DNA of 64,000 bases from Pseudobdellovibrionaceae bacterium. Its GTDB lineage: Bacteria; Bdellovibrionota; Bdellovibrionia; Bdellovibrionales; Bdellovibrionaceae. Positions within the stretch are counted from its first letter, which is position 1; each line of letters opens with the position of its first letter. Position numbers and translations under genes: made by a program. Shown one piece after another: positions 1-64,000 of this stretch. Where the stretch lies: the NCBI GenBank assembly GCA_039810425.1, contig JBDHWW010000011.1, forward strand, positions 1-64,000, read 5' to 3'. The notes below the pieces were generated by a model. It was not told where the DNA came from. It ran no database searches and saw only the letters and a program-made list of their open reading frames with translations.

Positions 1-111
1 TCACGGCATCGGAAAATTCAAAAAATAAAATTTAACGGATCGGAGAGGATTGCTGCGGAGATTCCACGGATCCGGGGGAACAGTGGGTTCAGGAAAACTG
101 AACAAAAAAAT

Positions 112-188
<77 letters not shown>

Positions 189-199
189 ACAGAGGTGCG

Positions 200-229
200 A
201 GAATAGTTAGTTTTGGGCCAATTTGTCAA
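200..229 (-). promoter_or_regulatory. sigma70-type promoter of tRNA-Pro
   Basis: Minus strand TTGACA-18 nt-TATTCT, followed by a GC-rich discriminator-like CGCACC just upstream of the tRNA. Confidence 0.7.
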
Positions 230-295
230 TTTCACCCAGACTATAACGCAATATGATATTTGATGCTGGGCCGAGAAGGGTCTAAGCTTGGAGTC

Positions 296-964
296 ATGGA
301 AAAGTTTTTTAAATCTCTACCGAAGCCTGTCCTTGCGGCCCTCGTGATCACTGCCGCTTTGGTCTTTTTTATGGTAAACGACCCCCCAAATACGGTTTGT
401 GACATACAAGCTGGCAACCTTCGCGAGTTTTTAAAGGGACAGGTTTTTCCATCTCAGGACTCTAAGAAGCGCAAGATACCTCCAGCGATAATTAGAGCCC
501 AAGAGTCTTGCCAGCAAGGGAATAGCGCCGGCTCTTGTTTTGAATACTTCAGCATTCTTCGGAAAACGACCCGTGAGATCCGCAACTTTTCCAGTGAATG
601 TAGAACGGACTTATTGGGTATTTCCGAGATTAATAAGAGCCTTCGCGACGGCGTGATGCTAATGACAAAGATGGCTTGGGGCAGCCGCCCCCCAGAGCCG
701 GGGATGGCTCGCTTTGGCTGGCTGTCGGATTCAGAACTGAATTTATTCTGCATGATTCGCGATGTGTACGTCCAAAGCTATGGCGAAGAAACTTGGAATG
801 GCATTCGCGCGGGTATTTTTAAAGAACTCCCCGGCGAGTCCCCTCAGAACAAGCCGGGCAGTGAAAGTGTCGGTGTTGAGGCTCCAAAGGCGATCACGAC
901 AATGGCCGAGAAAGATATTTGGGCCCGCAGCGTGTTCTCGGTTCGCTGCGAAAACTATCGTTAA
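296..964 (+). CDS. hypothetical membrane-anchored Cys-containing protein
   Basis: ATG at 296 after GGAG; N-terminal hydrophobic helix (VLAALVITAALVFFMV); several Cys in the soluble domain. Confidence 0.75.
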   Translation: MEKFFKSLPKPVLAALVITAALVFFMVNDPPNTVCDIQAGNLREFLKGQVFPSQDSKKRKIPPAIIRAQESCQQGNSAGSCFEYFSILRKTTREIRNFSSECRTDLLGISEINKSLRDGVMLMTKMAWGSRPPEPGMARFGWLSDSELNLFCMIRDVYVQSYGEETWNGIRAGIFKELPGESPQNKPGSESVGVEAPKAITTMAEKDIWARSVFSVRCENYR

Positions 965-1158
965 ATGGAAATCAATTGGACGGTCTTCCATTCCTGCGAA
1001 AGGCCAATTGTTTTCGTATCTCCGACAAAAAAGAAACTATTGTCTGCGACGTGAGTGATTTTGAACTTCTTTTTAGCCAGCTTGCGAAGATTCCACTCCG
1101 CAGGATTCAGGCCGAAATTTTTGAGCTCTCTCTTAAGATTTAATTGTATCTGACACAT
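961..1158 (-). CDS. small hypothetical protein (65 aa)
   Basis: Strong SD (GGAGGGG) before the ATG; its stop overlaps the convergent gene's stop (TTAA); sigma54-like site upstream. Confidence 0.7.
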   Translation of the reverse strand: MCQIQLNLKRELKNFGLNPAEWNLRKLAKKKFKITHVADNSFFFVGDTKTIGLSQEWKTVQLISI

Positions 1159-1191
1159 AACCCCTCCGATTGATGGTTGCGAAGGGGGTGT

Positions 1192-1207
1192 TGCAAGATT
1201 GTGCCCA
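1192..1207 (-). promoter_or_regulatory. candidate sigma54 (-24/-12) promoter
   Basis: Minus strand TGGGCACAATCTTGCA: GG-N10-GC spacing with TTGCA, about 35 bp upstream of the 65-aa ORF. Confidence 0.5.
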
Positions 1208-1296
1208 AAGTTTCAGCGGCGTATGTGCCAATGGATTCATTCTGGTGCTGTTGGGCTGCTTGTTTTGTCCATTTCTTTGGAATACTGTTCTTAAAT

Positions 1297-1677
1297 ATGA
1301 GACCAAAAAGATTCCTGGCTTATCTTTCCGGACAAGCCACCGTTATTATTGCCGTCGTTTTTATTTTCAAATTGAACAGTGATGTGAGGCTTGCGTCGGT
1401 CCAGGCGGGAGCATTGTTTGTTCTATTGCCGCTAATTTTGGCGATCCTAGAGTATAAAAAATCCAAACTCACACGCGTAAGTTTTTTTGTGGGCCTCTTG
1501 CAGTTTTGGGTTTTTTTCGCTCTTCCTATATTAGGGCTGCGTCTGCTGAACTGGGATGTGCCCTTTAACGAATTGTCCTTTATAGGAGTTCCTGGGGCGA
1601 CTCTGCATCAATACGCGAACCACAGTTTTGTGGTGATGATGGCTTTGACTCTGTGGAACTACATTCGCCGTAAGTAG
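1297..1677 (+). CDS. hypothetical integral membrane protein
   Basis: About 4 hydrophobic segments; start placed at MRPKRF (1297), which is uncertain. Confidence 0.7.
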   Translation: MRPKRFLAYLSGQATVIIAVVFIFKLNSDVRLASVQAGALFVLLPLILAILEYKKSKLTRVSFFVGLLQFWVFFALPILGLRLLNWDVPFNELSFIGVPGATLHQYANHSFVVMMALTLWNYIRRK

Positions 1678-1702
1678 CTAGTGGACGAGATGTAAGAAAT
1701 AC

Positions 1703-1732
1703 AAAAAGCCAAGGTTTTTGCCTTGGCTTTTT
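1703..1732. terminator. bidirectional intrinsic terminator
   Basis: AAAAAGCCAAGG-TTTTTG-CCTTGGCTTTTT between convergent genes. Confidence 0.85.
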
Positions 1733-1759
1733 GCTTCTAACGAAGTCTGTGAAGTCTTA

Positions 1760-2029
1760 TTAGATTTCGAAAGGAACTGGAGAGATCGCTTCAGCTCTGT
1801 TGAAAACGTCGTATGCAGGCATACCGTTTGGCAACAAACCAAGGCTACGAGCTTTTTTAACAGCAGCAGCAACTTGTTTTTGTTGGGCTACGCTTAATTT
1901 AGAGATACGAGAAGGCGTGATTTTGCCACCATCGCTAACAAAACGAGTTAAAGAAGACGGATCTTTATAGTCGAAAAGATGGTCGCCGGAGAATTCCTGT
2001 CTGTACTTGCTTCTTGTAGCTTTTTTCAT
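1760..2029 (-). CDS. rpsR: 30S ribosomal protein bS18 (Zn-ribbon-less form)
   Basis: DYKD..LTRFVSDGGKITPSR...QQKQVAAAVKKARSLGLLP is the S18 signature; GAGGA SD before ATG 2029; no Cys. Confidence 0.93.
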   Translation of the reverse strand: MKKATRSKYRQEFSGDHLFDYKDPSSLTRFVSDGGKITPSRISKLSVAQQKQVAAAVKKARSLGLLPNGMPAYDVFNRAEAISPVPFEI

Positions 2030-2187
2030 TATTTGGTCCTCTTCGTTAGTGAGGGACTGTATATACGACAAAAATCAGTTGCCAACAAGTGTCTTTTTTC
2101 ATATACGGTTGATTCTTGTTTTGACCGGATTGCTTTCTAGGCGCCATTTTGGCGATATTAAGCAGAGAGTTTAGAGGAGTATACACA

Positions 2188-2478
2188 ATGAGCAGATGCG
2201 AACTTACTGGAAAAGGCCCTGTAGTTAAGAACTTGGTGAGCCACTCCAACATTAAAACTAAATCTACAGCTCAACCAAATGTTCAAAAGAAACGCATATT
2301 TAGTCGTTCTTTGAATGCAATGGTGAGATTGCAAATTGCGACTAGTGCCATCCGTGACATGGAGCATATGGGCGGTTTCGACAACTTTATCTTGAACCAA
2401 CAGGATACAGTTCTCTCGAAGCGCGCATTGGCTGTTAAGCTCAGAATCAAAAAGAAAATCGGCTCTAACAAGAAGTAA
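2188..2478 (+). CDS. rpmB: 50S ribosomal protein bL28
   Basis: MSRCELTGKGP..KNLVSHSNIKTK...PNVQKKRI signature; GAGGAG SD. Confidence 0.95.
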   Translation: MSRCELTGKGPVVKNLVSHSNIKTKSTAQPNVQKKRIFSRSLNAMVRLQIATSAIRDMEHMGGFDNFILNQQDTVLSKRALAVKLRIKKKIGSNKK

Positions 2479-2493
2479 TAAAGGGAGCAGACC

Positions 2494-2757
2494 GTGATTA
2501 AATTGAAAATTAAAAAAGGTGCAACAGTACAAGTGATCGCTGGCCAAGATAAAGGCAAAAAAGGCACTGTATTGTCGGTAAACGTAAAGGCCATGAAGAT
2601 TCAAGTTCAAGGCGTTAAGGTTCAAACTCACTTCGATAAAAAAGATGGGTTGTTGAAAAAAGAAGGCTTCATTGATTATTCGAATGTAAAGCTTTTGGAT
2701 GCTCCATCTAAAGAGAAGAAAACTTCTAAAAAAGCAGCGAAATCTAAAACTGCTTAA
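2494..2757 (+). CDS. rplX: 50S ribosomal protein uL24 (short form)
   Basis: KIKKGATVQVIAGQDKGKKGTVL (KOW motif) and KEGFIDYSNV; GTG start after GGGAG. Confidence 0.88.
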   Translation: MIKLKIKKGATVQVIAGQDKGKKGTVLSVNVKAMKIQVQGVKVQTHFDKKDGLLKKEGFIDYSNVKLLDAPSKEKKTSKKAAKSKTA

Positions 2758-2804
2758 CTCTAGATAGTGTTGAAACAAGCAAAGTTTCTTTCTTTCGCAT
2801 TCTC

Positions 2805-2840
2805 GCATAAAGGCCCTGGGTTCAGGGCCTTTATGCTTTT
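2805..2840 (+). terminator. intrinsic terminator after rpmB-rplX
   Basis: 14-bp stem GCATAAAGGCCCTG-GGTT-CAGGGCCTTTATGC followed by TTTT. Confidence 0.75.
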
Positions 2841-3111
2841 CTTTTGTCTGAGCACAGCGGTTTCTGCCGCTTCGGCTCTGACGATCCTTTGCAAAAACGA
2901 AAAATCTGTCCGCACTCTGAGAGCTGACAAAACTTCTACTGGCTGCCGTGCTATTTATACCAAGCAAGGTGTTGATCAAGTTGTCGGCTCGTCCGTGCGG
3001 GATCCGAATGGCTGCGATAGCATTATTGACGGAATCCGTAAGACACTCGAAGGGAGTGTTTGGAAATGCCGTGATGTTAAAGAGGCCGTTATTTCAAATC
3101 TTTCAGAATAA
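2833..3111 (+). CDS. small secreted Cys-containing hypothetical protein
   Basis: Signal-peptide-like MLFFCLSTAVSAASA; mature part has 4 Cys; alternative GTG start at 2767. Confidence 0.65.
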   Translation: MLFFCLSTAVSAASALTILCKNEKSVRTLRADKTSTGCRAIYTKQGVDQVVGSSVRDPNGCDSIIDGIRKTLEGSVWKCRDVKEAVISNLSE

Positions 3112-3188
3112 TTCCTGGAAAATCCCATACCCATTGCGGGTAAAACTCCCTAAACTTAAATCATATCCGCGTGATAATGGGGGAGCGT

Positions 3189-4022
3189 ATGTTACAAGAA
3201 CTCAAAGTAGCTGTTTGCCAAATGACTTCCGTCGATGACGTGCAGGCGAACTTGCGCCAGATCGAAGCTTTGATCGGTGAGGTGCCCGAGCGCTCGGGGG
3301 TGAGACTCTTCTGCTTTCCAGAAAACGCGCTTTATCTCCGAATCAAGGAAGGCGAAGCGATTCCACCATTCACTCTTAAAGATCACGTTTTTCAAGACCT
3401 CGCCGTGATGGCTCGCCGGAGAAAAGCGTATCTGCACATCGGTTCGGTGCCATTGCAGATGGGGGATTTTTTGTACAACTCTTCGGTGCTCATTTCTGAC
3501 GAGGGGAAGATCGAGACGACCTACCAGAAAATTCACTTGTTTGATATTCAGTTGGCGGGGCAGCAGGCGATTCGCGAGTCCGATGTCTTTCGTCATGGTG
3601 AAACCACGAGTGTGTTTATTGTCGACGGCTGGAAGATAGCGCAGTCGATTTGTTATGACCTTCGTTTTGCGGAGTTGTATTCCCAATATGCCCGGCAACA
3701 AGTGGACGTGATTCTGGTTCCCGCGGCTTTTTTGGCCAAGACCGGGGAGGCCCATTGGGAAGTCCTTTTGCGAGCAAGAGCTATTGAGAGTCAGTGTTAT
3801 ATCGTGGCGGCCGCTCAGGTCGGGTGCCATGAGAGCGTTCGTGCGGGCGGTCATCGAGAAACCTACGGCCACTCTTTGGTTGTTGAGCCCTGGGGGGCAG
3901 TGGCGACGCATCTTGATGGGGTGAAGAAACAGACTTCTGTCTGTTCGCTTTCCAAGGCCAAGATTGAGGCCGTCCGAACGCAGATCCCCATGGCTCAGCA
4001 CCGGCGGATTTCAGTAAAATAG
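3189..4022 (+). CDS. carbon-nitrogen hydrolase (Nit1/YbeM-like, probable deaminated-glutathione amidase)
   Basis: Catalytic triad motifs FPEN, YQKIHLFD and ICYDLRF; also AHWEVLLRARAIESQCY and TYGHS. Confidence 0.92.
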   Translation: MLQELKVAVCQMTSVDDVQANLRQIEALIGEVPERSGVRLFCFPENALYLRIKEGEAIPPFTLKDHVFQDLAVMARRRKAYLHIGSVPLQMGDFLYNSSVLISDEGKIETTYQKIHLFDIQLAGQQAIRESDVFRHGETTSVFIVDGWKIAQSICYDLRFAELYSQYARQQVDVILVPAAFLAKTGEAHWEVLLRARAIESQCYIVAAAQVGCHESVRAGGHRETYGHSLVVEPWGAVATHLDGVKKQTSVCSLSKAKIEAVRTQIPMAQHRRISVK

Positions 4023-4138
4023 AGCATACTTCCTAGTGACTTTTTTCTCATTATGTTTTCAAATCAGCCCATAGCAGACATGAGGCCGGAGGCCTTTGTT
4101 TTAATTATGGAAATAGCGACTTGTTACGGAGGACCGAG

Positions 4139-4408
4139 ATGACTCAGTCGACTAAGTTTGGAGCGGCACTCGCTGGAATTTTCATCGCAGCTGGAATTGT
4201 GCTTTCTTCTGTGGCGCATGCTGAAGAAGTGATAGCTGGTTCTATTTATGATGAGTCCAAAGAGGCTGAAATCGCCCAGAAAGCCCGCCGCCGTGCCTAT
4301 ATCGGTGGCCGCGATGAGGGGGATCTTGCGGTCCAACCGCAATTGCCAGCTCCAATTCGTAAGATGGCACCTCAAATTGAGGGCACTGAGAATTCAGCCG
4401 ACGACTAG
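4139..4408 (+). CDS. small secreted hypothetical protein
   Basis: GGAGG SD; signal peptide ending AHA; motif RRRAYIGGRDEGDL. Confidence 0.7.
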   Translation: MTQSTKFGAALAGIFIAAGIVLSSVAHAEEVIAGSIYDESKEAEIAQKARRRAYIGGRDEGDLAVQPQLPAPIRKMAPQIEGTENSADD

Positions 4409-4435
4409 TCCCTGTACGTTTTTTGGAGATGAAAT

Positions 4436-6166
4436 ATGGCGATCAACGACCAACTCCCTGAAGGGGTCACCCGTGAAACAATGGACGTCGATGTCCTGAT
4501 CGTAGGTGGCGGAGCTGCGGGCCTTTCCTGTGCCTTGCATTTGCAAAATCAAATTGAAAAACATAACGAAGGAATCGCTTCAGGGAAAAAGCAAGGATCT
4601 CCGATTCCTGAGCAAATGATTGTTGTTCTGGAAAAAGGCGCGGAGATCGGTGCGCACAGCTTCTCAGGTGCTGTTCTTAATACAATGGCTTTATCGGAGT
4701 TGATGCCGGATTTTAAAGAGCAAGGCTGCCCGTTGGACGCGGAAGTGACGAAGGATGCGGTTTACTACTTGGGCGCAGAGAGCGCGATAAAGCTTCCGGT
4801 CACGCCGCCCCCTTTCCATAATATCGGTCACCACATCATTTCATTGTCGAAGTTGAACCGTTGGTTGGCGGGAAAGTGTGAAGCGAAAGGCATCAACATC
4901 TTTCCGGGCTTTGCCGCAGTCGAAGCCCTTTATGATGGTGATAAAATCGTCGGTATTCGCACGGGGGATAAAGGCCGCGATAGGCACGGCCATCCGAAAG
5001 GCAATTTTGAACCCGGTCTTATTCTGAACACAAAGTGCGTGATTTTTGCTGAAGGCACGCGCGGTTCTTTGTTCCAAAAAGTTTCTAATAAACTCAACCT
5101 TCGTGACGGCAAAAATGAAGAGGTCTTCGAGGAGGGCGTCAAGGAAATCATTCAGATGCCTGCGGGCACGGTGGAGCCTGGTCAAGTCATTCACACAATG
5201 GGCTTCCCGCTGCATAAATCTATCGGTGGCACTTTTATCTACACGATCCCAGGCGACAAAATCGTGCTCGGCTTGGTCGCATACTTGGACACTCAGGATC
5301 CATTGCTCGATCCGCACCGGGAATTGCAGAAATTAAAAACTCATCCGTTCATTCAGAAGATGCTAAAAGGCGGTAAGGTTGTTGCATACGGGGGAAAGAC
5401 TCTTCCTGCGGGTGGTTGGTACTCGATGCCGAAATTGGCTGGTAATGGCTGGATGGTAGCGGGCGATTCTGCGAGCATGGTCGACGTTCAGAAGCTAAAA
5501 GGTATTCACTTGGGGATGAAATCAGGGATGCTTGCTGCTGAAGCGGCTGTTGAAGGCATCGTAAAAGGTGATTTCTCTGCAGCGACAACGAAGGCTTATG
5601 AAGAGAAAATTCATAGCAGCTTTGTAAAATCTGAGCTTTACCGCGTACGTAACTTCCACCAAACTTTGAGCAAAGGTTTCTTTGAGTCTTTGCCGTTGAT
5701 TGCATTGCAAGAGATCACCGGTGGCCGCGGTTTGTTTGATAACATGAAAGCCCATAAAGACTCTAAGACGACACACAAAGTGGTGGAAATCTGGGGTCCA
5801 GATGGCTTGAATGCGCCTGAAAACAAGCTTCCAAAGCCAGATGGCGCTCTTTTTTATGACAAGCTTTCCAGTGTTTATTTAACCGGAACCATGCACGACG
5901 AAGATTCTCCGAACCATCTTTTGGTGAAGGACACTGACGTCTGCCGCACAGTTTGCGAGCCCCAGTATAAATCACCATGTAATCATTTCTGCCCAGCGAG
6001 TGTTTACGAGATGTTGCCCTCCCAGAATCATCAGGGTCAGTTTGATCTTCAGGTAAATTATACGAATTGTATTCACTGTAAGACTTGTGATATCAAGTGT
6101 CCGTTCGAAAACATCGAATGGACGGCGCCCGAGGGAGGCGGCGGCCCACAATACAGAGAAACGTAA
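4436..6166 (+). CDS. electron transfer flavoprotein-ubiquinone oxidoreductase
   Basis: FAD-binding IVGGGAAG, LEKGAEIGAHSFSGA, KGIHLGMKSG; C-terminal 4Fe-4S ligands CPA...NCIHCKTCDIKCP and PEGGGGP. Confidence 0.95.
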   Translation: MAINDQLPEGVTRETMDVDVLIVGGGAAGLSCALHLQNQIEKHNEGIASGKKQGSPIPEQMIVVLEKGAEIGAHSFSGAVLNTMALSELMPDFKEQGCPLDAEVTKDAVYYLGAESAIKLPVTPPPFHNIGHHIISLSKLNRWLAGKCEAKGINIFPGFAAVEALYDGDKIVGIRTGDKGRDRHGHPKGNFEPGLILNTKCVIFAEGTRGSLFQKVSNKLNLRDGKNEEVFEEGVKEIIQMPAGTVEPGQVIHTMGFPLHKSIGGTFIYTIPGDKIVLGLVAYLDTQDPLLDPHRELQKLKTHPFIQKMLKGGKVVAYGGKTLPAGGWYSMPKLAGNGWMVAGDSASMVDVQKLKGIHLGMKSGMLAAEAAVEGIVKGDFSAATTKAYEEKIHSSFVKSELYRVRNFHQTLSKGFFESLPLIALQEITGGRGLFDNMKAHKDSKTTHKVVEIWGPDGLNAPENKLPKPDGALFYDKLSSVYLTGTMHDEDSPNHLLVKDTDVCRTVCEPQYKSPCNHFCPASVYEMLPSQNHQGQFDLQVNYTNCIHCKTCDIKCPFENIEWTAPEGGGGPQYRET

Positions 6167-6207
6167 TCTTTTTGGATGAGGGGCGTTTCTTAGACAGGAG
6201 CGTTCCT

Positions 6208-7332
6208 ATGCCAGAGTTTTTTGCATCCACACCCAAAGGCCTCGTTGAGGCCCTCGAAAAAGAACTACAAGAATTAGATCTGAAAGTCCTCGAAAGAACC
6301 GCCGGCGGCGTCTTCTTTGAAAGCAGTTGGGAAGGTGCTTACAAAGCCAATCTTCATTCTCGCATAGCGAGTCGTATCTTGAAGCCGGTTCTGGAATTCG
6401 TGGCTTATCAGCCCGATGAACTTTATCATAATATTTTGAAGCACGATTTTACGAAATATATTAAACCCAATCAGACGATTTGCATTGATGCTACGATCAA
6501 AGAGTCTATGATGCGCGATCAGCGCTTCGTTGCGATGAAAATCAAAGATGCCGTTGTAGATCAGTTCCGTGATAAGTTTGGCGTTCGCCCGGACGTTGAC
6601 AATGAAAATCCAGATCTGCGCATTCACGTTCGCGCGATGAAAAATCAATTCATGGTAGCCATTGATCTTTCGGGCGATAGTCTCTTTATGCGTGGCTATC
6701 GTAAAGAAGTCGGTGAAGCCCCGTTGAAGGAAAACCTGGCGGCGGGTTTGTTGGCGCTCACGGAGTGGGATCGCAAGAGTCCGCTGGTTGATTTTATGGC
6801 GGGTTCTGGCACTTTGTTGATTGAAGGCGCGATGATGGCGCTCAATATTGCTCCGGGCGTGCACCGTAAACGCTTTGGCTTTCAGCGTTGGTTGAACTAC
6901 GACAAAGAGGCTTGGGAAAAGCTTGTTCAAGAGGCGATGGATCAAGAAAAAGAAGACGCTGACTTCAGATTCTATGGATACGATATCGACCGTCGTATGA
7001 TCGTTGTCGCCAAAGACAACGCTCGCAGCGCGGGTGTAGATCACGTGATCGAGTTTAAGCGCGAACCGGTGGCAACGGTGGCACCGCCAGCGGAAAAAGG
7101 TTTGGCTGTTGTGAACCCTCCATACGGTACGCGTATTGGTGATGAGGACAACCTTCGTGACGTTTATCGTGACCTCGGTTTCACTCTTAAACATCGTTTC
7201 AAAGGCTGGGACTGTTGGATTCTTTCAGGTAACAAAGACTTGATCGGTGACTTGAAATTGAAATCGACCCGTAAGCACTTCGTCTTCAACGGTAATATTG
7301 AATGCCGTTGGTTGAAGTATTCAATGTTCTAG
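6208..7332 (+). CDS. THUMP-domain RNA methyltransferase (RlmL-like, 23S rRNA m2G2445)
   Basis: THUMP domain, SGDSLFMRGYR..EAPLKENLAAG, DFMAGSGT and NPPYG; AGGAG SD before ATG 6208. Confidence 0.9.
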   Translation: MPEFFASTPKGLVEALEKELQELDLKVLERTAGGVFFESSWEGAYKANLHSRIASRILKPVLEFVAYQPDELYHNILKHDFTKYIKPNQTICIDATIKESMMRDQRFVAMKIKDAVVDQFRDKFGVRPDVDNENPDLRIHVRAMKNQFMVAIDLSGDSLFMRGYRKEVGEAPLKENLAAGLLALTEWDRKSPLVDFMAGSGTLLIEGAMMALNIAPGVHRKRFGFQRWLNYDKEAWEKLVQEAMDQEKEDADFRFYGYDIDRRMIVVAKDNARSAGVDHVIEFKREPVATVAPPAEKGLAVVNPPYGTRIGDEDNLRDVYRDLGFTLKHRFKGWDCWILSGNKDLIGDLKLKSTRKHFVFNGNIECRWLKYSMF

Positions 7333-7899
7333 TTGCGTATGCGCCAGGCGAAGAGATTGGTCGTTCGACCGTTAGAACTTCATGACTATGAGAATTGGCG
7401 CCAGGCTTATTCCATGCTTCATCCCGCTCAAAATGAGTGGGATGAAGGGCCTTGGAAAGACAGCGAATTGACTCTTGCGAAATACAAGAGACATCTTAGA
7501 AAGCTTTCGGACCTTCGTGAAAGAGATAAGCACTACGATTACGGTGTGTTTCGTAAAGATGACGGGGTCTTTGTCGGGCTTATCGGCATTATGGATGTTT
7601 CGCGCTATATTTTTCAGAATGCTTATTTAGGTTATCGCATCTTTAACAATTACTGGGGGCAAGGCTACGCTTCAGAGGCCTGCCGTATTGCTATCCAGAT
7701 TGCGCTGAGGGATCTTAAGTTACATCGCCTTGAGGCGGGTATTGAGTCGCACAATAAAGCTTCCATTCGCGTTGCGAAGGCCATTGGTTTACGCAAAGAA
7801 GGGCTGAGCAAGCGCCGTCTTCTGATTCACAAGAAGTGGAAAGACATCGTGATCTTCGCCGGCACGAGTGAAGACTTTAAAGTCAGATACCGTGAATGA
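7333..7899 (+). CDS. GNAT family N-acetyltransferase (RimJ/RimL type)
   Basis: AYLGY...YWGQGYASEA, LHRLEAGI..HNKASIRVAKAIG. Confidence 0.88.
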   Translation: MRMRQAKRLVVRPLELHDYENWRQAYSMLHPAQNEWDEGPWKDSELTLAKYKRHLRKLSDLRERDKHYDYGVFRKDDGVFVGLIGIMDVSRYIFQNAYLGYRIFNNYWGQGYASEACRIAIQIALRDLKLHRLEAGIESHNKASIRVAKAIGLRKEGLSKRRLLIHKKWKDIVIFAGTSEDFKVRYRE

Positions 7900-8000
7900 C
7901 CTCCTTGGCGTGCGCTAATAGACTGTAAATCCGCGCCGTATTTAAAACTCCAACCCTAAGTCTGTGGTGCTTTGTTACGTTGTAAAAGCCAAATAGGGGT

Positions 8001-8096
8001 TTTTATTGGTCTTTTAAATATTTTTACAAAGTAAATAAAATAAATTCATAAACTATGGAAATTAAAAGATTATTATAATAAATTTTTATTCAAGTT
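8001..8096 (+). promoter_or_regulatory. very AT-rich promoter/regulatory region
   Basis: Only 12 G+C in 96 nt by manual count; TATAAT at 8074-8079. Confidence 0.6.
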
Positions 8097-8939
8097 ATGG
8101 AAATAGAAAACGCAAAAGCACCTGTAGTAAGACCGGTCATCAGCGAAGCCACAGATCCTGTGAGCTTTGTAAAACAAATGATCGAGTATCGTAAGAAGGC
8201 TGAAAAAGGCTTCTCAGTACATGCAGCAACGGCGAGCCTTCGTCGTGTGTCTCCGTCTTTGGTGTCGCTGATTATTGCGCGCAAAAGAAAGATCACGATC
8301 GACCGCGTGGAGGAGCTTGCAAAGTTGTTGCAGCTCAATGCCCAGGAAAGAATCTATTTTAAGAACTGGTTGACTCGTCTTGAAGACGGCGAGGGGGCTG
8401 AGCCGGTCCCGACGAAAGCGGAGTTTCAAACGCAGAATCGTCGCAAAGAAGTTGGGACTCATATTCTGACTGACTGGATTAATGTGTACGTGAAGGATTG
8501 CTTTCAGCTTCCGAAGGTGCAGGAAAATCCCCAACTCGTCTATCGTTATTTAGCATCTTATGCACACCCAAGGCGCCTGGAAAAGTCGGTGGAATTTTTG
8601 CTGCGCGAAGGACACTTGCGCCGCACGCTGGAAGGTAAAATTGTCGTGGAAGCGAATTTGGCGGTGGCCGATCCGAAGGTTCCCAGCCGTCAAATTCGCC
8701 AATTTCACAAAGGTGCTTTGGGTGTGGCAAAAACGGCGTTGGAAATGTTCCCGCCGACAGAGCGCATGGCGAATACGTTGATCATGCCCCTGAACGAAAA
8801 AAGCTATAACGAACTTCTGGAGATAATCCAGGAGTTCTCAGAGAAGCTGCAGAACTTTGCCGCTTTAAACCAGGAAACGGGAGACCGCTTGTACCAATTG
8901 ATTGTGAATTTGAGCCCAACAGGGGGAAAAGTAGAATGA
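8097..8939 (+). CDS. TIGR02147/DUF4423-like HTH protein (putative regulator)
   Basis: N-terminal FS...SPSLVSLIIARKRKIT..VEELAKLLQL HTH; C-terminal IRQFHK...ER...TL...RLYQLIVNLSP, typical of this Fibrobacter/Bdellovibrio paralog family. Confidence 0.75.
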   Translation: MEIENAKAPVVRPVISEATDPVSFVKQMIEYRKKAEKGFSVHAATASLRRVSPSLVSLIIARKRKITIDRVEELAKLLQLNAQERIYFKNWLTRLEDGEGAEPVPTKAEFQTQNRRKEVGTHILTDWINVYVKDCFQLPKVQENPQLVYRYLASYAHPRRLEKSVEFLLREGHLRRTLEGKIVVEANLAVADPKVPSRQIRQFHKGALGVAKTALEMFPPTERMANTLIMPLNEKSYNELLEIIQEFSEKLQNFAALNQETGDRLYQLIVNLSPTGGKVE

Positions 8940-10132
8940 GATTGCTTGTATTCATCCTCGGATTGATTTTAGCCCAGAATGCGATGGCGTCAACATTTGT
9001 CGGAAACGGCGGAAATGCCGGTGATATCGAGATGGAAATCACGATGGGGCAGGCGCAAAAAAGCCTGTCCATTGTCGAAGACAATAAAGACAATGCCAGC
9101 AGCAGTCTTTGCACGTGTTCTTCGCAATTCGAAGGTCGCCCCCTGTGTGATGTTCTCAAGAAATTGACGAGTGACCAGGTTCGTTTCTGTGCACGTTTTG
9201 TATCAATGAAGGCCGGTGATTTATCACGGGTGCTCGGTGAGAAAGGCGCGCTTAGTGTTTCTTGGACTCATGATCACATCGAGGTTCAAGAGGAAGGCCG
9301 CTTGCGTGGCGCCGATGCTGTGACCGATCCAAAACGTATGACAATGACCCTAAACCAGAAACGTTTTCTTGAAATGGATCAAAACGAAAGGCTCTTCTTG
9401 GTAAGCCATGAGCTTTTCCACTTGACGACCTATCAAGGAAAAACTTTGAGTGATGAAGGCGAACTCGGGCCGTTTAAGGGCGCCGATGGTGGAAGAAACT
9501 TTATCAATGCGATGGCTGCGGCAGTTGTTATGCAGGCGAGCGACTATAGTATTTTCAGCGAATACAGAGCTGCCGAGGCCCGTTCGAAGAGTTATAAGAA
9601 AACTTATCTCAGCGTTGGTTATGCTTCGATGTCCACTCCGAACGACTCTACGACTTCGTTTGATGTGAACAGGCTGGCGGGAGCTCAATTCGGCGTTCGC
9701 TATCAGTTGACTCCTGCGTTTGGCGTAGTTGGAGGATTGTCTTTGCTTAGTGGTGATAAGACAATTATGTCGACGATCAAAGCCAAAGAAAATCGCAATA
9801 TGCTTAGTCTGGGTGCGAGTTACCGTTTCTTCCCATTTGCGAACCCGTTGACGGGGGCTGGGCAGTCACATTTGGTCCTCAGTGCGACTGCAGACCTGCT
9901 GAATGGTCAGTACCAGTATGATGAGCAGGGGCTTGGAGGAACAGCGAAGATGTCGTCTATGGGATTGACAGTAGGTTGTAACTATTTCATTCCGTTCGAT
10001 GCGGGCCTATGGGCCTATGCGGGCGTTAGTTACTCAACTCTGAATTACAGCTACAATTTGGATAATCAAGTGGATTTGAAATATAAAGATAATGGAACGG
10101 CTTTTGCTCTAGGAGTGACCTATGGATTCTAA
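8936..10132 (+). CDS. secreted protein with HExxH motif and C-terminal outer-membrane beta-barrel
   Basis: Signal peptide (AMA), VGNGG motif, HELFH at aa 158-162, amphipathic strands in the last ~180 aa ending ALGVTYGF; ATGA overlap with the upstream gene. Confidence 0.75.
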   Translation: MRLLVFILGLILAQNAMASTFVGNGGNAGDIEMEITMGQAQKSLSIVEDNKDNASSSLCTCSSQFEGRPLCDVLKKLTSDQVRFCARFVSMKAGDLSRVLGEKGALSVSWTHDHIEVQEEGRLRGADAVTDPKRMTMTLNQKRFLEMDQNERLFLVSHELFHLTTYQGKTLSDEGELGPFKGADGGRNFINAMAAAVVMQASDYSIFSEYRAAEARSKSYKKTYLSVGYASMSTPNDSTTSFDVNRLAGAQFGVRYQLTPAFGVVGGLSLLSGDKTIMSTIKAKENRNMLSLGASYRFFPFANPLTGAGQSHLVLSATADLLNGQYQYDEQGLGGTAKMSSMGLTVGCNYFIPFDAGLWAYAGVSYSTLNYSYNLDNQVDLKYKDNGTAFALGVTYGF

Positions 10133-11375
10133 AAAATTATTCGCTCTCTTTGGATTTATTTATTGTTCGGTCCTCGTGGGCTGCGGTGTTCAATTCGGTT
10201 CCGGTGCCGACGACCGGGAAAACTTTATCGGTAATCTTACAAAAGACGTTGCGGCATTGACTACGCCGGATGAGGGGCAAGCTCAGAATTTGGTGTTGTT
10301 TGATAAGCAGGTTCGCCGCATTCATCAGTTTGACTTGACCGCGATGAAGCACGTTCGTTCATTTGGTGTACGTAATCCTGAAATTCCGCACTACGTTTTG
10401 TATGGTAATGCGGGGAACTACATTGTTGATTTGTCAGAAAAAGGCATCAGTGTTTTCAACCGTTATGATCAGGTCAATCACAATCCCATTAAACTTTTAG
10501 GTAAGCCCATCTCGGCGGCATTCTTGCCAAGCAAAGGCCTTGTAATTGTGTACGATGACTTAGCCTCTGTCGGCATGTTGAAGGTTGATAGCAATGGAGA
10601 TGTCGTTAAGAAGTGGGTGGGCGGAGCGAAGATCGCGAACGGCAATACGATCGCGGCCGGTGATTTGAATTCAGGTGGTCAGTTAATTCTGGCCTTGAGC
10701 GATGGCTCTGTGGTTGTTGCGGATCCGGAAGCAAGTATGGATGCCAAAGATTGGAAGATGGCACCAGGCCATACAACACCGACGGTAACCGGTTTGTCGA
10801 ATATTACGTGGCTTGCGCCCCTCCCTAAAACACCCAGTCAGGTAATGATTCGTTCCACGGAAAAGATTTCCTTGCTGGATTTGACCTCTCAAACACTTGT
10901 TTCCAGCTACAGCATAGTTGATACGGTTTCGAAGATGTCGAAATTCAACGATCCGCATGTTGTTATGAAGAGTGGGAACCAAGTGAAGGTTGCCTATGCC
11001 GAGAGTTCGCAGATTAAAATAATGACGTTTTATATAAATACAGACAAATTGGAAGTAAACTATCTGTTAAGCACAAATCTGGATCTAACGAAGAAAACGT
11101 GGTCTTTCGTAGATACGACACAGACCTTGGATTATTGGTTTTTCAACGATCTCGATGCCGCAAAGAAAGATCGCCGTTTTGTGAGATATGACTTTAACCA
11201 AGTGCTGACAACACAGAAGTTCAATGTCGCGGATGAAGCCCAAGTGGAAATCGCGGATGATTTTATCTTTGCTTTGTTCCCAAGAGCTTTAGGATATGCG
11301 GTTCGCTATGATATCAATACGGAGCGCCAGTCGGAACTGGCACGCTTTAATCTGAAGTATATTCCGGCTGACTAG
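10122..11375 (+). CDS. lipoprotein, probable beta-propeller
   Basis: Lipobox LVGC; beta-rich repetitive strand pattern; overlaps the end of the upstream gene, AGGAG SD. Confidence 0.7.
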   Translation: MDSKKLFALFGFIYCSVLVGCGVQFGSGADDRENFIGNLTKDVAALTTPDEGQAQNLVLFDKQVRRIHQFDLTAMKHVRSFGVRNPEIPHYVLYGNAGNYIVDLSEKGISVFNRYDQVNHNPIKLLGKPISAAFLPSKGLVIVYDDLASVGMLKVDSNGDVVKKWVGGAKIANGNTIAAGDLNSGGQLILALSDGSVVVADPEASMDAKDWKMAPGHTTPTVTGLSNITWLAPLPKTPSQVMIRSTEKISLLDLTSQTLVSSYSIVDTVSKMSKFNDPHVVMKSGNQVKVAYAESSQIKIMTFYINTDKLEVNYLLSTNLDLTKKTWSFVDTTQTLDYWFFNDLDAAKKDRRFVRYDFNQVLTTQKFNVADEAQVEIADDFIFALFPRALGYAVRYDINTERQSELARFNLKYIPAD

Positions 11376-11737
11376 AACGGTTTTGTAACAGCTAGCCACG
11401 TAGCGGTTGTACCCAAGGCAACAAAAAGAATCATCAAAGGCCAGCCCATCTGGCCTTTTCTTTTAGCCACGGCAATCGCTCCGCCTAAAAGAACCCAGAT
11501 GCAAATTTTTGCAATGGCCCAATTCGGCATATTGCCCTTGAAGCCTAAACGGGCAAGCAAACCGAAGCCACCAACAAGCATGATCAACAAGCCCACGCCG
11601 TGAGTGATAAAAGCCATTTTTTTGACGCTGCCGGTGAATTGCGCGCCAGCCATTTTCAAGGTCAAAGCGGAACTCAAACCGAAAAACAAAAGCATGAGGC
11701 CGCACAGATGAAGAATTTTGTAGAACTCGTAGGTCAT
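11372..11737 (-). CDS. 4-TM membrane protein (SirB2/DUF2269-like)
   Basis: YKILHL, HGVGLLIMLVGGFGLL, W..AKI..W, KPF C-terminus; GAGGAG SD. Confidence 0.75.
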   Translation of the reverse strand: MTYEFYKILHLCGLMLLFFGLSSALTLKMAGAQFTGSVKKMAFITHGVGLLIMLVGGFGLLARLGFKGNMPNWAIAKICIWVLLGGAIAVAKRKGQMGWPLMILFVALGTTATWLAVTKPF

Positions 11738-11759
11738 GGTTGACTCCTCTTGAAGAATT

Positions 11760-12803
11760 TTATTCTTCGAAATTCAGGTGTTTGATAATCCGGCTCAATT
11801 GCTTCCGCATGTTTGGGAGTTGAACCGAGCTTGCCAAAGTTTTTAGTGAATCTTTGAGAGGTTGTAAAGGATAGCCACCGTATTGACCTGCCTCGGTAAC
11901 ATCATTTGTGACGCCCGAGAGGCCTGCGATCATCACATTGTCTCCGATAATGATATGGTCAGAGACGACGGCACTGCCTCCGGCGATAAAGTTCCTGCCA
12001 GTTTTGCTGGAGCCCGCCATCATAAAGCCGGCCGCGGTCATGCTATTGCTGCCGATGTCACAATTGTGGGCTATGTGGCACTGCTTATCCATTTTGGTCC
12101 CGCCGCGAATGCGAGTCTCGGTGAGGGCTGCGCGGTCAATTGTCGTGCTTGCGCCGATTTCAACATGATCTTCGATCACGACAATACCAATCTGTGGAAT
12201 TTTCACCGGATGTGAGTCCTTGAGCGGGACAAAGCCGAAGCCATCGGCGCCAATGGCCGCCTGCGGATGAATTTCGCAAAAAGAGCCGATTTCACAGTAT
12301 GCGCCGATAAATGCCAACGGATGGATGATGGTGTTGTGACCCACACGGGCGTGGGATTCGATCACGGCATTGGCACCGATGATGCTGTTGTCGCCAATGT
12401 GGACCTCCGGGCCGACAACGGCGCAAGGCCCGACGATGACGTTTTTACCAAGTTTTGCTGTTGGACTCACACAGGCCCGCGGATGGATGTGTTCCTCTTG
12501 CTGGAAGCGCTGGATCTTTTTGTCAAACAAAGGTCCGACCGTCGCCATTCCCAATTGGATATTGGGCGTCGTAAAGAAGCACGCATGGGCTTTCTCGGGT
12601 ATTTTAAGATTTTTGTGGGCGATGATAATGGAGGCATTCTGCTTTAATGCGAGTTCCAGTTGATCTTGTGTGCTGACGAAGGCCAAACACTCAGCGTTCG
12701 ACTGTTCTGGCGGAAGGATCTTAAGGACCTTTGCTCCGAGAGGACCCTGAACGTAGGTGAGAACCCCACCTGGAATTTCATGAATTTTTGCTGCACTAAT
12801 CAT
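11760..12803 (-). CDS. lpxD: UDP-3-O-(3-hydroxyacyl)glucosamine N-acyltransferase
   Basis: Hexapeptide repeats, [31 protein letters not shown], catalytic HIAHN. Confidence 0.92.
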
Positions 12804-12946
12804 AAACACCTCTTTGGTGATGCCTTGCACAAGAGAATCCTATTATTTTTTTGATGTCAAGGGACGGGGAAGTAGTATAAGTGTGCTTATGTTAAGGTAT
12901 TTTGACCATTCGTAGATCTTCTTGAGATAAGTGGAGGACATTTTCG

Positions 12947-13534
12947 ATGGCAAAGAAAGCTGCCAAAAAAGAAACTGCAAAGCCTGCCGCAAAAGCAAAG
13001 GCTAAAGCACCTGCGGCGAAAGCTGCGGCAAAATCAATAGCGAAAGCTCCGGCTAAAGCGGCTGCGAAGCCTGCTCCGGCTCCTGCGAAGGCAAAACCTT
13101 CTGCGGTGAAACCTCCTGTGAAGGTAGAAAAAGCGGGGAAGGCTGAGAAAGTCGAAAAGGCTCCGAAACCGGCCGCTCCGAAGGCGGTTGCGCCGGTAAA
13201 AACGGTGCCTCCGGTAAAAGCTGCGCCTGTTGAAGAGGAAAAGCCGGCAAAGGCTGCAAAAGCGCCGAAAGCTGAAAAGGCTCCTAAAGAAACCAAAAAA
13301 TCTAAAGCTGAAAAGCTCGCGGTGGCTGAAGGCCAAATCCGTTGGGGTGATCTCTATCAGAAATATAAGTCTGAAAAACCTCAGGTTTATAACATGTCTG
13401 CTCAATTCGAAGCCAATAGACCTATCCAGCACAAAATTTTGGGTTGGGGATATGTATTGTCGAACGAAAATGATCGCTTGGAGGTGCTGTTTGAGCAGGG
13501 GGTTAAGATGCTCATCAGTAACTATAAGTCGTAG
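12947..13534 (+). CDS. histone H1-like Pro/Ala/Lys-rich protein with small C-terminal Tudor-like domain
   Basis: About 125 aa of low-complexity PAK sequence; C-terminal HKILGWGYV...RLEVLFEQGVKML; GGAGGA SD. Confidence 0.8.
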   Translation: MAKKAAKKETAKPAAKAKAKAPAAKAAAKSIAKAPAKAAAKPAPAPAKAKPSAVKPPVKVEKAGKAEKVEKAPKPAAPKAVAPVKTVPPVKAAPVEEEKPAKAAKAPKAEKAPKETKKSKAEKLAVAEGQIRWGDLYQKYKSEKPQVYNMSAQFEANRPIQHKILGWGYVLSNENDRLEVLFEQGVKMLISNYKS

Positions 13535-13586
13535 CTATGAAAATTTTATTGCTTAGCCCCCAAATCTCACCTAAATATTGAGAAGC

Positions 13587-13805
13587 ATGGCAAAAGAAGA
13601 TTTAGCTCAGTTAGATGGTAAGGTTATCGACGCTCTCGCTGGGGGCATCTATAAGGTTCAATTGGACAACAATGTAGAAATTGCTGCAAAGTTGTGTGGA
13701 AAAATGCGCCGATTCAACATTCGCGTTGTGGTCGGCGACCGTGTGACCGTGGGTGTTTCCCCGTATGATCCGACTCATGGCCTTATCATGTACCGTCACA
13801 AATAA
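13587..13805 (+). CDS. infA: translation initiation factor IF-1
   Basis: MAKED...GKMRRFNIRVVVGDRVTVGVSPYDPTHGLIMYR. Confidence 0.95.
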   Translation: MAKEDLAQLDGKVIDALAGGIYKVQLDNNVEIAAKLCGKMRRFNIRVVVGDRVTVGVSPYDPTHGLIMYRHK

Positions 13806-13847
13806 ATCATTTGATCTCTCTCATTCGTTCATCAAAATAGAGGTATT

Positions 13848-16232
13848 ATGGATCAAGCTCTTCAGAGTTACTTATCTCGTATTGTTCCTACGGTTAACGC
13901 GAAATCCGCAGCTGCAGTGATTGAACTGGCTGGCGAAGGCGCAACCGTTCCCTTCATCGCTCGTTATCGTAAAGAAAAAACCGGCAACCTCGATGAGGTT
14001 CAGATTCGCGCGGTGATCGAAGGGCATGAAACTTACAATGAAATCGTGAAGCGTAAAGCTTTCTTGATTAAAGAAATTGGCGAGCAGAACAATCTGACTG
14101 CTGAAGTTAAGAAGCGTATTGATCTTTCTTGGGATCTTGGAGAACTCGAAGAGATTTACAAGCCCTTCAAGAAAAAGAAAAAAACCAAAGCAACGATCGC
14201 ACGTGAGGCGGGGCTTGAACCACTGGCCAGTTGGATTTGGGACATGGGTCACGGTTTATTGAAGGACACTGAGACGATGGAGATGAGGGCAAAGAACTTC
14301 CTCAACCCGACCGCCAAGATTGTTACTTATGAAGAAGCGCTTAAAGGTGCTCAAGACATCATCGTCGATAAGATTGCCAATGATGCTGATCTTCGTAAGA
14401 TTGTCAGTGCGAACTACATGGAAAAAGGTCGCGTGATCGCGAAAGCCGCGAAGGGTTTCAAGCCACACTCTAAGTTCGAAATGTACAAAGAGTTCGAAGA
14501 GCCCGTGAAGAGCTTGCTCGAGTCTAAGAGCTCCCACCGTTATATGGCGATGAGACGCGGTTGGCAGGAAGAAGAGCTTTCGGTCGATGTAAAGGGTGAT
14601 GAGGAAGCGCTTCTTAAGACCTTCGTTTCTTATGCGACCAAAAATCCAGACGATGCGATTGGCGACTTCTTGTCTCAGTGCGCGCGTTTGGCGATGAACG
14701 TTTATGTTGTTCCTTCCGTGGTGAACGAAATTCACCGCTTGTTGAAGGAAAAAGGCGACGAAGATGCGATCAAAGTTTTCGCTGAGAACGTTCGTAAGTT
14801 ATTGTTGGCTTCTCCGTATGGTCCAAAGTGCATCTTGGGTGTGGATCCTGGTTTGCGCACGGGCTGTAAGGTGGCTTTGATTGATAAGGGCGGGCATTTC
14901 ATTTCTCACACCGTGCTTTACACTCTTGGTGACAATGCTGAAGAAAAAGCGAAAGTTCTTTTCAAAGAAGTTTTGAAGCAAATCCAAATCGAAGCGATTG
15001 CGGTCGGTAACGGAACTGCCGGGCGCGAGACGGAAGTCTTCTTGAGAAAAATTCTGAAAGATTTGAAATCTGCGATTCCCGTTGTCATGGTGAATGAGTC
15101 TGGCGCATCTGTTTACTCCGCGTCTGATGTCGCTCGCCAAGAGTTTCCTGATTTGGACGTGACCGTGAAGGGCGCGATTTCGATCGCTCGCCGTTTGCAG
15201 GATCCTTTGGCGGAACTGGTAAAAATTGATCCAAAGTCGATCGGTGTCGGCCAGTATCAGCACGATGTGAATCAGTCGTCATTGAAAAAATCTTTGGAAG
15301 CTGTCGTTGAATCTTGTGTGAATAACGTGGGCGTCGATTTGAATACAGCCTCGACCGCTTTGTTGTCTTTTGTGTCTGGAATCGGCCCGGCGCTCGCGAA
15401 TAACATCGTGGAGCATAGAAAGACGAAAGGTTTGTTCACGGATCGTTCGGAACTTTTGAAGGTTCCTAAGTTTTCGGCAAAAGTTTATGAACAAGCCGCG
15501 GGGTTCTTGAGAATCCATGGCGGTAAAATTGTTCTTGATAATACCGGCATCCATCCTGAGCGTTATACTGCGGTTCGTGACATGGTTCACGAGTTGGGCG
15601 TTGCGATCCCTGACGTTGTCGGCGAAGGCGCCAAGAAATTGTTAGCGCTGAGAACGAAGTGGGCGACGTTGATTGGTGACTTTACGTTTGATGATATCGT
15701 GAAAGAGCTTGAAAAACCGGGTCGCGACCCACGCGATCCGTTCAGAGCGTTCCAGTTCCGCGATGATATCTTTGAGGTGAAAGACCTTAAAGAGGGTATG
15801 ATTTGCCCGGGTATTGTGACGAATGTCACGAACTTCGGTGCTTTCGTTGATATCGGTGTTCACCAAGATGGCTTGGTTCACATCAGCGCCTTGTCAAATA
15901 AGTTCGTGGATGACCCTCGTAAAGTGGTGAATCCTGGGGATCAGGTGAGTGTAAAAGTCCTGAAGGTTGATAAAGAGAAGAATCAGGTCTCTTTGACAAT
16001 GAGGATGGAAGACACTCCAGAACAAAGAGCACCTCGCGACGCGAAGCCCGCTCAAGGGGGCGCTCGTCGTGACGGCCCTGGTGGTGGCAGACCTCAGCAT
16101 GGGGGCGGCCCTCGCCGCGATCAACCTCGCCAAGACCGTGGTGGTGATCGCGATCCACGTGGTGGCAAACCTGCCGGGAACCCATTCAATAATCCATTTG
16201 CAGCATTAATGAAAATTAACGACAAAAAATAG
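13848..16232 (+). CDS. tex: Tex-family RNA-binding transcriptional accessory protein
   Basis: ATVPFIARYRKEKTG, GVDPGLRTGCK, ESGASVYSAS, KSIGVGQYQHDV, HhH, C-terminal S1 domain and RGG-like tail. Confidence 0.95.
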   Translation: MDQALQSYLSRIVPTVNAKSAAAVIELAGEGATVPFIARYRKEKTGNLDEVQIRAVIEGHETYNEIVKRKAFLIKEIGEQNNLTAEVKKRIDLSWDLGELEEIYKPFKKKKKTKATIAREAGLEPLASWIWDMGHGLLKDTETMEMRAKNFLNPTAKIVTYEEALKGAQDIIVDKIANDADLRKIVSANYMEKGRVIAKAAKGFKPHSKFEMYKEFEEPVKSLLESKSSHRYMAMRRGWQEEELSVDVKGDEEALLKTFVSYATKNPDDAIGDFLSQCARLAMNVYVVPSVVNEIHRLLKEKGDEDAIKVFAENVRKLLLASPYGPKCILGVDPGLRTGCKVALIDKGGHFISHTVLYTLGDNAEEKAKVLFKEVLKQIQIEAIAVGNGTAGRETEVFLRKILKDLKSAIPVVMVNESGASVYSASDVARQEFPDLDVTVKGAISIARRLQDPLAELVKIDPKSIGVGQYQHDVNQSSLKKSLEAVVESCVNNVGVDLNTASTALLSFVSGIGPALANNIVEHRKTKGLFTDRSELLKVPKFSAKVYEQAAGFLRIHGGKIVLDNTGIHPERYTAVRDMVHELGVAIPDVVGEGAKKLLALRTKWATLIGDFTFDDIVKELEKPGRDPRDPFRAFQFRDDIFEVKDLKEGMICPGIVTNVTNFGAFVDIGVHQDGLVHISALSNKFVDDPRKVVNPGDQVSVKVLKVDKEKNQVSLTMRMEDTPEQRAPRDAKPAQGGARRDGPGGGRPQHGGGPRRDQPRQDRGGDRDPRGGKPAGNPFNNPFAALMKINDKK

Positions 16233-16240
16233 GGGGCAAA

Positions 16241-16333
16241 ATGGCAGCTAAAAAGAAAAATAAAAGTGCACGTCATAAAGCAAAGAGACTTGCTACTAAA
16301 AAGAGAATGTACAAAGCGAAAATCCGTAAGTAG
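16241..16333 (+). CDS. small highly basic protein (30 aa, MAAKKKNKSARHKAKRLATKKRMYKAKIRK)
   Basis: AGGGGG SD overlapping the tex stop; ATG 8 nt after tex; fills the gap up to the terminator; tandem TAG TAG stops. Confidence 0.7.
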   Translation: MAAKKKNKSARHKAKRLATKKRMYKAKIRK

Positions 16334-16336
16334 TAG

Positions 16337-16372
16337 AAAAAACCCTCTGAGAACCAGAGGGTTTTTTGTTTT
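16337..16372 (+). terminator. intrinsic terminator
   Basis: AAAAAACCCTCTG-AGAAC-CAGAGGGTTTTTTGTTTT. Confidence 0.88.
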
Positions 16373-16622
16373 TCGCCGAGTATTGTTGGCTGTTCAGACC
16401 CTGTGCCAATATCAGGGGGAAAGGCCTCTTGCGGTTCTATACGCGTATTAGCATTCTCAGTTCAAAGATCTTCAATTTAAATGATTTGAGTTCTTAGAAG
16501 CGAAGACGACCTTAAGTCAGTTCTATTTTCATTTTTAAACTTAAAGAGTTTTGCTTGAAACACGGCAATCTGGAATTCCGCCTCGTGTGGGGCTGGGCCT
16601 GGGGGAAAAAGTATTTCCCCGC

Positions 16623-16651
16623 TAGACAATAAGGCATTTACCGGATAACGT
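16623..16651 (+). promoter_or_regulatory. candidate sigma70 promoter for leader + ABC transporter
   Basis: TAGACA-17 nt-TAACGT upstream of the leader SD. Confidence 0.5.
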
Positions 16652-16677
16652 GGAAAAATCTTTGGAGAGGGGGCACC

Positions 16678-16761
16678 ATGATTCTAGTGCAAGTCAGACT
16701 GCAAATGAAACTGCAAATTCGCATTGACGCCATGGCGGACTCTCTTCTCTCTCAGTTCTAA
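16678..16761 (+). CDS. putative leader peptide (27 aa, MILVQVRLQMKLQIRIDAMADSLLSQF)
   Basis: Strong SD GGAGAGGGGG 4 nt before the ATG; lies in the 5' region of the ABC transporter gene. Confidence 0.55.
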   Translation: MILVQVRLQMKLQIRIDAMADSLLSQF

Positions 16762-16857
16762 AGGCCTCATTAGTTCCAACTAGCGACGAACAGACCTTTT
16801 GCTTCTTTTACAATTTAATTTTTATTCGCAGTTGCTGATGGCCGCTGCGTGTCCAGA

Positions 16858-19800
16858 ATGGATTTTATGGATTTCTTTAGGAAGTTATTTTTTACCCAAG
16901 CCGTGCCGTTGATCAAAAAGGCCAAACTCCAGCATATCGAAGAAAACGATATGCTGCCGCTGCCGGATTTGGTGAACCCACGCTCAATTCCAGTGCCTGT
17001 GAACGAGATTCGCTGGGATTCTCCATGGTCTCATCTGATGTCTTTGATTAAAGTCCAAAGACGTTTTGTGATCCCTGGATACGCTTGGTATGGGCTTAAC
17101 GCGGTTTTCTCGTTGTCGACGCCTGTGTTGGTGCATCACTTTGTCAGTTTGATTTCAAAGGGCGTGACACAAGAGAATTTGGTTGAGGCGATCATCGTGG
17201 GTCTTTTGCTGGGCTTCTGCGGTTTTGTCTCGGGTTTTTGCTTGCAGCATTTCTTTCACAATACTCTTCGCAGCTATCAGGTTTTAACCAATGTTCTGAG
17301 CGAGAAGATTTTTACCCACAGTTTGAAGCTGAGTCAGAATGCCCGTCAGAAGAATCAGCTCGGCGATATCGTAAATTACATGAGTAGTGATAGCGACGCA
17401 GTTGCAGATTGGCCGATCATTTTCGCGGACTTTATCATGTCTATACTAATGATGACGGCCGTGATCGTGATGCTTTTCTATTATATTGGCTGGTCGGCAC
17501 TCGCGGCCTTGATTGTGCTCTTCACGCTGGCACCATTGACGAACTATATAGCGAAACGCTTTACAAAACTCGATGAAGAGATGATGGCTCATCGCGATCA
17601 CCGCGTGACTTTAATTACCCAGGCTCTAAACTCGATTCGCGTCGTGAAGTATTTTGCTTGGGAAAAGAGCGTCTCTAAAGAGGTCACGGAGATTCGCGAG
17701 AAAGAACTGCAAAGCCGTCGCCGCTTGGCGCGCGCTGAAGTGATCGCAAGTCTTGGTTACTTGGGGGTTTCAACATTCGTGCTCTTTGTCGCTTTAGCGG
17801 CGCACGTGCTGCGTGGCCAGACTTTGGATGCGGCGTTGATCTTTACTTGTATCTCGTTGTTCGGATTGCTCGAAGGACCCTTCGGCGAGTTATCGCGTTT
17901 GATTTCCCGTGCGACGGCGGCGAAAGTCGGCGCCGCTCGTCTTTTGAATTTTTTAAAACAAGAAGAGGTTCCGAACTGGCAAAAACAAATTGATACGGCG
18001 GGCAGACCTGTTGGTATTGAAATGCGCGACCTGACTTTGGTGTACCCGGGGACGGAGCGCGCGGTATTAAAACATTTAAACTTGAATATTCCCGCAGGCA
18101 GCTCTGTTGCCATCGTAGGTCCCGTCGGCTCGGGCAAGAGCTCGATTCTCAATACGCTCTTGGGCGAAATGCAACTGGCATCGGGAGGATTTAAGTTCAC
18201 CGGCTTGCCGGAGAGCGTGAGTCCACGTGTCGCTTATGTGCCGCAAGAAGCTTATATCGTAAATACGACACTGCTGGAGAACCTTCAGTTCGGTGAAAAC
18301 GTCACGAAAGAAGAACTCCGCCGGGCATTGCATAGCAGTTGTCTTAGCCAGGACTTGCGCCAATGGAAGGGCGGCCTGCGCACAGAGATCGGCGAAAAAG
18401 GCGTGAATCTTTCCGGTGGTCAGAAACAACGTGTAGCCTTGGGTCGTGCTTTCTTGAGCAAACCTCAGGTGGCGTTGCTGGATGATCCTTTGTCTGCGGT
18501 GGATGCCGACACTGAGAAGCTTTTGTGTGAGCGCTTGATCTTTGGCACTTGGAAAGACGTCACACGCGTTGTGGTGACTCATCGTTTGGAATTCCTGGCG
18601 CGGTTTGATCAAATCATTTTTATGGAGGACGGCGAGGTTAAAGGCCATGGGACACTTGAGCACGTCAAGAAGAGCTGTCCGTCTTTTGTAACTTTCTATG
18701 CAGAGCATGGAAAATCCCATGGTGAGGGTGACATTGCCGTTGTAACAGCGGAGGCCAGCGCGGAAGTGGCGGCTTCGAAAGTGGACGACGAATCTGAAGC
18801 TCGCGTGACTGAAGATGAGGACCGTGAAAAGGGTGCTGTGAAGGGTTCTGTTTACTGGGATTATATTTTGTCTTTGGGTGGTGATGGTAAGTACAAGCGT
18901 CCGCTGATTTTGCTGGCTCTGTTTGTTGCAACCTGCGCGGTGAACTTCTTGCCGCTCATTCAGAAGTCCTGGTTGTCTTACTATTCATCCCACCAGACCG
19001 AATGGCTGGCGCTGACGGCCGTGGGAGTTTATGGCTTGATCGGTTTGGCTTTGCTTGTGTTGACCTTGCTCGACCAGCTCTTTTGGCTCGCACGTGGTAT
19101 TCGGGCCGGCCAGAATACTCACAACAAGATGCTCCACAGCGTATTGCATGCGCCGGTTCGATTCTTTGATTCAACTCCGGTAGGACGTATTCTGCAGAGA
19201 TTCTCGCGTGATATTGAATCTGTCGATGTCTATCTGCAATGGATGTTTAGCGCCGCGGTTAACTGTGCGATGCAGGTGGTTGTGTCGCTCGTGCTGATCT
19301 TGGGTTTAATGCCAATGATGATTTTCGTGATTGGTCCGGTGATGGCGTTGTATTACCTCTTACAAAGGGACTATCGCCGGCCAGCACGCGAAGCAAAACG
19401 TCTTGACAGTGTGGCGCGCTCGCCCCGATATGCGCACTTTAAAGAGAGCTTGCAAGGGCTTGTCGTCATTCGCAGTTCCAACAAGCAAGATTGGTTTATG
19501 AAGAACTTCTACGATAAGCTCGCGCACAGTCAGAGGATGTTCTACTCGCACTATATGCTGAATCGCTGGTTCTCTTCGCGCATTCCACTGGTGGGGGGCA
19601 TGATTGCGATGGCGACAACCGTGGGGATTGCGTTTTCCGCCTATTCCGGCGTGATGAGTGCGGGTACGGCGGGGCTTGTGACGTTGTATTCACTTTCGTT
19701 CTGGGGATATTTGAACTGGGGCGTGAGGGTTTTTGCCGACATCGAATCGCGCATGACTTCAATTGAGCGTTTGAAGTTCTTTGCGAATCTTCCGGCGGAA

Positions 19801-20559
19801 AAAGAGACTGTCAGAAAATCGGCTGAAACTTTGCGCCCGACTTGGCCGGAATTTGGCGAAATCAAAGTTGAAAATCTGCAAGTTCGTTATGCGGAACACT
19901 TGCCGTTGGTGCTCAAGGGCATCACGTTTGATGTTGCGTCGGGCAGTCGTGTGGGGATCATTGGCAGGACCGGCTCAGGTAAGAGCACGTTTTTCCAATC
20001 CCTGTTCCGTTTTATTGAAGCGGAACAGGGGACAATTGCCATTGATGGTGTGGATATTGGGACAATCCCGTTAGAAAAACTACGCCGCAATCTTGCAATC
20101 ATTCCACAAGATCCCACATTATTCCTTGGAACCATACGGAACAACTTGGATCGCTTTAATGAGTATTCTGACAAAGACGTGACGGAGGCCTTGAAACTCG
20201 CTTCCATGTGGGAATATGTGGCGAGCCTTCCGCAAGGATTGAATTCGCCGGTGACTGAGAGTGGTCTCAATTTAAGTCAGGGACAGCGCCAATTGTTGTG
20301 TTTAGCAAGGGCTTTGCTGACCAAAGCGCGCGTGATTGTGATGGATGAGGCCACAGCAAGCGTCGATGTGCAGACAGACGCGTTGTTGCAGAAGGTCATC
20401 AGGAGTGCGTTTAGCGGAGTGACGATGTTGATTATTGCCCATCGCCTTGGCACGGTCGCTGATTGTGATCAGATCGTGGAAATTTCCGCGGGCGAGGTAA
20501 AGTCGGTCCGACGCCCAGGAGAATGGACGCGGCAAGAAATTGAAGAGAGTTTGGTGTAA
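16858..20559 (+). CDS. full-length ABC exporter, ABCC/MRP-like (TMD-NBD-TMD-NBD)
   Basis: Walker A GPVGSGKS and GRTGSGKS; TEIGEKGVNLSGGQKQR, LLDDPLSAVD, FFDSTPVGRILQRFSRD, LSQGQRQLLCLARALL, DEATASVD. Start uncertain (16849/16858/16867). Confidence 0.93.
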   Translation: MDFMDFFRKLFFTQAVPLIKKAKLQHIEENDMLPLPDLVNPRSIPVPVNEIRWDSPWSHLMSLIKVQRRFVIPGYAWYGLNAVFSLSTPVLVHHFVSLISKGVTQENLVEAIIVGLLLGFCGFVSGFCLQHFFHNTLRSYQVLTNVLSEKIFTHSLKLSQNARQKNQLGDIVNYMSSDSDAVADWPIIFADFIMSILMMTAVIVMLFYYIGWSALAALIVLFTLAPLTNYIAKRFTKLDEEMMAHRDHRVTLITQALNSIRVVKYFAWEKSVSKEVTEIREKELQSRRRLARAEVIASLGYLGVSTFVLFVALAAHVLRGQTLDAALIFTCISLFGLLEGPFGELSRLISRATAAKVGAARLLNFLKQEEVPNWQKQIDTAGRPVGIEMRDLTLVYPGTERAVLKHLNLNIPAGSSVAIVGPVGSGKSSILNTLLGEMQLASGGFKFTGLPESVSPRVAYVPQEAYIVNTTLLENLQFGENVTKEELRRALHSSCLSQDLRQWKGGLRTEIGEKGVNLSGGQKQRVALGRAFLSKPQVALLDDPLSAVDADTEKLLCERLIFGTWKDVTRVVVTHRLEFLARFDQIIFMEDGEVKGHGTLEHVKKSCPSFVTFYAEHGKSHGEGDIAVVTAEASAEVAASKVDDESEARVTEDEDREKGAVKGSVYWDYILSLGGDGKYKRPLILLALFVATCAVNFLPLIQKSWLSYYSSHQTEWLALTAVGVYGLIGLALLVLTLLDQLFWLARGIRAGQNTHNKMLHSVLHAPVRFFDSTPVGRILQRFSRDIESVDVYLQWMFSAAVNCAMQVVVSLVLILGLMPMMIFVIGPVMALYYLLQRDYRRPAREAKRLDSVARSPRYAHFKESLQGLVVIRSSNKQDWFMKNFYDKLAHSQRMFYSHYMLNRWFSSRIPLVGGMIAMATTVGIAFSAYSGVMSAGTAGLVTLYSLSFWGYLNWGVRVFADIESRMTSIERLKFFANLPAEKETVRKSAETLRPTWPEFGEIKVENLQVRYAEHLPLVLKGITFDVASGSRVGIIGRTGSGKSTFFQSLFRFIEAEQGTIAIDGVDIGTIPLEKLRRNLAIIPQDPTLFLGTIRNNLDRFNEYSDKDVTEALKLASMWEYVASLPQGLNSPVTESGLNLSQGQRQLLCLARALLTKARVIVMDEATASVDVQTDALLQKVIRSAFSGVTMLIIAHRLGTVADCDQIVEISAGEVKSVRRPGEWTRQEIEESLV

Positions 20560-20570
20560 ATCCTTTGGGC

Positions 20571-21323
20571 CTAACCAGCTAAAATCTTTTTTGCAATTTC
20601 AGCAAAGCCCACGCCGCCACGTGATTTCGTGATGTGCGTGGGCTTGTGCTTGATGTCGTTGATAAAGTTCTGAATGTTGGCCACTGCATAGGAATGTGGG
20701 AAGTAAGCGAACATCGGTTCGTCATTTGGAGAGTCGCCACTGAAAGCACAAACTTTTTTCGCTTCTTCCGCGCCCACGTCGAATTCTTTTTGCAACATCG
20801 TCAAAGTCATCGTGAGTTTGTCGTAAGTGCCGAACCAACCATTGACGTGAATCGAAGAAACTTTGGCTTGAGCCCCGTGCTGATGGAAGATGTCCACGAT
20901 CTTTTGCACCTCCGGTTTCGGAAGCGCGGGAACATCTTCGCAGAAATCAATCGCAAGATCCATCAAACGGCAGAACTGATCACTGGCCAAGGCGCAACCT
21001 GGAACCTTCGAGAGAATTTCCGTCTCTAACTTGTTGAGTTTATCGCGATGGGCTTTTTGGGTTTTCTCGTCGAAGAAAAAGTGACGGAACATTTTCTTGT
21101 TGTGATAGCGAAAATAAAACCCACCGTTCTCTCCGACAACGCCACTCACGGGCCATTGTCTTGCGATCATTTCGCACCACCCGGCAGGACGTCCAGTAAT
21201 TGGAATCACATGCACGCCCGCTCGATGCAAACTCCACAAGGACTCATAGGCTTCGGGTCCCAAAAGACCTTCGTCGGTCAGAGTGTCGTCGATGTCAGTT
21301 AGAAGAAATTTTATTTTCGGCAT
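20571..21323 (-). CDS. HAD-IIB family hydrolase
   Basis: TDIDDTLT, ITGR, ENGG, SSIHVNGW, GDSPNDEPMF. Confidence 0.88.
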   Translation of the reverse strand: MPKIKFLLTDIDDTLTDEGLLGPEAYESLWSLHRAGVHVIPITGRPAGWCEMIARQWPVSGVVGENGGFYFRYHNKKMFRHFFFDEKTQKAHRDKLNKLETEILSKVPGCALASDQFCRLMDLAIDFCEDVPALPKPEVQKIVDIFHQHGAQAKVSSIHVNGWFGTYDKLTMTLTMLQKEFDVGAEEAKKVCAFSGDSPNDEPMFAYFPHSYAVANIQNFINDIKHKPTHITKSRGGVGFAEIAKKILAG

Positions 21324-21461
21324 GGGTCGAGTTCCTTCCTAACATGTTAAGTGGTCTCATTAGGAAGCGCAAAGTCAAAATTTATACTTGCGCAGTTGGA
21401 AAATCGGCTTCATGGTTTGTCTATATATTAGTAGTGCCTGCACATGATGAAGGTGTAAAAA

Positions 21462-24176
21462 ATGGCGAAGAAATCAGCAGATGGTATTAAATTAGTAGTC
21501 GTAGAGTCGCCGACCAAGGCCAAAACCATTCGTAAATTCCTCGGGAAGGATTATGTGGTTGAGTCTTGCATGGGCCACATCCGCGATTTGCCGCAATCCG
21601 CAAAAGACATCCCTGAAAAAGTTAAAAAAGAAAAATGGGCTCAGCTCGGCGTGAACGTCGATAAAAATTTTGAGCCACTTTACTGCGTTCCGAAAGACAA
21701 AACCAAAGTTGTTAAGAATCTTAAAGACAAACTCGAAGAAGCCGCAGAGCTTTACCTTGCGACGGACGAAGACCGCGAAGGGGAGAGTATCAGCTGGCAC
21801 TTGCTGGAAGTTTTGAAACCCAAAGTACCAACCAAGCGAATGGTGTTTCATGAGATCACGAAAGATGCGATCCAAAAATCACTGAGTGACACGCGCGAAA
21901 TCGACTTTAATCTCGTCAAGGCCCAAGAGGCCCGCCGTGTTCTGGATCGTTTGGTGGGTTATACGATTTCTCCACTTCTTTGGAAAAAAGTGGCTTATGG
22001 TTTGTCCGCTGGCCGCGTTCAGTCGGTGGCGGTTCGTTTGATCGTGGAGCGCGAGCATGAGCGCATCCGTTTCAAAAGTTCGAGCTACTGGGGCATTCTG
22101 GCGAGCTTGCAAAAAGACGGTGTTGAATTCGAAGCCCGTTTGCAAAACGTCAACGCTCAGCGCGTGGCGACGGGTAAAGATTTCGACGGTACAACGGGTA
22201 AACTGGTTGCGGGTAAAGATGTTTTGGTGCTCGATGAAAAACGGGCCAAAGATCTTGCGACGGCAAGTAAATCAGGCTCATGGGTTGTTTCGGACGTTGA
22301 AGAAAAACCAACCACTCGTCGCCCGGCAGCCCCATTCATCACTTCGACTTTGCAACAAGAAGCCAATAGAAAAATGGGCTTGAGCTCACGTGAAACGATG
22401 CAAGTGGCGCAGAAGCTTTATGAACAGGGCTTTATCACTTACATGAGAACGGACTCGACATTCTTGTCGTCGGAGGCGATCACAGCGTCCCGCAATTGTA
22501 TTCAAGGTAAATACGGTAGAGAGTATCTCCCGGGGGCCCCACGCTTCTATGCTGCGAAAAAAGTCAAAGGCGCGCAAGAGGCCCATGAAGCGATCCGCCC
22601 GGCGGGTGTGAGCTTTGTAGATCCGGACGAAACGGGTCTGATAGGTACGCAGTTTAAACTTTACGATATGATCTGGAAGCGCACGATCGCCAGTCAAATG
22701 GTTGATGCTCGCCAGAAACAAGTCATTGCGAAAATTCAAGTCGGAGAAGCGCTCTTCGGTGCATCGGGCATGACAATTGAATTCCCGGGCTTCCTCCGCG
22801 CCTATGTGGAAGGCAGCGATGATCCTGAAGCTGACTTGGCAGAACGCGAAGTGCGTTTACCGGCTTTGAAAGTCAAAGACGGCGTAAAATGCGCGAAAGC
22901 GGACCCGACCTCTCACGAAACAAAACCACCAGCGCGTTTCACGGAGGCCAGCCTGGTACAAACGATGGAAAAAGAGGGGATCGGCCGCCCGTCAACATAC
23001 GCGTCGGTTATCGGCACCATCATTGACCGCGGTTATGTTCGCAAGCTGGGCACGGCTTTGATTCCGACATTCACGGCGATGGTGGTTTCAAAACTCCTCA
23101 GTCGTTATCTTCCTCAGTATGTGGATCTTGGTTTTACCTCTGAAATGGAAAGATCTCTTGATGGAATCGCTGATGGTGATTTGGAGCTCGAAAAATATTT
23201 GAAATCGATTTATTTCGGACCAAAAGGCTTGAAAGAACAAGTCGAAGAGCAAGCGGGCAAAATTGATCCTGAAGATGCGCGTACGATCAAGCTCGAAGGC
23301 ATGGAAAAATATGCTTTCCACGTCGGTCGGTACGGAGCTTATCTCACAACCCAGCGTGATGGCCAGGATGTCAGCGCTTCGTTGCCAGAGAGTGAATCTC
23401 CGGCGGACATCACTCCGGAGATCGCGGAAAAACTCATCGATCAAAAGATCAATGGGGCAGATGCCCTTGGTAAAGATCCGGCAACCGACCAGCCGATCTA
23501 CGTTCTCAATGGCCGCTATGGGCCTTACGTCCAATTGGGTGATGTGGGTGATACGGATAAACCTAAACGGGCGTCGCTTCCTCCGGGCGTGCAACCGGAA
23601 GATGTGACTTTGCCGATTGCTTTGGAATTGCTCAGCTTACCGAAAACCCTCGGCACCCATCCGGGTACCGGTAAAGAGATCAAAGCCGGTCTCGGCCGCT
23701 TCGGCCCGTTCGTTGTTTGTGATGGCGACTATCGCTCTATTCCAAAAGGGGAAAGCATTTTCACAATCACTTTGGAAAGAGCTCTCGAGATGTTGAGCAC
23801 GCCGAAAAAAGGCCGTGGTAAAGCGGCTCCGCTCAAGGACTTGGGCATGCACCCCGGCACCGAGCAAGCGATTCAGATCTACAACGGCCCCTATGGTCCG
23901 TACATCAAATCAGGAAAGACCAACGTGTCTTTGCCCGAAGGGGCAACGGTAGAGACTGTGACGCTTGAGCAGGCGATTGAGCTTATCAACGATAAGGCCG
24001 GTACGACTTCGAAAAAGCCTAAAGGCAAGGCAAAGAAAGCCGCTGCTCCGAAAAAAGCTGCTGCTGCAAAAGAAGGAGCGGGACCAAGGGCGGCCAAAAA
24101 AACCGTCGGCAAGTCTGAAAAAGCTCAACAGTTTCAAGTTGCGAAAGTAGTGACTCGTAAAAAAGCTAAGAAATAA
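21462..24176 (+). CDS. topA: DNA topoisomerase I with Topo_C repeats and Lys/Ala-rich tail
   Basis: VVESPTKAKTI, ATDEDREGE, SAGRVQS, catalytic ITYMRTD, AQEAHEAIRP, repeated GRYGPY/GRFGPF. Confidence 0.97.
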   Translation: MAKKSADGIKLVVVESPTKAKTIRKFLGKDYVVESCMGHIRDLPQSAKDIPEKVKKEKWAQLGVNVDKNFEPLYCVPKDKTKVVKNLKDKLEEAAELYLATDEDREGESISWHLLEVLKPKVPTKRMVFHEITKDAIQKSLSDTREIDFNLVKAQEARRVLDRLVGYTISPLLWKKVAYGLSAGRVQSVAVRLIVEREHERIRFKSSSYWGILASLQKDGVEFEARLQNVNAQRVATGKDFDGTTGKLVAGKDVLVLDEKRAKDLATASKSGSWVVSDVEEKPTTRRPAAPFITSTLQQEANRKMGLSSRETMQVAQKLYEQGFITYMRTDSTFLSSEAITASRNCIQGKYGREYLPGAPRFYAAKKVKGAQEAHEAIRPAGVSFVDPDETGLIGTQFKLYDMIWKRTIASQMVDARQKQVIAKIQVGEALFGASGMTIEFPGFLRAYVEGSDDPEADLAEREVRLPALKVKDGVKCAKADPTSHETKPPARFTEASLVQTMEKEGIGRPSTYASVIGTIIDRGYVRKLGTALIPTFTAMVVSKLLSRYLPQYVDLGFTSEMERSLDGIADGDLELEKYLKSIYFGPKGLKEQVEEQAGKIDPEDARTIKLEGMEKYAFHVGRYGAYLTTQRDGQDVSASLPESESPADITPEIAEKLIDQKINGADALGKDPATDQPIYVLNGRYGPYVQLGDVGDTDKPKRASLPPGVQPEDVTLPIALELLSLPKTLGTHPGTGKEIKAGLGRFGPFVVCDGDYRSIPKGESIFTITLERALEMLSTPKKGRGKAAPLKDLGMHPGTEQAIQIYNGPYGPYIKSGKTNVSLPEGATVETVTLEQAIELINDKAGTTSKKPKGKAKKAAAPKKAAAAKEGAGPRAAKKTVGKSEKAQQFQVAKVVTRKKAKK

Positions 24177-24187
24177 GGAACTCTGAA

Positions 24188-24805
24188 ATGAAAAGAGTAT
24201 TTGCAGCCCTGTTGGTATTTTCTTATTTTGTGGCCTCCCTGGCTCATGCGTGGGTCGACCCTGAAAATGAGGCCAAAAAATACCACCAAGTGAAGGCTTG
24301 GCAGGGGGTTGATTTTACCTTTACCGGGTTCTCCTCATCGACGGGGACGAGGGCTGTAACCTATCGAAATGCGGTCAATGACTTCTGGGAGTGGAATGCC
24401 GGAACAGGGGTGGACGCCCTGGGCTGGTTCTTTACCGGCGGGGCCAACTATTTCTTCTATAACTGGCCTAAAACCACCTGTTTCTTTGCCTTTTCTTGCC
24501 ACGGCCAAGTCTTGGTCGGCGGAAACCTCTACTATGCAAATGGCGGACGTACGACCTACACCCACAACGGAGCCGATACTATTTACGATCAAGGCAACTC
24601 CATGTATGCCCTGCCAGGGGTCGCTTTTCGCTCTATTTACCAGGAGTTTTTTTCACTCACCCTAGATGTGGGATACCGAGTCATGGTACAAAAGGCATCT
24701 ATTAAACGTAGTTACGGCGCACTGGTTCAGAGTGATATCGATGAAATGGAAAAAGCCAATGCTAGCGGTTTTGGCGCTTCGGTGGCTCTCGGGATCGTGT
24801 TCTAA
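24188..24805 (+). CDS. outer membrane beta-barrel protein
   Basis: Signal peptide (AHA); aromatic-rich amphipathic strands; terminal ALGIVF. Confidence 0.72.
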   Translation: MKRVFAALLVFSYFVASLAHAWVDPENEAKKYHQVKAWQGVDFTFTGFSSSTGTRAVTYRNAVNDFWEWNAGTGVDALGWFFTGGANYFFYNWPKTTCFFAFSCHGQVLVGGNLYYANGGRTTYTHNGADTIYDQGNSMYALPGVAFRSIYQEFFSLTLDVGYRVMVQKASIKRSYGALVQSDIDEMEKANASGFGASVALGIVF

Positions 24806-24823
24806 GGCCCTTGAGGTTTTGTT

Positions 24824-25726
24824 ATGACGAACTCCCACAAGGGGCAGTTGGAACTGGGGATCCAGCGGCTCCACGAAAAAGACAGAAATCATCATTTGGG
24901 TGGGCGTAGTTTCTATTTCTTCGACTTCGACGATAACATTGCGTTCCTTTCGACTCCCCTGATTTTGTTCAACAAAACGACCGGAGAAGAGCTGCGTGTC
25001 GGCAGTGGTGAATACGCAAAAATCCATTCCATCATTGGTGAGCCAGGTCCTTTCCGGGACTATGAAGTTCGCTTTGACGATGAGACCGGCACATACCGTA
25101 ATTTTCGTGACATCAACATCGGCGAGCTTGAAAAGCTTGAGGGTAAAAAGCAGATTTTCGTGCAGGATTTGGCGGAGGCTTTAGGCTTTCCGGATGTTCA
25201 GTGGAAAGGTCCTTCTTGGCAGTGCTTCTATCACGCCACCTTCAACCGCCGTCCAATTTCCGTGATCACTGCTCGTGGTCATCATCCTGAAACTTTGAAG
25301 GCGGGGATTCAGCTTTTCGTGGATCGTCAGTTCCTTCCATATGAGCCAAACTATTTGAGTTTGTTTCCCGTGAACCATAAGCCGACTCGTCATGTACTGG
25401 GTGATACCGATCTCACGATGAACGCGGCACAGTTAAAACAAAAAGCGATCCGGGCCAGTGTGGAAAGAGCGTTGGAAGTTTATGGTCACAGTCCACATCA
25501 CCGCTTTGGAATGTCCGACGATGATCCAAAGAACATCCAATTGATCGCAGAAGAGATGATTCGCTTAAAGGCGGATTATCCTGAAATGTCTTTCTTTTTG
25601 ATTGCCACCCATGATGGCAATTTCGTCAAGCACGAGATCACTCGTCATGGATCTGAGCCCAAAGTAGGTGAGGCTAGCGGTGTAAATCAGCTCAATTTGT
25701 TTGATATTGATAGACATAGGTCCTAA
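24824..25726 (+). CDS. HAD-like protein (DFDDN motif) with C-terminal QLNLF
   Basis: HAD motif I FFDFDDNI, motif II ITARGH, motif III K, motif IV GMSDDD. Confidence 0.75.
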   Translation: MTNSHKGQLELGIQRLHEKDRNHHLGGRSFYFFDFDDNIAFLSTPLILFNKTTGEELRVGSGEYAKIHSIIGEPGPFRDYEVRFDDETGTYRNFRDINIGELEKLEGKKQIFVQDLAEALGFPDVQWKGPSWQCFYHATFNRRPISVITARGHHPETLKAGIQLFVDRQFLPYEPNYLSLFPVNHKPTRHVLGDTDLTMNAAQLKQKAIRASVERALEVYGHSPHHRFGMSDDDPKNIQLIAEEMIRLKADYPEMSFFLIATHDGNFVKHEITRHGSEPKVGEASGVNQLNLFDIDRHRS

Positions 25727-25755
25727 CGCATAGCCGACCATATTTTCTTTGTTTA

Positions 25756-25763
25756 GCCGATAA
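25756..25763 (+). promoter_or_regulatory. candidate sigma28 (FliA) -10 element
   Basis: Perfect GCCGATAA 75 nt upstream of prc; a second GCCGACCA at 25733-25740; no clear -35. Confidence 0.35.
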
Positions 25764-25837
25764 TTTGAATGATCTCGCTTAGATATTTGTTATTCTAGAT
25801 GGATCGACCTTACAGGTAGACCATAGGAAGGATATAC

Positions 25838-27856
25838 ATGGGCTTATTCAAAGGAATTGCCTCGCTTGTTCTAGCGGGATCTTTTTTGTTCTTCACTTCA
25901 AACTCACACGCACAAGGTAAAGATGATCTCGAGTGCCAGTATTTGAGCGCCATCGAAGGTGGGTTCCTTGCAAACCACATCCGCTATTCAAATCGTGATA
26001 GTGAATTGGCAAATCACACTATCGAGCAATATATTAAGCGCATTGATCCTTCGAAAATCTATTTGCTTTCAACAGACGTTGATCAAATCAAAGGCTGGAT
26101 GTCGAATTTGTTTGAGAAGACAAAAAACAAAGATTGTTCCTTCTTAGCTGAAACGCAGAAGTTGTTGGTGAAGCGTGCGGAAGATCGCGCCGCTTTTGCA
26201 AAAACATTCTTGGGCAAAGATTACAAATTTGATCCAAAAACTGAATTCACTTTTGATCCCGATAAAAAGTCTTTTCCTAAAAATTCTGATGAAGCCAATG
26301 ACTTCTTGAAAAAGTACATCCACTTCCAGATCGCGAACTATCAAGCGACTGATATGAAGATGGATGAGGCGAAGAAAAACGTGATCAAGACTTATGATCG
26401 CGCCGTGAAGCGCTTGCGGGACACAAAAGAAACGGACCTGTACTCAGACTACTTGGATAGTTTCGCAAGAGCTTTGGACCCACATTCAAGCTTTTTCTCC
26501 CGCGACAGCTTGGAAGATTTTGAAATTCAAATGCGTTTGTCATTGGAAGGCATCGGCGCCACTCTTTCTTCCCAAGACGGGTTCACTGTTGTCGAGCAGT
26601 TGGTTCCCGGCGGCGCGGCCGCGAAATCTGGTTTGATCGAGCCACAAGATAAAATCATCGCTGTCGGTCAAGACAAAGGCGCGATGGAAAACGTGATTGA
26701 CATGGATTTGAAAGACGTTGTTAAGAAGATCCGTGGCGCTAAAGGCACCAAAGTTCGTTTGACGATCCTCCGCAAAAAAGGTGAAAGCAAACAGCGTCTC
26801 GATGTTTCTTTGACCCGTGAAAAAGTAAACTTGGAGGATGAAGCCGCTTCGATCATTTACCAGGACAAAGAGGTCAACGGGAAAAAGAAGAAGATCGGTA
26901 TCATCAACTTCCCATCATTTTATGCGGACTCTCGCCGCGGCGGACGTTCTTCAGCAGCAGACTTGAAAAAGATCATTAAAGAAGCCAACGAAAAGAAAGT
27001 AGACGGGTTGGTGCTCGATCTTTCTAATAACGGTGGCGGCAGTTTGGAGGATGCGGTGAAAATCGCCGGCCTCTTCTTCAAGACGGGTAACGTTGTAAAA
27101 CAATCCTCTCGTGATGCAAGCCGTGGCGAACAGACTTTGAGTGATACGGATCCCGCAGTGGACTGGGCGGGGCCGTTGGTTCTTCTTACAAGCCGTATCA
27201 GTGCTTCCGCTTCCGAGATCGTTGCCGGTACCCTGCAAGATTACAAGCGTGCGGTGATCGTAGGCGGTGACCATACGTTCGGTAAAGGGTCTGTTCAGTC
27301 AGTCTTGCCGATGCCCAAAAACCTAGGTGCTTTGAAGGTGACTGTCGGCATGTTCTTTGTACCGGGCGGCAACTCGACTCAGCACCGTGGTGTTGAAGCC
27401 GACGTTGTATTGCCGGGCCCTTACAGCACCGATGATATCGGTGAAAAGTTCCTGGACTACTCTTTGCCTCCGCAAAAGATCGCTCCTTTCTTGTCACCTG
27501 AAGCTTATGTCAAAGAAGGCTCGGGCGCCTGGTCCATGATCAAGCCTGAGTGGATCAAGTCTTTGCGTGATAAGTCGGTTGCTCGGGTTGAAAAGAGCGA
27601 TGACTTCAAGAAGATCGAGGACGAGTTGAAGAAGGCAAAGGCCCGCGGCAAGTTGATTAAAGTCAGCGAAGTTCTGAAAGATAAGAGTGAAACCAAGAAT
27701 AAAAAAGAAAAAGAAAAGGTGGCCCGTTACGGCAATAAAGATCAGAAGAACAAAGAGTACTTGAAACGTCCGGATGTCAATGAGGCCACCAATGTTTTGA
27801 TGGACTTGATGGAGTCAGAAGTGGCTCAGCCGACGGGTAAGCAGGCGGCGAATTAA
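25838..27856 (+). CDS. prc: carboxy-terminal (tail-specific) processing protease, S41
   Basis: Signal peptide, LDPHS, PDZ (LEGIGA), DL.NNGGG, SASASEI, TFGKGSVQ, STQHRGV. Confidence 0.92.
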   Translation: MGLFKGIASLVLAGSFLFFTSNSHAQGKDDLECQYLSAIEGGFLANHIRYSNRDSELANHTIEQYIKRIDPSKIYLLSTDVDQIKGWMSNLFEKTKNKDCSFLAETQKLLVKRAEDRAAFAKTFLGKDYKFDPKTEFTFDPDKKSFPKNSDEANDFLKKYIHFQIANYQATDMKMDEAKKNVIKTYDRAVKRLRDTKETDLYSDYLDSFARALDPHSSFFSRDSLEDFEIQMRLSLEGIGATLSSQDGFTVVEQLVPGGAAAKSGLIEPQDKIIAVGQDKGAMENVIDMDLKDVVKKIRGAKGTKVRLTILRKKGESKQRLDVSLTREKVNLEDEAASIIYQDKEVNGKKKKIGIINFPSFYADSRRGGRSSAADLKKIIKEANEKKVDGLVLDLSNNGGGSLEDAVKIAGLFFKTGNVVKQSSRDASRGEQTLSDTDPAVDWAGPLVLLTSRISASASEIVAGTLQDYKRAVIVGGDHTFGKGSVQSVLPMPKNLGALKVTVGMFFVPGGNSTQHRGVEADVVLPGPYSTDDIGEKFLDYSLPPQKIAPFLSPEAYVKEGSGAWSMIKPEWIKSLRDKSVARVEKSDDFKKIEDELKKAKARGKLIKVSEVLKDKSETKNKKEKEKVARYGNKDQKNKEYLKRPDVNEATNVLMDLMESEVAQPTGKQAAN

Positions 27857-27911
27857 TCTCGTTGTTTTACAAGAGTTTATAAAAAGCCCTGGAAGCGACC
27901 CTCTTACGATG

Positions 27912-27948
27912 ACCCACATCTTTTACCGGATGTGGGTTTCGTTTTTTT
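27912..27948 (+). terminator. intrinsic terminator
   Basis: ACCCACATC-TTTTACCG-GATGTGGGT followed by TTCGTTTTTTT. Confidence 0.7.
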
Positions 27949-28125
27949 AAAGACAGAGTTTTGGGAGCATAGGGTCCCGCTTTCCCGCAAACTTTGCCCC
28001 CGTGAGGTCCCTCTGATCTTGTGCATTTTGGGAAGATCTTCATTGCTATACGCGTCAATGGGGTTTCTGCGCGACAAAAGCCTTCGTTATCGCTTAGATA
28101 TTTCTACTTTTGGAGGCTCATAGAA

Positions 28126-29232
28126 ATGTCTAAAAAGACCACGAAATCCAGTGCCAAGGCTAAAGCGCCGACTAAGCCAGTATTGGTGAAGGCGGCCACT
28201 AAGGCCAAGAAGGCAGCGCCTAAAAAATCAAAATCTGATTTTGGTGGATTGTCTGAAGAACTTTTGCTGAAAATGCACAATTTGATGGTGAAATCTCGCG
28301 TGCTCGAAGAGCGCGTGATTAAGATTTACAAAGCTGGTGAGGGTTACTTCTGGATTGGGGGGCCGGGTGAGGAGGCTTTCGGTGTTCCACTCGGTCTGCT
28401 TGCTCGCAAAGGTCAAGGTCTGGCCTATGACTGGTTCCATTTGCATTACCGTTGTACACCAACCATGGTGGCTCTCGGCATGCCGATGATCGATGCGACT
28501 CGCTTGATGATGAACCGTGTGACGGACCCATCAACAGGTGGCCGTAACTTCGCAGGTCACTATTGCTTTCCTAAGTGGAACGTGGCGCCTGTGACTTCTC
28601 CGATCGAAGTTCAGTATCCGTTGGCTTGTGGTACGGCGCACGCGCAAAAGCGTGCCGGGCACAAAGCGATTAGCATCGTCACTGGTGGTGACGCTGGAAC
28701 CGCGGAAGGTGATTTCGCGACTTCTTTGATTTGGGCTTCTCGTAAAGGCCAAGAGCTTCCGGTGTTGATGACAGTTCAGAACAACGGTTTCGGTATTTCA
28801 ACTCCGTATGAAGGCCAGCACGGTGAAACGCAAATCGCGGATCGTGCAAAAGCTTTCAATATCCGTTCACGCGTGATTAACGGCAATGATCCTGTTGAGG
28901 CATATCTCGCTCTTGAAGAGGAGATGGAATACATCCGTAAAACGGGTAAGCCATCTTTTGTTGAAGTTTATGTTTCCCGTTTGTACGGTCATTCTTCTGC
29001 AGACGGTGCGAACCGTAAGACAGAATTCGTCGATCCCGTATTTGTTTTTGAAAAGCGCTTGCTCGATGCAGGTATTCTGACAAAAGAAGAGTCCGCAAAA
29101 ATTTGGGAAGGATACGAGGCAGAGGGCGTTGAAGCTCAAGTTCAGGCACGTAGCGAGCCAAGCCCGTCGGCAGACTCGGTGTGGGATCATGTTTATGTGG
29201 GAAATGAAACTGCCGATTGGAGGAAGTTCTAA
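28126..29232 (+). CDS. 2-oxoacid (probably branched-chain) dehydrogenase E1 alpha
   Basis: TPP-binding GDA..AEGDF...QNNGFGIST, RLYGHSSAD; Lys/Ala-rich N-terminal extension; GGAGG SD. Confidence 0.88.
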   Translation: MSKKTTKSSAKAKAPTKPVLVKAATKAKKAAPKKSKSDFGGLSEELLLKMHNLMVKSRVLEERVIKIYKAGEGYFWIGGPGEEAFGVPLGLLARKGQGLAYDWFHLHYRCTPTMVALGMPMIDATRLMMNRVTDPSTGGRNFAGHYCFPKWNVAPVTSPIEVQYPLACGTAHAQKRAGHKAISIVTGGDAGTAEGDFATSLIWASRKGQELPVLMTVQNNGFGISTPYEGQHGETQIADRAKAFNIRSRVINGNDPVEAYLALEEEMEYIRKTGKPSFVEVYVSRLYGHSSADGANRKTEFVDPVFVFEKRLLDAGILTKEESAKIWEGYEAEGVEAQVQARSEPSPSADSVWDHVYVGNETADWRKF

Positions 29233-30287
29233 TGGCGAGTGTAGCACAGGCCATTAGAATGGCCCTTCACTATGGTGAAAAGCATCTCGGTGTTAAAGAT
29301 ATCTTTGGTCAAGACGTGGGTGCGCCTCTCGGGGGAGTTTTCACGGCGACGCAAGGTTTGAAGACCGCTTGGAATTCTCCACTGGATGAACGCGGTATCA
29401 TCAGCATGGCAATGGGTATTGCGATGACGGGCGACCGTTGCGTGGCCGAGATTCAATTCGCGGACTATATTTTTAATACAATCGATTTGCTTAAAATTGC
29501 GGGTAATACTTTGTGGGTGACGAACGGACAGGTTGAGTTGCCAATGGTCGTGATGACTCCCGTCGGCGCGGGGATCTTCGGGTCTATTTATCACTCACAT
29601 TCATTCGATGCATGGGCATCCCGCTTACCGGGCTGGAAGATCGTGATGCCCTCAAATCCACTCGACGCTTACGGCTTGATGCTTGCGGCAATTCAGGATC
29701 CGAATCCGGTATTGTATCTTAAGTCAAAAGCTTTGATGCGCCATAAAGGCGATGAATTGATCCCGGGTGAGCCTGCGGATGAAAAAGAACTCAAAGCTAT
29801 GATTGATAAGCCAGTTCAGAACTTCACTCACTGGAAAGCGAAGTGGCCGGAACTCGAAGAGTACATCGTACCTATCGGTAAAGGTAAAATCACTCACGGG
29901 GGTGAGCACATCACGGTTGTTACCTACAGCCGCATGGTGCACCTGTGCGATGACATTGCGAAGAAATTGGCGGGAGAAGGTATTTCTGTTGAAGTGATCG
30001 ATCTTCGTTCTATTTACCCTTACGACTGGCAGATGATTAAAGCATCTGTTGAGAAAACGGGCCGTGTCCTCTTTGTAAACGAGGACACTGAAGTGACAAA
30101 CTTCGGTGAGCACTTGGCTTACAGGACAACGCAAGAATGTTTCTATAATTTGTTGGCTCGTCCTCGCGTCGTTGCGGGTAAGCATCTTCCAGGTATTGGT
30201 CTGGCGCCAAATCTTGAGAAGAACTCAGTACCGCAAATCTCAGATATAGAAACAGCGATCCGTGACGTCGTAGCGGAAGTTCCTTAA
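29232..30287 (+). CDS. 2-oxoacid dehydrogenase E1 beta
   Basis: GQDVG..GGVF.ATQGL, EIQFADY, YHSHS, PSNP.DAYGL, EVIDLRS, SVEKTGR; TAATG coupling to the alpha subunit. Confidence 0.9.
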   Translation: MASVAQAIRMALHYGEKHLGVKDIFGQDVGAPLGGVFTATQGLKTAWNSPLDERGIISMAMGIAMTGDRCVAEIQFADYIFNTIDLLKIAGNTLWVTNGQVELPMVVMTPVGAGIFGSIYHSHSFDAWASRLPGWKIVMPSNPLDAYGLMLAAIQDPNPVLYLKSKALMRHKGDELIPGEPADEKELKAMIDKPVQNFTHWKAKWPELEEYIVPIGKGKITHGGEHITVVTYSRMVHLCDDIAKKLAGEGISVEVIDLRSIYPYDWQMIKASVEKTGRVLFVNEDTEVTNFGEHLAYRTTQECFYNLLARPRVVAGKHLPGIGLAPNLEKNSVPQISDIETAIRDVVAEVP

Positions 30288-31129
30288 TGGCAGCAAAGCT
30301 TGAGATTCATCGTAAGAAAGTACGCCGTCGTGTAAATAAAAAACGCGCGCGTATCGTGTTTGATAAATACGATCTTTACCGCCGTGCTGTTCAATCTGCG
30401 GAAAACGACGTTGTTTTTATCCGTGATACGTATAAGGAACTTAAGAAACGTAGCGCGCGGACGTTTCGCGAAGACTTCTGCGGAACTTTCGCATTATCGA
30501 CGGAGTGGATTAAATTGAATCCTCGTCACGAGGCTGTGGGTATTGATCTTGATCCGGAGCCAATGGCTTACGGAAAGACGCATTACTTGTCTAAGCTCAA
30601 AGCGGAACAACAAAAGCGCATGAGCTTGCTTGAACGAAACGTGCTGCAGCCGAATCTGCCAAAGGCAGATATCGTGGCGGCGATGAATTTCTCATATTTC
30701 TGTTTTAAGTCCCGTGAGGTGATGAAGCTCTACTTTGCCAACGTTTACAAAACGCTTGGTAAGGACGGTATTTTCCTTGTGGACTGCTTTGGCGGTTCCC
30801 AATGTCAGGGGCCGATTGAAGATACAATCAAATTGGATGGCTTTACTTACTACTGGGATCAAAGTAATTACGATCCTGTGAGTGGCGAGGCTTTATTCTA
30901 TATTCACTTCAGAGTGGGTAAACAGAAGATTGAAAAGGTTTTTACTTACGACTGGCGTGTGTGGTCTATTCCAGAGCTTCGTGAAATTATGAGCGAGGTG
31001 GGTTTTAAAAAAACTCATGTGTACTGGGAAGGAACTGCGAAAGACGGATCGGGTGATGGCGTATTCACCCGTACTGAAAAAGGCGAATCCTGCGACAGCT
31101 GGATCGCTTACATCGTTGCTGAAAAATAA
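30287..31129 (+). CDS. class I SAM-dependent methyltransferase
   Basis: REDFCGT (motif I variant), GIDLD, AMNFSY, FTYYWDQ, FTYDWRVWSIPELREI; TAATG overlap. Confidence 0.8.
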   Translation: MAAKLEIHRKKVRRRVNKKRARIVFDKYDLYRRAVQSAENDVVFIRDTYKELKKRSARTFREDFCGTFALSTEWIKLNPRHEAVGIDLDPEPMAYGKTHYLSKLKAEQQKRMSLLERNVLQPNLPKADIVAAMNFSYFCFKSREVMKLYFANVYKTLGKDGIFLVDCFGGSQCQGPIEDTIKLDGFTYYWDQSNYDPVSGEALFYIHFRVGKQKIEKVFTYDWRVWSIPELREIMSEVGFKKTHVYWEGTAKDGSGDGVFTRTEKGESCDSWIAYIVAEK

Positions 31130-32011
31130 TTACTGAGCAGCGCCGCTGCCACTCGTAAAGTTATAGAGGCTTGGACCGCTTCCTGCAGGAGCGCTGCTCT
31201 TAGGCGCGGAGCCGGAAGGCTTTATATTGGACTGGCGACTCACCTCACAGAAACTCTTGCCGTCGTCGTAGTTTGGTAGGGCGCAGGAGCTTTTCAAAGC
31301 TTCACAGAGCCGAATGCTCTCTGGGCTGCGTGTTCCATTGTGTATAAGGGCCGGGTTCTTTGCTTGCATTTCTTTTACCTGTCTAAAACACTCTTTTAGA
31401 TCTTCAGAGTAAGATCCATTTTTTATTGCTGCATTGAAGAATTTTTGGCGTTGATCAGGAGTGCTTCCTGAAAAGGTATCATTTTGAAATATGGCTTTAA
31501 TGTCATCCATGCTGTTAAAGCCCAGTTGTTTTACAAGCATTTCGGTTTCTCGAGTATTGAAGGCACTTTGTGAAGTGTCGGCATTGACAGGTTTTGTTCC
31601 CGTCCCAAGGACCATTAAGGCCACGTTTTTAGGAGCGCCTTCTTTCATGCCTTTTCCGCCGTAGCCCACAGATCGGGCGATCGCCTGTCCGTTAGCGTCT
31701 GTGAGCTCTGATAGGCAAAAACCATTGGCTTGAATAAATTCGATTATTTTTTGCTGATATGCTATTCTTTCCAAACCGCCGGTGCCATTCGTACCTTTTT
31801 GGAATCTCTGCATTCCAAAGCCAACAAGTGCTAAAAATTTTGCTGAAGGAGTCAGGCCCGGGCTTCCTCCACGCCCCGTCGCGGTCTCCACACCATCGGA
31901 AATGCATTCGAGTTCTGCAGTTTTAAGAAAAATAGAGTCATTGAATGCGTGGGCGAAAAACGGTAAAATGATCAAGCTAACCGCGACTGCGGATTTTGCA
32001 AAACGAAGCAT
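31130..32011 (-). CDS. secreted hypothetical protein
   Basis: GAAGGGGG SD; signal peptide ending AHA; its stop abuts the convergent gene's stop. Confidence 0.7.
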   Translation of the reverse strand: MLRFAKSAVAVSLIILPFFAHAFNDSIFLKTAELECISDGVETATGRGGSPGLTPSAKFLALVGFGMQRFQKGTNGTGGLERIAYQQKIIEFIQANGFCLSELTDANGQAIARSVGYGGKGMKEGAPKNVALMVLGTGTKPVNADTSQSAFNTRETEMLVKQLGFNSMDDIKAIFQNDTFSGSTPDQRQKFFNAAIKNGSYSEDLKECFRQVKEMQAKNPALIHNGTRSPESIRLCEALKSSCALPNYDDGKSFCEVSRQSNIKPSGSAPKSSAPAGSGPSLYNFTSGSGAAQ

Positions 32012-32122
32012 GACGCCCCCTTCATGAAAGATTCTATAAGGATAGTATGCTTTAGAGTGGTTGTTTCTCACAAGGCCGGGTTCTTTGGGAAACTGTTCCG
32101 GCCTGAGCTTTGGTCCAGGGAC

Positions 32123-32647
32123 TTATTTCAAGTGGGCTTTGAGTTCTTCAGATTCAAACAAAGCTCCGAGTTTTAAGCCCGCTGCTTTGAGTTTTTCTTC
32201 TCCACCGCCCCTGTGGATCACACAGAGAACATCAGAGACCTTTGCGCCCATCGAACGTAGATCTTCTGTGCTGAGCAGAACTTGGCCCCCGGTGGTCACG
32301 ACGTCTTCGATGATACAAAGCCGCAGGCCTTTAATATCGAGTCCTTCGGCAAACTGACAGGTACCATAATCTTTGGCCTTCTTGCGAACAAAGACGCAAG
32401 GAATGCCAGTCAGAAGCGACAGCGCCGTCGCTACGGGAATGCCGCCCATTTCAAGGGCAGCGAGTGCTTGCGTTCCTGGTGGAATCAAATCACGCAGATG
32501 CTCGGCGATTTGCTTGAGCAACTCAGGACGAGCTTCGAAGCGATACTTGTCGAAGTACTCGTTGGAAGTCGTACCGGATCGGAGTTTAAATTCGCCCGTG
32601 AGATGGGCCACTTCATAAATCTTTTGTGCGAGTTCTTTCTTGTGCAT
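32123..32647 (-). CDS. pyrE: orotate phosphoribosyltransferase
   Basis: GEFKLRSG.TSNEYFDKY, FVRKKAKDYGT, PRPP loop IIEDVVTTGG. Confidence 0.93.
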   Translation of the reverse strand: MHKKELAQKIYEVAHLTGEFKLRSGTTSNEYFDKYRFEARPELLKQIAEHLRDLIPPGTQALAALEMGGIPVATALSLLTGIPCVFVRKKAKDYGTCQFAEGLDIKGLRLCIIEDVVTTGGQVLLSTEDLRSMGAKVSDVLCVIHRGGGEEKLKAAGLKLGALFESEELKAHLK

Positions 32648-32967
32648 TAAAAGAGATTCCCTTTGAGCCATCTTACATAGGCTTCGGAACCTTTTTCAAT
32701 CGGAAGAGTCAGAATACAAGGCGTGTTAAAGGGATGCAGAGACTCGATGCGGGCGGTAATACGCGCAGAAAGTGCCGTCGTGGATTTCAAAATCAAAACG
32801 ACTTCTTTGGCAGAGTCGATTTTTCCCTCCCACCAATACAAAGACTCCATGCCCGGCAAAATATTTGCGCAGGCAATCAAACCATCTTCAAGCAGGGTCC
32901 TGGAGATTTTCTTTGCGGTCTCGGTGTCTGGGCAGGTGACATAGTATAGGCTGATATCGTCGGCCAT
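32647..32967 (-). CDS. cutA: divalent-cation tolerance protein CutA
   Basis: YVTCPD, LIACANI.PGMESLYWWEGKI, HPFNTPCI. Confidence 0.92.
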   Translation of the reverse strand: MADDISLYYVTCPDTETAKKISRTLLEDGLIACANILPGMESLYWWEGKIDSAKEVVLILKSTTALSARITARIESLHPFNTPCILTLPIEKGSEAYVRWLKGNLF

Positions 32968-32975
32968 AGGTCCCC

Positions 32976-34013
32976 TTAGCTGCGGCGGAGTTGCTTCTTG
33001 CGGATTTGCCACTGGTCCAACGCATATTTACGCATGTCTTCGATGTTATCAAACTCATCGACAATCTCAACACCCAGAAGGGTTTCGACCGCGTCCTCAA
33101 GAGTCACAAGTCCTGTGGTGACACCGTATTCATCCACGGCAAGTGCCAAGTGCTCTTTTTCTTTAATGAAGAAATCCAAAACCTGAGCCACGGTCAGGCG
33201 CTCAGAAACAGACGCAATCGGCGTCACGAGGTCAGAAACTTGTCGCGTGTGCTGGTCATCAGAAGACGCTTCCAGGATTTTATAACGATGAGTAATACCG
33301 ATGATGTTATCCAAGCTGTCACGATAAACAGGAATACGCGAAAAGCGCAGTGGAACATACTTATTCACAACCTCATCCACGGTGATATCCGCCTCGAGCG
33401 CAAAGAACACGGATCGCGGAGTCATGATGTCAGAAACGTAGATTTTATCGAGCATCAAAAGGTTCTTAATAACGTTGGATTCTTTGGTCTTGAGAGTGCC
33501 TTCCTCCGCACCTAGTTCCGCGGTCATAATCATCTCTTCGCGAGTGACCTCGGGCACGTCAGGCTTTGCGACGAGTTTGCCAACGAATTGTGAAAAGCTC
33601 ACCAGCGGGTAAAGGACGAAGATCATGGCTTGGATCAAGTAAGCCGCAAAAGGTGCGATCACTTTCCAGTAAGAAGCGCCAATACTTTTTGGCAGAACTT
33701 CAGACATGATCAAAATCATGAACGTCAGAATGAATGAAGACAACGTGACAAAGTCTTCGCCGTAAAGCTGTTGAACCTTGAACGCAATCGCCGAAGATCC
33801 GAGGGTGTGGGAAATCGTATTCAAAGTCAGGATCGCCGAAAGGGGACGATCAAGGTTTTCCTTCAAATGTTGAAGAAGCAAACCGCTGCGTTTTTTGTTT
33901 TGCACGGCCACCGCGACATAGGCGGGTGAAACGGAAAGAATCACGGCTTCCAGGAGTGAACATGTGAATGAAATCAAGAGAGTAACGCAAAATAAGAGAA
34001 CAATTGTGGTCAT
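32976..34013 (-). CDS. CNNM/DUF21 + CBS domain membrane protein
   Basis: SFTCSLLEA, AILTLNT, SEVLPKSIG, DIMTPR, FSRIPVY, VDEYG..TGLVTLED.VE.LLG.EIVDEFD. Confidence 0.92.
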   Translation of the reverse strand: MTTIVLLFCVTLLISFTCSLLEAVILSVSPAYVAVAVQNKKRSGLLLQHLKENLDRPLSAILTLNTISHTLGSSAIAFKVQQLYGEDFVTLSSFILTFMILIMSEVLPKSIGASYWKVIAPFAAYLIQAMIFVLYPLVSFSQFVGKLVAKPDVPEVTREEMIMTAELGAEEGTLKTKESNVIKNLLMLDKIYVSDIMTPRSVFFALEADITVDEVVNKYVPLRFSRIPVYRDSLDNIIGITHRYKILEASSDDQHTRQVSDLVTPIASVSERLTVAQVLDFFIKEKEHLALAVDEYGVTTGLVTLEDAVETLLGVEIVDEFDNIEDMRKYALDQWQIRKKQLRRS

Positions 34014-34021
34014 AGATTTAG

Positions 34022-34036
34022 GTGGTATTATACCAC
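34022..34036 (-). promoter_or_regulatory. extended -10 promoter inside a 7-1-7 palindrome
   Basis: Minus strand GTGGTATAATACCAC contains TGnTATAAT ending 13 nt before the ATG. Confidence 0.6.
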
Positions 34037-34213
34037 GCGACAGCAAAACTTTGTCCAGTGGTCCTTGACCCTTGACGCGGGACTTAGGTCTGGAGATTAG
34101 TAAATAAGCACTCTATATCTGCGCATAATCAAAAAATGCATGAAAGTTAGGCTTGTTGTTTGTTTTCCAGTACAGAGTGCTCTCTTAAAATGTCCCTTTA
34201 GATTTTTTTCGCC

Positions 34214-35581
34214 TTAGTTTTTGATGTATCTCAGGTACAAGTCATAGACCAGGCCGTATTGACCATCTTTCATCAAAACCACGGACTTATACATTGTGAC
34301 GTTACCGTGTTTGTCCGCTTCACGATAACGCTTATCAAATCTTAAGTCGATGGCCACAACACCTTTTTCTTCCAAAGTATAGAGTTCAGATGGTTGGGCA
34401 ATGCCGTCGAGATTGTCGTCCTTCCAAAGACGCAATTGCGTGAACACCTCGTCGTCTTCGCTGATGATTTTATCGTGGCCGTCGTCGTACTTAGCGAGAG
34501 CGGCGAACCCCTGAGAAGCGTACTTGCCATCCGGGCCGAGGGTCGCATCACCGAACAATTGGTCGATGCCGAGAACGAGGCCGTTTTTATTAGGCAATGC
34601 TAAGTAGTAGTTCTCAGTTTGGGCAGTCGCAAACCAGGCCGTTTGAACTGTCTTGTGATTCACGCGTTTACCGAGTAAGTCAAACATTACGCCATCCTCG
34701 GGAGCCGTCAAAGCGATTGACTGAGGAGTTGAGGTTTTGAGCTGGACCAACAAAGGGTCAATAGAGGCCACTACGACCGGGCAAGAGGGGTCCCCTTCGG
34801 TGACGGCTACGAGACTCATGGATTGCACTGCCTTTTGTTTGCCCGTGCTATCAACTTTAAAGCTCGAATTCATATCGATGAAGTGCGCCGCAGAATCCTG
34901 CAAAGGCGCGATCACGTTTTGGCCAGCACCCCAGTCGTATTTATATGGAGCCTTCACTTTGCTAGCGTCGTACATCACCACGGCATAAGTGCCCTCCGCT
35001 AATGTCTTAGATACTTTTAAAGACAAAGGCTTCAAAGAGGCGAGCTGGGCACGGATGTTGGTAACATCCGGCTCTGCATCCCAAGATTGAATCACGGTTG
35101 CGCCGCCCGAGGCGAAGTTGTCGGATTTATAAAGAACCGCAACCACTTTTTTAGATGTTGGCAAAGATGCTTGGCCCGAAGCAGTGATTGGCCCGCAAAC
35201 CGGATTTGGGGCCACAGTGATAACGGTGCCTGGGTCCACAGCAACTGAAGGAGTCTTCGGCATCACAGGGTCATTACCTATACCAGGAAAATGCATGCTT
35301 GGATCGTTGCCCACGCCTGGGAATTTCGGCATAGAGCTGTCATTGCCCGGATTCGTACCGCCAGCAACAGAGCCGTCCTCGCCCGGAGTATTTACACCGC
35401 CAGCGATTTGGCCATCGTCGCCAGGTGTATTTCCGAAAACGGTGCCGTCATCGAGAGCTTTTTCCTTTGCTACTTCGTCGATGATGAATCTTGCTTTAGT
35501 ACAGTTTTGGAATCCGAATGTTATAATAGTCAAACCAACGATGACTGCTGCGACTGAAGAATTCAGTTTTTGAATTCCCAT
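34214..35581 (-). CDS. putative lipoprotein with C-terminal FrpC-type Asp-Pro self-processing module
   Basis: Signal peptide ending FQNC (Cys27), Gly/Pro repeat linker, D275-P276 followed by a 180-aa domain containing QLFGD, GFAALAKYD and LRLWKDDNLDGIAQPSELYTLEEKGV. Confidence 0.8.
   Translation of the reverse strand: MGIQKLNSSVAAVIVGLTIITFGFQNCTKARFIIDEVAKEKALDDGTVFGNTPGDDGQIAGGVNTPGEDGSVAGGTNPGNDSSMPKFPGVGNDPSMHFPGIGNDPVMPKTPSVAVDPGTVITVAPNPVCGPITASGQASLPTSKKVVAVLYKSDNFASGGATVIQSWDAEPDVTNIRAQLASLKPLSLKVSKTLAEGTYAVVMYDASKVKAPYKYDWGAGQNVIAPLQDSAAHFIDMNSSFKVDSTGKQKAVQSMSLVAVTEGDPSCPVVVASIDPLLVQLKTSTPQSIALTAPEDGVMFDLLGKRVNHKTVQTAWFATAQTENYYLALPNKNGLVLGIDQLFGDATLGPDGKYASQGFAALAKYDDGHDKIISEDDEVFTQLRLWKDDNLDGIAQPSELYTLEEKGVVAIDLRFDKRYREADKHGNVTMYKSVVLMKDGQYGLVYDLYLRYIKN
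35250..35435 (-). repeat. intragenic peptide repeats
   Basis: NTPGDDGQIAGG / NTPGEDGSVAGG, then GNDSSMPKFPG / GNDPSMHFPG / GNDPVMPK. Confidence 0.75.
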
Positions 35582-35621
35582 GGTTTCCCCCCGGAAAAAG
35601 TTAGCTCCCGGAAAGATTTAA

Positions 35622-35637
35622 TGCAAACCAGACACCA
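35622..35637 (-). promoter_or_regulatory. candidate sigma54 promoter of the SPM lipoprotein
   Basis: Minus strand TGGTGTCTGGTTTGCA (GG-N10-GC with TTGCA), about 40 bp upstream of the ATG. Confidence 0.55.
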
Positions 35638-35806
35638 AGTGACAAAAATCGTCTTCGCAACCGTGGTGGTTTTAGGGCTTAAAGACGGTTGGTCAGGGGT
35701 ATTGGTGTCTACATCTTCATGATCAAGTGTACATAGGCACGACACACAACTTGTTGGTGAGGCCTGGGTGGGGATTTCCCCGGGGAGCGTCCCGGTTTGA
35801 GAAAAC

Positions 35807-35822
35807 TGGCACTAAATGTGCT
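35807..35822 (+). promoter_or_regulatory. candidate sigma54 promoter
   Basis: TGGCACTAAATGTGCT (TGGCAC, GG-N10-GC), about 40 bp upstream of ATG 35864. Confidence 0.6.
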
Positions 35823-35863
35823 AAATTGAGACATATTGAGCTCCGGCTCAAGGAGATTTGCTT

Positions 35864-36322
35864 ATGAAAACTCTATTTAGCCCAATTTTGGCTTTAGGTC
35901 TTATTTTCGGCACTTTCACGACTGCGAAGGCCGTTCCGGCAGGAGCGCCAAAGGACTTTGATCTGCAAACAAAGTACTCGTGCCAAGCCAATGGTATCAT
36001 CATTCATAACAAGCACAAGCTAATCAGCAATGGACGGACTCTTGATGAGGTGAAGTACGTTGCCGGCGTCGGCAGGAGCCAAGCTCTGACCTTCGGTTCA
36101 GAGCGCCAATACATGATTTGGCCACGGGCTGCGAATGGAACTTTTAACAAGTCATTGAATGTGCTTTCGCGCGATACATCCGGCACCTATAGAATCGTCC
36201 AAGAGATCGATATGGGTGATGCGGCCAAGACGAAAACCGCGGTAAGCCTGACCGTCAAAGATGGTGAGGGTGATGACAGACCGGTTTCTTGTAAAATCGA
36301 AATGGCATGGACAAAGAAATAA
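35864..36322 (+). CDS. secreted hypothetical protein
   Basis: AAGGAG SD; signal peptide (AKA); two Cys near the termini. Confidence 0.72.
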   Translation: MKTLFSPILALGLIFGTFTTAKAVPAGAPKDFDLQTKYSCQANGIIIHNKHKLISNGRTLDEVKYVAGVGRSQALTFGSERQYMIWPRAANGTFNKSLNVLSRDTSGTYRIVQEIDMGDAAKTKTAVSLTVKDGEGDDRPVSCKIEMAWTKK

Positions 36323-36356
36323 AAAAGGCCGGTGATGAGCCAGCCTTTTTCTTTTT
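36321..36356. terminator. bidirectional terminator
   Basis: AAAAAAGGC.GG...CC.GCCTTTTT hairpin between convergent genes. Confidence 0.6.
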
Positions 36357-36374
36357 GTGGATCATCCTTGCAAA

Positions 36375-37028
36375 CTAGTCGTTAGCAGCTTGTTTAGGAA
36401 CCTTGCTTTCGTCGACAGTGATTTCGATTTCCACGCGACGGTTTTTAGACAAAGCATCTTTGGTCTTACCAGCGTCTACTGGATTCTCAGAGCCCATACC
36501 GACGAAGCTCACAGTATTACCCGGAATGCCACCAGCAACCAGGGCATCGCGAACCGCTTTTGCTCTTTTTTCAGAAAGCGGTTTGTTCACTTTGTCGGAA
36601 CCTGTTGCATCAGTGTAACCTTTGATCGTCAAAACGTTCTCAGGGTACTTCTTCATAATCGCCGCCAGCTCGTTGATGTTCGTCTTTGCCGCCGCTTTCA
36701 AATCAGCTTTGCCGGTATCGAACAAGATATCACTTTTCAACTTCGTGATAAGGCCTTGCTCCGTACGCTTTGTCTCGGCGATTTTTTCGAGTTCTTTTTG
36801 TTGCTTATCCAAGCGGTGACCAATGGCTCCGCCCACGCCGGCCCCCAAAGCCGCGCCGATGAGCGCGCCTTCATTGCGATGGCCGGTTTGGTGGCCGATG
36901 ACTGCGCCCGCAACCGCGCCGACGGCGGCACCAATTCCTGCCTTGTTAACCGTGTTTTTGTTGTCGCCAGAGGCACATGCGGAAAGCACTGCCACCGCCG
37001 TTGCCATTAAAATAATTTGCTTTTTCAT
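36375..37028 (-). CDS. OmpA-family lipoprotein with glycine zipper (YiaD-like)
   Basis: Lipobox LSAC, GAAVGAVAGAVIG zipper, LFDTGKADL, GYTDATG..N..LSEKRA, NRRVEI. Confidence 0.92.
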   Translation of the reverse strand: MKKQIILMATAVAVLSACASGDNKNTVNKAGIGAAVGAVAGAVIGHQTGHRNEGALIGAALGAGVGGAIGHRLDKQQKELEKIAETKRTEQGLITKLKSDILFDTGKADLKAAAKTNINELAAIMKKYPENVLTIKGYTDATGSDKVNKPLSEKRAKAVRDALVAGGIPGNTVSFVGMGSENPVDAGKTKDALSKNRRVEIEITVDESKVPKQAAND

Positions 37029-37186
37029 AGTTTAAGCTCCTTTAGGTTCGTTAAATCGAATGGATTTATTATGAAAGTTTTTTGCCCAAAAGATCCAGTC
37101 AGGATTCGCCGCGTCTTAATCGTGAATGTAGACAAAAGTATTAAAAATGGCTCAAATGGGGGCCTTTTAAAACCGAGGGCCAATAT

Positions 37187-38383
37187 ATGAGAGACATGTT
37201 CGGGGACGACGATTCACAGAATAAGAAAAATGATTTCGCGGCGATGTTCGAGGAGTCTGTTCAGGGATACACAAAATCCTATGGTAAGGGCGATAAAGTG
37301 ACGGCAGAAGTCGTGACTCTAGGTAAGGAAGAAGTGTTCGTGAATGTCAGCGGTCGAGACGGCATGGTTTCTAAGACTGAACTTCTTGATGCCAATGGCC
37401 AGTTGAAAGTGCAAGTCGGTGATCAAGTCACTCTTTATGTCGTAAAATCTCAGGAAGGTCTTTTGGTTCTTTCTGCGAAGGCGTCCGGTAAAGCATTGGC
37501 TGATGATCTTGAAGATGCTTTTGACTTCGAAACACCGGTTGAAGGCCGTGTGGTTGAGGTCGTTAACGGAGGCTTTCGGGTGAACATCATGGGTAAACTG
37601 GCTTTTTGTCCTATCAGTCAGATGGACACAAAGATGATTACTGAGTCTGAAAGCTACATCGATAAAAAATTCGACTTCATGATCACGAAATTTGAAAAAG
37701 GCGGCCGCAATATCGTGGTGTCTCGCCGTCGTATGATGGATATGGAAAAACTTGAAAACCAAGGTGCGTTCATGGATCAACACCAAGCTGGTGAAATCAT
37801 GAATGGCCGAGTGACTCGTATCGAAGCCTATGGCGCTTTCGTCGAGATTGCTTCAGGCATTGACGGTTTGGTTCATATTTCTGAAATCAGCTGGTCTCGT
37901 TTGGCTCATCCTTCTGAAGCGTTGGAGCTTGGCCAAGAGATCTCTGTGAAGGTTTTGAAAATCGAAGAAGACGCCAATGGCCGTTTGAAGATTTCATTGT
38001 CTCGTAAGCAAGCGGAGGAGGACCCTTGGATGCTCGCATACAAAGATTTCCCAGTGGGCAGCGTACACACAGGTAAGATCCGTAGCAAAGAGCGCTTTGG
38101 TTTCTTGATGGAGTTAAAACCAGGTATCGTGGGTCTTTTGCCAAAGAGTGCTTTCCGCGAAGTGGCGGATGAGCGTGAGATGGAAAAGAAAAATCCAGGT
38201 GAAACTTTGAAAGTGCAAATTCAGAACGTGAACACAGCTGAAAAGAAGATCTCTTTGTCTTTCCCGAAAGAACAAGAAGACACTTCTTGGCAGGGTTTCA
38301 CTTCTAACAGCGCAAGTGGCGGCGGCAAAGGCCTCGGCACTTTGGCGGATCAGTTCAAGAATTTGAACCTCAACAAAAAGTAA
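37187..38383 (+). CDS. S1-domain RNA-binding protein (four S1 repeats, bS1-like)
   Basis: AFCPISQMD, NIVVSRR, YGAFVEI..GIDGLVHISEISW, DPW, GTLADQF tail. Confidence 0.88.
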   Translation: MRDMFGDDDSQNKKNDFAAMFEESVQGYTKSYGKGDKVTAEVVTLGKEEVFVNVSGRDGMVSKTELLDANGQLKVQVGDQVTLYVVKSQEGLLVLSAKASGKALADDLEDAFDFETPVEGRVVEVVNGGFRVNIMGKLAFCPISQMDTKMITESESYIDKKFDFMITKFEKGGRNIVVSRRRMMDMEKLENQGAFMDQHQAGEIMNGRVTRIEAYGAFVEIASGIDGLVHISEISWSRLAHPSEALELGQEISVKVLKIEEDANGRLKISLSRKQAEEDPWMLAYKDFPVGSVHTGKIRSKERFGFLMELKPGIVGLLPKSAFREVADEREMEKKNPGETLKVQIQNVNTAEKKISLSFPKEQEDTSWQGFTSNSASGGGKGLGTLADQFKNLNLNKK

Positions 38384-38392
38384 GAGCACATC

Positions 38393-38788
38393 ATGATCTT
38401 GAGCTTGTTGATTTCGATGAATGCGATGGCTTGTATGGGGACGGAGTTAGCACCGCTGGTGTTGACGCCGACCAAGAATTACACGCTGGAAGTCGATAAG
38501 TCTCAGGAGATCATTCTCGATGGCGGCACTCAGCTGCCAAAGATCACGTCGATTAAAGGCACCGGCCCTAAAGGCAAACCGATGCTGACAGTGATGTCAG
38601 GATTGCAAGTCCTCGAAAAGGGCCAGATGAAGAGCTATCCTCATCGTATCTCGGTAAAAATGAACGAGATGGAAAAAGATTGGGAAAAGCCCGTCGAAAT
38701 CGCCCTTGAAAATCAAGGCAAGCCCTATACGGTTTCTGTAAAATGGGTGCAGGCTAAGGGCGGCTGTTTCAAGCCCGTCACGAAGTGA
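38393..38788 (+). CDS. small secreted hypothetical protein
   Basis: Short hydrophobic N-terminus ending AMA-C; 9 nt after the S1 gene. Confidence 0.6.
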   Translation: MILSLLISMNAMACMGTELAPLVLTPTKNYTLEVDKSQEIILDGGTQLPKITSIKGTGPKGKPMLTVMSGLQVLEKGQMKSYPHRISVKMNEMEKDWEKPVEIALENQGKPYTVSVKWVQAKGGCFKPVTK

Positions 38789-38858
38789 GTCTCGTACTCT
38801 TTGGCCCCCGCACTGCTATAACCTGGTTCTGATTATCTAAAGGATTGAGGGGAATTTC

Positions 38859-39251
38859 ATGAGTAGAATCTTGTCTATTTTGTTGGCGGGGTCTGTTGTT
38901 TTTACATCCGTCGCATGCCAGAAGTCCAAGGAAGCGCCCACGGGCAACGATACAGTTCGTCCACTCTATCTTGGCGATCTCGATAAGAAATTGAATGAGA
39001 TTTACGGCAAGGACAACGAAGAGATGATGGATGTTTGTGATAAGCAATGGCGTCCAAAGATCTTAGAAATTGCCCGTGTCCTTGAGGAAAAGCGCCAGGA
39101 TATTGAAGCGCTCTCGCAGAAAAACAATGCAGAGAAAAATATTGTCGGCGTTGATTTTGGCTCATTTAAATTCATTGATGATATGGGTAAACCAACAGGA
39201 GCAGATGAGTGGACGCATATTCAGATTCGATATTCCAAGCAGGGGGTGTAG
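38859..39251 (+). CDS. hypothetical lipoprotein
   Basis: GAGGGG SD; lipobox SVAC. Confidence 0.7.
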   Translation: MSRILSILLAGSVVFTSVACQKSKEAPTGNDTVRPLYLGDLDKKLNEIYGKDNEEMMDVCDKQWRPKILEIARVLEEKRQDIEALSQKNNAEKNIVGVDFGSFKFIDDMGKPTGADEWTHIQIRYSKQGV

Positions 39252-39319
39252 TCATTGGACCTCCGTGAGAGAGCTATCTATGTAGATTCGTTCAGGAGGT
39301 CCTGCAAGTCACGGAGTCT

Positions 39320-40960
39320 TTACTTTATTGTCCATACTTGCTCGCTGACCTGACCTTCGCGCACCGTCAAAGGCCCTTGGGTCGTGCGTTTGCGGCGGTA
39401 GGTAAGGCGGATTTTCTGGAGCCCTTCACTCATGCGGTCATAGCTGTAATTGAGCCATTCTTGCTGGTTTAATTTACCTAATCCAGCGTCATGAAAGGCC
39501 TCTGAGCGGTCAGACGATGGATTCATAAATAAGAAACCACGAAGGTCGACAAAATAAACTTGGCCATTGTTTGCGGGTACTTCAATGACCGCCATAAATT
39601 TATCTTCACAAGTATTCTGATTTTTGCAGTACGCTGCTTTTGAGTTGAGTAAGAAGCTGAGTTGCGCACCATCACTCGTGCGAGTTTCCACTTGGACAAA
39701 GCCTTTCGGGAATGTCAGCTTGCCCGCACTGTCATCACTGATCAATTCGGCCGGAGCGCCTTTTCGGCCAAAGCGACCGTAGAAGAAGTTCAGAAGATTG
39801 TCTTTATCGGCTGGGTCAGGGGAAAGCCCCATCTGGAATCTTTTGATCGGAAGGTAGTGTTCCATATCAAACCAAAGAGGAGCAGACATGAGATATCCGG
39901 TAGGGTGTCTCATCATCAGAACCCAATAAGATCTTGGTTCGCCGTTTTCAACGGGTACGGCACTGATTTTTGAAAGAACGTCGCGCGGATTTTCTTCTTG
40001 GAGATCGCCAATTTCGCCACCATCCATAGAGATTCCATTGCCTGACGAGCCAGAAACCGCTGCAGACTCATATAAGTAACCGTCACTAATGCGGAAGATG
40101 AGGCTTCCAGAAACATTCCAAGTAGCGTCCACTTTGCCATTCGTGCGTCGACCACTTTGATAATCTTTAATAGCATCGACAATCGTTGCCGTTGGGATGA
40201 AAGAGGATCTCGCAAAGAAACGATCGCGGCGAATAGTGAGACCGCGCAAGAAATATTTGTCAGCATCTCTATGAGCAATCATCTCGCGGACATCGAAAGG
40301 TAGAGCCGTTTCACTCCATTCGTTCTTATTTGGAATTTTCACAACGAGCGGGGAGCCACTCGAGCCTGGCTGCATCAGTGTTGTTGCTTGCAACAACGTA
40401 CACATCAAATCGCAATTGATTTTGTTAAGGCTCTGTTTACCGTAAATATTATCAGCATCAAGATTTGGATCTTTCACCCAGTCATTCAAAAGAACAAAGC
40501 TGAAAACGTCGACCCAGCGTGCGCGACCAATTTCTTGCCCCTGCCACTCGATAACCCCGCGTGAATCCATCGCAAAAGGAATCGCGTGATTCACGCCCGT
40601 AACTTCCATCACTTCGACGTCATGTTCGTCGACGTAGTAACGTCCTTTGATAGTTAAATCCTGGCCTTGGTGATGGATAACTGTTCTATCGCCTTGGCTC
40701 ACGTGAGATGCCGTCACGACGAAAACCTGTTGGCCCGCTTGAACTAAGAATCCACTGCCTTTAACCGGAACTTCCTTGCCGTTGTTGGCGAGGTCTTTGT
40801 ACACAGACTCAATTGTGACAAGGCTGTCATTGGCCGCTGCAGGTTTTTCTGAACGATGGTGAACAACCGGGACATTGAGGGGAGCCGCAGCAGGAGAACT
40901 GCCGGAGTTTGCCGCGCAGGCCAGGAGCAAAACACAAGAGAGCATAGAAAGCTTTTTCAT
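39320..40960 (-). CDS. lipoprotein with trypsin-like serine protease domain
   Basis: Lipobox LLAC; GSGFLV, TASH (His), HDV (Asp), PGSSGSP (Ser); long C-terminal region of unknown function. Confidence 0.78.
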   Translation of the reverse strand: MKKLSMLSCVLLLACAANSGSSPAAAPLNVPVVHHRSEKPAAANDSLVTIESVYKDLANNGKEVPVKGSGFLVQAGQQVFVVTASHVSQGDRTVIHHQGQDLTIKGRYYVDEHDVEVMEVTGVNHAIPFAMDSRGVIEWQGQEIGRARWVDVFSFVLLNDWVKDPNLDADNIYGKQSLNKINCDLMCTLLQATTLMQPGSSGSPLVVKIPNKNEWSETALPFDVREMIAHRDADKYFLRGLTIRRDRFFARSSFIPTATIVDAIKDYQSGRRTNGKVDATWNVSGSLIFRISDGYLYESAAVSGSSGNGISMDGGEIGDLQEENPRDVLSKISAVPVENGEPRSYWVLMMRHPTGYLMSAPLWFDMEHYLPIKRFQMGLSPDPADKDNLLNFFYGRFGRKGAPAELISDDSAGKLTFPKGFVQVETRTSDGAQLSFLLNSKAAYCKNQNTCEDKFMAVIEVPANNGQVYFVDLRGFLFMNPSSDRSEAFHDAGLGKLNQQEWLNYSYDRMSEGLQKIRLTYRRKRTTQGPLTVREGQVSEQVWTIK

Positions 40961-42096
40961 CGTTGTTCTCCAATCAAGAGACTTAAATCCAAACTGTCAT
41001 TTTTATTTATGAAATATTGGCCTTCGCGAAATTGGAGGACATCAGGAAACTTCTTTCGCAAACGAGCGACAAGATTTTTAAATCTATTTTCAGAAAGCGT
41101 TGAGTCGCTCTCTTCCGGATAAATACGCTCGATCAAATCCCATTTGCCAACGGGACCACTCCAAAGAAGTTTTAAAACTTTGAACTCCAAAGAGCTCGGA
41201 GCTTCTTGGGCTTCTTGGCTGATCTGATTCATCTTTAACAAATCCGGCAGACGTTCGCGCCATGTCGGCAAAAGATGTTGCTCAAGATCTTTTGGCCACT
41301 CTTTGCCGGGATCCAGCGCGCACTCAAGCAAAGTGCGAATCGCACGTACTTCCGGAAAAGACGCCATCTTACTTTCGGTCATTAATGGCAAAGCTTCGTT
41401 GGCGCGTTTGAGTTCAATGAGTAAATGGGCTTTTTGCAGCAGGGAAGTAAAGTGATGGATACTGCCGCGCTCATTTTCCAAAAGGACGAGGCCTTCGTTT
41501 GTACACTCGAGTGCTTTTTCTAAGAGGCCCACGATCTGATATTCACGCGCCAGCATATTCAGCGCCATTCCGGCGAAGGCGTCGTCTTTCACTTCGCGTG
41601 AAAGCTGAATCACGGTCTGATATTCAGAAATGAAGTTCTTGTAAGGAGTCAGGCGGCTTTCAGCGACAACAGAGTTGTAAAACGATCGCAGAGATTTTTT
41701 AGGGCACTGAAACTTTTTATAAAGCGCGCTCGCCTGCATGGCCGTTTTGATATTGTGATCCTCGCGACCATGAACTTCCCAAGCGCGACTAATAACAAAA
41801 TATTTTTCCGCCTCAAGCACATCAAAGTAAACGCGCGAAGACGCCGTCTCGATATCTTGCAGAGTGATTTGCTTGGTTCGTAGTTTGAGGCGTAAGTGCA
41901 CGAGCTCTTGCAAGTCCTCAGGAAACTTGCGGTCCATTTCCTTGATCAATGTCTGCATCTTTTCAAGATCGCCTGACATGAACGCGGCCATGTATTGAGC
42001 ATAGAACAAAACCGGTGCTTCAAGCTCCGGATCGCGGGCCATTTGGTGAATTTCACTGAGGCTGGCCTCAGCGAGTTTGCGGAATTGTTCTACCAT
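40957..42096 (-). CDS. TPR-like helical protein with C-terminal winged-helix DNA-binding domain
   Basis: Helical repeats; C-terminal LEFKVLKLL...KWDLIERIY...NRFKNLVARLRKK (OmpR-like wHTH); ATGA overlap with the protease gene. Confidence 0.72.
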   Translation of the reverse strand: MVEQFRKLAEASLSEIHQMARDPELEAPVLFYAQYMAAFMSGDLEKMQTLIKEMDRKFPEDLQELVHLRLKLRTKQITLQDIETASSRVYFDVLEAEKYFVISRAWEVHGREDHNIKTAMQASALYKKFQCPKKSLRSFYNSVVAESRLTPYKNFISEYQTVIQLSREVKDDAFAGMALNMLAREYQIVGLLEKALECTNEGLVLLENERGSIHHFTSLLQKAHLLIELKRANEALPLMTESKMASFPEVRAIRTLLECALDPGKEWPKDLEQHLLPTWRERLPDLLKMNQISQEAQEAPSSLEFKVLKLLWSGPVGKWDLIERIYPEESDSTLSENRFKNLVARLRKKFPDVLQFREGQYFINKNDSLDLSLLIGEQR

Positions 42097-42102
42097 GCGG
42101 GA

Positions 42103-42131
42103 GGTATAGCGAAGGCGCGGGGGGTTGTCAT
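42103..42131 (-). promoter_or_regulatory. candidate sigma70 promoter giving a leaderless mRNA
   Basis: Minus strand ATGACA-17 nt-TATACC, then 6 nt, then ATG; no SD. Confidence 0.45.
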
Positions 42132-42223
42132 CTACCCGTAACTACCCGGCGTTTCCTCGAATTTAAACTGGCGACCTTTTACAACTGTATTCAACCCAAT
42201 ACTTCGTGAAAGGAAGGTACAAT

Positions 42224-42901
42224 ATGATTCGTATAATTCAAAAAACACTAAAGGTTACAATGGCTTTGGCGGCATGCTTCGGAGCGCTATCGACCTCGGC
42301 GGCGGCTGAAATCAAAGCGGTAACGCCAGGTAACACTTTCCGCTGGGCGCCAGTGCTCGGCGTCTCTAGCTTCGCAATGAAAGCAGAAGGATATGAGGTC
42401 GGCGCCCAAGGCGGCCTCGTCGTCGGACTCAGCACTTTTATGGGCCTCGGCAATCCCGCTCTGGACGGCGAATTCGGTTTGCAGTTCATGCAAACGGGCG
42501 GAGTGCAGAAAGGCTATCTCGCTGACGGCACTTATATGGAGAACGAGCTGACGATGTCGTATTTGACGATTCCTCTCGGCGTTCGTTGGAAGTTTGCTCC
42601 TTGGGGAGATCAGCCGAACAGCGCTCTCTATTTAAAAGGTGGGCTCATTCCAGCCTTCTTGATGTCGTCCAAGCAAAAGGTAAGTGCGCTGGGTATGAGT
42701 CTTGAGAAAGATATTAAATCCGATACGAACTCGTTCGACTTGATGGCTCAAGTGGGTCTCGGCGGCAGCTATGAGCTTGGCAATGGTCAGGATCTTTTGC
42801 TGGATCTAATGTACGTCCACGGGACAAGCAAAGTTCTTAAAGCGATGAGCTCAACCAATGAAGGCCTTGTGGCTTCAATCTCTTATTCAATGGCGTTGTA
42901 G
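42224..42901 (+). CDS. outer membrane beta-barrel protein
   Basis: Signal peptide; YLTIPLGVRW and LYLKGG.IPAFLMS pattern; amphipathic strands. Confidence 0.8.
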   Translation: MIRIIQKTLKVTMALAACFGALSTSAAAEIKAVTPGNTFRWAPVLGVSSFAMKAEGYEVGAQGGLVVGLSTFMGLGNPALDGEFGLQFMQTGGVQKGYLADGTYMENELTMSYLTIPLGVRWKFAPWGDQPNSALYLKGGLIPAFLMSSKQKVSALGMSLEKDIKSDTNSFDLMAQVGLGGSYELGNGQDLLLDLMYVHGTSKVLKAMSSTNEGLVASISYSMAL

Positions 42902-42910
42902 GAGGAAGCG

Positions 42911-43669
42911 ATGAAGACACTCAAAGAAGCATTCGTGACTGGTTGTTCCCTCTTGATGATTCTGATGATGGCGGCGTGTGCGAGTTTGACGACTCGCTCT
43001 CGCGACGACGGGGCCTTGGCGCAAGTGAAGAAGGTGGCGGTGATTGCCTATACCGCGAATCTGCCTGCGACAAGAAATCTGTCGTTAGATCTTGGCAGCG
43101 GCAAAGTGGGTGGCGAGGCCGGTGGCACCATGATTCCGCAGACTTCGACCGAGACTGATAAAATCTATTCAGAGTTCGCAAAGTCACTCGAGAAAACTCA
43201 GGGATGGAAAGTGGTGGATGCATCGACGATGCTGAAGAACCCGGGATATGTCAGTGCTTACAAAAATACTATGGAGGGCTGGCAGCAGAAGATGCCTCCG
43301 GGGCAAGGCACGACGGATTTTAACATGGCTTCTGTCATCGATTGGAACGGACCGAGATTGCTGAAGTACGATGGGCGGGAAAAGCTTCTGAAAGACCTCG
43401 GTGTCGATGCGATCGTGATGCTCAAGGTGAACGTGGTCTTTAACGGGACGACTGTGATGGGAATTGGTACGCGCAAACCAACCGCGCATGCTCACGTCGA
43501 GATCTTCGGTAAAGGTGCTGAAAAGCCAGTTTGGTTTGAGACATTTGAAGGTGAACCAAGTTCTGAGTCCGTGGGGATGACTGGATTTATCAACGAGAAG
43601 AGACTGGGCGAGTTATCACTGTACTCTGCTCAGACTGCCTTCGCGAAGATGGGTTCGAAGGTAAACTAG
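42911..43669 (+). CDS. hypothetical lipoprotein
   Basis: AGGAGG SD; lipobox MAAC; VKKVAVI and LGVDAIV (CsgG/LpoB-like fold possible). Confidence 0.72.
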   Translation: MKTLKEAFVTGCSLLMILMMAACASLTTRSRDDGALAQVKKVAVIAYTANLPATRNLSLDLGSGKVGGEAGGTMIPQTSTETDKIYSEFAKSLEKTQGWKVVDASTMLKNPGYVSAYKNTMEGWQQKMPPGQGTTDFNMASVIDWNGPRLLKYDGREKLLKDLGVDAIVMLKVNVVFNGTTVMGIGTRKPTAHAHVEIFGKGAEKPVWFETFEGEPSSESVGMTGFINEKRLGELSLYSAQTAFAKMGSKVN

Positions 43670-43685
43670 TGATTCTCAGAAGAAG

Positions 43686-43717
43686 GGCCTCCCGCCGGAA
43701 GCGGGAGGCCTTTTTTT
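43686..43717 (+). terminator. intrinsic terminator
   Basis: GGCCTCCCGC-CGGAA-GCGGGAGGCC-TTTTTTT. Confidence 0.9.
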
Positions 43718-43728
43718 ACTTTAGACAT

Positions 43729-43761
43729 AAAAAAAGCCGGTGTTTGTGACACCGGCTTTTT
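43729..43761 (-). terminator. intrinsic terminator of fusA
   Basis: AAAAAAAGCCGGTG-TTTGTGA-CACCGGCTTTTT. Confidence 0.88.
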
Positions 43762-43784
43762 GAGTTTCGCTTTTATCGCAAGAA

Positions 43785-45893
43785 CTACTTATTTTCAGCT
43801 GCGCGCTTAGCTTGGTATTTCTTAACGAGTTCCTCTTGGATGTTGCGAGGAGCCGCTTGGTATTTAGCGAATTCCATAGTGAACTCACCTTTACCTTTAG
43901 TTGCAGAACGCAAATCTGTTGAGTAACCGAACATTTCTGTGAGCGGCACTTCCGCCTCGATCACACAAGTTCCTTCGAATGCTGTTGTACCAACAACCAC
44001 ACCACGACGTTGGCTGATTTGACCAGCCGCAGGTCCTTGGTATTCTTCTGGAACTGTTGTTTCGAGCTTCATGATCGGCTCAAGAACAGTTGGTTTTGCG
44101 GCAGGGTACACTTCACGAAGCGCAGCCATCGCAGCGATTTTGAAGGCCATGTAAGATGAATCGACATCATGGTAAGCACCGTCAGTCAATTCTACCTCTA
44201 CGCCAACGATAGGGAAGCCAATGAGTGGACCCTTAACCGTTTGCTCTTTGAAACCTTCTTCAACAGCTGGGATGAATTCCTTAGGAATGCGACCACCGAC
44301 AACGCTGTTTTCAAATTTGAATACGGCGCCATCTTCTTGCGGAGGCAACGGACGAACAGCACCAACGATTTTCGCGTACTGACCAGAACCACCCGTTTGT
44401 TTCTTGTGAGTGTAGTCAAACGGAGCTTCAACGGCGATTGTTTCACGGTAAGCAACCTGAGGTTGACCGACAACAACTTCACAGTTGAATTCGCGTTTCA
44501 TACGCTCAACGTAGATTTCCAAGTGGAGCTCGCCCATACCAGAGATGATAGTTTCGTTAGATTCTTCATCGCGGTGAACGCGGAAAGTAGGATCTTCTTT
44601 ACGGAACTTTTGAAGTGCCTTAGAGAAGTTGTTCGCGCCTTCTTTGTTCTTAGGAGCCACCGCCAAGCTGATAACCGCGTCTGGAACGTGCATTGATTGC
44701 ATAGAAGCTTCAATACGATCGTCACAGAAAGTGTCACCAGATGCGCAATCGATACCGAACAAGGCAACGATGTCACCCGCGTATGCCACGTCGATATCTT
44801 CCATCTTGTCAGAGTGCATGCGCACCAAACGAGGAATCTTAACAGATTTCTTATTCGTTTGATTCACGATGAAATCGCCTTTACCCATTTTACCTTGGTA
44901 AATACGCATGTAAGTCAACTGACCGAATGGAGTCTCAGCCAATTTGAACGCCAAAGAAACCAATGGCTTCGTGTTGTCTGGGAACAGTTCGAATTTCTCT
45001 TCGTTTTTAGTCAAATCAAGAGCGTGCTCTTTTTTCTCAGCAGGAGATGGCAAGTAGTAAGTGACCGCGTCCATCAAGCGCTGAACGCCTTTGTTTTTGA
45101 ACGCTGAGCCGCAAAGAACTGGAACCAACTTCAAATTGATTGTACCAGCACGGATCGCCGCACGGATTTCTTCAGTCGTAGGCTCTTCTTCCATCAAGAA
45201 TTTCTCTTCGATTTTAGGATCGATATCAGCCAATTTGCCGATCATTTTTTGACGGTATTCTTTAGCTTGTTCAACCAAGTCAGCCGGGATATCGCCAACA
45301 GCGATTTTCTCGCCGTTGTCGCCCTCGTTGATGTAAGACTTCATATCCGTCAAATCGACGTGGCCACGATGTTGATCTTCCAAGCCGATAGGAATCTGGA
45401 TCATCACCGCATTCAGTTTCAATTTGTCGACCAACGCATCAGCAACGCGGAATGGATTAGCACCTTGACGGTCCAATTTGTTCACGAATGCCAAACGAGG
45501 AACACTGTAGCGTTTCATCTGACGGTCCACTGTGATTGACTGGGATTGAACGCCCGCAACACCACACAATAACAAAACAGCGCCGTCGAGAACGCGCAAA
45601 GAACGTTCAACTTCTACTGTGAAATCCACGTGCCCCGGTGTATCGATCAAGTTGATGGTATAATCTTTCCACTGTACCTGAGTCGCAGCAGACTGGATTG
45701 TAATACCTTTTTCACGCTCAAGATCCATGGAGTCCATCGTTGCGCCCACGCCGTCTTTTCCTTTAACTTCGTGGATCGCGTGGATACGACCTCCATAGAA
45801 CAAAATACGCTCAGATGTCGTGGTTTTTCCCGAGTCGATGTGAGCCGAGATACCGATATTTCTGACCATATCAATATTCCATTTTTTGGACAT
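43785..45893 (-). CDS. fusA: elongation factor G (spd/mtEF-G1 type)
   Basis: [63 protein letters not shown] insertion. Confidence 0.96.
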
Positions 45894-46035
45894 AACTATA
45901 CCCTTTTGTGTGTTAATGATTGCTTAAAGAACCTAAGGAGTTATCATTATTCGTCCCCCATTGCAAAAGAAGAATGTGACGAATCCGTGACGGCAAACCT
46001 TTGGCGCGGCGCTTAATCAGGCAAGGATTTAATGA

Positions 46036-47487
46036 GTGAATCTCTCCCAACTTTTAGCTGAAAACTTCCCCTATAAACAGTTTCGAGGCGAACAGGAAAA
46101 GATCCTGGACAGGGTCATGGCTGGGAGAGACACACTGGCGCTGATGCCGACGGGGATGGGGAAAAGCCTGTGTTTTCAGTTCCCCGCGAAAGTGCAAAAA
46201 GAACTCGTGTTGGTGATTTCACCCCTGATTGCTTTGATGGAAGATCAAGTCCATAAGGCCCGGAAACTCGGCATTTCCGCGACCTACTTAAGCTCTACCG
46301 TCAGCCGCGAAGAGCGTGAGTCCCGGCAAAAACGCCTGGCCGCCGGGGAGTTTCAGCTCTTTTATGTGACGCCCGAGCGTTTTCGCAAATCGGAATTCCT
46401 CGAAGCCATTCAAAAACGAAAACTTTTTTGCCTAGCAGTCGACGAGGCCCATTGCATTAGCCAGTGGGGCCACGATTTCCGTCCTGATTATTCACGGTTG
46501 GGCGAGTTCCGCCAGCTTCTGGGGAACCCGCCGGTCCTTGCTTTGACGGCGACCGCAACACCGGCTGTGCAAAAGGACATTTTGAAGCAGCTCGCTATGG
46601 AAAACTCGGGGGAAATCATTTTCGGCGGGTTAGAGCGCCCCAACCTTCAACTCCGAGTGCATGGTGTCTATGGCATCGATGAAAAGATCCGTGCGATCAT
46701 CGGCCTCCGCCATCAGGCTGCCGGTGCTGCGATTATTTACTGTTCGCTGATCCAGACTTTGAAAAAAGTATCCAGTGATTTGCGTCGTTTGGGTGTCGAG
46801 CACTTGGTATATCACGGCGATTTACCGGGGCAGGACCGAAAACGAAACCTGAAACGCTTCGTTTCTGAAGAGGCGCCGCTGATGGTGGCGACGCCGGCGT
46901 TTGGCTTGGGGATCGACAAAGAGAATGTACGCCTGTTGGTGCACGTGGAAATTCCCGGCTCCGTCGAGGCCTATTATCAAGAAGTGGGGCGGGCCGGCCG
47001 TGATGGTCTGCCGTCACAATGTCATTTGCTCTATGATCAAGACGATGTCTCGATCCAGATGGAGTTTTTAAAGTGGTCACATCCGGAACCGGAGTTTATC
47101 AGTCAAGTGTATCAGCTGATTGTGAAAAATCGTGGGCCGCTGGATCAAGAAGGCTTTGAGTATCTCCGCGGGCAGATGAGCTTTAAAAATCGCCGCGACT
47201 TCCGGGCGGAAAGTGCCGTGCGTATTTTAGAGCGTTGGGATTGTTTGGAGGCCGCTCCAGACCTGCCGTTCCCGTATGTGGCCGTGCGAGAACCGACACC
47301 GGAAATGTTTGCGGCCGAAAATTCTCCGGCGCTTCTGAAAAGCCAGAATCAAAAGCTCTACGACATCGTTCGCTATGCCACTCGTGAAGATGAGTGCCGG
47401 CTTCTGCAAGTTTATGAATACTTTGGCCATGAAGGCGCGAGCCAATGCGGGCACTGTGACGTGTGCCTTGCCGCTCCAGCCCTATAG
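46036..47487 (+). CDS. recQ: RecQ family ATP-dependent DNA helicase
   Basis: [44 protein letters not shown]-terminal Zn site CR...CGHCDVC; no HRDC domain. Confidence 0.9.
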
Positions 47488-47623
47488 CGAGATTGAAGCG
47501 GGTCGGAAACGGGCTTTGGCGTGAGTCTAAAGGCAATCCCGGCGACGAGCCATGTGAGGAAGCTGTCGGGTTTTGTTCCTGTTTTTCTCCAATTGTTTTT
47601 TTCGATTGAAACCGTCGCATTCA

Positions 47624-48277
47624 CTAGGGGCGAAAAATACTGAAATGATCAAAGACCTGCGGTTCTTTCATGGCATACAACCACGGGTGACCTTGATAAA
47701 TCCAGTGACGGATGCCCCGGCCACGCGCCACCACCGTGATAGATTTTTGCAGGGAGATCTTTTTAAGATCTTCGAGAGTTTTTTCAATTGCCGGACGGCC
47801 GCCAAAATCAAAAATAAAATAATACTCCGCCAGTGCGGGGGTGAAATCGGAAGCGCTGAGATCCGCGGTTTCAAGGCGACAACGAGGATAATCGAAATTT
47901 GCGAGAACTCTGCGGCCTTCTTGCACACGTTCGTCGACGAACTCGTAGCCGATAAAATTCACGCGCGGGTAGTGATGGCCCAAGACGAGGGCCATGCGCC
48001 CATAGGCGCAGCCGAGATCAATGACAGTGCTGTCGTTTTCAGGCGAAAGTAAGTCCAAAATTTGACGAAGTTCCGTGTAAGGCGTTTGCATGGCTTGTAC
48101 CGGGAGCCCCACCCATGCTTGGACATCAGCGGAAACACTTTTTGGTCCCCAATCATTGAAGAGCCTTTTTTCGATCTCGTCGGTTTGAAACCCAAGATAT
48201 GCATCGACCATGACAGCATGCTCCTGAGCGTCTGTATAAGAATGGGATGCCTCAGGTAAGCGTGGAAATAAGTCCAT
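47624..48277 (-). CDS. class I SAM-dependent methyltransferase
   Basis: QTPY, IDLGCAYGRM, GYEFVDERV, YYFIFDFG. Confidence 0.8.
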   Translation of the reverse strand: MDLFPRLPEASHSYTDAQEHAVMVDAYLGFQTDEIEKRLFNDWGPKSVSADVQAWVGLPVQAMQTPYTELRQILDLLSPENDSTVIDLGCAYGRMALVLGHHYPRVNFIGYEFVDERVQEGRRVLANFDYPRCRLETADLSASDFTPALAEYYFIFDFGGRPAIEKTLEDLKKISLQKSITVVARGRGIRHWIYQGHPWLYAMKEPQVFDHFSIFRP

Positions 48278-48461
48278 AAGGTTTAAAACGATTTTAGCCA
48301 GGAGGGACGCCCTTTTCGATTTTGTTGAAGCTTATTTATCGAATGGAAACACAGTATCAGGAGAATTAAAAAAAGTTAATCGCGTTCTCATAGGTTCTTA
48401 ATCCGTCCGAAGTAAGATTTATTTACAAGCAATAAATACCAACGAAAAACAAGGAGTTCGT

Positions 48462-48719
48462 ATGAAAAGTCTTATTACCGCAATGGTTCTTTTGGGTTCT
48501 GTTTCTGCGTTTGCTGGCCATGAAGGCTCAAAGCCTTGCCAGGAAATCAATCTGGCTTGCCAATCCGCTGGCTTCAAAAAAGGCGACCATAAAGAGAAAA
48601 AAGGTCTTTTTAAAGACTGCGTTCAGCCGATCTTGATGGGACAAACTGTTACTGGTGTAAGCGTTAGCGCGGATGTTGTGTCTGCTTGTAAAGCAAAGAA
48701 AATGGCTCACGGCAAATAA
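48462..48719 (+). CDS. small secreted Cys-containing protein
   Basis: AAGGAG SD; signal peptide (AFA); 4 Cys. Confidence 0.78.
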   Translation: MKSLITAMVLLGSVSAFAGHEGSKPCQEINLACQSAGFKKGDHKEKKGLFKDCVQPILMGQTVTGVSVSADVVSACKAKKMAHGK

Positions 48720-48734
48720 GCTGAATTGCAGAAA

Positions 48735-48778
48735 TAAAATAAAAAAGCCTTCGAAATATCGAAGGCTTTTTTATTTTA
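48735..48778. terminator. bidirectional terminator
   Basis: 20-bp perfect inverted repeat TAAAATAAAAAAGCCTTCGA-AATA-TCGAAGGCTTTTTTATTTTA between convergent genes. Confidence 0.88.
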
Positions 48779-48803
48779 CGTCTTGCAATGATCGGATTGA
48801 ATA

Positions 48804-49121
48804 CTAGTTGCCAATGTGGATCGTGGTCGTCGCGCCCGGCGTGTTTCCAGTGTGGGAGCTATCTTTGCCGCCTGTAAGTTGCTTCATTTCAGCCTGATTT
48901 TTTAGAGTGGCAAGGCAAGTGTCGTAGCCGGTTTCACCAATGCGGTAAGTTTGACCTGCCGTTGTTGTGCAAGTCGTTTGGATCGCTACTTTGCCGCCAG
49001 CGGCTTTACTGCCGTTCATGAGGAACTTTCTATATTCAGAAAAATTCAAATCTTGAGCAAAAGCCAGAGAGCTTAATTGAACGGTGACGCCGAGCAGAAC
49101 CGAAAAGAACAAGACCTTCAT
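48804..49121 (-). CDS. small secreted hypothetical protein
   Basis: GGAGG SD; signal peptide (AFA); CTTTAGQTYRIGETGYDTCL. Confidence 0.75.
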   Translation of the reverse strand: MKVLFFSVLLGVTVQLSSLAFAQDLNFSEYRKFLMNGSKAAGGKVAIQTTCTTTAGQTYRIGETGYDTCLATLKNQAEMKQLTGGKDSSHTGNTPGATTTIHIGN

Positions 49122-49179
49122 TGATTAAAACCTCCGCAAGTTTTTTTGAAGCTACACAATGGACGTCCTTGGAATCAAG

Positions 49180-49214
49180 AAAAAAAAGGCCTCAGGGAGT
49201 AAACCCCGAGGCCC
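49180..49214 (-). terminator. intrinsic terminator ending the 57239-49248 operon
   Basis: Minus strand GGCCTC.GGG...CCC.GAGGCC followed by a run of T. Confidence 0.75.
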
Positions 49215-49247
49215 CATGAGATCTTACGTTAGCCTCACACCTGCGGA

Positions 49248-49823
49248 TTAGCGAGAAAGCAGTAAGAACACATTTCTAATATACAAATTACCGTTTCCGT
49301 AGATCACGATGCTATCCGCACCATAACCAATATAAGTGGATTGGTTAGGGAAAATGCGGAAGTTGTTTGGATAGGCGTTCAAGTTGATCGTTGGCGCCGC
49401 TTGAAAGCCGTTGATCAAGACATCAATAAGCGCCGTGTTGTACTGAGCATTCGCGGTGAAATCGACGGCCACCAATCTGTAACCTTGGTATTGGTACAAG
49501 TTGACGTACTGGCCGATATCAATGCGGTCACTGCCCAACATATAGCGATCTGCATAAACGGGAACACTGATCGTGCCATAACCTGGATCTGGATTGCCTG
49601 GAAAAGGCGGTGGACCCGGATCAGGTCTTACTGGCGGACGAGGACGAGGGCGAGGACCCGGGCGGACTGGGCCTGGAACTCCAGGACCGCGTCCGGGGCC
49701 GCGACCAGGGCCGTAGCCGGGCCCACGTCCAGGGCCCGGTGGGTTGCCTGGAGTGATGTAGGCTTCGGCCGCCACCGCTGACAAAGTCAGCGCGGCAGCA
49801 AGGATTAGAAAAAGTTTTTTCAT
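49248..49823 (-). CDS. secreted protein with Pro/Gly/Arg-rich N-terminus and beta-rich C-terminal domain
   Basis: Signal peptide (AEA); PGRGPG repeats; beta-strand pattern from aa ~84. Confidence 0.8.
   Translation of the reverse strand: MKKLFLILAAALTLSAVAAEAYITPGNPPGPGRGPGYGPGRGPGRGPGVPGPVRPGPRPRPRPPVRPDPGPPPFPGNPDPGYGTISVPVYADRYMLGSDRIDIGQYVNLYQYQGYRLVAVDFTANAQYNTALIDVLINGFQAAPTINLNAYPNNFRIFPNQSTYIGYGADSIVIYGNGNLYIRNVFLLLSR
49580..49750 (-). repeat. GPGR/PRP low-complexity peptide repeats
   Basis: PGPGRGPGYGPGRGPGRGPGVPGPVRPGPRPRPRPPVRPDPGPPPFPG. Confidence 0.8.
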
Positions 49824-49848
49824 AAAAATGTTTCCTTGTTAGAAAAGA

Positions 49849-50751
49849 CTACCAGTTCACTTGGTCGACATCGTAACCCCAGTTCGCGAGGGATTTACGA
49901 TACATACCTTTTACGAATTTTTGAGCTTGGTCTGGTTTTAAACCGAGGGCTGCCGCAGATCTGTTAGTCAAATCAGCCATGCCCGCAGTGCTACCATTCT
50001 GCAATTCTTTAACCGCCGTTAAAGCGTCAGCAAACTTAACCCCGAAAACAGATTTGAAAGTTTTATCCATATCTGCAGGAGTTGTTTGACCGCGCTCTGC
50101 AGCTGCAACAGCCCAAGAGTTCAATGCAGAAGCAACCGCAACAGCTTTGTCTTGTTTGAAGCCGTATTCTTTCATCAATTTATCAGTCGCCAATTTCACG
50201 AGTTTTTTGTTCGTGTCTGACTTAAGAGCTGCGAAGTTTGAATCGGATGCCTTTGAAGAAGACTTGTTGTTGATCGCTTCGCCGTAGTTCGACTCGCCAG
50301 GGTTCGCATTGTAAAGAACACCGTTTTTACCGAGCCAGTATGTACCGCCGGCAATGTCTTCCCAGTAGAGACCTGTAGAGCCAACTCCGATTGTTGTCCC
50401 GCCGACGTACCCCGCGAAGTCGCTAGGGCTTGCGTAGTATCGGAAGCCGCCATACTGGTCATAGACCGCAGCAGTTCCACCGCCGTCAAACTTCACATAC
50501 CACATATCGTCGGAACCGTGGCCGCTTTTGCCGTAGTCAGTATCTTCAGTTACTTTGATACGTTGACCGTCTCTAGTTAAGAATGTGCAACCCGGAGTTG
50601 GCTGTTGGGTTGTGCATACGTCGCCATAGACAGTTTCATATGGGTAGTAAAGAATTTGGCTACTGCCGCCACTAACGCCACCGCCACCGCCGCAAGCTGC
50701 GAGAGTCGCAAGTACTATTCCCGTCAGGGCTGTTGTGATTTGTTTTTTCAT
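49849..50751 (-). CDS. hypothetical lipoprotein
   Basis: GAGGAGGA SD; lipobox LAAC + GGGGG; Tyr/Gly-rich N-terminal domain and helical C-terminal domain. Confidence 0.82.
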   Translation of the reverse strand: MKKQITTALTGIVLATLAACGGGGGVSGGSSQILYYPYETVYGDVCTTQQPTPGCTFLTRDGQRIKVTEDTDYGKSGHGSDDMWYVKFDGGGTAAVYDQYGGFRYYASPSDFAGYVGGTTIGVGSTGLYWEDIAGGTYWLGKNGVLYNANPGESNYGEAINNKSSSKASDSNFAALKSDTNKKLVKLATDKLMKEYGFKQDKAVAVASALNSWAVAAAERGQTTPADMDKTFKSVFGVKFADALTAVKELQNGSTAGMADLTNRSAAALGLKPDQAQKFVKGMYRKSLANWGYDVDQVNW

Positions 50752-50796
50752 GTGATTTCCTCCTCTTTTGGTCTCTAGCTTTGTGAGACCTTTATT

Positions 50797-53700
50797 TTAA
50801 TAAGTTAAAGGCATTCTCAAAATTGTATCCTTGCAGCGGAAGTCGAGTGCATGGCTTGTGGCCCCGCCCACAAAAACCGGTGTCGCCAGCGGCGTGCATC
50901 CCGCCGCAGCAAATCTCAAGCGCGCAGGTGACACCACTTCAATAACTTTCTGCGCTGAACCAGTCCCTGCAAAAACCGGGACAAGCATTTTGACCCCGCG
51001 ATTCAGGCCCGACCGCTCTGTTGTGAACAGAGCTGGCAGGCGTGTCGACGGATTCTTCGTATCTCCGAGAGTCACCGGGAAATACAAGTTCGTCATGAGC
51101 ATGTCCGGATAGAACGTATAGCGCTCCATGCTGTGTGATGCCACTTGGTGATGGTCTAAATCGTGATATTGGATATCGCTGTTTGTCAGTACAAAGGCGC
51201 CGTTTCGGTTGTCACCGGCAAATGCGGCGCGCACCCACAAGGCGGAGTCCGTTTGGGAGTTCTGAGCTTGCAGGGTGTTGTCGATAATATCAAGGTTTTT
51301 GTTGTCGAAGATTGACAGGCGCTGCTCGCGAAGCAGCCCTTCACCGAACCAGAAGTTGCCGGCGAAAACACGGTCGTCGCTAGAAGTATTGTACACTTTA
51401 TCGACGCGTGTTTCGAAGATGTTGCGGTAGTTGCCGGCCTGGCCAAAGCTGCCCATTTCGGCGAAGTTGATCACTTGGCCGTCAAGAACTTCAGCGACTG
51501 CGAACTTGTAGAGGTAAGAAGCTTTGGCTTCAGTGCCTTCATTCATTGCAAGCAGTACCGGAACCGCACCACGCTGGATTTGATCCGGGCGGGCTTCGAT
51601 CACATCGACGAAACGGTACCCTTGGTAGTCATCGAGACTGCGCAAAGTTGTTTCGTTCTCAAGATAGTAGAAGCGGGTTTTGTTGCCTTCGATCCCATCC
51701 GGATTTTCCCAACGGTCTTTGAGACCGCGTTTCTTTTGCGGATCTTTACCGCCGCCCACCCAAGCCGGGAATTTCTTGCCGTGACTTGTGTGCCAGTAGA
51801 TATCGTAAGGGATCAAAGCTTTTTCGCTGGTGTATTTGAAATTCTTCACCAAGTGCATGTCTTGATCGAAGATGAAGAACTGCATGTTGGTTTTTGTTTC
51901 ATCTTCTGGCGATTCGTCCAAATAACCGATCACGTATTCACTGCGGCCGTCGCCATCCCAGTCAAGACGGGCGGCCACCTGCTCACGGAACGCATCGGGA
52001 TCTCCGACAGGCTCGTCGAGATCAATCTTTGTGTTGCCACGGACTTGGTACTGATTTTTTTCTTGGCGCACTAACCAGAGCTCGCGGCTGTTATCGTCTT
52101 CAGAGAAGGCGATGTAGTCGCGGCCTGTTGGCTGGCCATCTAAGTTTTGGTCTATCGGAAGGAAGTCAAGACGGTCACGCTGGGGCAAGCCTTTGATCGG
52201 CAGAACCTGCATCTCGGCATCATTGATTGTTGGTGAAACAGGCACTGTGACGTCGACATCGAGAATGAAGCGGCGTTGAGAGCCGCTTGGCAAGGTGACT
52301 TGGCCAATCAAATCCAACTCGCCAGGCATACGTGGAGCCGTTTGCAAACGTACGACATATGTGCGAACTTCGCCTTGGACCCAAGTACCCGAATAACTTT
52401 GCTTTGGATTGACGGCTAATACAACCGGGCGAATCGCCTCGGCGTGGGGCTTTGCAAAGTAGAACTGCGTCTGCACTTTTGAAGCATCTATGGACGCCCA
52501 TTTATTCACAAGGCTGACTTCAACGTCGATGCTCGAAGCCTGGCGATTCCACTGGATTTCGATTTTTTCTTTTGTCGCAGGAACGATCAATGGCTGCAGG
52601 CTCACCGCAAGAGCCTTCGTAACATCAAGCTGGCCCGCCAAAAGATATCTCGGCGCCGCTTCTGTATTGATCGTGATCTTTTGTCCGCCGACAAGATTCT
52701 CAATCAAGTTGAGGCCTTGTTGGAGCGGGCGAGAGCCCAAGATCAAGCGCGGCAGGATCTCATTTGTTGGAATTCCACGGGCCAGCATTTCAGCCACGGC
52801 GCCCGTCACAAAGGGTGTCGCCTGGGAGGTCCCAGACAAATATTCATAACCGAGAGTGGATCTAAATCTGACGGGGCGAATGCTTTCAGGGAAGGTGCTA
52901 AGGATATTCACGCCAGGTGCCGCAATATCAACGCCGCTGCCAAAGTTTGAAAAGTGCGCAAGCGCGCCATCTGGACCTGTTGCGCCGACACAGATAACAC
53001 CCGGGTAGGTGCAAGGGCGAAGAAGTGCACGAGTTGAGTCGTTACCGGCTGCCGCCACGATGATGATACCGCGGCGTTGGGCTTCGCCGATGGCGTCACG
53101 CATGATTTGCGAGTCTTGTCCCGCAGGCCAACCCATCGAGAACGTAATCACTTTTGCCCCTGAGTGAATCGCATACATCACACCACGAGCCACGCTGTCA
53201 CCAAGGCTGCGCGGAGGCGTGCGGTTATCCTCTGCCGGGGCGATATCGACAGAGTAAGGCTTGATTGGCTCAGAAGGTTGCTCACCTAAAACTTGAACCG
53301 GAAGAATTTCGACGTTGTTACTGATACCGCGGACGCCGATGCCGTTGCCAGCAATCGCCGCGATGATCCCCGCAACGTGGGTCCCGTGGCCTTGATCGTC
53401 GTCAAAGTCCGGACGGCCCATGATTTGCGCGGCGTTTTTACCGCCAAGCAAGCTCCAACCTTGGCAATCCAGGGGATAGCCGTTGTGATCTTGATCGACT
53501 TCTGGATTTTTTAAATCCATCCATTTTTTTTCGCACTGTTTGCGATCGCCTTCTTGAACGCAAGCAAGGAACTTTTCTAAAGCGGCGCACTCCGTGGGGT
53601 TGCGATGAATGATGGCTTTCAAGTCCGGATGATCTTTTTGGATGCCGGTATCTAGAACCGCCACCAGAATTTTTTTAGAAGCTTGGACAGGGGCCGGCGC

Positions 53701-53877
53701 CCCGACGTCTTCGCCGCTGCGAGCCGGCACTTTATAAGTATGCATTGGATCCAAGTCGATGATCTGAGCCGTGCCGTCGTTATGGAGACCCCATTGGTTT
53801 TTCTCAAAGAGGTCGCCTGCGGCATGAGCGGAAAGGGCCGTGAATGTGATCAGCGGAAGAAGCTGCAAATATTTCAT
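50797..53877 (-). CDS. S8 (subtilisin) family serine protease with large C-terminal extension
   Basis: Signal peptide; VAVLDTG (Asp), HGTHVAG (His), AAAGND, GTSQATP (Ser); LDWDGDGRSE FG-GAP-like loop downstream. Confidence 0.9.
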   Translation of the reverse strand: MKYLQLLPLITFTALSAHAAGDLFEKNQWGLHNDGTAQIIDLDPMHTYKVPARSGEDVGAPAPVQASKKILVAVLDTGIQKDHPDLKAIIHRNPTECAALEKFLACVQEGDRKQCEKKWMDLKNPEVDQDHNGYPLDCQGWSLLGGKNAAQIMGRPDFDDDQGHGTHVAGIIAAIAGNGIGVRGISNNVEILPVQVLGEQPSEPIKPYSVDIAPAEDNRTPPRSLGDSVARGVMYAIHSGAKVITFSMGWPAGQDSQIMRDAIGEAQRRGIIIVAAAGNDSTRALLRPCTYPGVICVGATGPDGALAHFSNFGSGVDIAAPGVNILSTFPESIRPVRFRSTLGYEYLSGTSQATPFVTGAVAEMLARGIPTNEILPRLILGSRPLQQGLNLIENLVGGQKITINTEAAPRYLLAGQLDVTKALAVSLQPLIVPATKEKIEIQWNRQASSIDVEVSLVNKWASIDASKVQTQFYFAKPHAEAIRPVVLAVNPKQSYSGTWVQGEVRTYVVRLQTAPRMPGELDLIGQVTLPSGSQRRFILDVDVTVPVSPTINDAEMQVLPIKGLPQRDRLDFLPIDQNLDGQPTGRDYIAFSEDDNSRELWLVRQEKNQYQVRGNTKIDLDEPVGDPDAFREQVAARLDWDGDGRSEYVIGYLDESPEDETKTNMQFFIFDQDMHLVKNFKYTSEKALIPYDIYWHTSHGKKFPAWVGGGKDPQKKRGLKDRWENPDGIEGNKTRFYYLENETTLRSLDDYQGYRFVDVIEARPDQIQRGAVPVLLAMNEGTEAKASYLYKFAVAEVLDGQVINFAEMGSFGQAGNYRNIFETRVDKVYNTSSDDRVFAGNFWFGEGLLREQRLSIFDNKNLDIIDNTLQAQNSQTDSALWVRAAFAGDNRNGAFVLTNSDIQYHDLDHHQVASHSMERYTFYPDMLMTNLYFPVTLGDTKNPSTRLPALFTTERSGLNRGVKMLVPVFAGTGSAQKVIEVVSPARLRFAAAGCTPLATPVFVGGATSHALDFRCKDTILRMPLTY

Positions 53878-56800
53878 CGGAAGCCTGCCTGTGATTTATC
53901 CAGTTCAATCGGAGAAATACGTGTCTTGTTCGCATACATGTTGATCAAGCCATTGGCGTAATCGATGTTTGTTTTTGGATCACCCAGGCTGTTAGAGAAA
54001 TACTCAAGATCACCGTCCTCATCGCCTTCCCGGAAGCCGTTAATGCGGATCACAAACACATAGTTCTCTTCACCCAAGTATTTGAGTAACTGTGGCAAGG
54101 GGACTTGTTCGTCGAGGACATAAAGAACTTTAGTCGTCCAGCGCACTTGTTCGGCTTTGTCTTTCGGGTACTCGCCGCCGAGGTCGATCAGCTTCTTAGT
54201 CCAGTTGTTCAAGCAGTCGAAGTAAGTCCCGTTCCACCAGATACCGGTATTGTCGAGGCCGCTCGTGTCGCCACCGGAGTTTTGCTTATGCAACTGACAT
54301 TGAACATTATAGTTTGCAAGACCAGCTTGTTGATCGCCGTTACCGAGAATTGTCATCAGGTCTAAGAAGAACTCTTTGTCACCCGGGCGGCCTTGGCGAC
54401 CGATTTTTTCGCTGAGTTTTTGCGCGAGTTTGCCGAGGAAGTTTTGCTTTGCCATTGGCTTGCCGTCCCATTCCGGCTGGATCAGCAAGTCGCGGATCTT
54501 ATCAAGACCACCTGGTAAAACTGACAACTGCGCCGTAATACGATAGAAGTTGATGGCTGATGTGTTTGCAAACGCTTCCGGCTCAATCAAGCGGTACGGA
54601 GCCAGTGGGGTGTTTTTAAACTGCGCTTGCACTTCGTCGATCAACTTGAAGAACTTGTTTGAGTTCAAGTGCCAGCCGCCCCAGACGTGCTGAAGCACAG
54701 CTACGTTTGGATATTGAGTCCCATTCAGGCTCAAGTCGCCTTCGGTATTGATGATCCGCCAGTATGCTTTCCCGAACGGAGTGTTCGCCGGATTTGGATC
54801 GTCTGAGCCCCCCAAATCCACTTTTGAATTGCTCCATTTTTTGTTGATGATCGCTTGGATCCAGTCTGTCGCAAAGCCGAGGAGATCCCGACCGACGAGC
54901 TCACCACGTTTGTTCGAGAGCAAGACCACTTCTTCATTTTTTGGATCAAGCTCAGGAGCGTCCGGGTTGCGGGGATAGAGGATCTTCAAGAGATGGTCCT
55001 CATTGAAGTTATCAAGGCGCATGGCCAAGAACTTGCTACGCACCTCTTTGGTTTTCATTTCGTGCGTGATTTCGAATTTTTTGTATTGGAAGCGTGAATA
55101 CAGAATCTCTGTGTCATTGCCGCGGAAGAGCGCAATCAAAGCCGGCCGCAGATTTTCACGAGTCTCGAGGAAATCCTTTGCGTACTTCTGATCTGCAGAG
55201 CCCTCATCAATCATGTCACCCAAAGCCGGATTGTAGTCGATCACGAAAGTGTCTGTATGAAGGTCCGCAGTGTTTGTGCTGGCGCGGATATTCATAATGT
55301 TGATGAAGTAGTTCAAATCGAAGCTCAAACCGAAGACTTTGTTGCTTTGTTCGCGAACAAAGACTTGGAGGCCTTGCGCCGTGCGCATGAAGCTCGTTTG
55401 GCGAAGAATCGCACGAGCCCCGTCCGCGCCAATGCTGACAGAGTTTAGGAAGTTCAATGGCGTGATACCCATCAATACATCGAGTGAAGAGCTTAGCTGT
55501 GCATAGCCCGCGAGAGTGACAGAATCGGTGATCGTGAAGACTTCCCCCTCGCGCAGGTCGTTCAACATCACATCGATCGCGTACTTACCATCTTCGGTCT
55601 TTTCTTTTGCCAGAACGTTGGTGAGGCCCTTCATGAACTTTGGAATAACGAGATCTTTCCAAGAAACCTTTGTGCCTTCCGTGATGGAGAGCAGCGGGCG
55701 AACGTGGGTGTAATCACGTTGAATCATGATATTTGCGCCGCCTAGAGGAGTGATTTTGGGAATACCATCCAGAACGAGGAAGTACCCAAGGCGAGCCGCC
55801 ACGGAAACATTGTCAACGAGCTGAATCGCCGCGGAACTTCCGTAATATGTGCCGGTTGTCACGTTACGGGTTGCTGAAAGATTGAAGCCGCCGACAGGTC
55901 CGCCCCAGCTTTCAACGTTTTGGTAGAGTGGCTGATCCGGGTGCTGGGTGAGATGCTGGGCGATTCGGTTCTGAATGTCCATGCGACGGTTGTTGACGAG
56001 ATCGCCAACACTCAAGAGATCCAATTTCTCATTGATGTGGTTCATCACAGTGGCAATCGCGGCAGAACGCCCGCGGATACCTAGGTAGCGCTCGAAGTCG
56101 CCGTCTTTAAATGGGCTTTCGCGATCGCCGTGGGCAAAACGCTGGGGGTAACCTGGAACCAGTTCTTTCGTCACTTTACCGTCTTTTACAAGGCCGGATG
56201 GAGAGTTGATTTTCAGGCTTGGCAATTTCCAAGGCTTAGAGAGATTGAAAAGTTCCATCGCGTTGTTGGCGCGATAAAGAAGCTTTGCATAGATGAGTTG
56301 TTCCAGCTCAGCGGGAAAAGCGCCGGCTTTTACGATCTCCATGAAGTCTTGCTCAGTGAACTGATTTAACCGGCGAAGCAACCAACGAGCGTCTTCATAA
56401 GAGCAAGCCGAGAAGGACTCGGCGGAAGGGTGCGTGATAACGATGTAGTTGGAAAGGACAGAAGCATATTTAGGAGAGAACCGGTTCACGCTCTCGGGGA
56501 GATCAACGAGAGAGAAAGGAATAATCAAAGCACGATAGGCACGGTACCGAGAGAATCTTTGCACGACAGCGACTTGTGCAGGATCATTCGGGTCTGGAGC
56601 ATAACCCCACTGAATATCAAAATAGTCCGCAGTTGCTTGTTCAAGAACGGCATCTGAGAAGACAAGGGAGTGATCCTTTTTGTCGTCTTCAGTCACCCAA
56701 CCGCGGCTTTCGAAATCCGAGATCATGGTTTCTTGGGCCATTCTCAGAAAGTCTTCTTTTTCCGCCTCAGATTTAAAATAGACACGGAGATTTTTTGAAT

Positions 56801-57239
56801 ATTGCGGAGTTGGCACAAAATAGCCGAGTTTCTTTAAGAGAGCGGCACGCATCAGCGTCGCATGGGTCATGCGACTCAGACTCAGGCGGTAAAAAAGTGC
56901 AGGGTTGGTGCTGGATTGCACCCTGGCCATGAAAGTGAATGGCAGCTGGGCTTCGGAGGATTGATAGAGGACCTTTGTTTCTTTTGGCTGCGAAGCATCT
57001 GCCAGAGGATACTTTTGATTCTGCCACATCTTATTTTCTTGGGGATTTAGGATGCTTAGGTCTTGTCCGGCCTGCGCCAGACTCGCCGCCTGACCAACAT
57101 CCAAAACCGCTCCCGTCGAGGAAACGAGATCTGAGGCGGGCTTTTTGACTACCTTGAGCGGGATAGAGACGCTTTCGGCATTTGCTTGAGCATTCAGAAA
57201 AATGACAGCTAAGACAAAAAGACTTCTTAAGATGTTCAC
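53874..57239 (-). CDS. large secreted hypothetical protein (1121 aa), kinase-like N-terminal region suspected
   Basis: GGAGGGG SD, GTG start, signal peptide (ANA); ATGA overlap with the protease gene. Confidence 0.8.
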   Translation of the reverse strand: MNILRSLFVLAVIFLNAQANAESVSIPLKVVKKPASDLVSSTGAVLDVGQAASLAQAGQDLSILNPQENKMWQNQKYPLADASQPKETKVLYQSSEAQLPFTFMARVQSSTNPALFYRLSLSRMTHATLMRAALLKKLGYFVPTPQYSKNLRVYFKSEAEKEDFLRMAQETMISDFESRGWVTEDDKKDHSLVFSDAVLEQATADYFDIQWGYAPDPNDPAQVAVVQRFSRYRAYRALIIPFSLVDLPESVNRFSPKYASVLSNYIVITHPSAESFSACSYEDARWLLRRLNQFTEQDFMEIVKAGAFPAELEQLIYAKLLYRANNAMELFNLSKPWKLPSLKINSPSGLVKDGKVTKELVPGYPQRFAHGDRESPFKDGDFERYLGIRGRSAAIATVMNHINEKLDLLSVGDLVNNRRMDIQNRIAQHLTQHPDQPLYQNVESWGGPVGGFNLSATRNVTTGTYYGSSAAIQLVDNVSVAARLGYFLVLDGIPKITPLGGANIMIQRDYTHVRPLLSITEGTKVSWKDLVIPKFMKGLTNVLAKEKTEDGKYAIDVMLNDLREGEVFTITDSVTLAGYAQLSSSLDVLMGITPLNFLNSVSIGADGARAILRQTSFMRTAQGLQVFVREQSNKVFGLSFDLNYFINIMNIRASTNTADLHTDTFVIDYNPALGDMIDEGSADQKYAKDFLETRENLRPALIALFRGNDTEILYSRFQYKKFEITHEMKTKEVRSKFLAMRLDNFNEDHLLKILYPRNPDAPELDPKNEEVVLLSNKRGELVGRDLLGFATDWIQAIINKKWSNSKVDLGGSDDPNPANTPFGKAYWRIINTEGDLSLNGTQYPNVAVLQHVWGGWHLNSNKFFKLIDEVQAQFKNTPLAPYRLIEPEAFANTSAINFYRITAQLSVLPGGLDKIRDLLIQPEWDGKPMAKQNFLGKLAQKLSEKIGRQGRPGDKEFFLDLMTILGNGDQQAGLANYNVQCQLHKQNSGGDTSGLDNTGIWWNGTYFDCLNNWTKKLIDLGGEYPKDKAEQVRWTTKVLYVLDEQVPLPQLLKYLGEENYVFVIRINGFREGDEDGDLEYFSNSLGDPKTNIDYANGLINMYANKTRISPIELDKSQAGFR

Positions 57240-57295
57240 GAATACCCCTCCGCATTGGTGTCATATTGACCTAAGTCCAGGTCTGACTCAGTACT

Positions 57296-57312
57296 AAGCA
57301 AGTCTCATACCT
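57296..57312 (-). promoter_or_regulatory. candidate sigma54 promoter
   Basis: Minus strand AGGTATGAGACTTGCTT (GG-N10-GC, TTGCT), about 57 bp upstream of the start codon. Confidence 0.5.
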
Positions 57313-57391
57313 AACGCACCGCAATCGACTTTGGGTCGAAAGGTCCGGGGTGACTTATATTTCACGGGGACTTTATTTAAACTAAAAGAAG

Positions 57392-58036
57392 ATGAAAAAG
57401 TATCTCTTACTGGGGCTGTTATCAGTAAATGTGTTCCTTGCCTGCGGACGTGTTCCGAAGGTGGGGCCAGAAACCGCCGAAAAGCTCGCGACCGAGTCGC
57501 AGAAGGATTGCGGTTTTGTCCAAAACAGTTATGGGCAACGAGTTTCCTGGAAACAAAGTCTTCCGATAAAGATGTATATAGACCCAATGGTTCCAACTGA
57601 ATACGATACGGTCCTGAGAGAGGCCGCGAAAAAGTGGGAAGACGTCCTGGGTCGCACGTTGTTTGTTTTCGAACGGGCAACATGGGCATCAACACCCGCT
57701 AAAGACAATCGTAACATTGTGTATTGGATGAACCCTTGGAACAACCCCGATACAAAGCTCCAAGCGATGAGTTCTTTGTCATGGACCAACAATCAGCTGG
57801 TGGAAGCCGACGTCAAAGTCGATGCTCAATTTTATACTTATTTTGTGACCTATCCGAATTCGAATACGGATGTGCACCTCCTGAGTTTGCTCGTGCACGA
57901 ACTGGGGCATGTGTTGGGTTTGAAGCATCTCGCTAACGGAAGTTCTTCTGTGATGTTGTCTGTGCTTGATTATTTGGTGAAGCGTGAGATTCCAACCGCC
58001 GAAGACATCGCTGACTTGAAGTGCGAATATAATTAG
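57392..58036 (+). CDS. matrixin-family (metzincin) metalloprotease lipoprotein
   Basis: Lipobox FLAC; HELGHVLGLKH zinc motif; Met-turn SSVM. Confidence 0.88.
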   Translation: MKKYLLLGLLSVNVFLACGRVPKVGPETAEKLATESQKDCGFVQNSYGQRVSWKQSLPIKMYIDPMVPTEYDTVLREAAKKWEDVLGRTLFVFERATWASTPAKDNRNIVYWMNPWNNPDTKLQAMSSLSWTNNQLVEADVKVDAQFYTYFVTYPNSNTDVHLLSLLVHELGHVLGLKHLANGSSSVMLSVLDYLVKREIPTAEDIADLKCEYN

Positions 58037-58043
58037 GAGTTTT

Positions 58044-58712
58044 GTGAAAACATCAAAAAGTCGTTTTTTAATCGGACTCGCGTTGTTGCTTCTCGGGGGA
58101 ATTTACCTCGGGGGCCGCTTGTTCCTGCAAAAGCGTCATGTTGCTTCTTTTGATGGCACAATCACGACGAGTAACGGGGCGAGCTATTATGATTTAAGTG
58201 AATTGACCGGGACTGCGTTTTTGAAGTCGGCGAAGGTTGCAATGTCTCAAGGCTTGCAAGTTCAACTTGGGGCAGCCACTGCGGGGCTGACTGTCGGTAA
58301 CTTTCTCGTCAAGAACTCCCAAGGTTCAAAGGTGTATGCCTGTGAAGTCTATCCTGACTTGGAGATCACTCTGCAAGCAGAAGGTATCGCGTATTCCGGA
58401 AGTATTCCGACGATCATCGTGCAGGGCCCTTGTTTGAACTCTGATGACGGTCAAACGATTCAGGCTTTGCCTCTTCCATTAAAGGGCCTTTATCAGAATG
58501 TTCGCCAGAATCCGATGTGGAAAGTTCCCCTCGGGGACCGTGGTGACAGCTTTATGGTTTCTGCGCGGTTTTTATACAGCGAGTGGCCGACGGCTTGGAA
58601 CGTCGTTGGGGTGAAGTTGTCCAATGACCAAGAAAGTATCGCGATGGATGGCTACGAAATCATTTCCCTTCTGGACCAGCCACTGGCTTTAGATTTGTCT
58701 GAAGAACCGTGA
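58044..58712 (+). CDS. membrane-anchored hypothetical protein
   Basis: AGGAG SD, GTG start, N-terminal TM helix; lies in an operon context. Confidence 0.72.
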   Translation: MKTSKSRFLIGLALLLLGGIYLGGRLFLQKRHVASFDGTITTSNGASYYDLSELTGTAFLKSAKVAMSQGLQVQLGAATAGLTVGNFLVKNSQGSKVYACEVYPDLEITLQAEGIAYSGSIPTIIVQGPCLNSDDGQTIQALPLPLKGLYQNVRQNPMWKVPLGDRGDSFMVSARFLYSEWPTAWNVVGVKLSNDQESIAMDGYEIISLLDQPLALDLSEEP

Positions 58713-59407
58713 TGGTGAGCAGAAAAAAATTTTTTCAATCAACCGTAGACTTTCCAGATCCGAGAGATGCCCTGGCTGAAGGGGTTTTGGCTGTGGGAGG
58801 CCTCTTGGATGTAGACACTCTTTACACCGCCTATGGCCTCGGCGTCTTTCCGTGGCCGCATCCCGAATATCCGTTGCTTTGGTTTTCGCCTGAAAAGCGC
58901 GGGATCATCGAGTTCTCAGATCTGCATATCAGCCGCAGCTTCGATAAATTTGTGCGTCATCATGGCGGGGAGTTTGAAATCACCGTCGATCAAGCTTTCA
59001 CGCAAGTCGTTCGCGAGTGCGCAAAACAGCCTCGGCCCGGCCAAGAAGGCACGTGGATTTTGCCGCCGATGATAAAGGCCTATATCGACTTTCACAATGC
59101 GGGTTATGCTCACAGTGTGGAGGTCTGGCATAAACGCCAGTTGGTGGGTGGTATCTACGGGGTTTTTGTAAAGGGGATGTTTAGTGGCGAAAGCATGTTC
59201 TATAAGACGCCGAATGCGTCGAAGCTCGCTTTGTTTCATTTGATTAAGCTTTTAGAGTCCTGGGGCCTTGAATGGATGGATATCCAGATGGTGACGCCCG
59301 TGACTAAATCTTTTGGCGGTAAGTACCTTGAGCGTGAGGAGTTTTTATCTAAACTCGCGCAAACTCAGGACGAGAATGAGAATGCAATCTTCCCGTGGAC
59401 GTGTTAA
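58712..59407 (+). CDS. aat: leucyl/phenylalanyl-tRNA--protein transferase
   Basis: AY..GVFPW, LLWFSP..R, TWI, AHSVEVW, LVGGIYGV, FSGESMF, ASKLAL, DIQ. Confidence 0.93.
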   Translation: MVSRKKFFQSTVDFPDPRDALAEGVLAVGGLLDVDTLYTAYGLGVFPWPHPEYPLLWFSPEKRGIIEFSDLHISRSFDKFVRHHGGEFEITVDQAFTQVVRECAKQPRPGQEGTWILPPMIKAYIDFHNAGYAHSVEVWHKRQLVGGIYGVFVKGMFSGESMFYKTPNASKLALFHLIKLLESWGLEWMDIQMVTPVTKSFGGKYLEREEFLSKLAQTQDENENAIFPWTC

Positions 59408-59415
59408 GACGTCTC

Positions 59416-61233
59416 ATGGCTTTGCTTATCAGTACTCATCAGCTCGAGAAATCTTTTGCGGGTAAAACTTTGTTTTCTGGCGTCAGCCTCGGCATTGAGG
59501 ACGGCGATAAGGTTGGCCTCGTCGGGCCAAACGGAGCCGGTAAATCGACATTAATGAAAATCTTGGCGGGCACAAGCCAAGCCGATGGCGGCAAAGTCAC
59601 GCCGAAAAAAGGCCTGCGCCTGGGCTTCTTACCGCAGACACCGGTGTTTGCAGAGCGTGAGACTATTATGCAAGCCCTGCTAAGCCACGCTCACGATCCT
59701 GATGAAGCCTTGGGCTTGGCCTATGAGTGGCTGGCGCGTTTGGATCTGACTCAGTTTGGTGAAGATTTTCTCGTCTCGGATTTGAGTGGTGGCTGGCAAA
59801 AGCGCGTGGCTTTGGCGCGCGAACTGGTGACGGAGCCCGAGTTATTGCTTCTGGATGAACCGACGAATCACTTGGACGTTGTCAGCATCCTATGGCTTGA
59901 AGAGTTTTTGCAGAAGGCGTCGTTTGCATTCTTGATAGTCACCCACGATCGTTTGTTCTTACAGCGCGTGGTGAATAAGGTCTTCGACTTGGATCCTCGA
60001 AATCCAAATAATTTATTATCGGTGAACGGGGACTACGTTCAGTATCTTGAAACGAAAGAGCAGCTATTGGCGGCGCAAGCAAAGCATGAGCAAGTTTTAA
60101 AAAACACTCTTCGTCGTGAAACCGAATGGCTTCGTCGTGGGGCGATCGCACGTCTCGCAAAACAGAAGGCGCGTATTAACCGCGCCGGCGATTTGAAGGA
60201 CGACGTGGAAAACCTTGTCGAAAAGAACCGTCACCGTGTCGCGAATATTAACTTTGGCGATGCCGAAAGAAATCCGCAAAAACTGATTGAAATTAAAGAC
60301 GTTTACAAAAGTTATGATCATCGCGCTTTGATTGAAAACTTCAGCTATTTGATCACGCCAAAAACGCGCTTGGCTCTGTTAGGAGAAAATGGCAGCGGAA
60401 AAAGTACGCTGATTAAAATGATGCTCGGCTATGAACGGCCTGACAGCGGCAGCGTTTTTTTGTCAGATAAGGTGAAGGTTTCTTATTTCGAGCAAAATCG
60501 CGGCAACCTGGATATGAATAAAAGTGTGTTGAAAAATATCTGCCCGGATGGCGACTATGTTTCTTTCCAGGGGCAGTATGTTTTCGCCCGCAGTTATCTT
60601 GAACGCTTCCTATTCTCGCGCCAACAAATGGATCTGCCGGTGGGGCGTTTGTCAGGTGGCGAGCAAAGCCGTTTGCGTATTGCGCAACTCATGTTGCAAG
60701 AAGCTTCGGTTTTGGTGCTCGATGAACCGACGAATGATTTGGACGTCGCAACATTAGAGGTTTTGAGTGATGCCATTCAGAACTTTAACGGTGCCGTGAT
60801 CTTGGTCACGCATGATCGTTATTTCATGGATCAAGTCGCGGCGGATATTTTAAGTTTTCCGCGAAAAGACAACCCTTCGAAGAAACTTGAACGCTTTGTC
60901 GGGTATTTACAATGGGAAGAAGCTTGGCTTGCGGAAGAGTCTGGTGAAGTAAGACCGGCGCAAGGCGTTTTGCCTGTTGAGCCGGCGAAACCCGCAGCGA
61001 AGGTGCAGCGGATGTCTTTTAAGCTCAAGAATGAACTTGAAGGCATGGAAGCAAAAATTCTTGGTATGGAAGATGATCTTGCGAAAATGGAAGTGGAATC
61101 TGCTTCTGCCGAAGTTATTAGTAATGCCACGCGGCTGCAGGAACTTCATGTGAAGATGTCTAAACTGCAGACGGATATCGAAACCTCTTACGCCCGCTGG
61201 GCGGAACTCGAGAAAATCGCAAAGGGTGAATAA
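59416..61233 (+). CDS. ABC-F family ATPase (Uup-like)
   Basis: Two NBDs (GPNGAGKS, LSGGWQKR, DEPTNHLD; GENGSGKS, LSGGEQSR, DEPTNDLD), no TMD, C-terminal coiled coil YARWAELE. Confidence 0.9.
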   Translation: MALLISTHQLEKSFAGKTLFSGVSLGIEDGDKVGLVGPNGAGKSTLMKILAGTSQADGGKVTPKKGLRLGFLPQTPVFAERETIMQALLSHAHDPDEALGLAYEWLARLDLTQFGEDFLVSDLSGGWQKRVALARELVTEPELLLLDEPTNHLDVVSILWLEEFLQKASFAFLIVTHDRLFLQRVVNKVFDLDPRNPNNLLSVNGDYVQYLETKEQLLAAQAKHEQVLKNTLRRETEWLRRGAIARLAKQKARINRAGDLKDDVENLVEKNRHRVANINFGDAERNPQKLIEIKDVYKSYDHRALIENFSYLITPKTRLALLGENGSGKSTLIKMMLGYERPDSGSVFLSDKVKVSYFEQNRGNLDMNKSVLKNICPDGDYVSFQGQYVFARSYLERFLFSRQQMDLPVGRLSGGEQSRLRIAQLMLQEASVLVLDEPTNDLDVATLEVLSDAIQNFNGAVILVTHDRYFMDQVAADILSFPRKDNPSKKLERFVGYLQWEEAWLAEESGEVRPAQGVLPVEPAKPAAKVQRMSFKLKNELEGMEAKILGMEDDLAKMEVESASAEVISNATRLQELHVKMSKLQTDIETSYARWAELEKIAKGE

Positions 61234-61301
61234 CACATCCTGCGATAAGCACATTGACAAATTTGCACAGTCATAAGTTAATTAATTTAAAGGTGGTTTA
61301 A

Positions 61302-61880
61302 ATGAAAAAACTTCGTTTGATTTGCGCAATGATTTTGTCTCTGGGGTTTGTCAGTGCGGCTCACGCCGAACTTGGCGTTGGCGTATTTGGTTCTTATCCG
61401 CTTTCAACAAATTACACTGTAACAGGTGCGGGCGTTGATAGCGTTAAGGGTAAAGGCGGCAACACTTTCGGTGCATTGTTGTTCATTCCGGTTCTTCCGT
61501 GGTTTTCGATCCGTGGTGGCGTCGCCTATGAAAATACTAAGTTCGAGGTCAACTCGATCTTGGGTTCTTCCGAGACGACCTTGAACAATATGTTGATCCC
61601 GGTAGATCTTCAGTTCCACTTCCCAGTTGTGGGTCTTTACGCATTTGCAGGTGCGGTTTTTGTATCGAATCAGAAAACAGATCCGGATACGAACGGCAAA
61701 GCGGGTAGCGATACAAGGACAAACTTGGGTGTTGGCTATGACTTCTTCAGCTTCACATTGCTGACTTTGAGCGCGGAAGTAGAGTACCAAAAAGGTTCTA
61801 AGAACATTTCTCCGGTTTCTGGTAACGACCAGAAAACTGACTCAACAAATCTGAACTTGATGGTTCGCTTCACTCTGTAA
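61302..61880 (+). CDS. outer membrane beta-barrel protein
   Basis: Signal peptide (AHA); about 8 amphipathic strands; terminal VRFTL. Confidence 0.78.
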   Translation: MKKLRLICAMILSLGFVSAAHAELGVGVFGSYPLSTNYTVTGAGVDSVKGKGGNTFGALLFIPVLPWFSIRGGVAYENTKFEVNSILGSSETTLNNMLIPVDLQFHFPVVGLYAFAGAVFVSNQKTDPDTNGKAGSDTRTNLGVGYDFFSFTLLTLSAEVEYQKGSKNISPVSGNDQKTDSTNLNLMVRFTL

Positions 61881-61895
61881 TCGAGATATTCAATT

Positions 61896-61937
61896 CAAAA
61901 AGAAAAGGCGTTGGGCTTCCAATGCCTTTTCTTTTTG
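61896..61937. terminator. bidirectional terminator
   Basis: CAAAAAGAAAAGGC.TTGG-GCTT-CCAA.GCCTTTTCTTTTTG. Confidence 0.85.
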
Positions 61938-61940
61938 TGC

Positions 61941-62492
61941 CTAATGCCAAGTGATCTGCTCTTTGTGGCGGCGGACTCCTCGAAGAGTCAGGAAGGCCCC
62001 GGCCAGGAAGATCACGCCGATAATGATATGCAAAACGTGATCGGCGGTGCCGAGTTCAAAACGTCCAGGAACCAATTGCCAGAGGAACGAAGTCTCCTCC
62101 GCAATTCCAGTTGATGTCGGCCGGGTCAAAGAAACCGCACGGTGGCCGAAGGCGAATCCTGCAAGGCCGACAACGAAGTATACAGCACCGAGCCAACTGC
62201 AAAATTTTTTCGCCGTATAATTTGGTGCGGTGATCCCGCACCAAACAGCGAGGGCCCCTGAAACAATTAGCAGCAAATTGTGCACGGGGTTTAAGTGCAA
62301 TAAAAATAAGCCGGGAACTACAAAGCCGACAAGGCCCGTGGCAAGAGCGATCGCTCCAAGATACCAACAGACTTGGTTCGCGGGAGAGGCTTTGTTCGGT
62401 GCGGCCAATGCGGGAAGGGGGCCTTGAGTTGCCGGCCTTCTTTGTCGCTCGGGTGTTGGTTCAGGGGTGGGCGTAGGGGGTTGTAAATCCAT
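61941..62492 (-). CDS. DUF4383-like membrane protein
   Basis: GLVGFVVPG..LLHLNPVHNLL, LGAVYFVVGLAGF, ADHVLHIIIG; Pro-rich N-terminus. Confidence 0.7.
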   Translation of the reverse strand: MDLQPPTPTPEPTPERQRRPATQGPLPALAAPNKASPANQVCWYLGAIALATGLVGFVVPGLFLLHLNPVHNLLLIVSGALAVWCGITAPNYTAKKFCSWLGAVYFVVGLAGFAFGHRAVSLTRPTSTGIAEETSFLWQLVPGRFELGTADHVLHIIIGVIFLAGAFLTLRGVRRHKEQITWH

Positions 62493-62575
62493 AGCTGGCT
62501 CCTTTTTTGGAGCCAGCATATTGGGTTTTTGTGAGATTAATTCAGCAAGACCAAGATATTCTCTTCATGCTTGTG

Positions 62576-64000
62576 TTATGGCATAAATTTCAGCCATTTG
62601 AAGTAAGCTTCTGAAGAGTCCTCAGTGTCATTGGAGTCGTGTTGGATTGTGATGCCCACGATGTCCATGTCTTCGACTTTCCTATTCGGGAACGCAAGCT
62701 TTAAATCTTCAGCGAGATTGCGCTCGAACAATTGCGGCTTACCGAGCATATCTGGATTGTTGAGCACCAACTGTTTTGCTTCCGGCAATGTCGCAACCAC
62801 GATGTTTTTATTCGAATACCAGTTCTCAAAGATGTCACCGGCTTTACGGTTTTCACCCGGTACTGGATCGCCCCAGTAGTAACCAAATAAGAAAACCCTA
62901 TCGTTCTTCGCATCAACCAAAGCGCGGTTGTCATTAGCACGGCCATCGCGGATTGTGAACCAAACTTGGAAAGCCGAATCATCTTTACCCGTGTGGCCTT
63001 TCACGGGGTCCGCACCATTCACACCTTTAGTTACAGCAAGCTTCAAAGACATTTTGCTGAACTCAATCGGTGAAAATCTGTAAGAAAGAGTCGTCATGCG
63101 GATCGAGTTGTTCAAGCTTCTCATCGCGACCCAGTCTTTTTCCCCGTTGAAATCAGAGTTAATGTAACCATAATTCTTATTGTCATCGTTACCGAGTGGC
63201 GAACGAGATTCATAGTTAAACTGGTGATCCATACGGAAGTGCACCATATTTTTATGATGAAATTCCATGTTGATGCCTTGAGGTAGGTTTTTAGCACTCA
63301 CTGGGGTTACGCTTGTTGCAGACATGATATCCGGTAACTTTTGCACATCCAGGATTCCATAAGGATCGTACTTGATCTGTGACGGCGGCAGAGTCACTTG
63401 TGGTTGGTAGTCGTCCGCAGGATCATTGACCGGTGGCAAAAGTAGGTGGTTGAGTTCCCAGGTTTGCGAGTAAGGGGAGATATCGCCACGCTCAGTGACG
63501 ATGTTTGAATTCAAGTGTACGCGCTGAATAAGACCCTTTTTTGTTATACGATAATACATACGGTCCCGCAGCGGATGAGCATTGGCAGCCGTCAAGATCG
63601 CGTTTGTATTCCACTGCATATTGGTTTGATCGTTATTTGCATCTAATTCACCCAGAGTATTCACAAGGCCTTTCATGAAGGCCTTTTGGTTAAAGCGAGA
63701 TGCCAAGATACCAGCCAAGTGATCGGCTCTCATGGTGCCAAGATCTAACGCTGCCAAATTGTCTGGGAATTTCGATGAAGAGGTCGTAACGACGCCGTCG
63801 TTGTTTTCGTCAAACTGAGCAATGAGCTTTGTTGCTTTCATAAAGATATGAGAATCTTCAGGATCGCTTTCGAAAGTCACAGAGTAGTAACGAGTCAGAC
63901 CAATGAGAGATCTTTCGTTCTTTCTCCAGAAGCTTTGCATCGCGCTTGGATCCAGTGATTTCGCAGCGGCCTTTTCGTTTTTGCAAATTCCAGGTCCGTC
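62576..64000 (-). CDS. partial gene (5' end outside the window) with C-terminal DUF3047-like domain
   Basis: Frame stays open to the window edge; C-terminal DDSAFQVW, YYWG, FERNLAEDLKLAF, IVGITIQHDSNDT...AYF. Confidence 0.65.
   Translation of the reverse strand, partial: DGPGICKNEKAAAKSLDPSAMQSFWRKNERSLIGLTRYYSVTFESDPEDSHIFMKATKLIAQFDENNDGVVTTSSSKFPDNLAALDLGTMRADHLAGILASRFNQKAFMKGLVNTLGELDANNDQTNMQWNTNAILTAANAHPLRDRMYYRITKKGLIQRVHLNSNIVTERGDISPYSQTWELNHLLLPPVNDPADDYQPQVTLPPSQIKYDPYGILDVQKLPDIMSATSVTPVSAKNLPQGINMEFHHKNMVHFRMDHQFNYESRSPLGNDDNKNYGYINSDFNGEKDWVAMRSLNNSIRMTTLSYRFSPIEFSKMSLKLAVTKGVNGADPVKGHTGKDDSAFQVWFTIRDGRANDNRALVDAKNDRVFLFGYYWGDPVPGENRKAGDIFENWYSNKNIVVATLPEAKQLVLNNPDMLGKPQLFERNLAEDLKLAFPNRKVEDMDIVGITIQHDSNDTEDSSEAYFKWLKFMP

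Follow-up and report, generated by a model that had tools for sequence, protein, structure and literature searches.

The 455-aa protein encoded on the minus strand at 34214-35581 of the window (the whole 64,000-nucleotide stretch of DNA analysed here) is a likely lipoprotein whose C-terminal 180 aa are a true FrpC-type self-processing module (SPM). We lean towards cleavage of the Asp-Pro bond at the start of this module, D275-P276, and we tentatively prefer a reading, still somewhat short of probable, in which calcium would trigger that cleavage soon after export and the resulting anhydride would be caught by water or by the predator's own envelope. An initial annotation of this gene had proposed the same module but a covalent link to an adjacent protein or free amine, such as the prey envelope or its own surface; of these, prey is a target that the evidence below does not favour.

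Identification of the module and gene layout

The features on which the analysis rests are as follows.

34214-35581, minus strand: open reading frame of 455 aa with an ATG start, from the sequence of the window
34214-34756, minus strand: residues 276-455 and the stop codon, SPM domain (PF26745), by sequence, profile and fold match to the FrpC SPM
34754-34759, minus strand: D275-P276, candidate scissile bond equivalent to FrpC D414-P415, by sequence, structure and profile alignment
34781-35230, minus strand: residues 118-267, variable beta-sandwich domain (model pLDDT 86.7; 31% mean identity among homologues)
35231-35431, minus strand: residues 51-117, Gly/Pro/Asp-rich disordered linker (pLDDT <50 at 55-115; 27% mean identity among homologues)
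35432-35500, minus strand: residues 28-50, conserved helix-containing segment (F32, D35, K39, L43, V48, F49; K39 at 94%, F32 at 88%, L43 at 86%)
35501-35581, minus strand: residues 1-27, signal peptide ending in a non-canonical lipobox, FQN-C27 (predicted lipidated Cys; FQNC is residues 24-27)
35587-35592, minus strand: GGGGGG ribosome-binding site, from sequence, kept in orthologues
35622-35637, minus strand: sigma-54-type -24/-12 promoter motif TGGTGTCTGGTTTGCA, 56 nt 5′ of the ATG
35706-35726, minus strand: imperfect palindrome TTGATCA-N8-TAGACA, aligning with TGTCTA..TAGACA palindromes upstream of the orthologues at loci L039, L038, L044 and L045

The layout that the initial annotation described (an FQNC signal peptide, a Gly/Pro/Asp linker, a middle domain, then D275-P276 and 180 aa) is present as quoted, as are all the motifs it cited for the last domain. 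The D275 codon, GAC, lies at 34757-34759 and is followed by P276-L-L-V, with exactly 180 aa from P276 to the stop. A scan with Pfam and NCBIfam profiles, in a set without PF26745, assigned the protein to no family. Direct comparison with the FrpC SPM (PDB 6SJW/6SJX) bore out the proposed kinship: residues 274-455 matched it in phmmer with E 3e-19, and a profile of 32 Bdellovibrionota domains matched 6SJW with E 1.1e-38 from its first residue, placing P276 on FrpC P415. At the level of structure, Foldseek of the SPM model against the FrpC SPM gave E 8e-13 and a TM(target) of 0.78, while VIA-align gave Z 19.0 and an rmsd of 2.5 A over 162 aligned residues, with model residues 276-455 on chain residues 1-173 and the next match at 5.6. 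The Atlas names the C-terminal family PF26745 'SPM' (Pfam 38.1), and this is the precomputed domain on all 95 homologues as well as on every Atlas match. The SPM is an already known domain listed in Pfam and will therefore be flagged by annotation pipelines.

The residue roles worked out for the FrpC SPM, namely cleavage port, fifth calcium and calcium loops (passages of PMC7078468), can be followed through the alignment. The FrpC port and fifth-calcium residues W451, L475, G477, D478, G491 and D579-L582 all have their counterparts: the module keeps W316 and W386 (FrpC W451 and W519), L342, G344, D345 (D478), G358 (G491) and D447 (D579), and L448, Y449 and L450 follow D447, so that the FrpC D579-L582 segment is kept. 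We also considered L450 as a co-variation specific to Asp-Pro proteins of the clade described below, and rejected it because other Asp-Pro proteins have Phe there. Two of the four EF-hand-like calcium loops of FrpC are kept, at D366-D377 and D388-E399 (FrpC 499-511 and 521-532), and two are lost. The loop at FrpC 419-424 (D419-D421-D423-G424) is absent, with LLVQLKTS in its place, and that at 462-474 is degenerate (D462 replaced by L329, E474 by Q341), just as the initial annotation had cautioned for the first two loops.

Its statement that the protein lacks RTX repeats and has no type I secretion system nearby also stands. The 455-aa protein has no RTX repeats; in the genome, which is 99.9% complete, neither a PF00353 match nor an open reading frame with at least two repeats was found, and TIGR01843 and TIGR01844 matched only below cut-off.

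Architecture upstream of the module

The N-terminus has a basic N-region, a hydrophobic stretch and a conserved Cys, as in signal peptidase II substrates. The canonical lipobox is [LVI][ASTVI][GAS]C, from which FQNC departs. However, C27 is present in 95% of the rows of homologue alignment A1, many relatives carry the canonical LAGC, LTGC or LSAC at this place, and [FY][QN]NC follows a hydrophobic stretch in 20 open reading frames of the genome, against 0, 0, 1 and 1 for four permuted motifs; on these grounds the protein is likely a lipoprotein. The conserved segment at residues 28-50 is possibly a sorting or packing signal.

In the model of the whole protein (mean pLDDT 82.4) a signal helix is followed by a short helix at 36-44 and by disorder at 55-115; the beta-sandwich spans about 118-267, and the C-terminal domain is well predicted. 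In the homologue alignment C129 is conserved at 99% and C267 at 100%, and a Cys129-Cys267 disulphide probably closes the beta-sandwich. Use of Cys267 as a thioester reservoir was also considered and is disfavoured, as the co-conserved Cys129 and the even Cys counts of most N-terminal fragments point to a disulphide. For the beta-sandwich itself, no match was obtained in Foldseek at E<=1e-3, in VIA at Z>=8 or in the Atlas, and as a single query it recovered just 1 of 60 relatives. Its best comparison with the type V pilin N-terminal domain (Mfa1/Mfa2/FimA) reached a non-significant Z of 5.5 (rmsd 4.8, 111 aligned), a value tied by unrelated Ig-like folds. The domain is missing from three homologues (P0026, P0028 and P0034). 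Mean identity among homologues is 68% in the SPM, against the much lower values listed above for the beta-sandwich and linker.

Genomic setting and putative promoter

The gene stands alone, divergent from a gene at 35858. Housekeeping genes flank it: a CNNM transporter gene with cutA and pyrE to one side, and genes for an OmpA-type lipoprotein and for an S1-domain protein to the other. Homologues that carry organism names come from Bdellovibrio and related groups, with Bdellovibrio ZAP7 and KM01 among those named. Upstream, TGG-N8-YTGCW was read by eye before all 8 lipoprotein-SPM genes examined, of both Asp and Ser types, and genome-wide before 52 of 3290 genes, many encoding secreted proteins. 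Within the window the bare motif occurs at chance level (12 found, 9.1 expected), so support for a sigma-54-type promoter lies in its conserved position. The palindrome, some 70-90 nt further upstream, may be an activator site for a sigma-54 enhancer-binding protein. A scan for sigma-70 promoters and terminators gave matches at chance level.

The junction residue across the SPM family

Matches were found in 104 of the phylum's 301 genomes, and a profile search counted 27,415 clusters at 50% identity. The genome under study has three SPM genes: the predicted Asp-Pro lipoprotein described here, a full-length Ser-Pro paralogue on contig C56 and a Ser-Pro protein on contig C2. Within the family, 29 of 121 genomes have lipoprotein-type SPM proteins (E<=1e-60); the counts are 4 of 17 for genus g4 and 5 of 6 for the organism's own genus. 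This patchy distribution indicates that they are not core predation machinery.

C267, P276 and L277 do not vary in alignment A1; D275 does. The residue before Pro in the 95 homologues is Asp in 58, Ser in 33 and Thr in 1, with a gap in 3. We also compiled 162 single-SPM proteins (C-terminal module, non-RTX, <=800 aa) from the 95 homologues and the best 150 of the 27,415 clusters, skipping one without a junction; here the junction is Ser in 96, Asp in 64, Glu in 1 and Thr in 1, with no Asn, Ala or Gly. After clustering at 70% identity the 91 clusters divide into 76 Ser, 13 Asp, 1 Glu and 1 Thr. A Cys stands 3-9 residues upstream of the junction in 160 of the 162. Asn is common (25-30%) at the D478 equivalent and never occurs at the junction of the 162 listed proteins, all of which, Ser and Asp forms alike, have an intact port. 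Over 41 loci, the 33 Ser junction codons comprise 26 TCN and 7 AGY; use of both codon families indicates that Ser itself is selected.

A tree of 120 SPM domains (junction residue removed, quick search, SH-aLRT alone, midpoint root) put the window protein into a clade of 56 rows, every one of which has Asp (56 of 56; SH-aLRT 100); this clade is nested within Ser-Pro rows. Conservation of Asp-Pro, one of the predictions of the initial annotation, therefore holds within this clade and fails across the family. The residue before the Asp varies within the clade (I, G, D, V, A). The junction label changes five times on the tree, four of the changes being forced by strong branches and all between Ser/Thr and Asp; on the midpoint-rooted tree the direction is likely from Ser to Asp.

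In long, mostly RTX, proteins, 17 of the 22 Asp-Pro copies among the matches listed fall within the initial 40% of the chain, and later tandem copies mostly have A-P, P-P, L-P or no Pro. Port-intact copies carry D, S or T in 35 of 47 cases, against 31 of 128 port-less copies, where the other 97 carry A, P, L or another residue (kin are not independent in these counts). Nine port-intact copies are P-P, which cannot cleave by the Asp-Pro route, and 19 of 34 long S-P copies lack the port. S-P is also seen internally, where FrpC has its junction, in RTX proteins such as those at loci L053-L059, and proteobacterial plasmids encode small proteins outside the RTX group that end in an S-P or T-P SPM (91 records matched, of which three were looked at). 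Judged from these sequence patterns, the SPM fold has a use free of cleavage; port-intact P-P copies, and the keeping of the port by Ser and Asp forms alike, mean that the port alone is no proof of cleavage.

Weaker matches in this family come from genes that close a four-gene operon, which encodes a large protein, two small proteins with pilin-like N-termini and a secreted SPM protein, the last with the junction C-G-G-[YF]-[FW]-S-P-L. At locus L049 of B. bacteriovorus YOA24, three of the products have lengths and pI values of 384 aa/5.74, 325/9.15 and 162/9.04, and Bd2723, Bd2724 and Bd2725 are given as 384/5.72, 325/9.15 and 162/9.04 (passages of PMC12034629); the matching values identify the L049 operon as orthologous to the Bd2723 operon. 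The Bd2723 orthologue, the last protein of L049, matches the FrpC SPM with E 5e-11 and ends in a Ser-Pro SPM. Bd2209, 39% identical to Bd2723 over 95%, is listed as frpC, and the passages of PMC12034629 on the two proteins do not mention self-processing. Both are strongly induced in attack phase (701 for Bd2209 and 224 for Bd2723, Karunker column in a part of PMC6561027). A 'predation-essential' label for Bd2209 and Bd2723 was rejected: full Tn-seq fitness was 0.077 and 0.083, but the mini-library gave 1.56 and 0.84. The fitness of Bd2210 held at 0.0009 in the re-test, and Bd2210 is required for attachment (same source, in part).

Proposed cleavage at D275-P276 and alternative readings

In the mechanism that we tentatively prefer, a sigma-54-driven, stand-alone gene would yield a Sec-exported lipoprotein anchored by lipid at Cys27. 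The SPM, presumably unfolded in the cytoplasm as is known for FrpC, would fold on calcium in the periplasm or at the surface. Folding would strain D275-P276, the Asp side chain would attack its own carbonyl and the 180-aa module would be released, as in FrpC chemistry. An aspartic anhydride would remain eight residues past the disulphide-closed beta-sandwich, on the end of a flexible stalk held by lipid. The two cysteines of the probable Cys129/Cys267 disulphide both precede the bond, so this pair would not tie the two products together and the lipid-anchored fragment would be the one to carry the anhydride, which agrees with the earlier proposal that the N-terminal fragment stays anchored. 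The anhydride would then be caught in the predator's own envelope by a neighbouring protein, another copy, a Lys of the protein itself or a cell-wall amine, or else be hydrolysed.

The choice of target turns on when calcium is met. Type I secretion carries FrpC past the periplasm, and the protein binds calcium at around 150 uM (passages of PMC7078468); given the permeability of the outer membrane, a Sec lipoprotein would be expected to meet calcium at export. Consistent with such timing, an SPM fusion was already cleaved within a secretory path rich in calcium, and the anhydride is quick to react with water (passages of PMC12538545). With calcium arriving at export and the anhydride short-lived, an amine of the cell's own envelope would be the most likely target.

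We infer cleavage here from the register and the conserved residues. The fold and register match FrpC with all port and fifth-calcium residues in place, and Asp is fixed throughout the 56-row clade while the preceding residue changes. Were the role just one of hydrogen bonding or metal ligation, Asn would be tolerated, yet it is never found at the junction of the 162 listed proteins. In the long, mostly RTX, proteins an intact port accompanies D, S or T and a lost port A, P, L or other residues. The Ile before D275 is not among the three blocking residues in the relevant part of PMC7846742, and four of four homologues tested cleaved (passages of PMC12538545). On the other side, the Ser-Pro majority (96 of 162 listed proteins, 76 of 91 clusters) keeps the same port residues, two of the four stable calcium loops are degenerate, and the experimentally tested homologues are 60-98% identical to FrpC, compared with about 32% for the window SPM. 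Gly or Asp precedes the Asp in 28 of 58 D-P homologues, and an FrpC SPM with D, G or P in that position showed minimal cleavage (passages of PMC7846742). Invariance within clades may also merely reflect unfit intermediates, since Ser to Asp requires two base changes.

A real possibility is that the SPM does not cleave and serves as a calcium-folded terminal domain on the lipid-anchored stalk, whether an adhesin tip, a metal-dependent ligand site or a folding switch. The Ser or Asp before Pro would then cap a turn or bind the fifth metal, with any cleavage slow and incidental. The prevalence of Ser-Pro, including both paralogues in this genome, suits such a role, as do the A-P, P-P, L-P and Pro-less tandem copies of giant RTX proteins. 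Conservation points the same way: it is concentrated in the SPM (68% identity) and falls to 27-31% in the part that cleavage would retain, three homologues dispense with the middle domain, and the SPM terminates many unrelated secreted and pilin-operon proteins. Against it stand a junction limited in the 162 listed proteins to S, D, one T and one E, without N, A or G, the drawing of Ser from both codon families, and at least four to five label changes on the tree that always exchange Ser/Thr and Asp. Clearly dead copies, moreover, mostly lose the port, and none of the 162 listed proteins does.

These same constraints would also fit a family with two chemistries, a reading that concerns the Ser-Pro relatives, overlaps with cleavage at D275-P276 and seems to us unlikely. 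The SEA, GAIN and Ntn autoproteolytic domains use an N-to-O acyl shift at the bond before Ser. By analogy, Asp-Pro would give an anhydride and Ser/Thr-Pro an ester through such a shift, leaving an activated acyl group on the N-terminal fragment either way. The S/D/T/E junction, which is never Asn in the listed set, and the two Ser codon families are as this would predict, the port is intact in 96 of 96 short Ser-Pro proteins, and S-P takes the internal FrpC-like place in the RTX proteins of L053-L059. Against it, the published strain falls on the bond before Pro and not before Ser (passages of PMC7078468), S-P is frequent in port-less tandem copies (19 of the 34 long S-P copies), and port-intact P-P copies exist.

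The prey link put forward in the initial annotation is distinctly unlikely. The protein would have to stay intact at the outer surface until its beta-sandwich bound prey or another substrate, whereupon cleavage would bond the predator's outer membrane to the target, as if FrpD and FrpC1-414 were joined in one chain. The order of anchor, linker, variable domain, D-P and SPM is that of a NeissLock probe (passages of PMC12538545), FrpC1-414 becomes linked to proteins of host cells and is a binding partner of the lipoprotein FrpD (passages of PMC7078468 and PMC5233953), Bdellovibrio displays lipobox adhesins such as Bd0875 at its surface (passages of PMC11003981), and triggering could be slower with two calcium loops lost. 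Yet a Sec-exported SPM would meet calcium at export and not at prey contact, and the Gly or Asp found before the Asp in 28 of 58 D-P homologues nearly abolished cleavage of the FrpC SPM. The Ser-Pro majority keeps the fold without anhydride chemistry, the lipoprotein type occurs patchily (in 29 of the family's 121 genomes and in 4 of 17 for genus g4), and a periplasm-invading predator slides through the prey envelope, binding and re-binding (PMC11003981, in part). A general covalent grapple across predatory Bdellovibrionota, with both chemistries (Asp-Pro anhydride, Ser-Pro ester) and two mounts (lipid stalks and attack-phase pilus tips of the Bd2209/Bd2723 type) bonding prey or surfaces on calcium folding, is very unlikely.

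Comparison with known systems

The main structural paper describes the SPM as 'exclusively present' in RTX proteins (passage of PMC7078468), and our literature search, which covered few subscription journals, did not turn up any study of SPMs in non-RTX proteins, in lipoproteins or in Bdellovibrio, or of Ser-Pro SPMs. The window protein, the 56-member Asp-Pro clade and the profile count of 27,415 clusters at 50% identity indicate that the family is far wider than RTX proteins; much of it is non-RTX and most of it lacks the Asp, which raises the question of what the SPM fold does when an anhydride is impossible. The genome offers a natural Asp/Ser paralogue pair, and the link to attack-phase pilin-like operons of B. 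bacteriovorus provides a genetic handle in a model predator. If the window protein cleaves, it would be the first Sec lipoprotein that we have found as a candidate for clip-and-link chemistry, and the NeissLock toolkit could gain a module that is 32% identical and lacks two calcium loops.

Among characterized Bdellovibrio proteins, the MIDAS adhesin Bd0875 (passages of PMC11003981) resembles the window protein in being lipid-anchored (predicted here) and metal-using, but its fold is unrelated, its binding reversible and its location and role tested. The Bd2723/Bd2209 type, annotated frpC, is likewise secreted, 380-520 aa long and equipped with an SPM at the C-terminus and, immediately ahead of the junction, a Cys; unlike the window gene, which stands alone, it closes an attack-phase, four-gene pilin-like operon, with a Ser-Pro junction (CGGYFSPL) and no lipobox.

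The closest likeness is to the SPMs of Neisseria meningitidis FrpC/FrpA and of ApxIVA, with which the window module shares the fold, the length (180 versus 177 aa), the Asp-Pro register and the Trp pair and, with FrpC in particular, the port residues, the D478 and D579 equivalents and the last two EF-like loops. PF26745 groups cleaving and clearly non-cleaving copies together. The window SPM differs from that of FrpC in being only about 32% identical, C-terminal instead of internal, degenerate in two calcium loops and preceded by a conserved Cys pair just upstream of the junction. FrpC and ApxIVA are type I-secreted RTX proteins, whereas the window protein is a predicted Sec lipoprotein with a signal peptide and without RTX repeats; its N-terminal fragment would be held by its own predicted lipid, where that of FrpC is held by binding to FrpD.

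Lipobox variant and paralogue in the host genome

A genome-wide scan placed the [FY][QN]NC lipobox variant at the start of about 20 proteins, where it is often followed by S/G-x-x-x-F, and a sigma-54-type (–24/–12) promoter motif was found for 5 of 19 such proteins. Possibly, these proteins constitute a lineage-specific lipoprotein class. The same genome encodes a full-length paralogue of the predicted window lipoprotein (locus L002), and the sigma-54-type motif upstream of it is identical in type to that of the window gene:

G000 C56:796-2055, full-length paralogue, YQNC lipobox, Ser-Pro junction

For the window protein, this Ser-Pro paralogue serves as a natural control. Further features were annotated in the window:

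38802-38817, + strand, sigma-54-type motif preceding the small lipoprotein gene (38859)
34042-34057, – strand, sigma-54-type motif before the CNNM gene
39320-42096, – strand, trypsin-like lipoprotein gene after a TPR protein gene (PF13365 match below cut-off)

Judged by eye, the C-terminal region of this TPR protein resembles a DNA-binding winged helix.

Architectures of proteins carrying the self-processing module

The homologue P0063 (L032) has the middle domain and IDPL junction in common with the window protein but carries a distant self-processing module (SPM), which suggests module swapping directly after the Asp-Pro. Minimal forms (P0026, P0028, P0034) consist of lipid anchor, linker, Asp-Pro and SPM, without the middle domain.

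Giant RTX proteins among P0096-P0183 have one early SPM (D-P or S-P) and two to four late tandem copies with A-P, P-P or L-P junctions and no FG port; in these proteins, the SPM fold has been redeployed as a repeat domain. A single Ser-Pro SPM lies close to the C-terminus of non-RTX proteins of approximately 5,800-6,000 aa (L023, L025, P0158), which belong to another family within the phylum. Small plasmid proteins without RTX repeats end in an S-P or T-P SPM:

L062:3296-4495, small plasmid protein
L063:3437-4597, small plasmid protein

Downstream of the L063 gene lie a gene for a TPR protein and then type I secretion genes; the SPM may therefore replace RTX repeats as the calcium-folding tail.

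Pilin-like operons

In four-gene pilin-like operons of the Bd2723-26 and Bd2209-12 type, the last gene encodes a secreted protein whose SPM has a Ser-Pro junction:

G000 C2:97190-98761 and upstream genes, operon in the window's genome
L034-L037, L042, L043, L049-L052, further operons

In these operons, the SPM protein occupies the position of a pilus tip adhesin.
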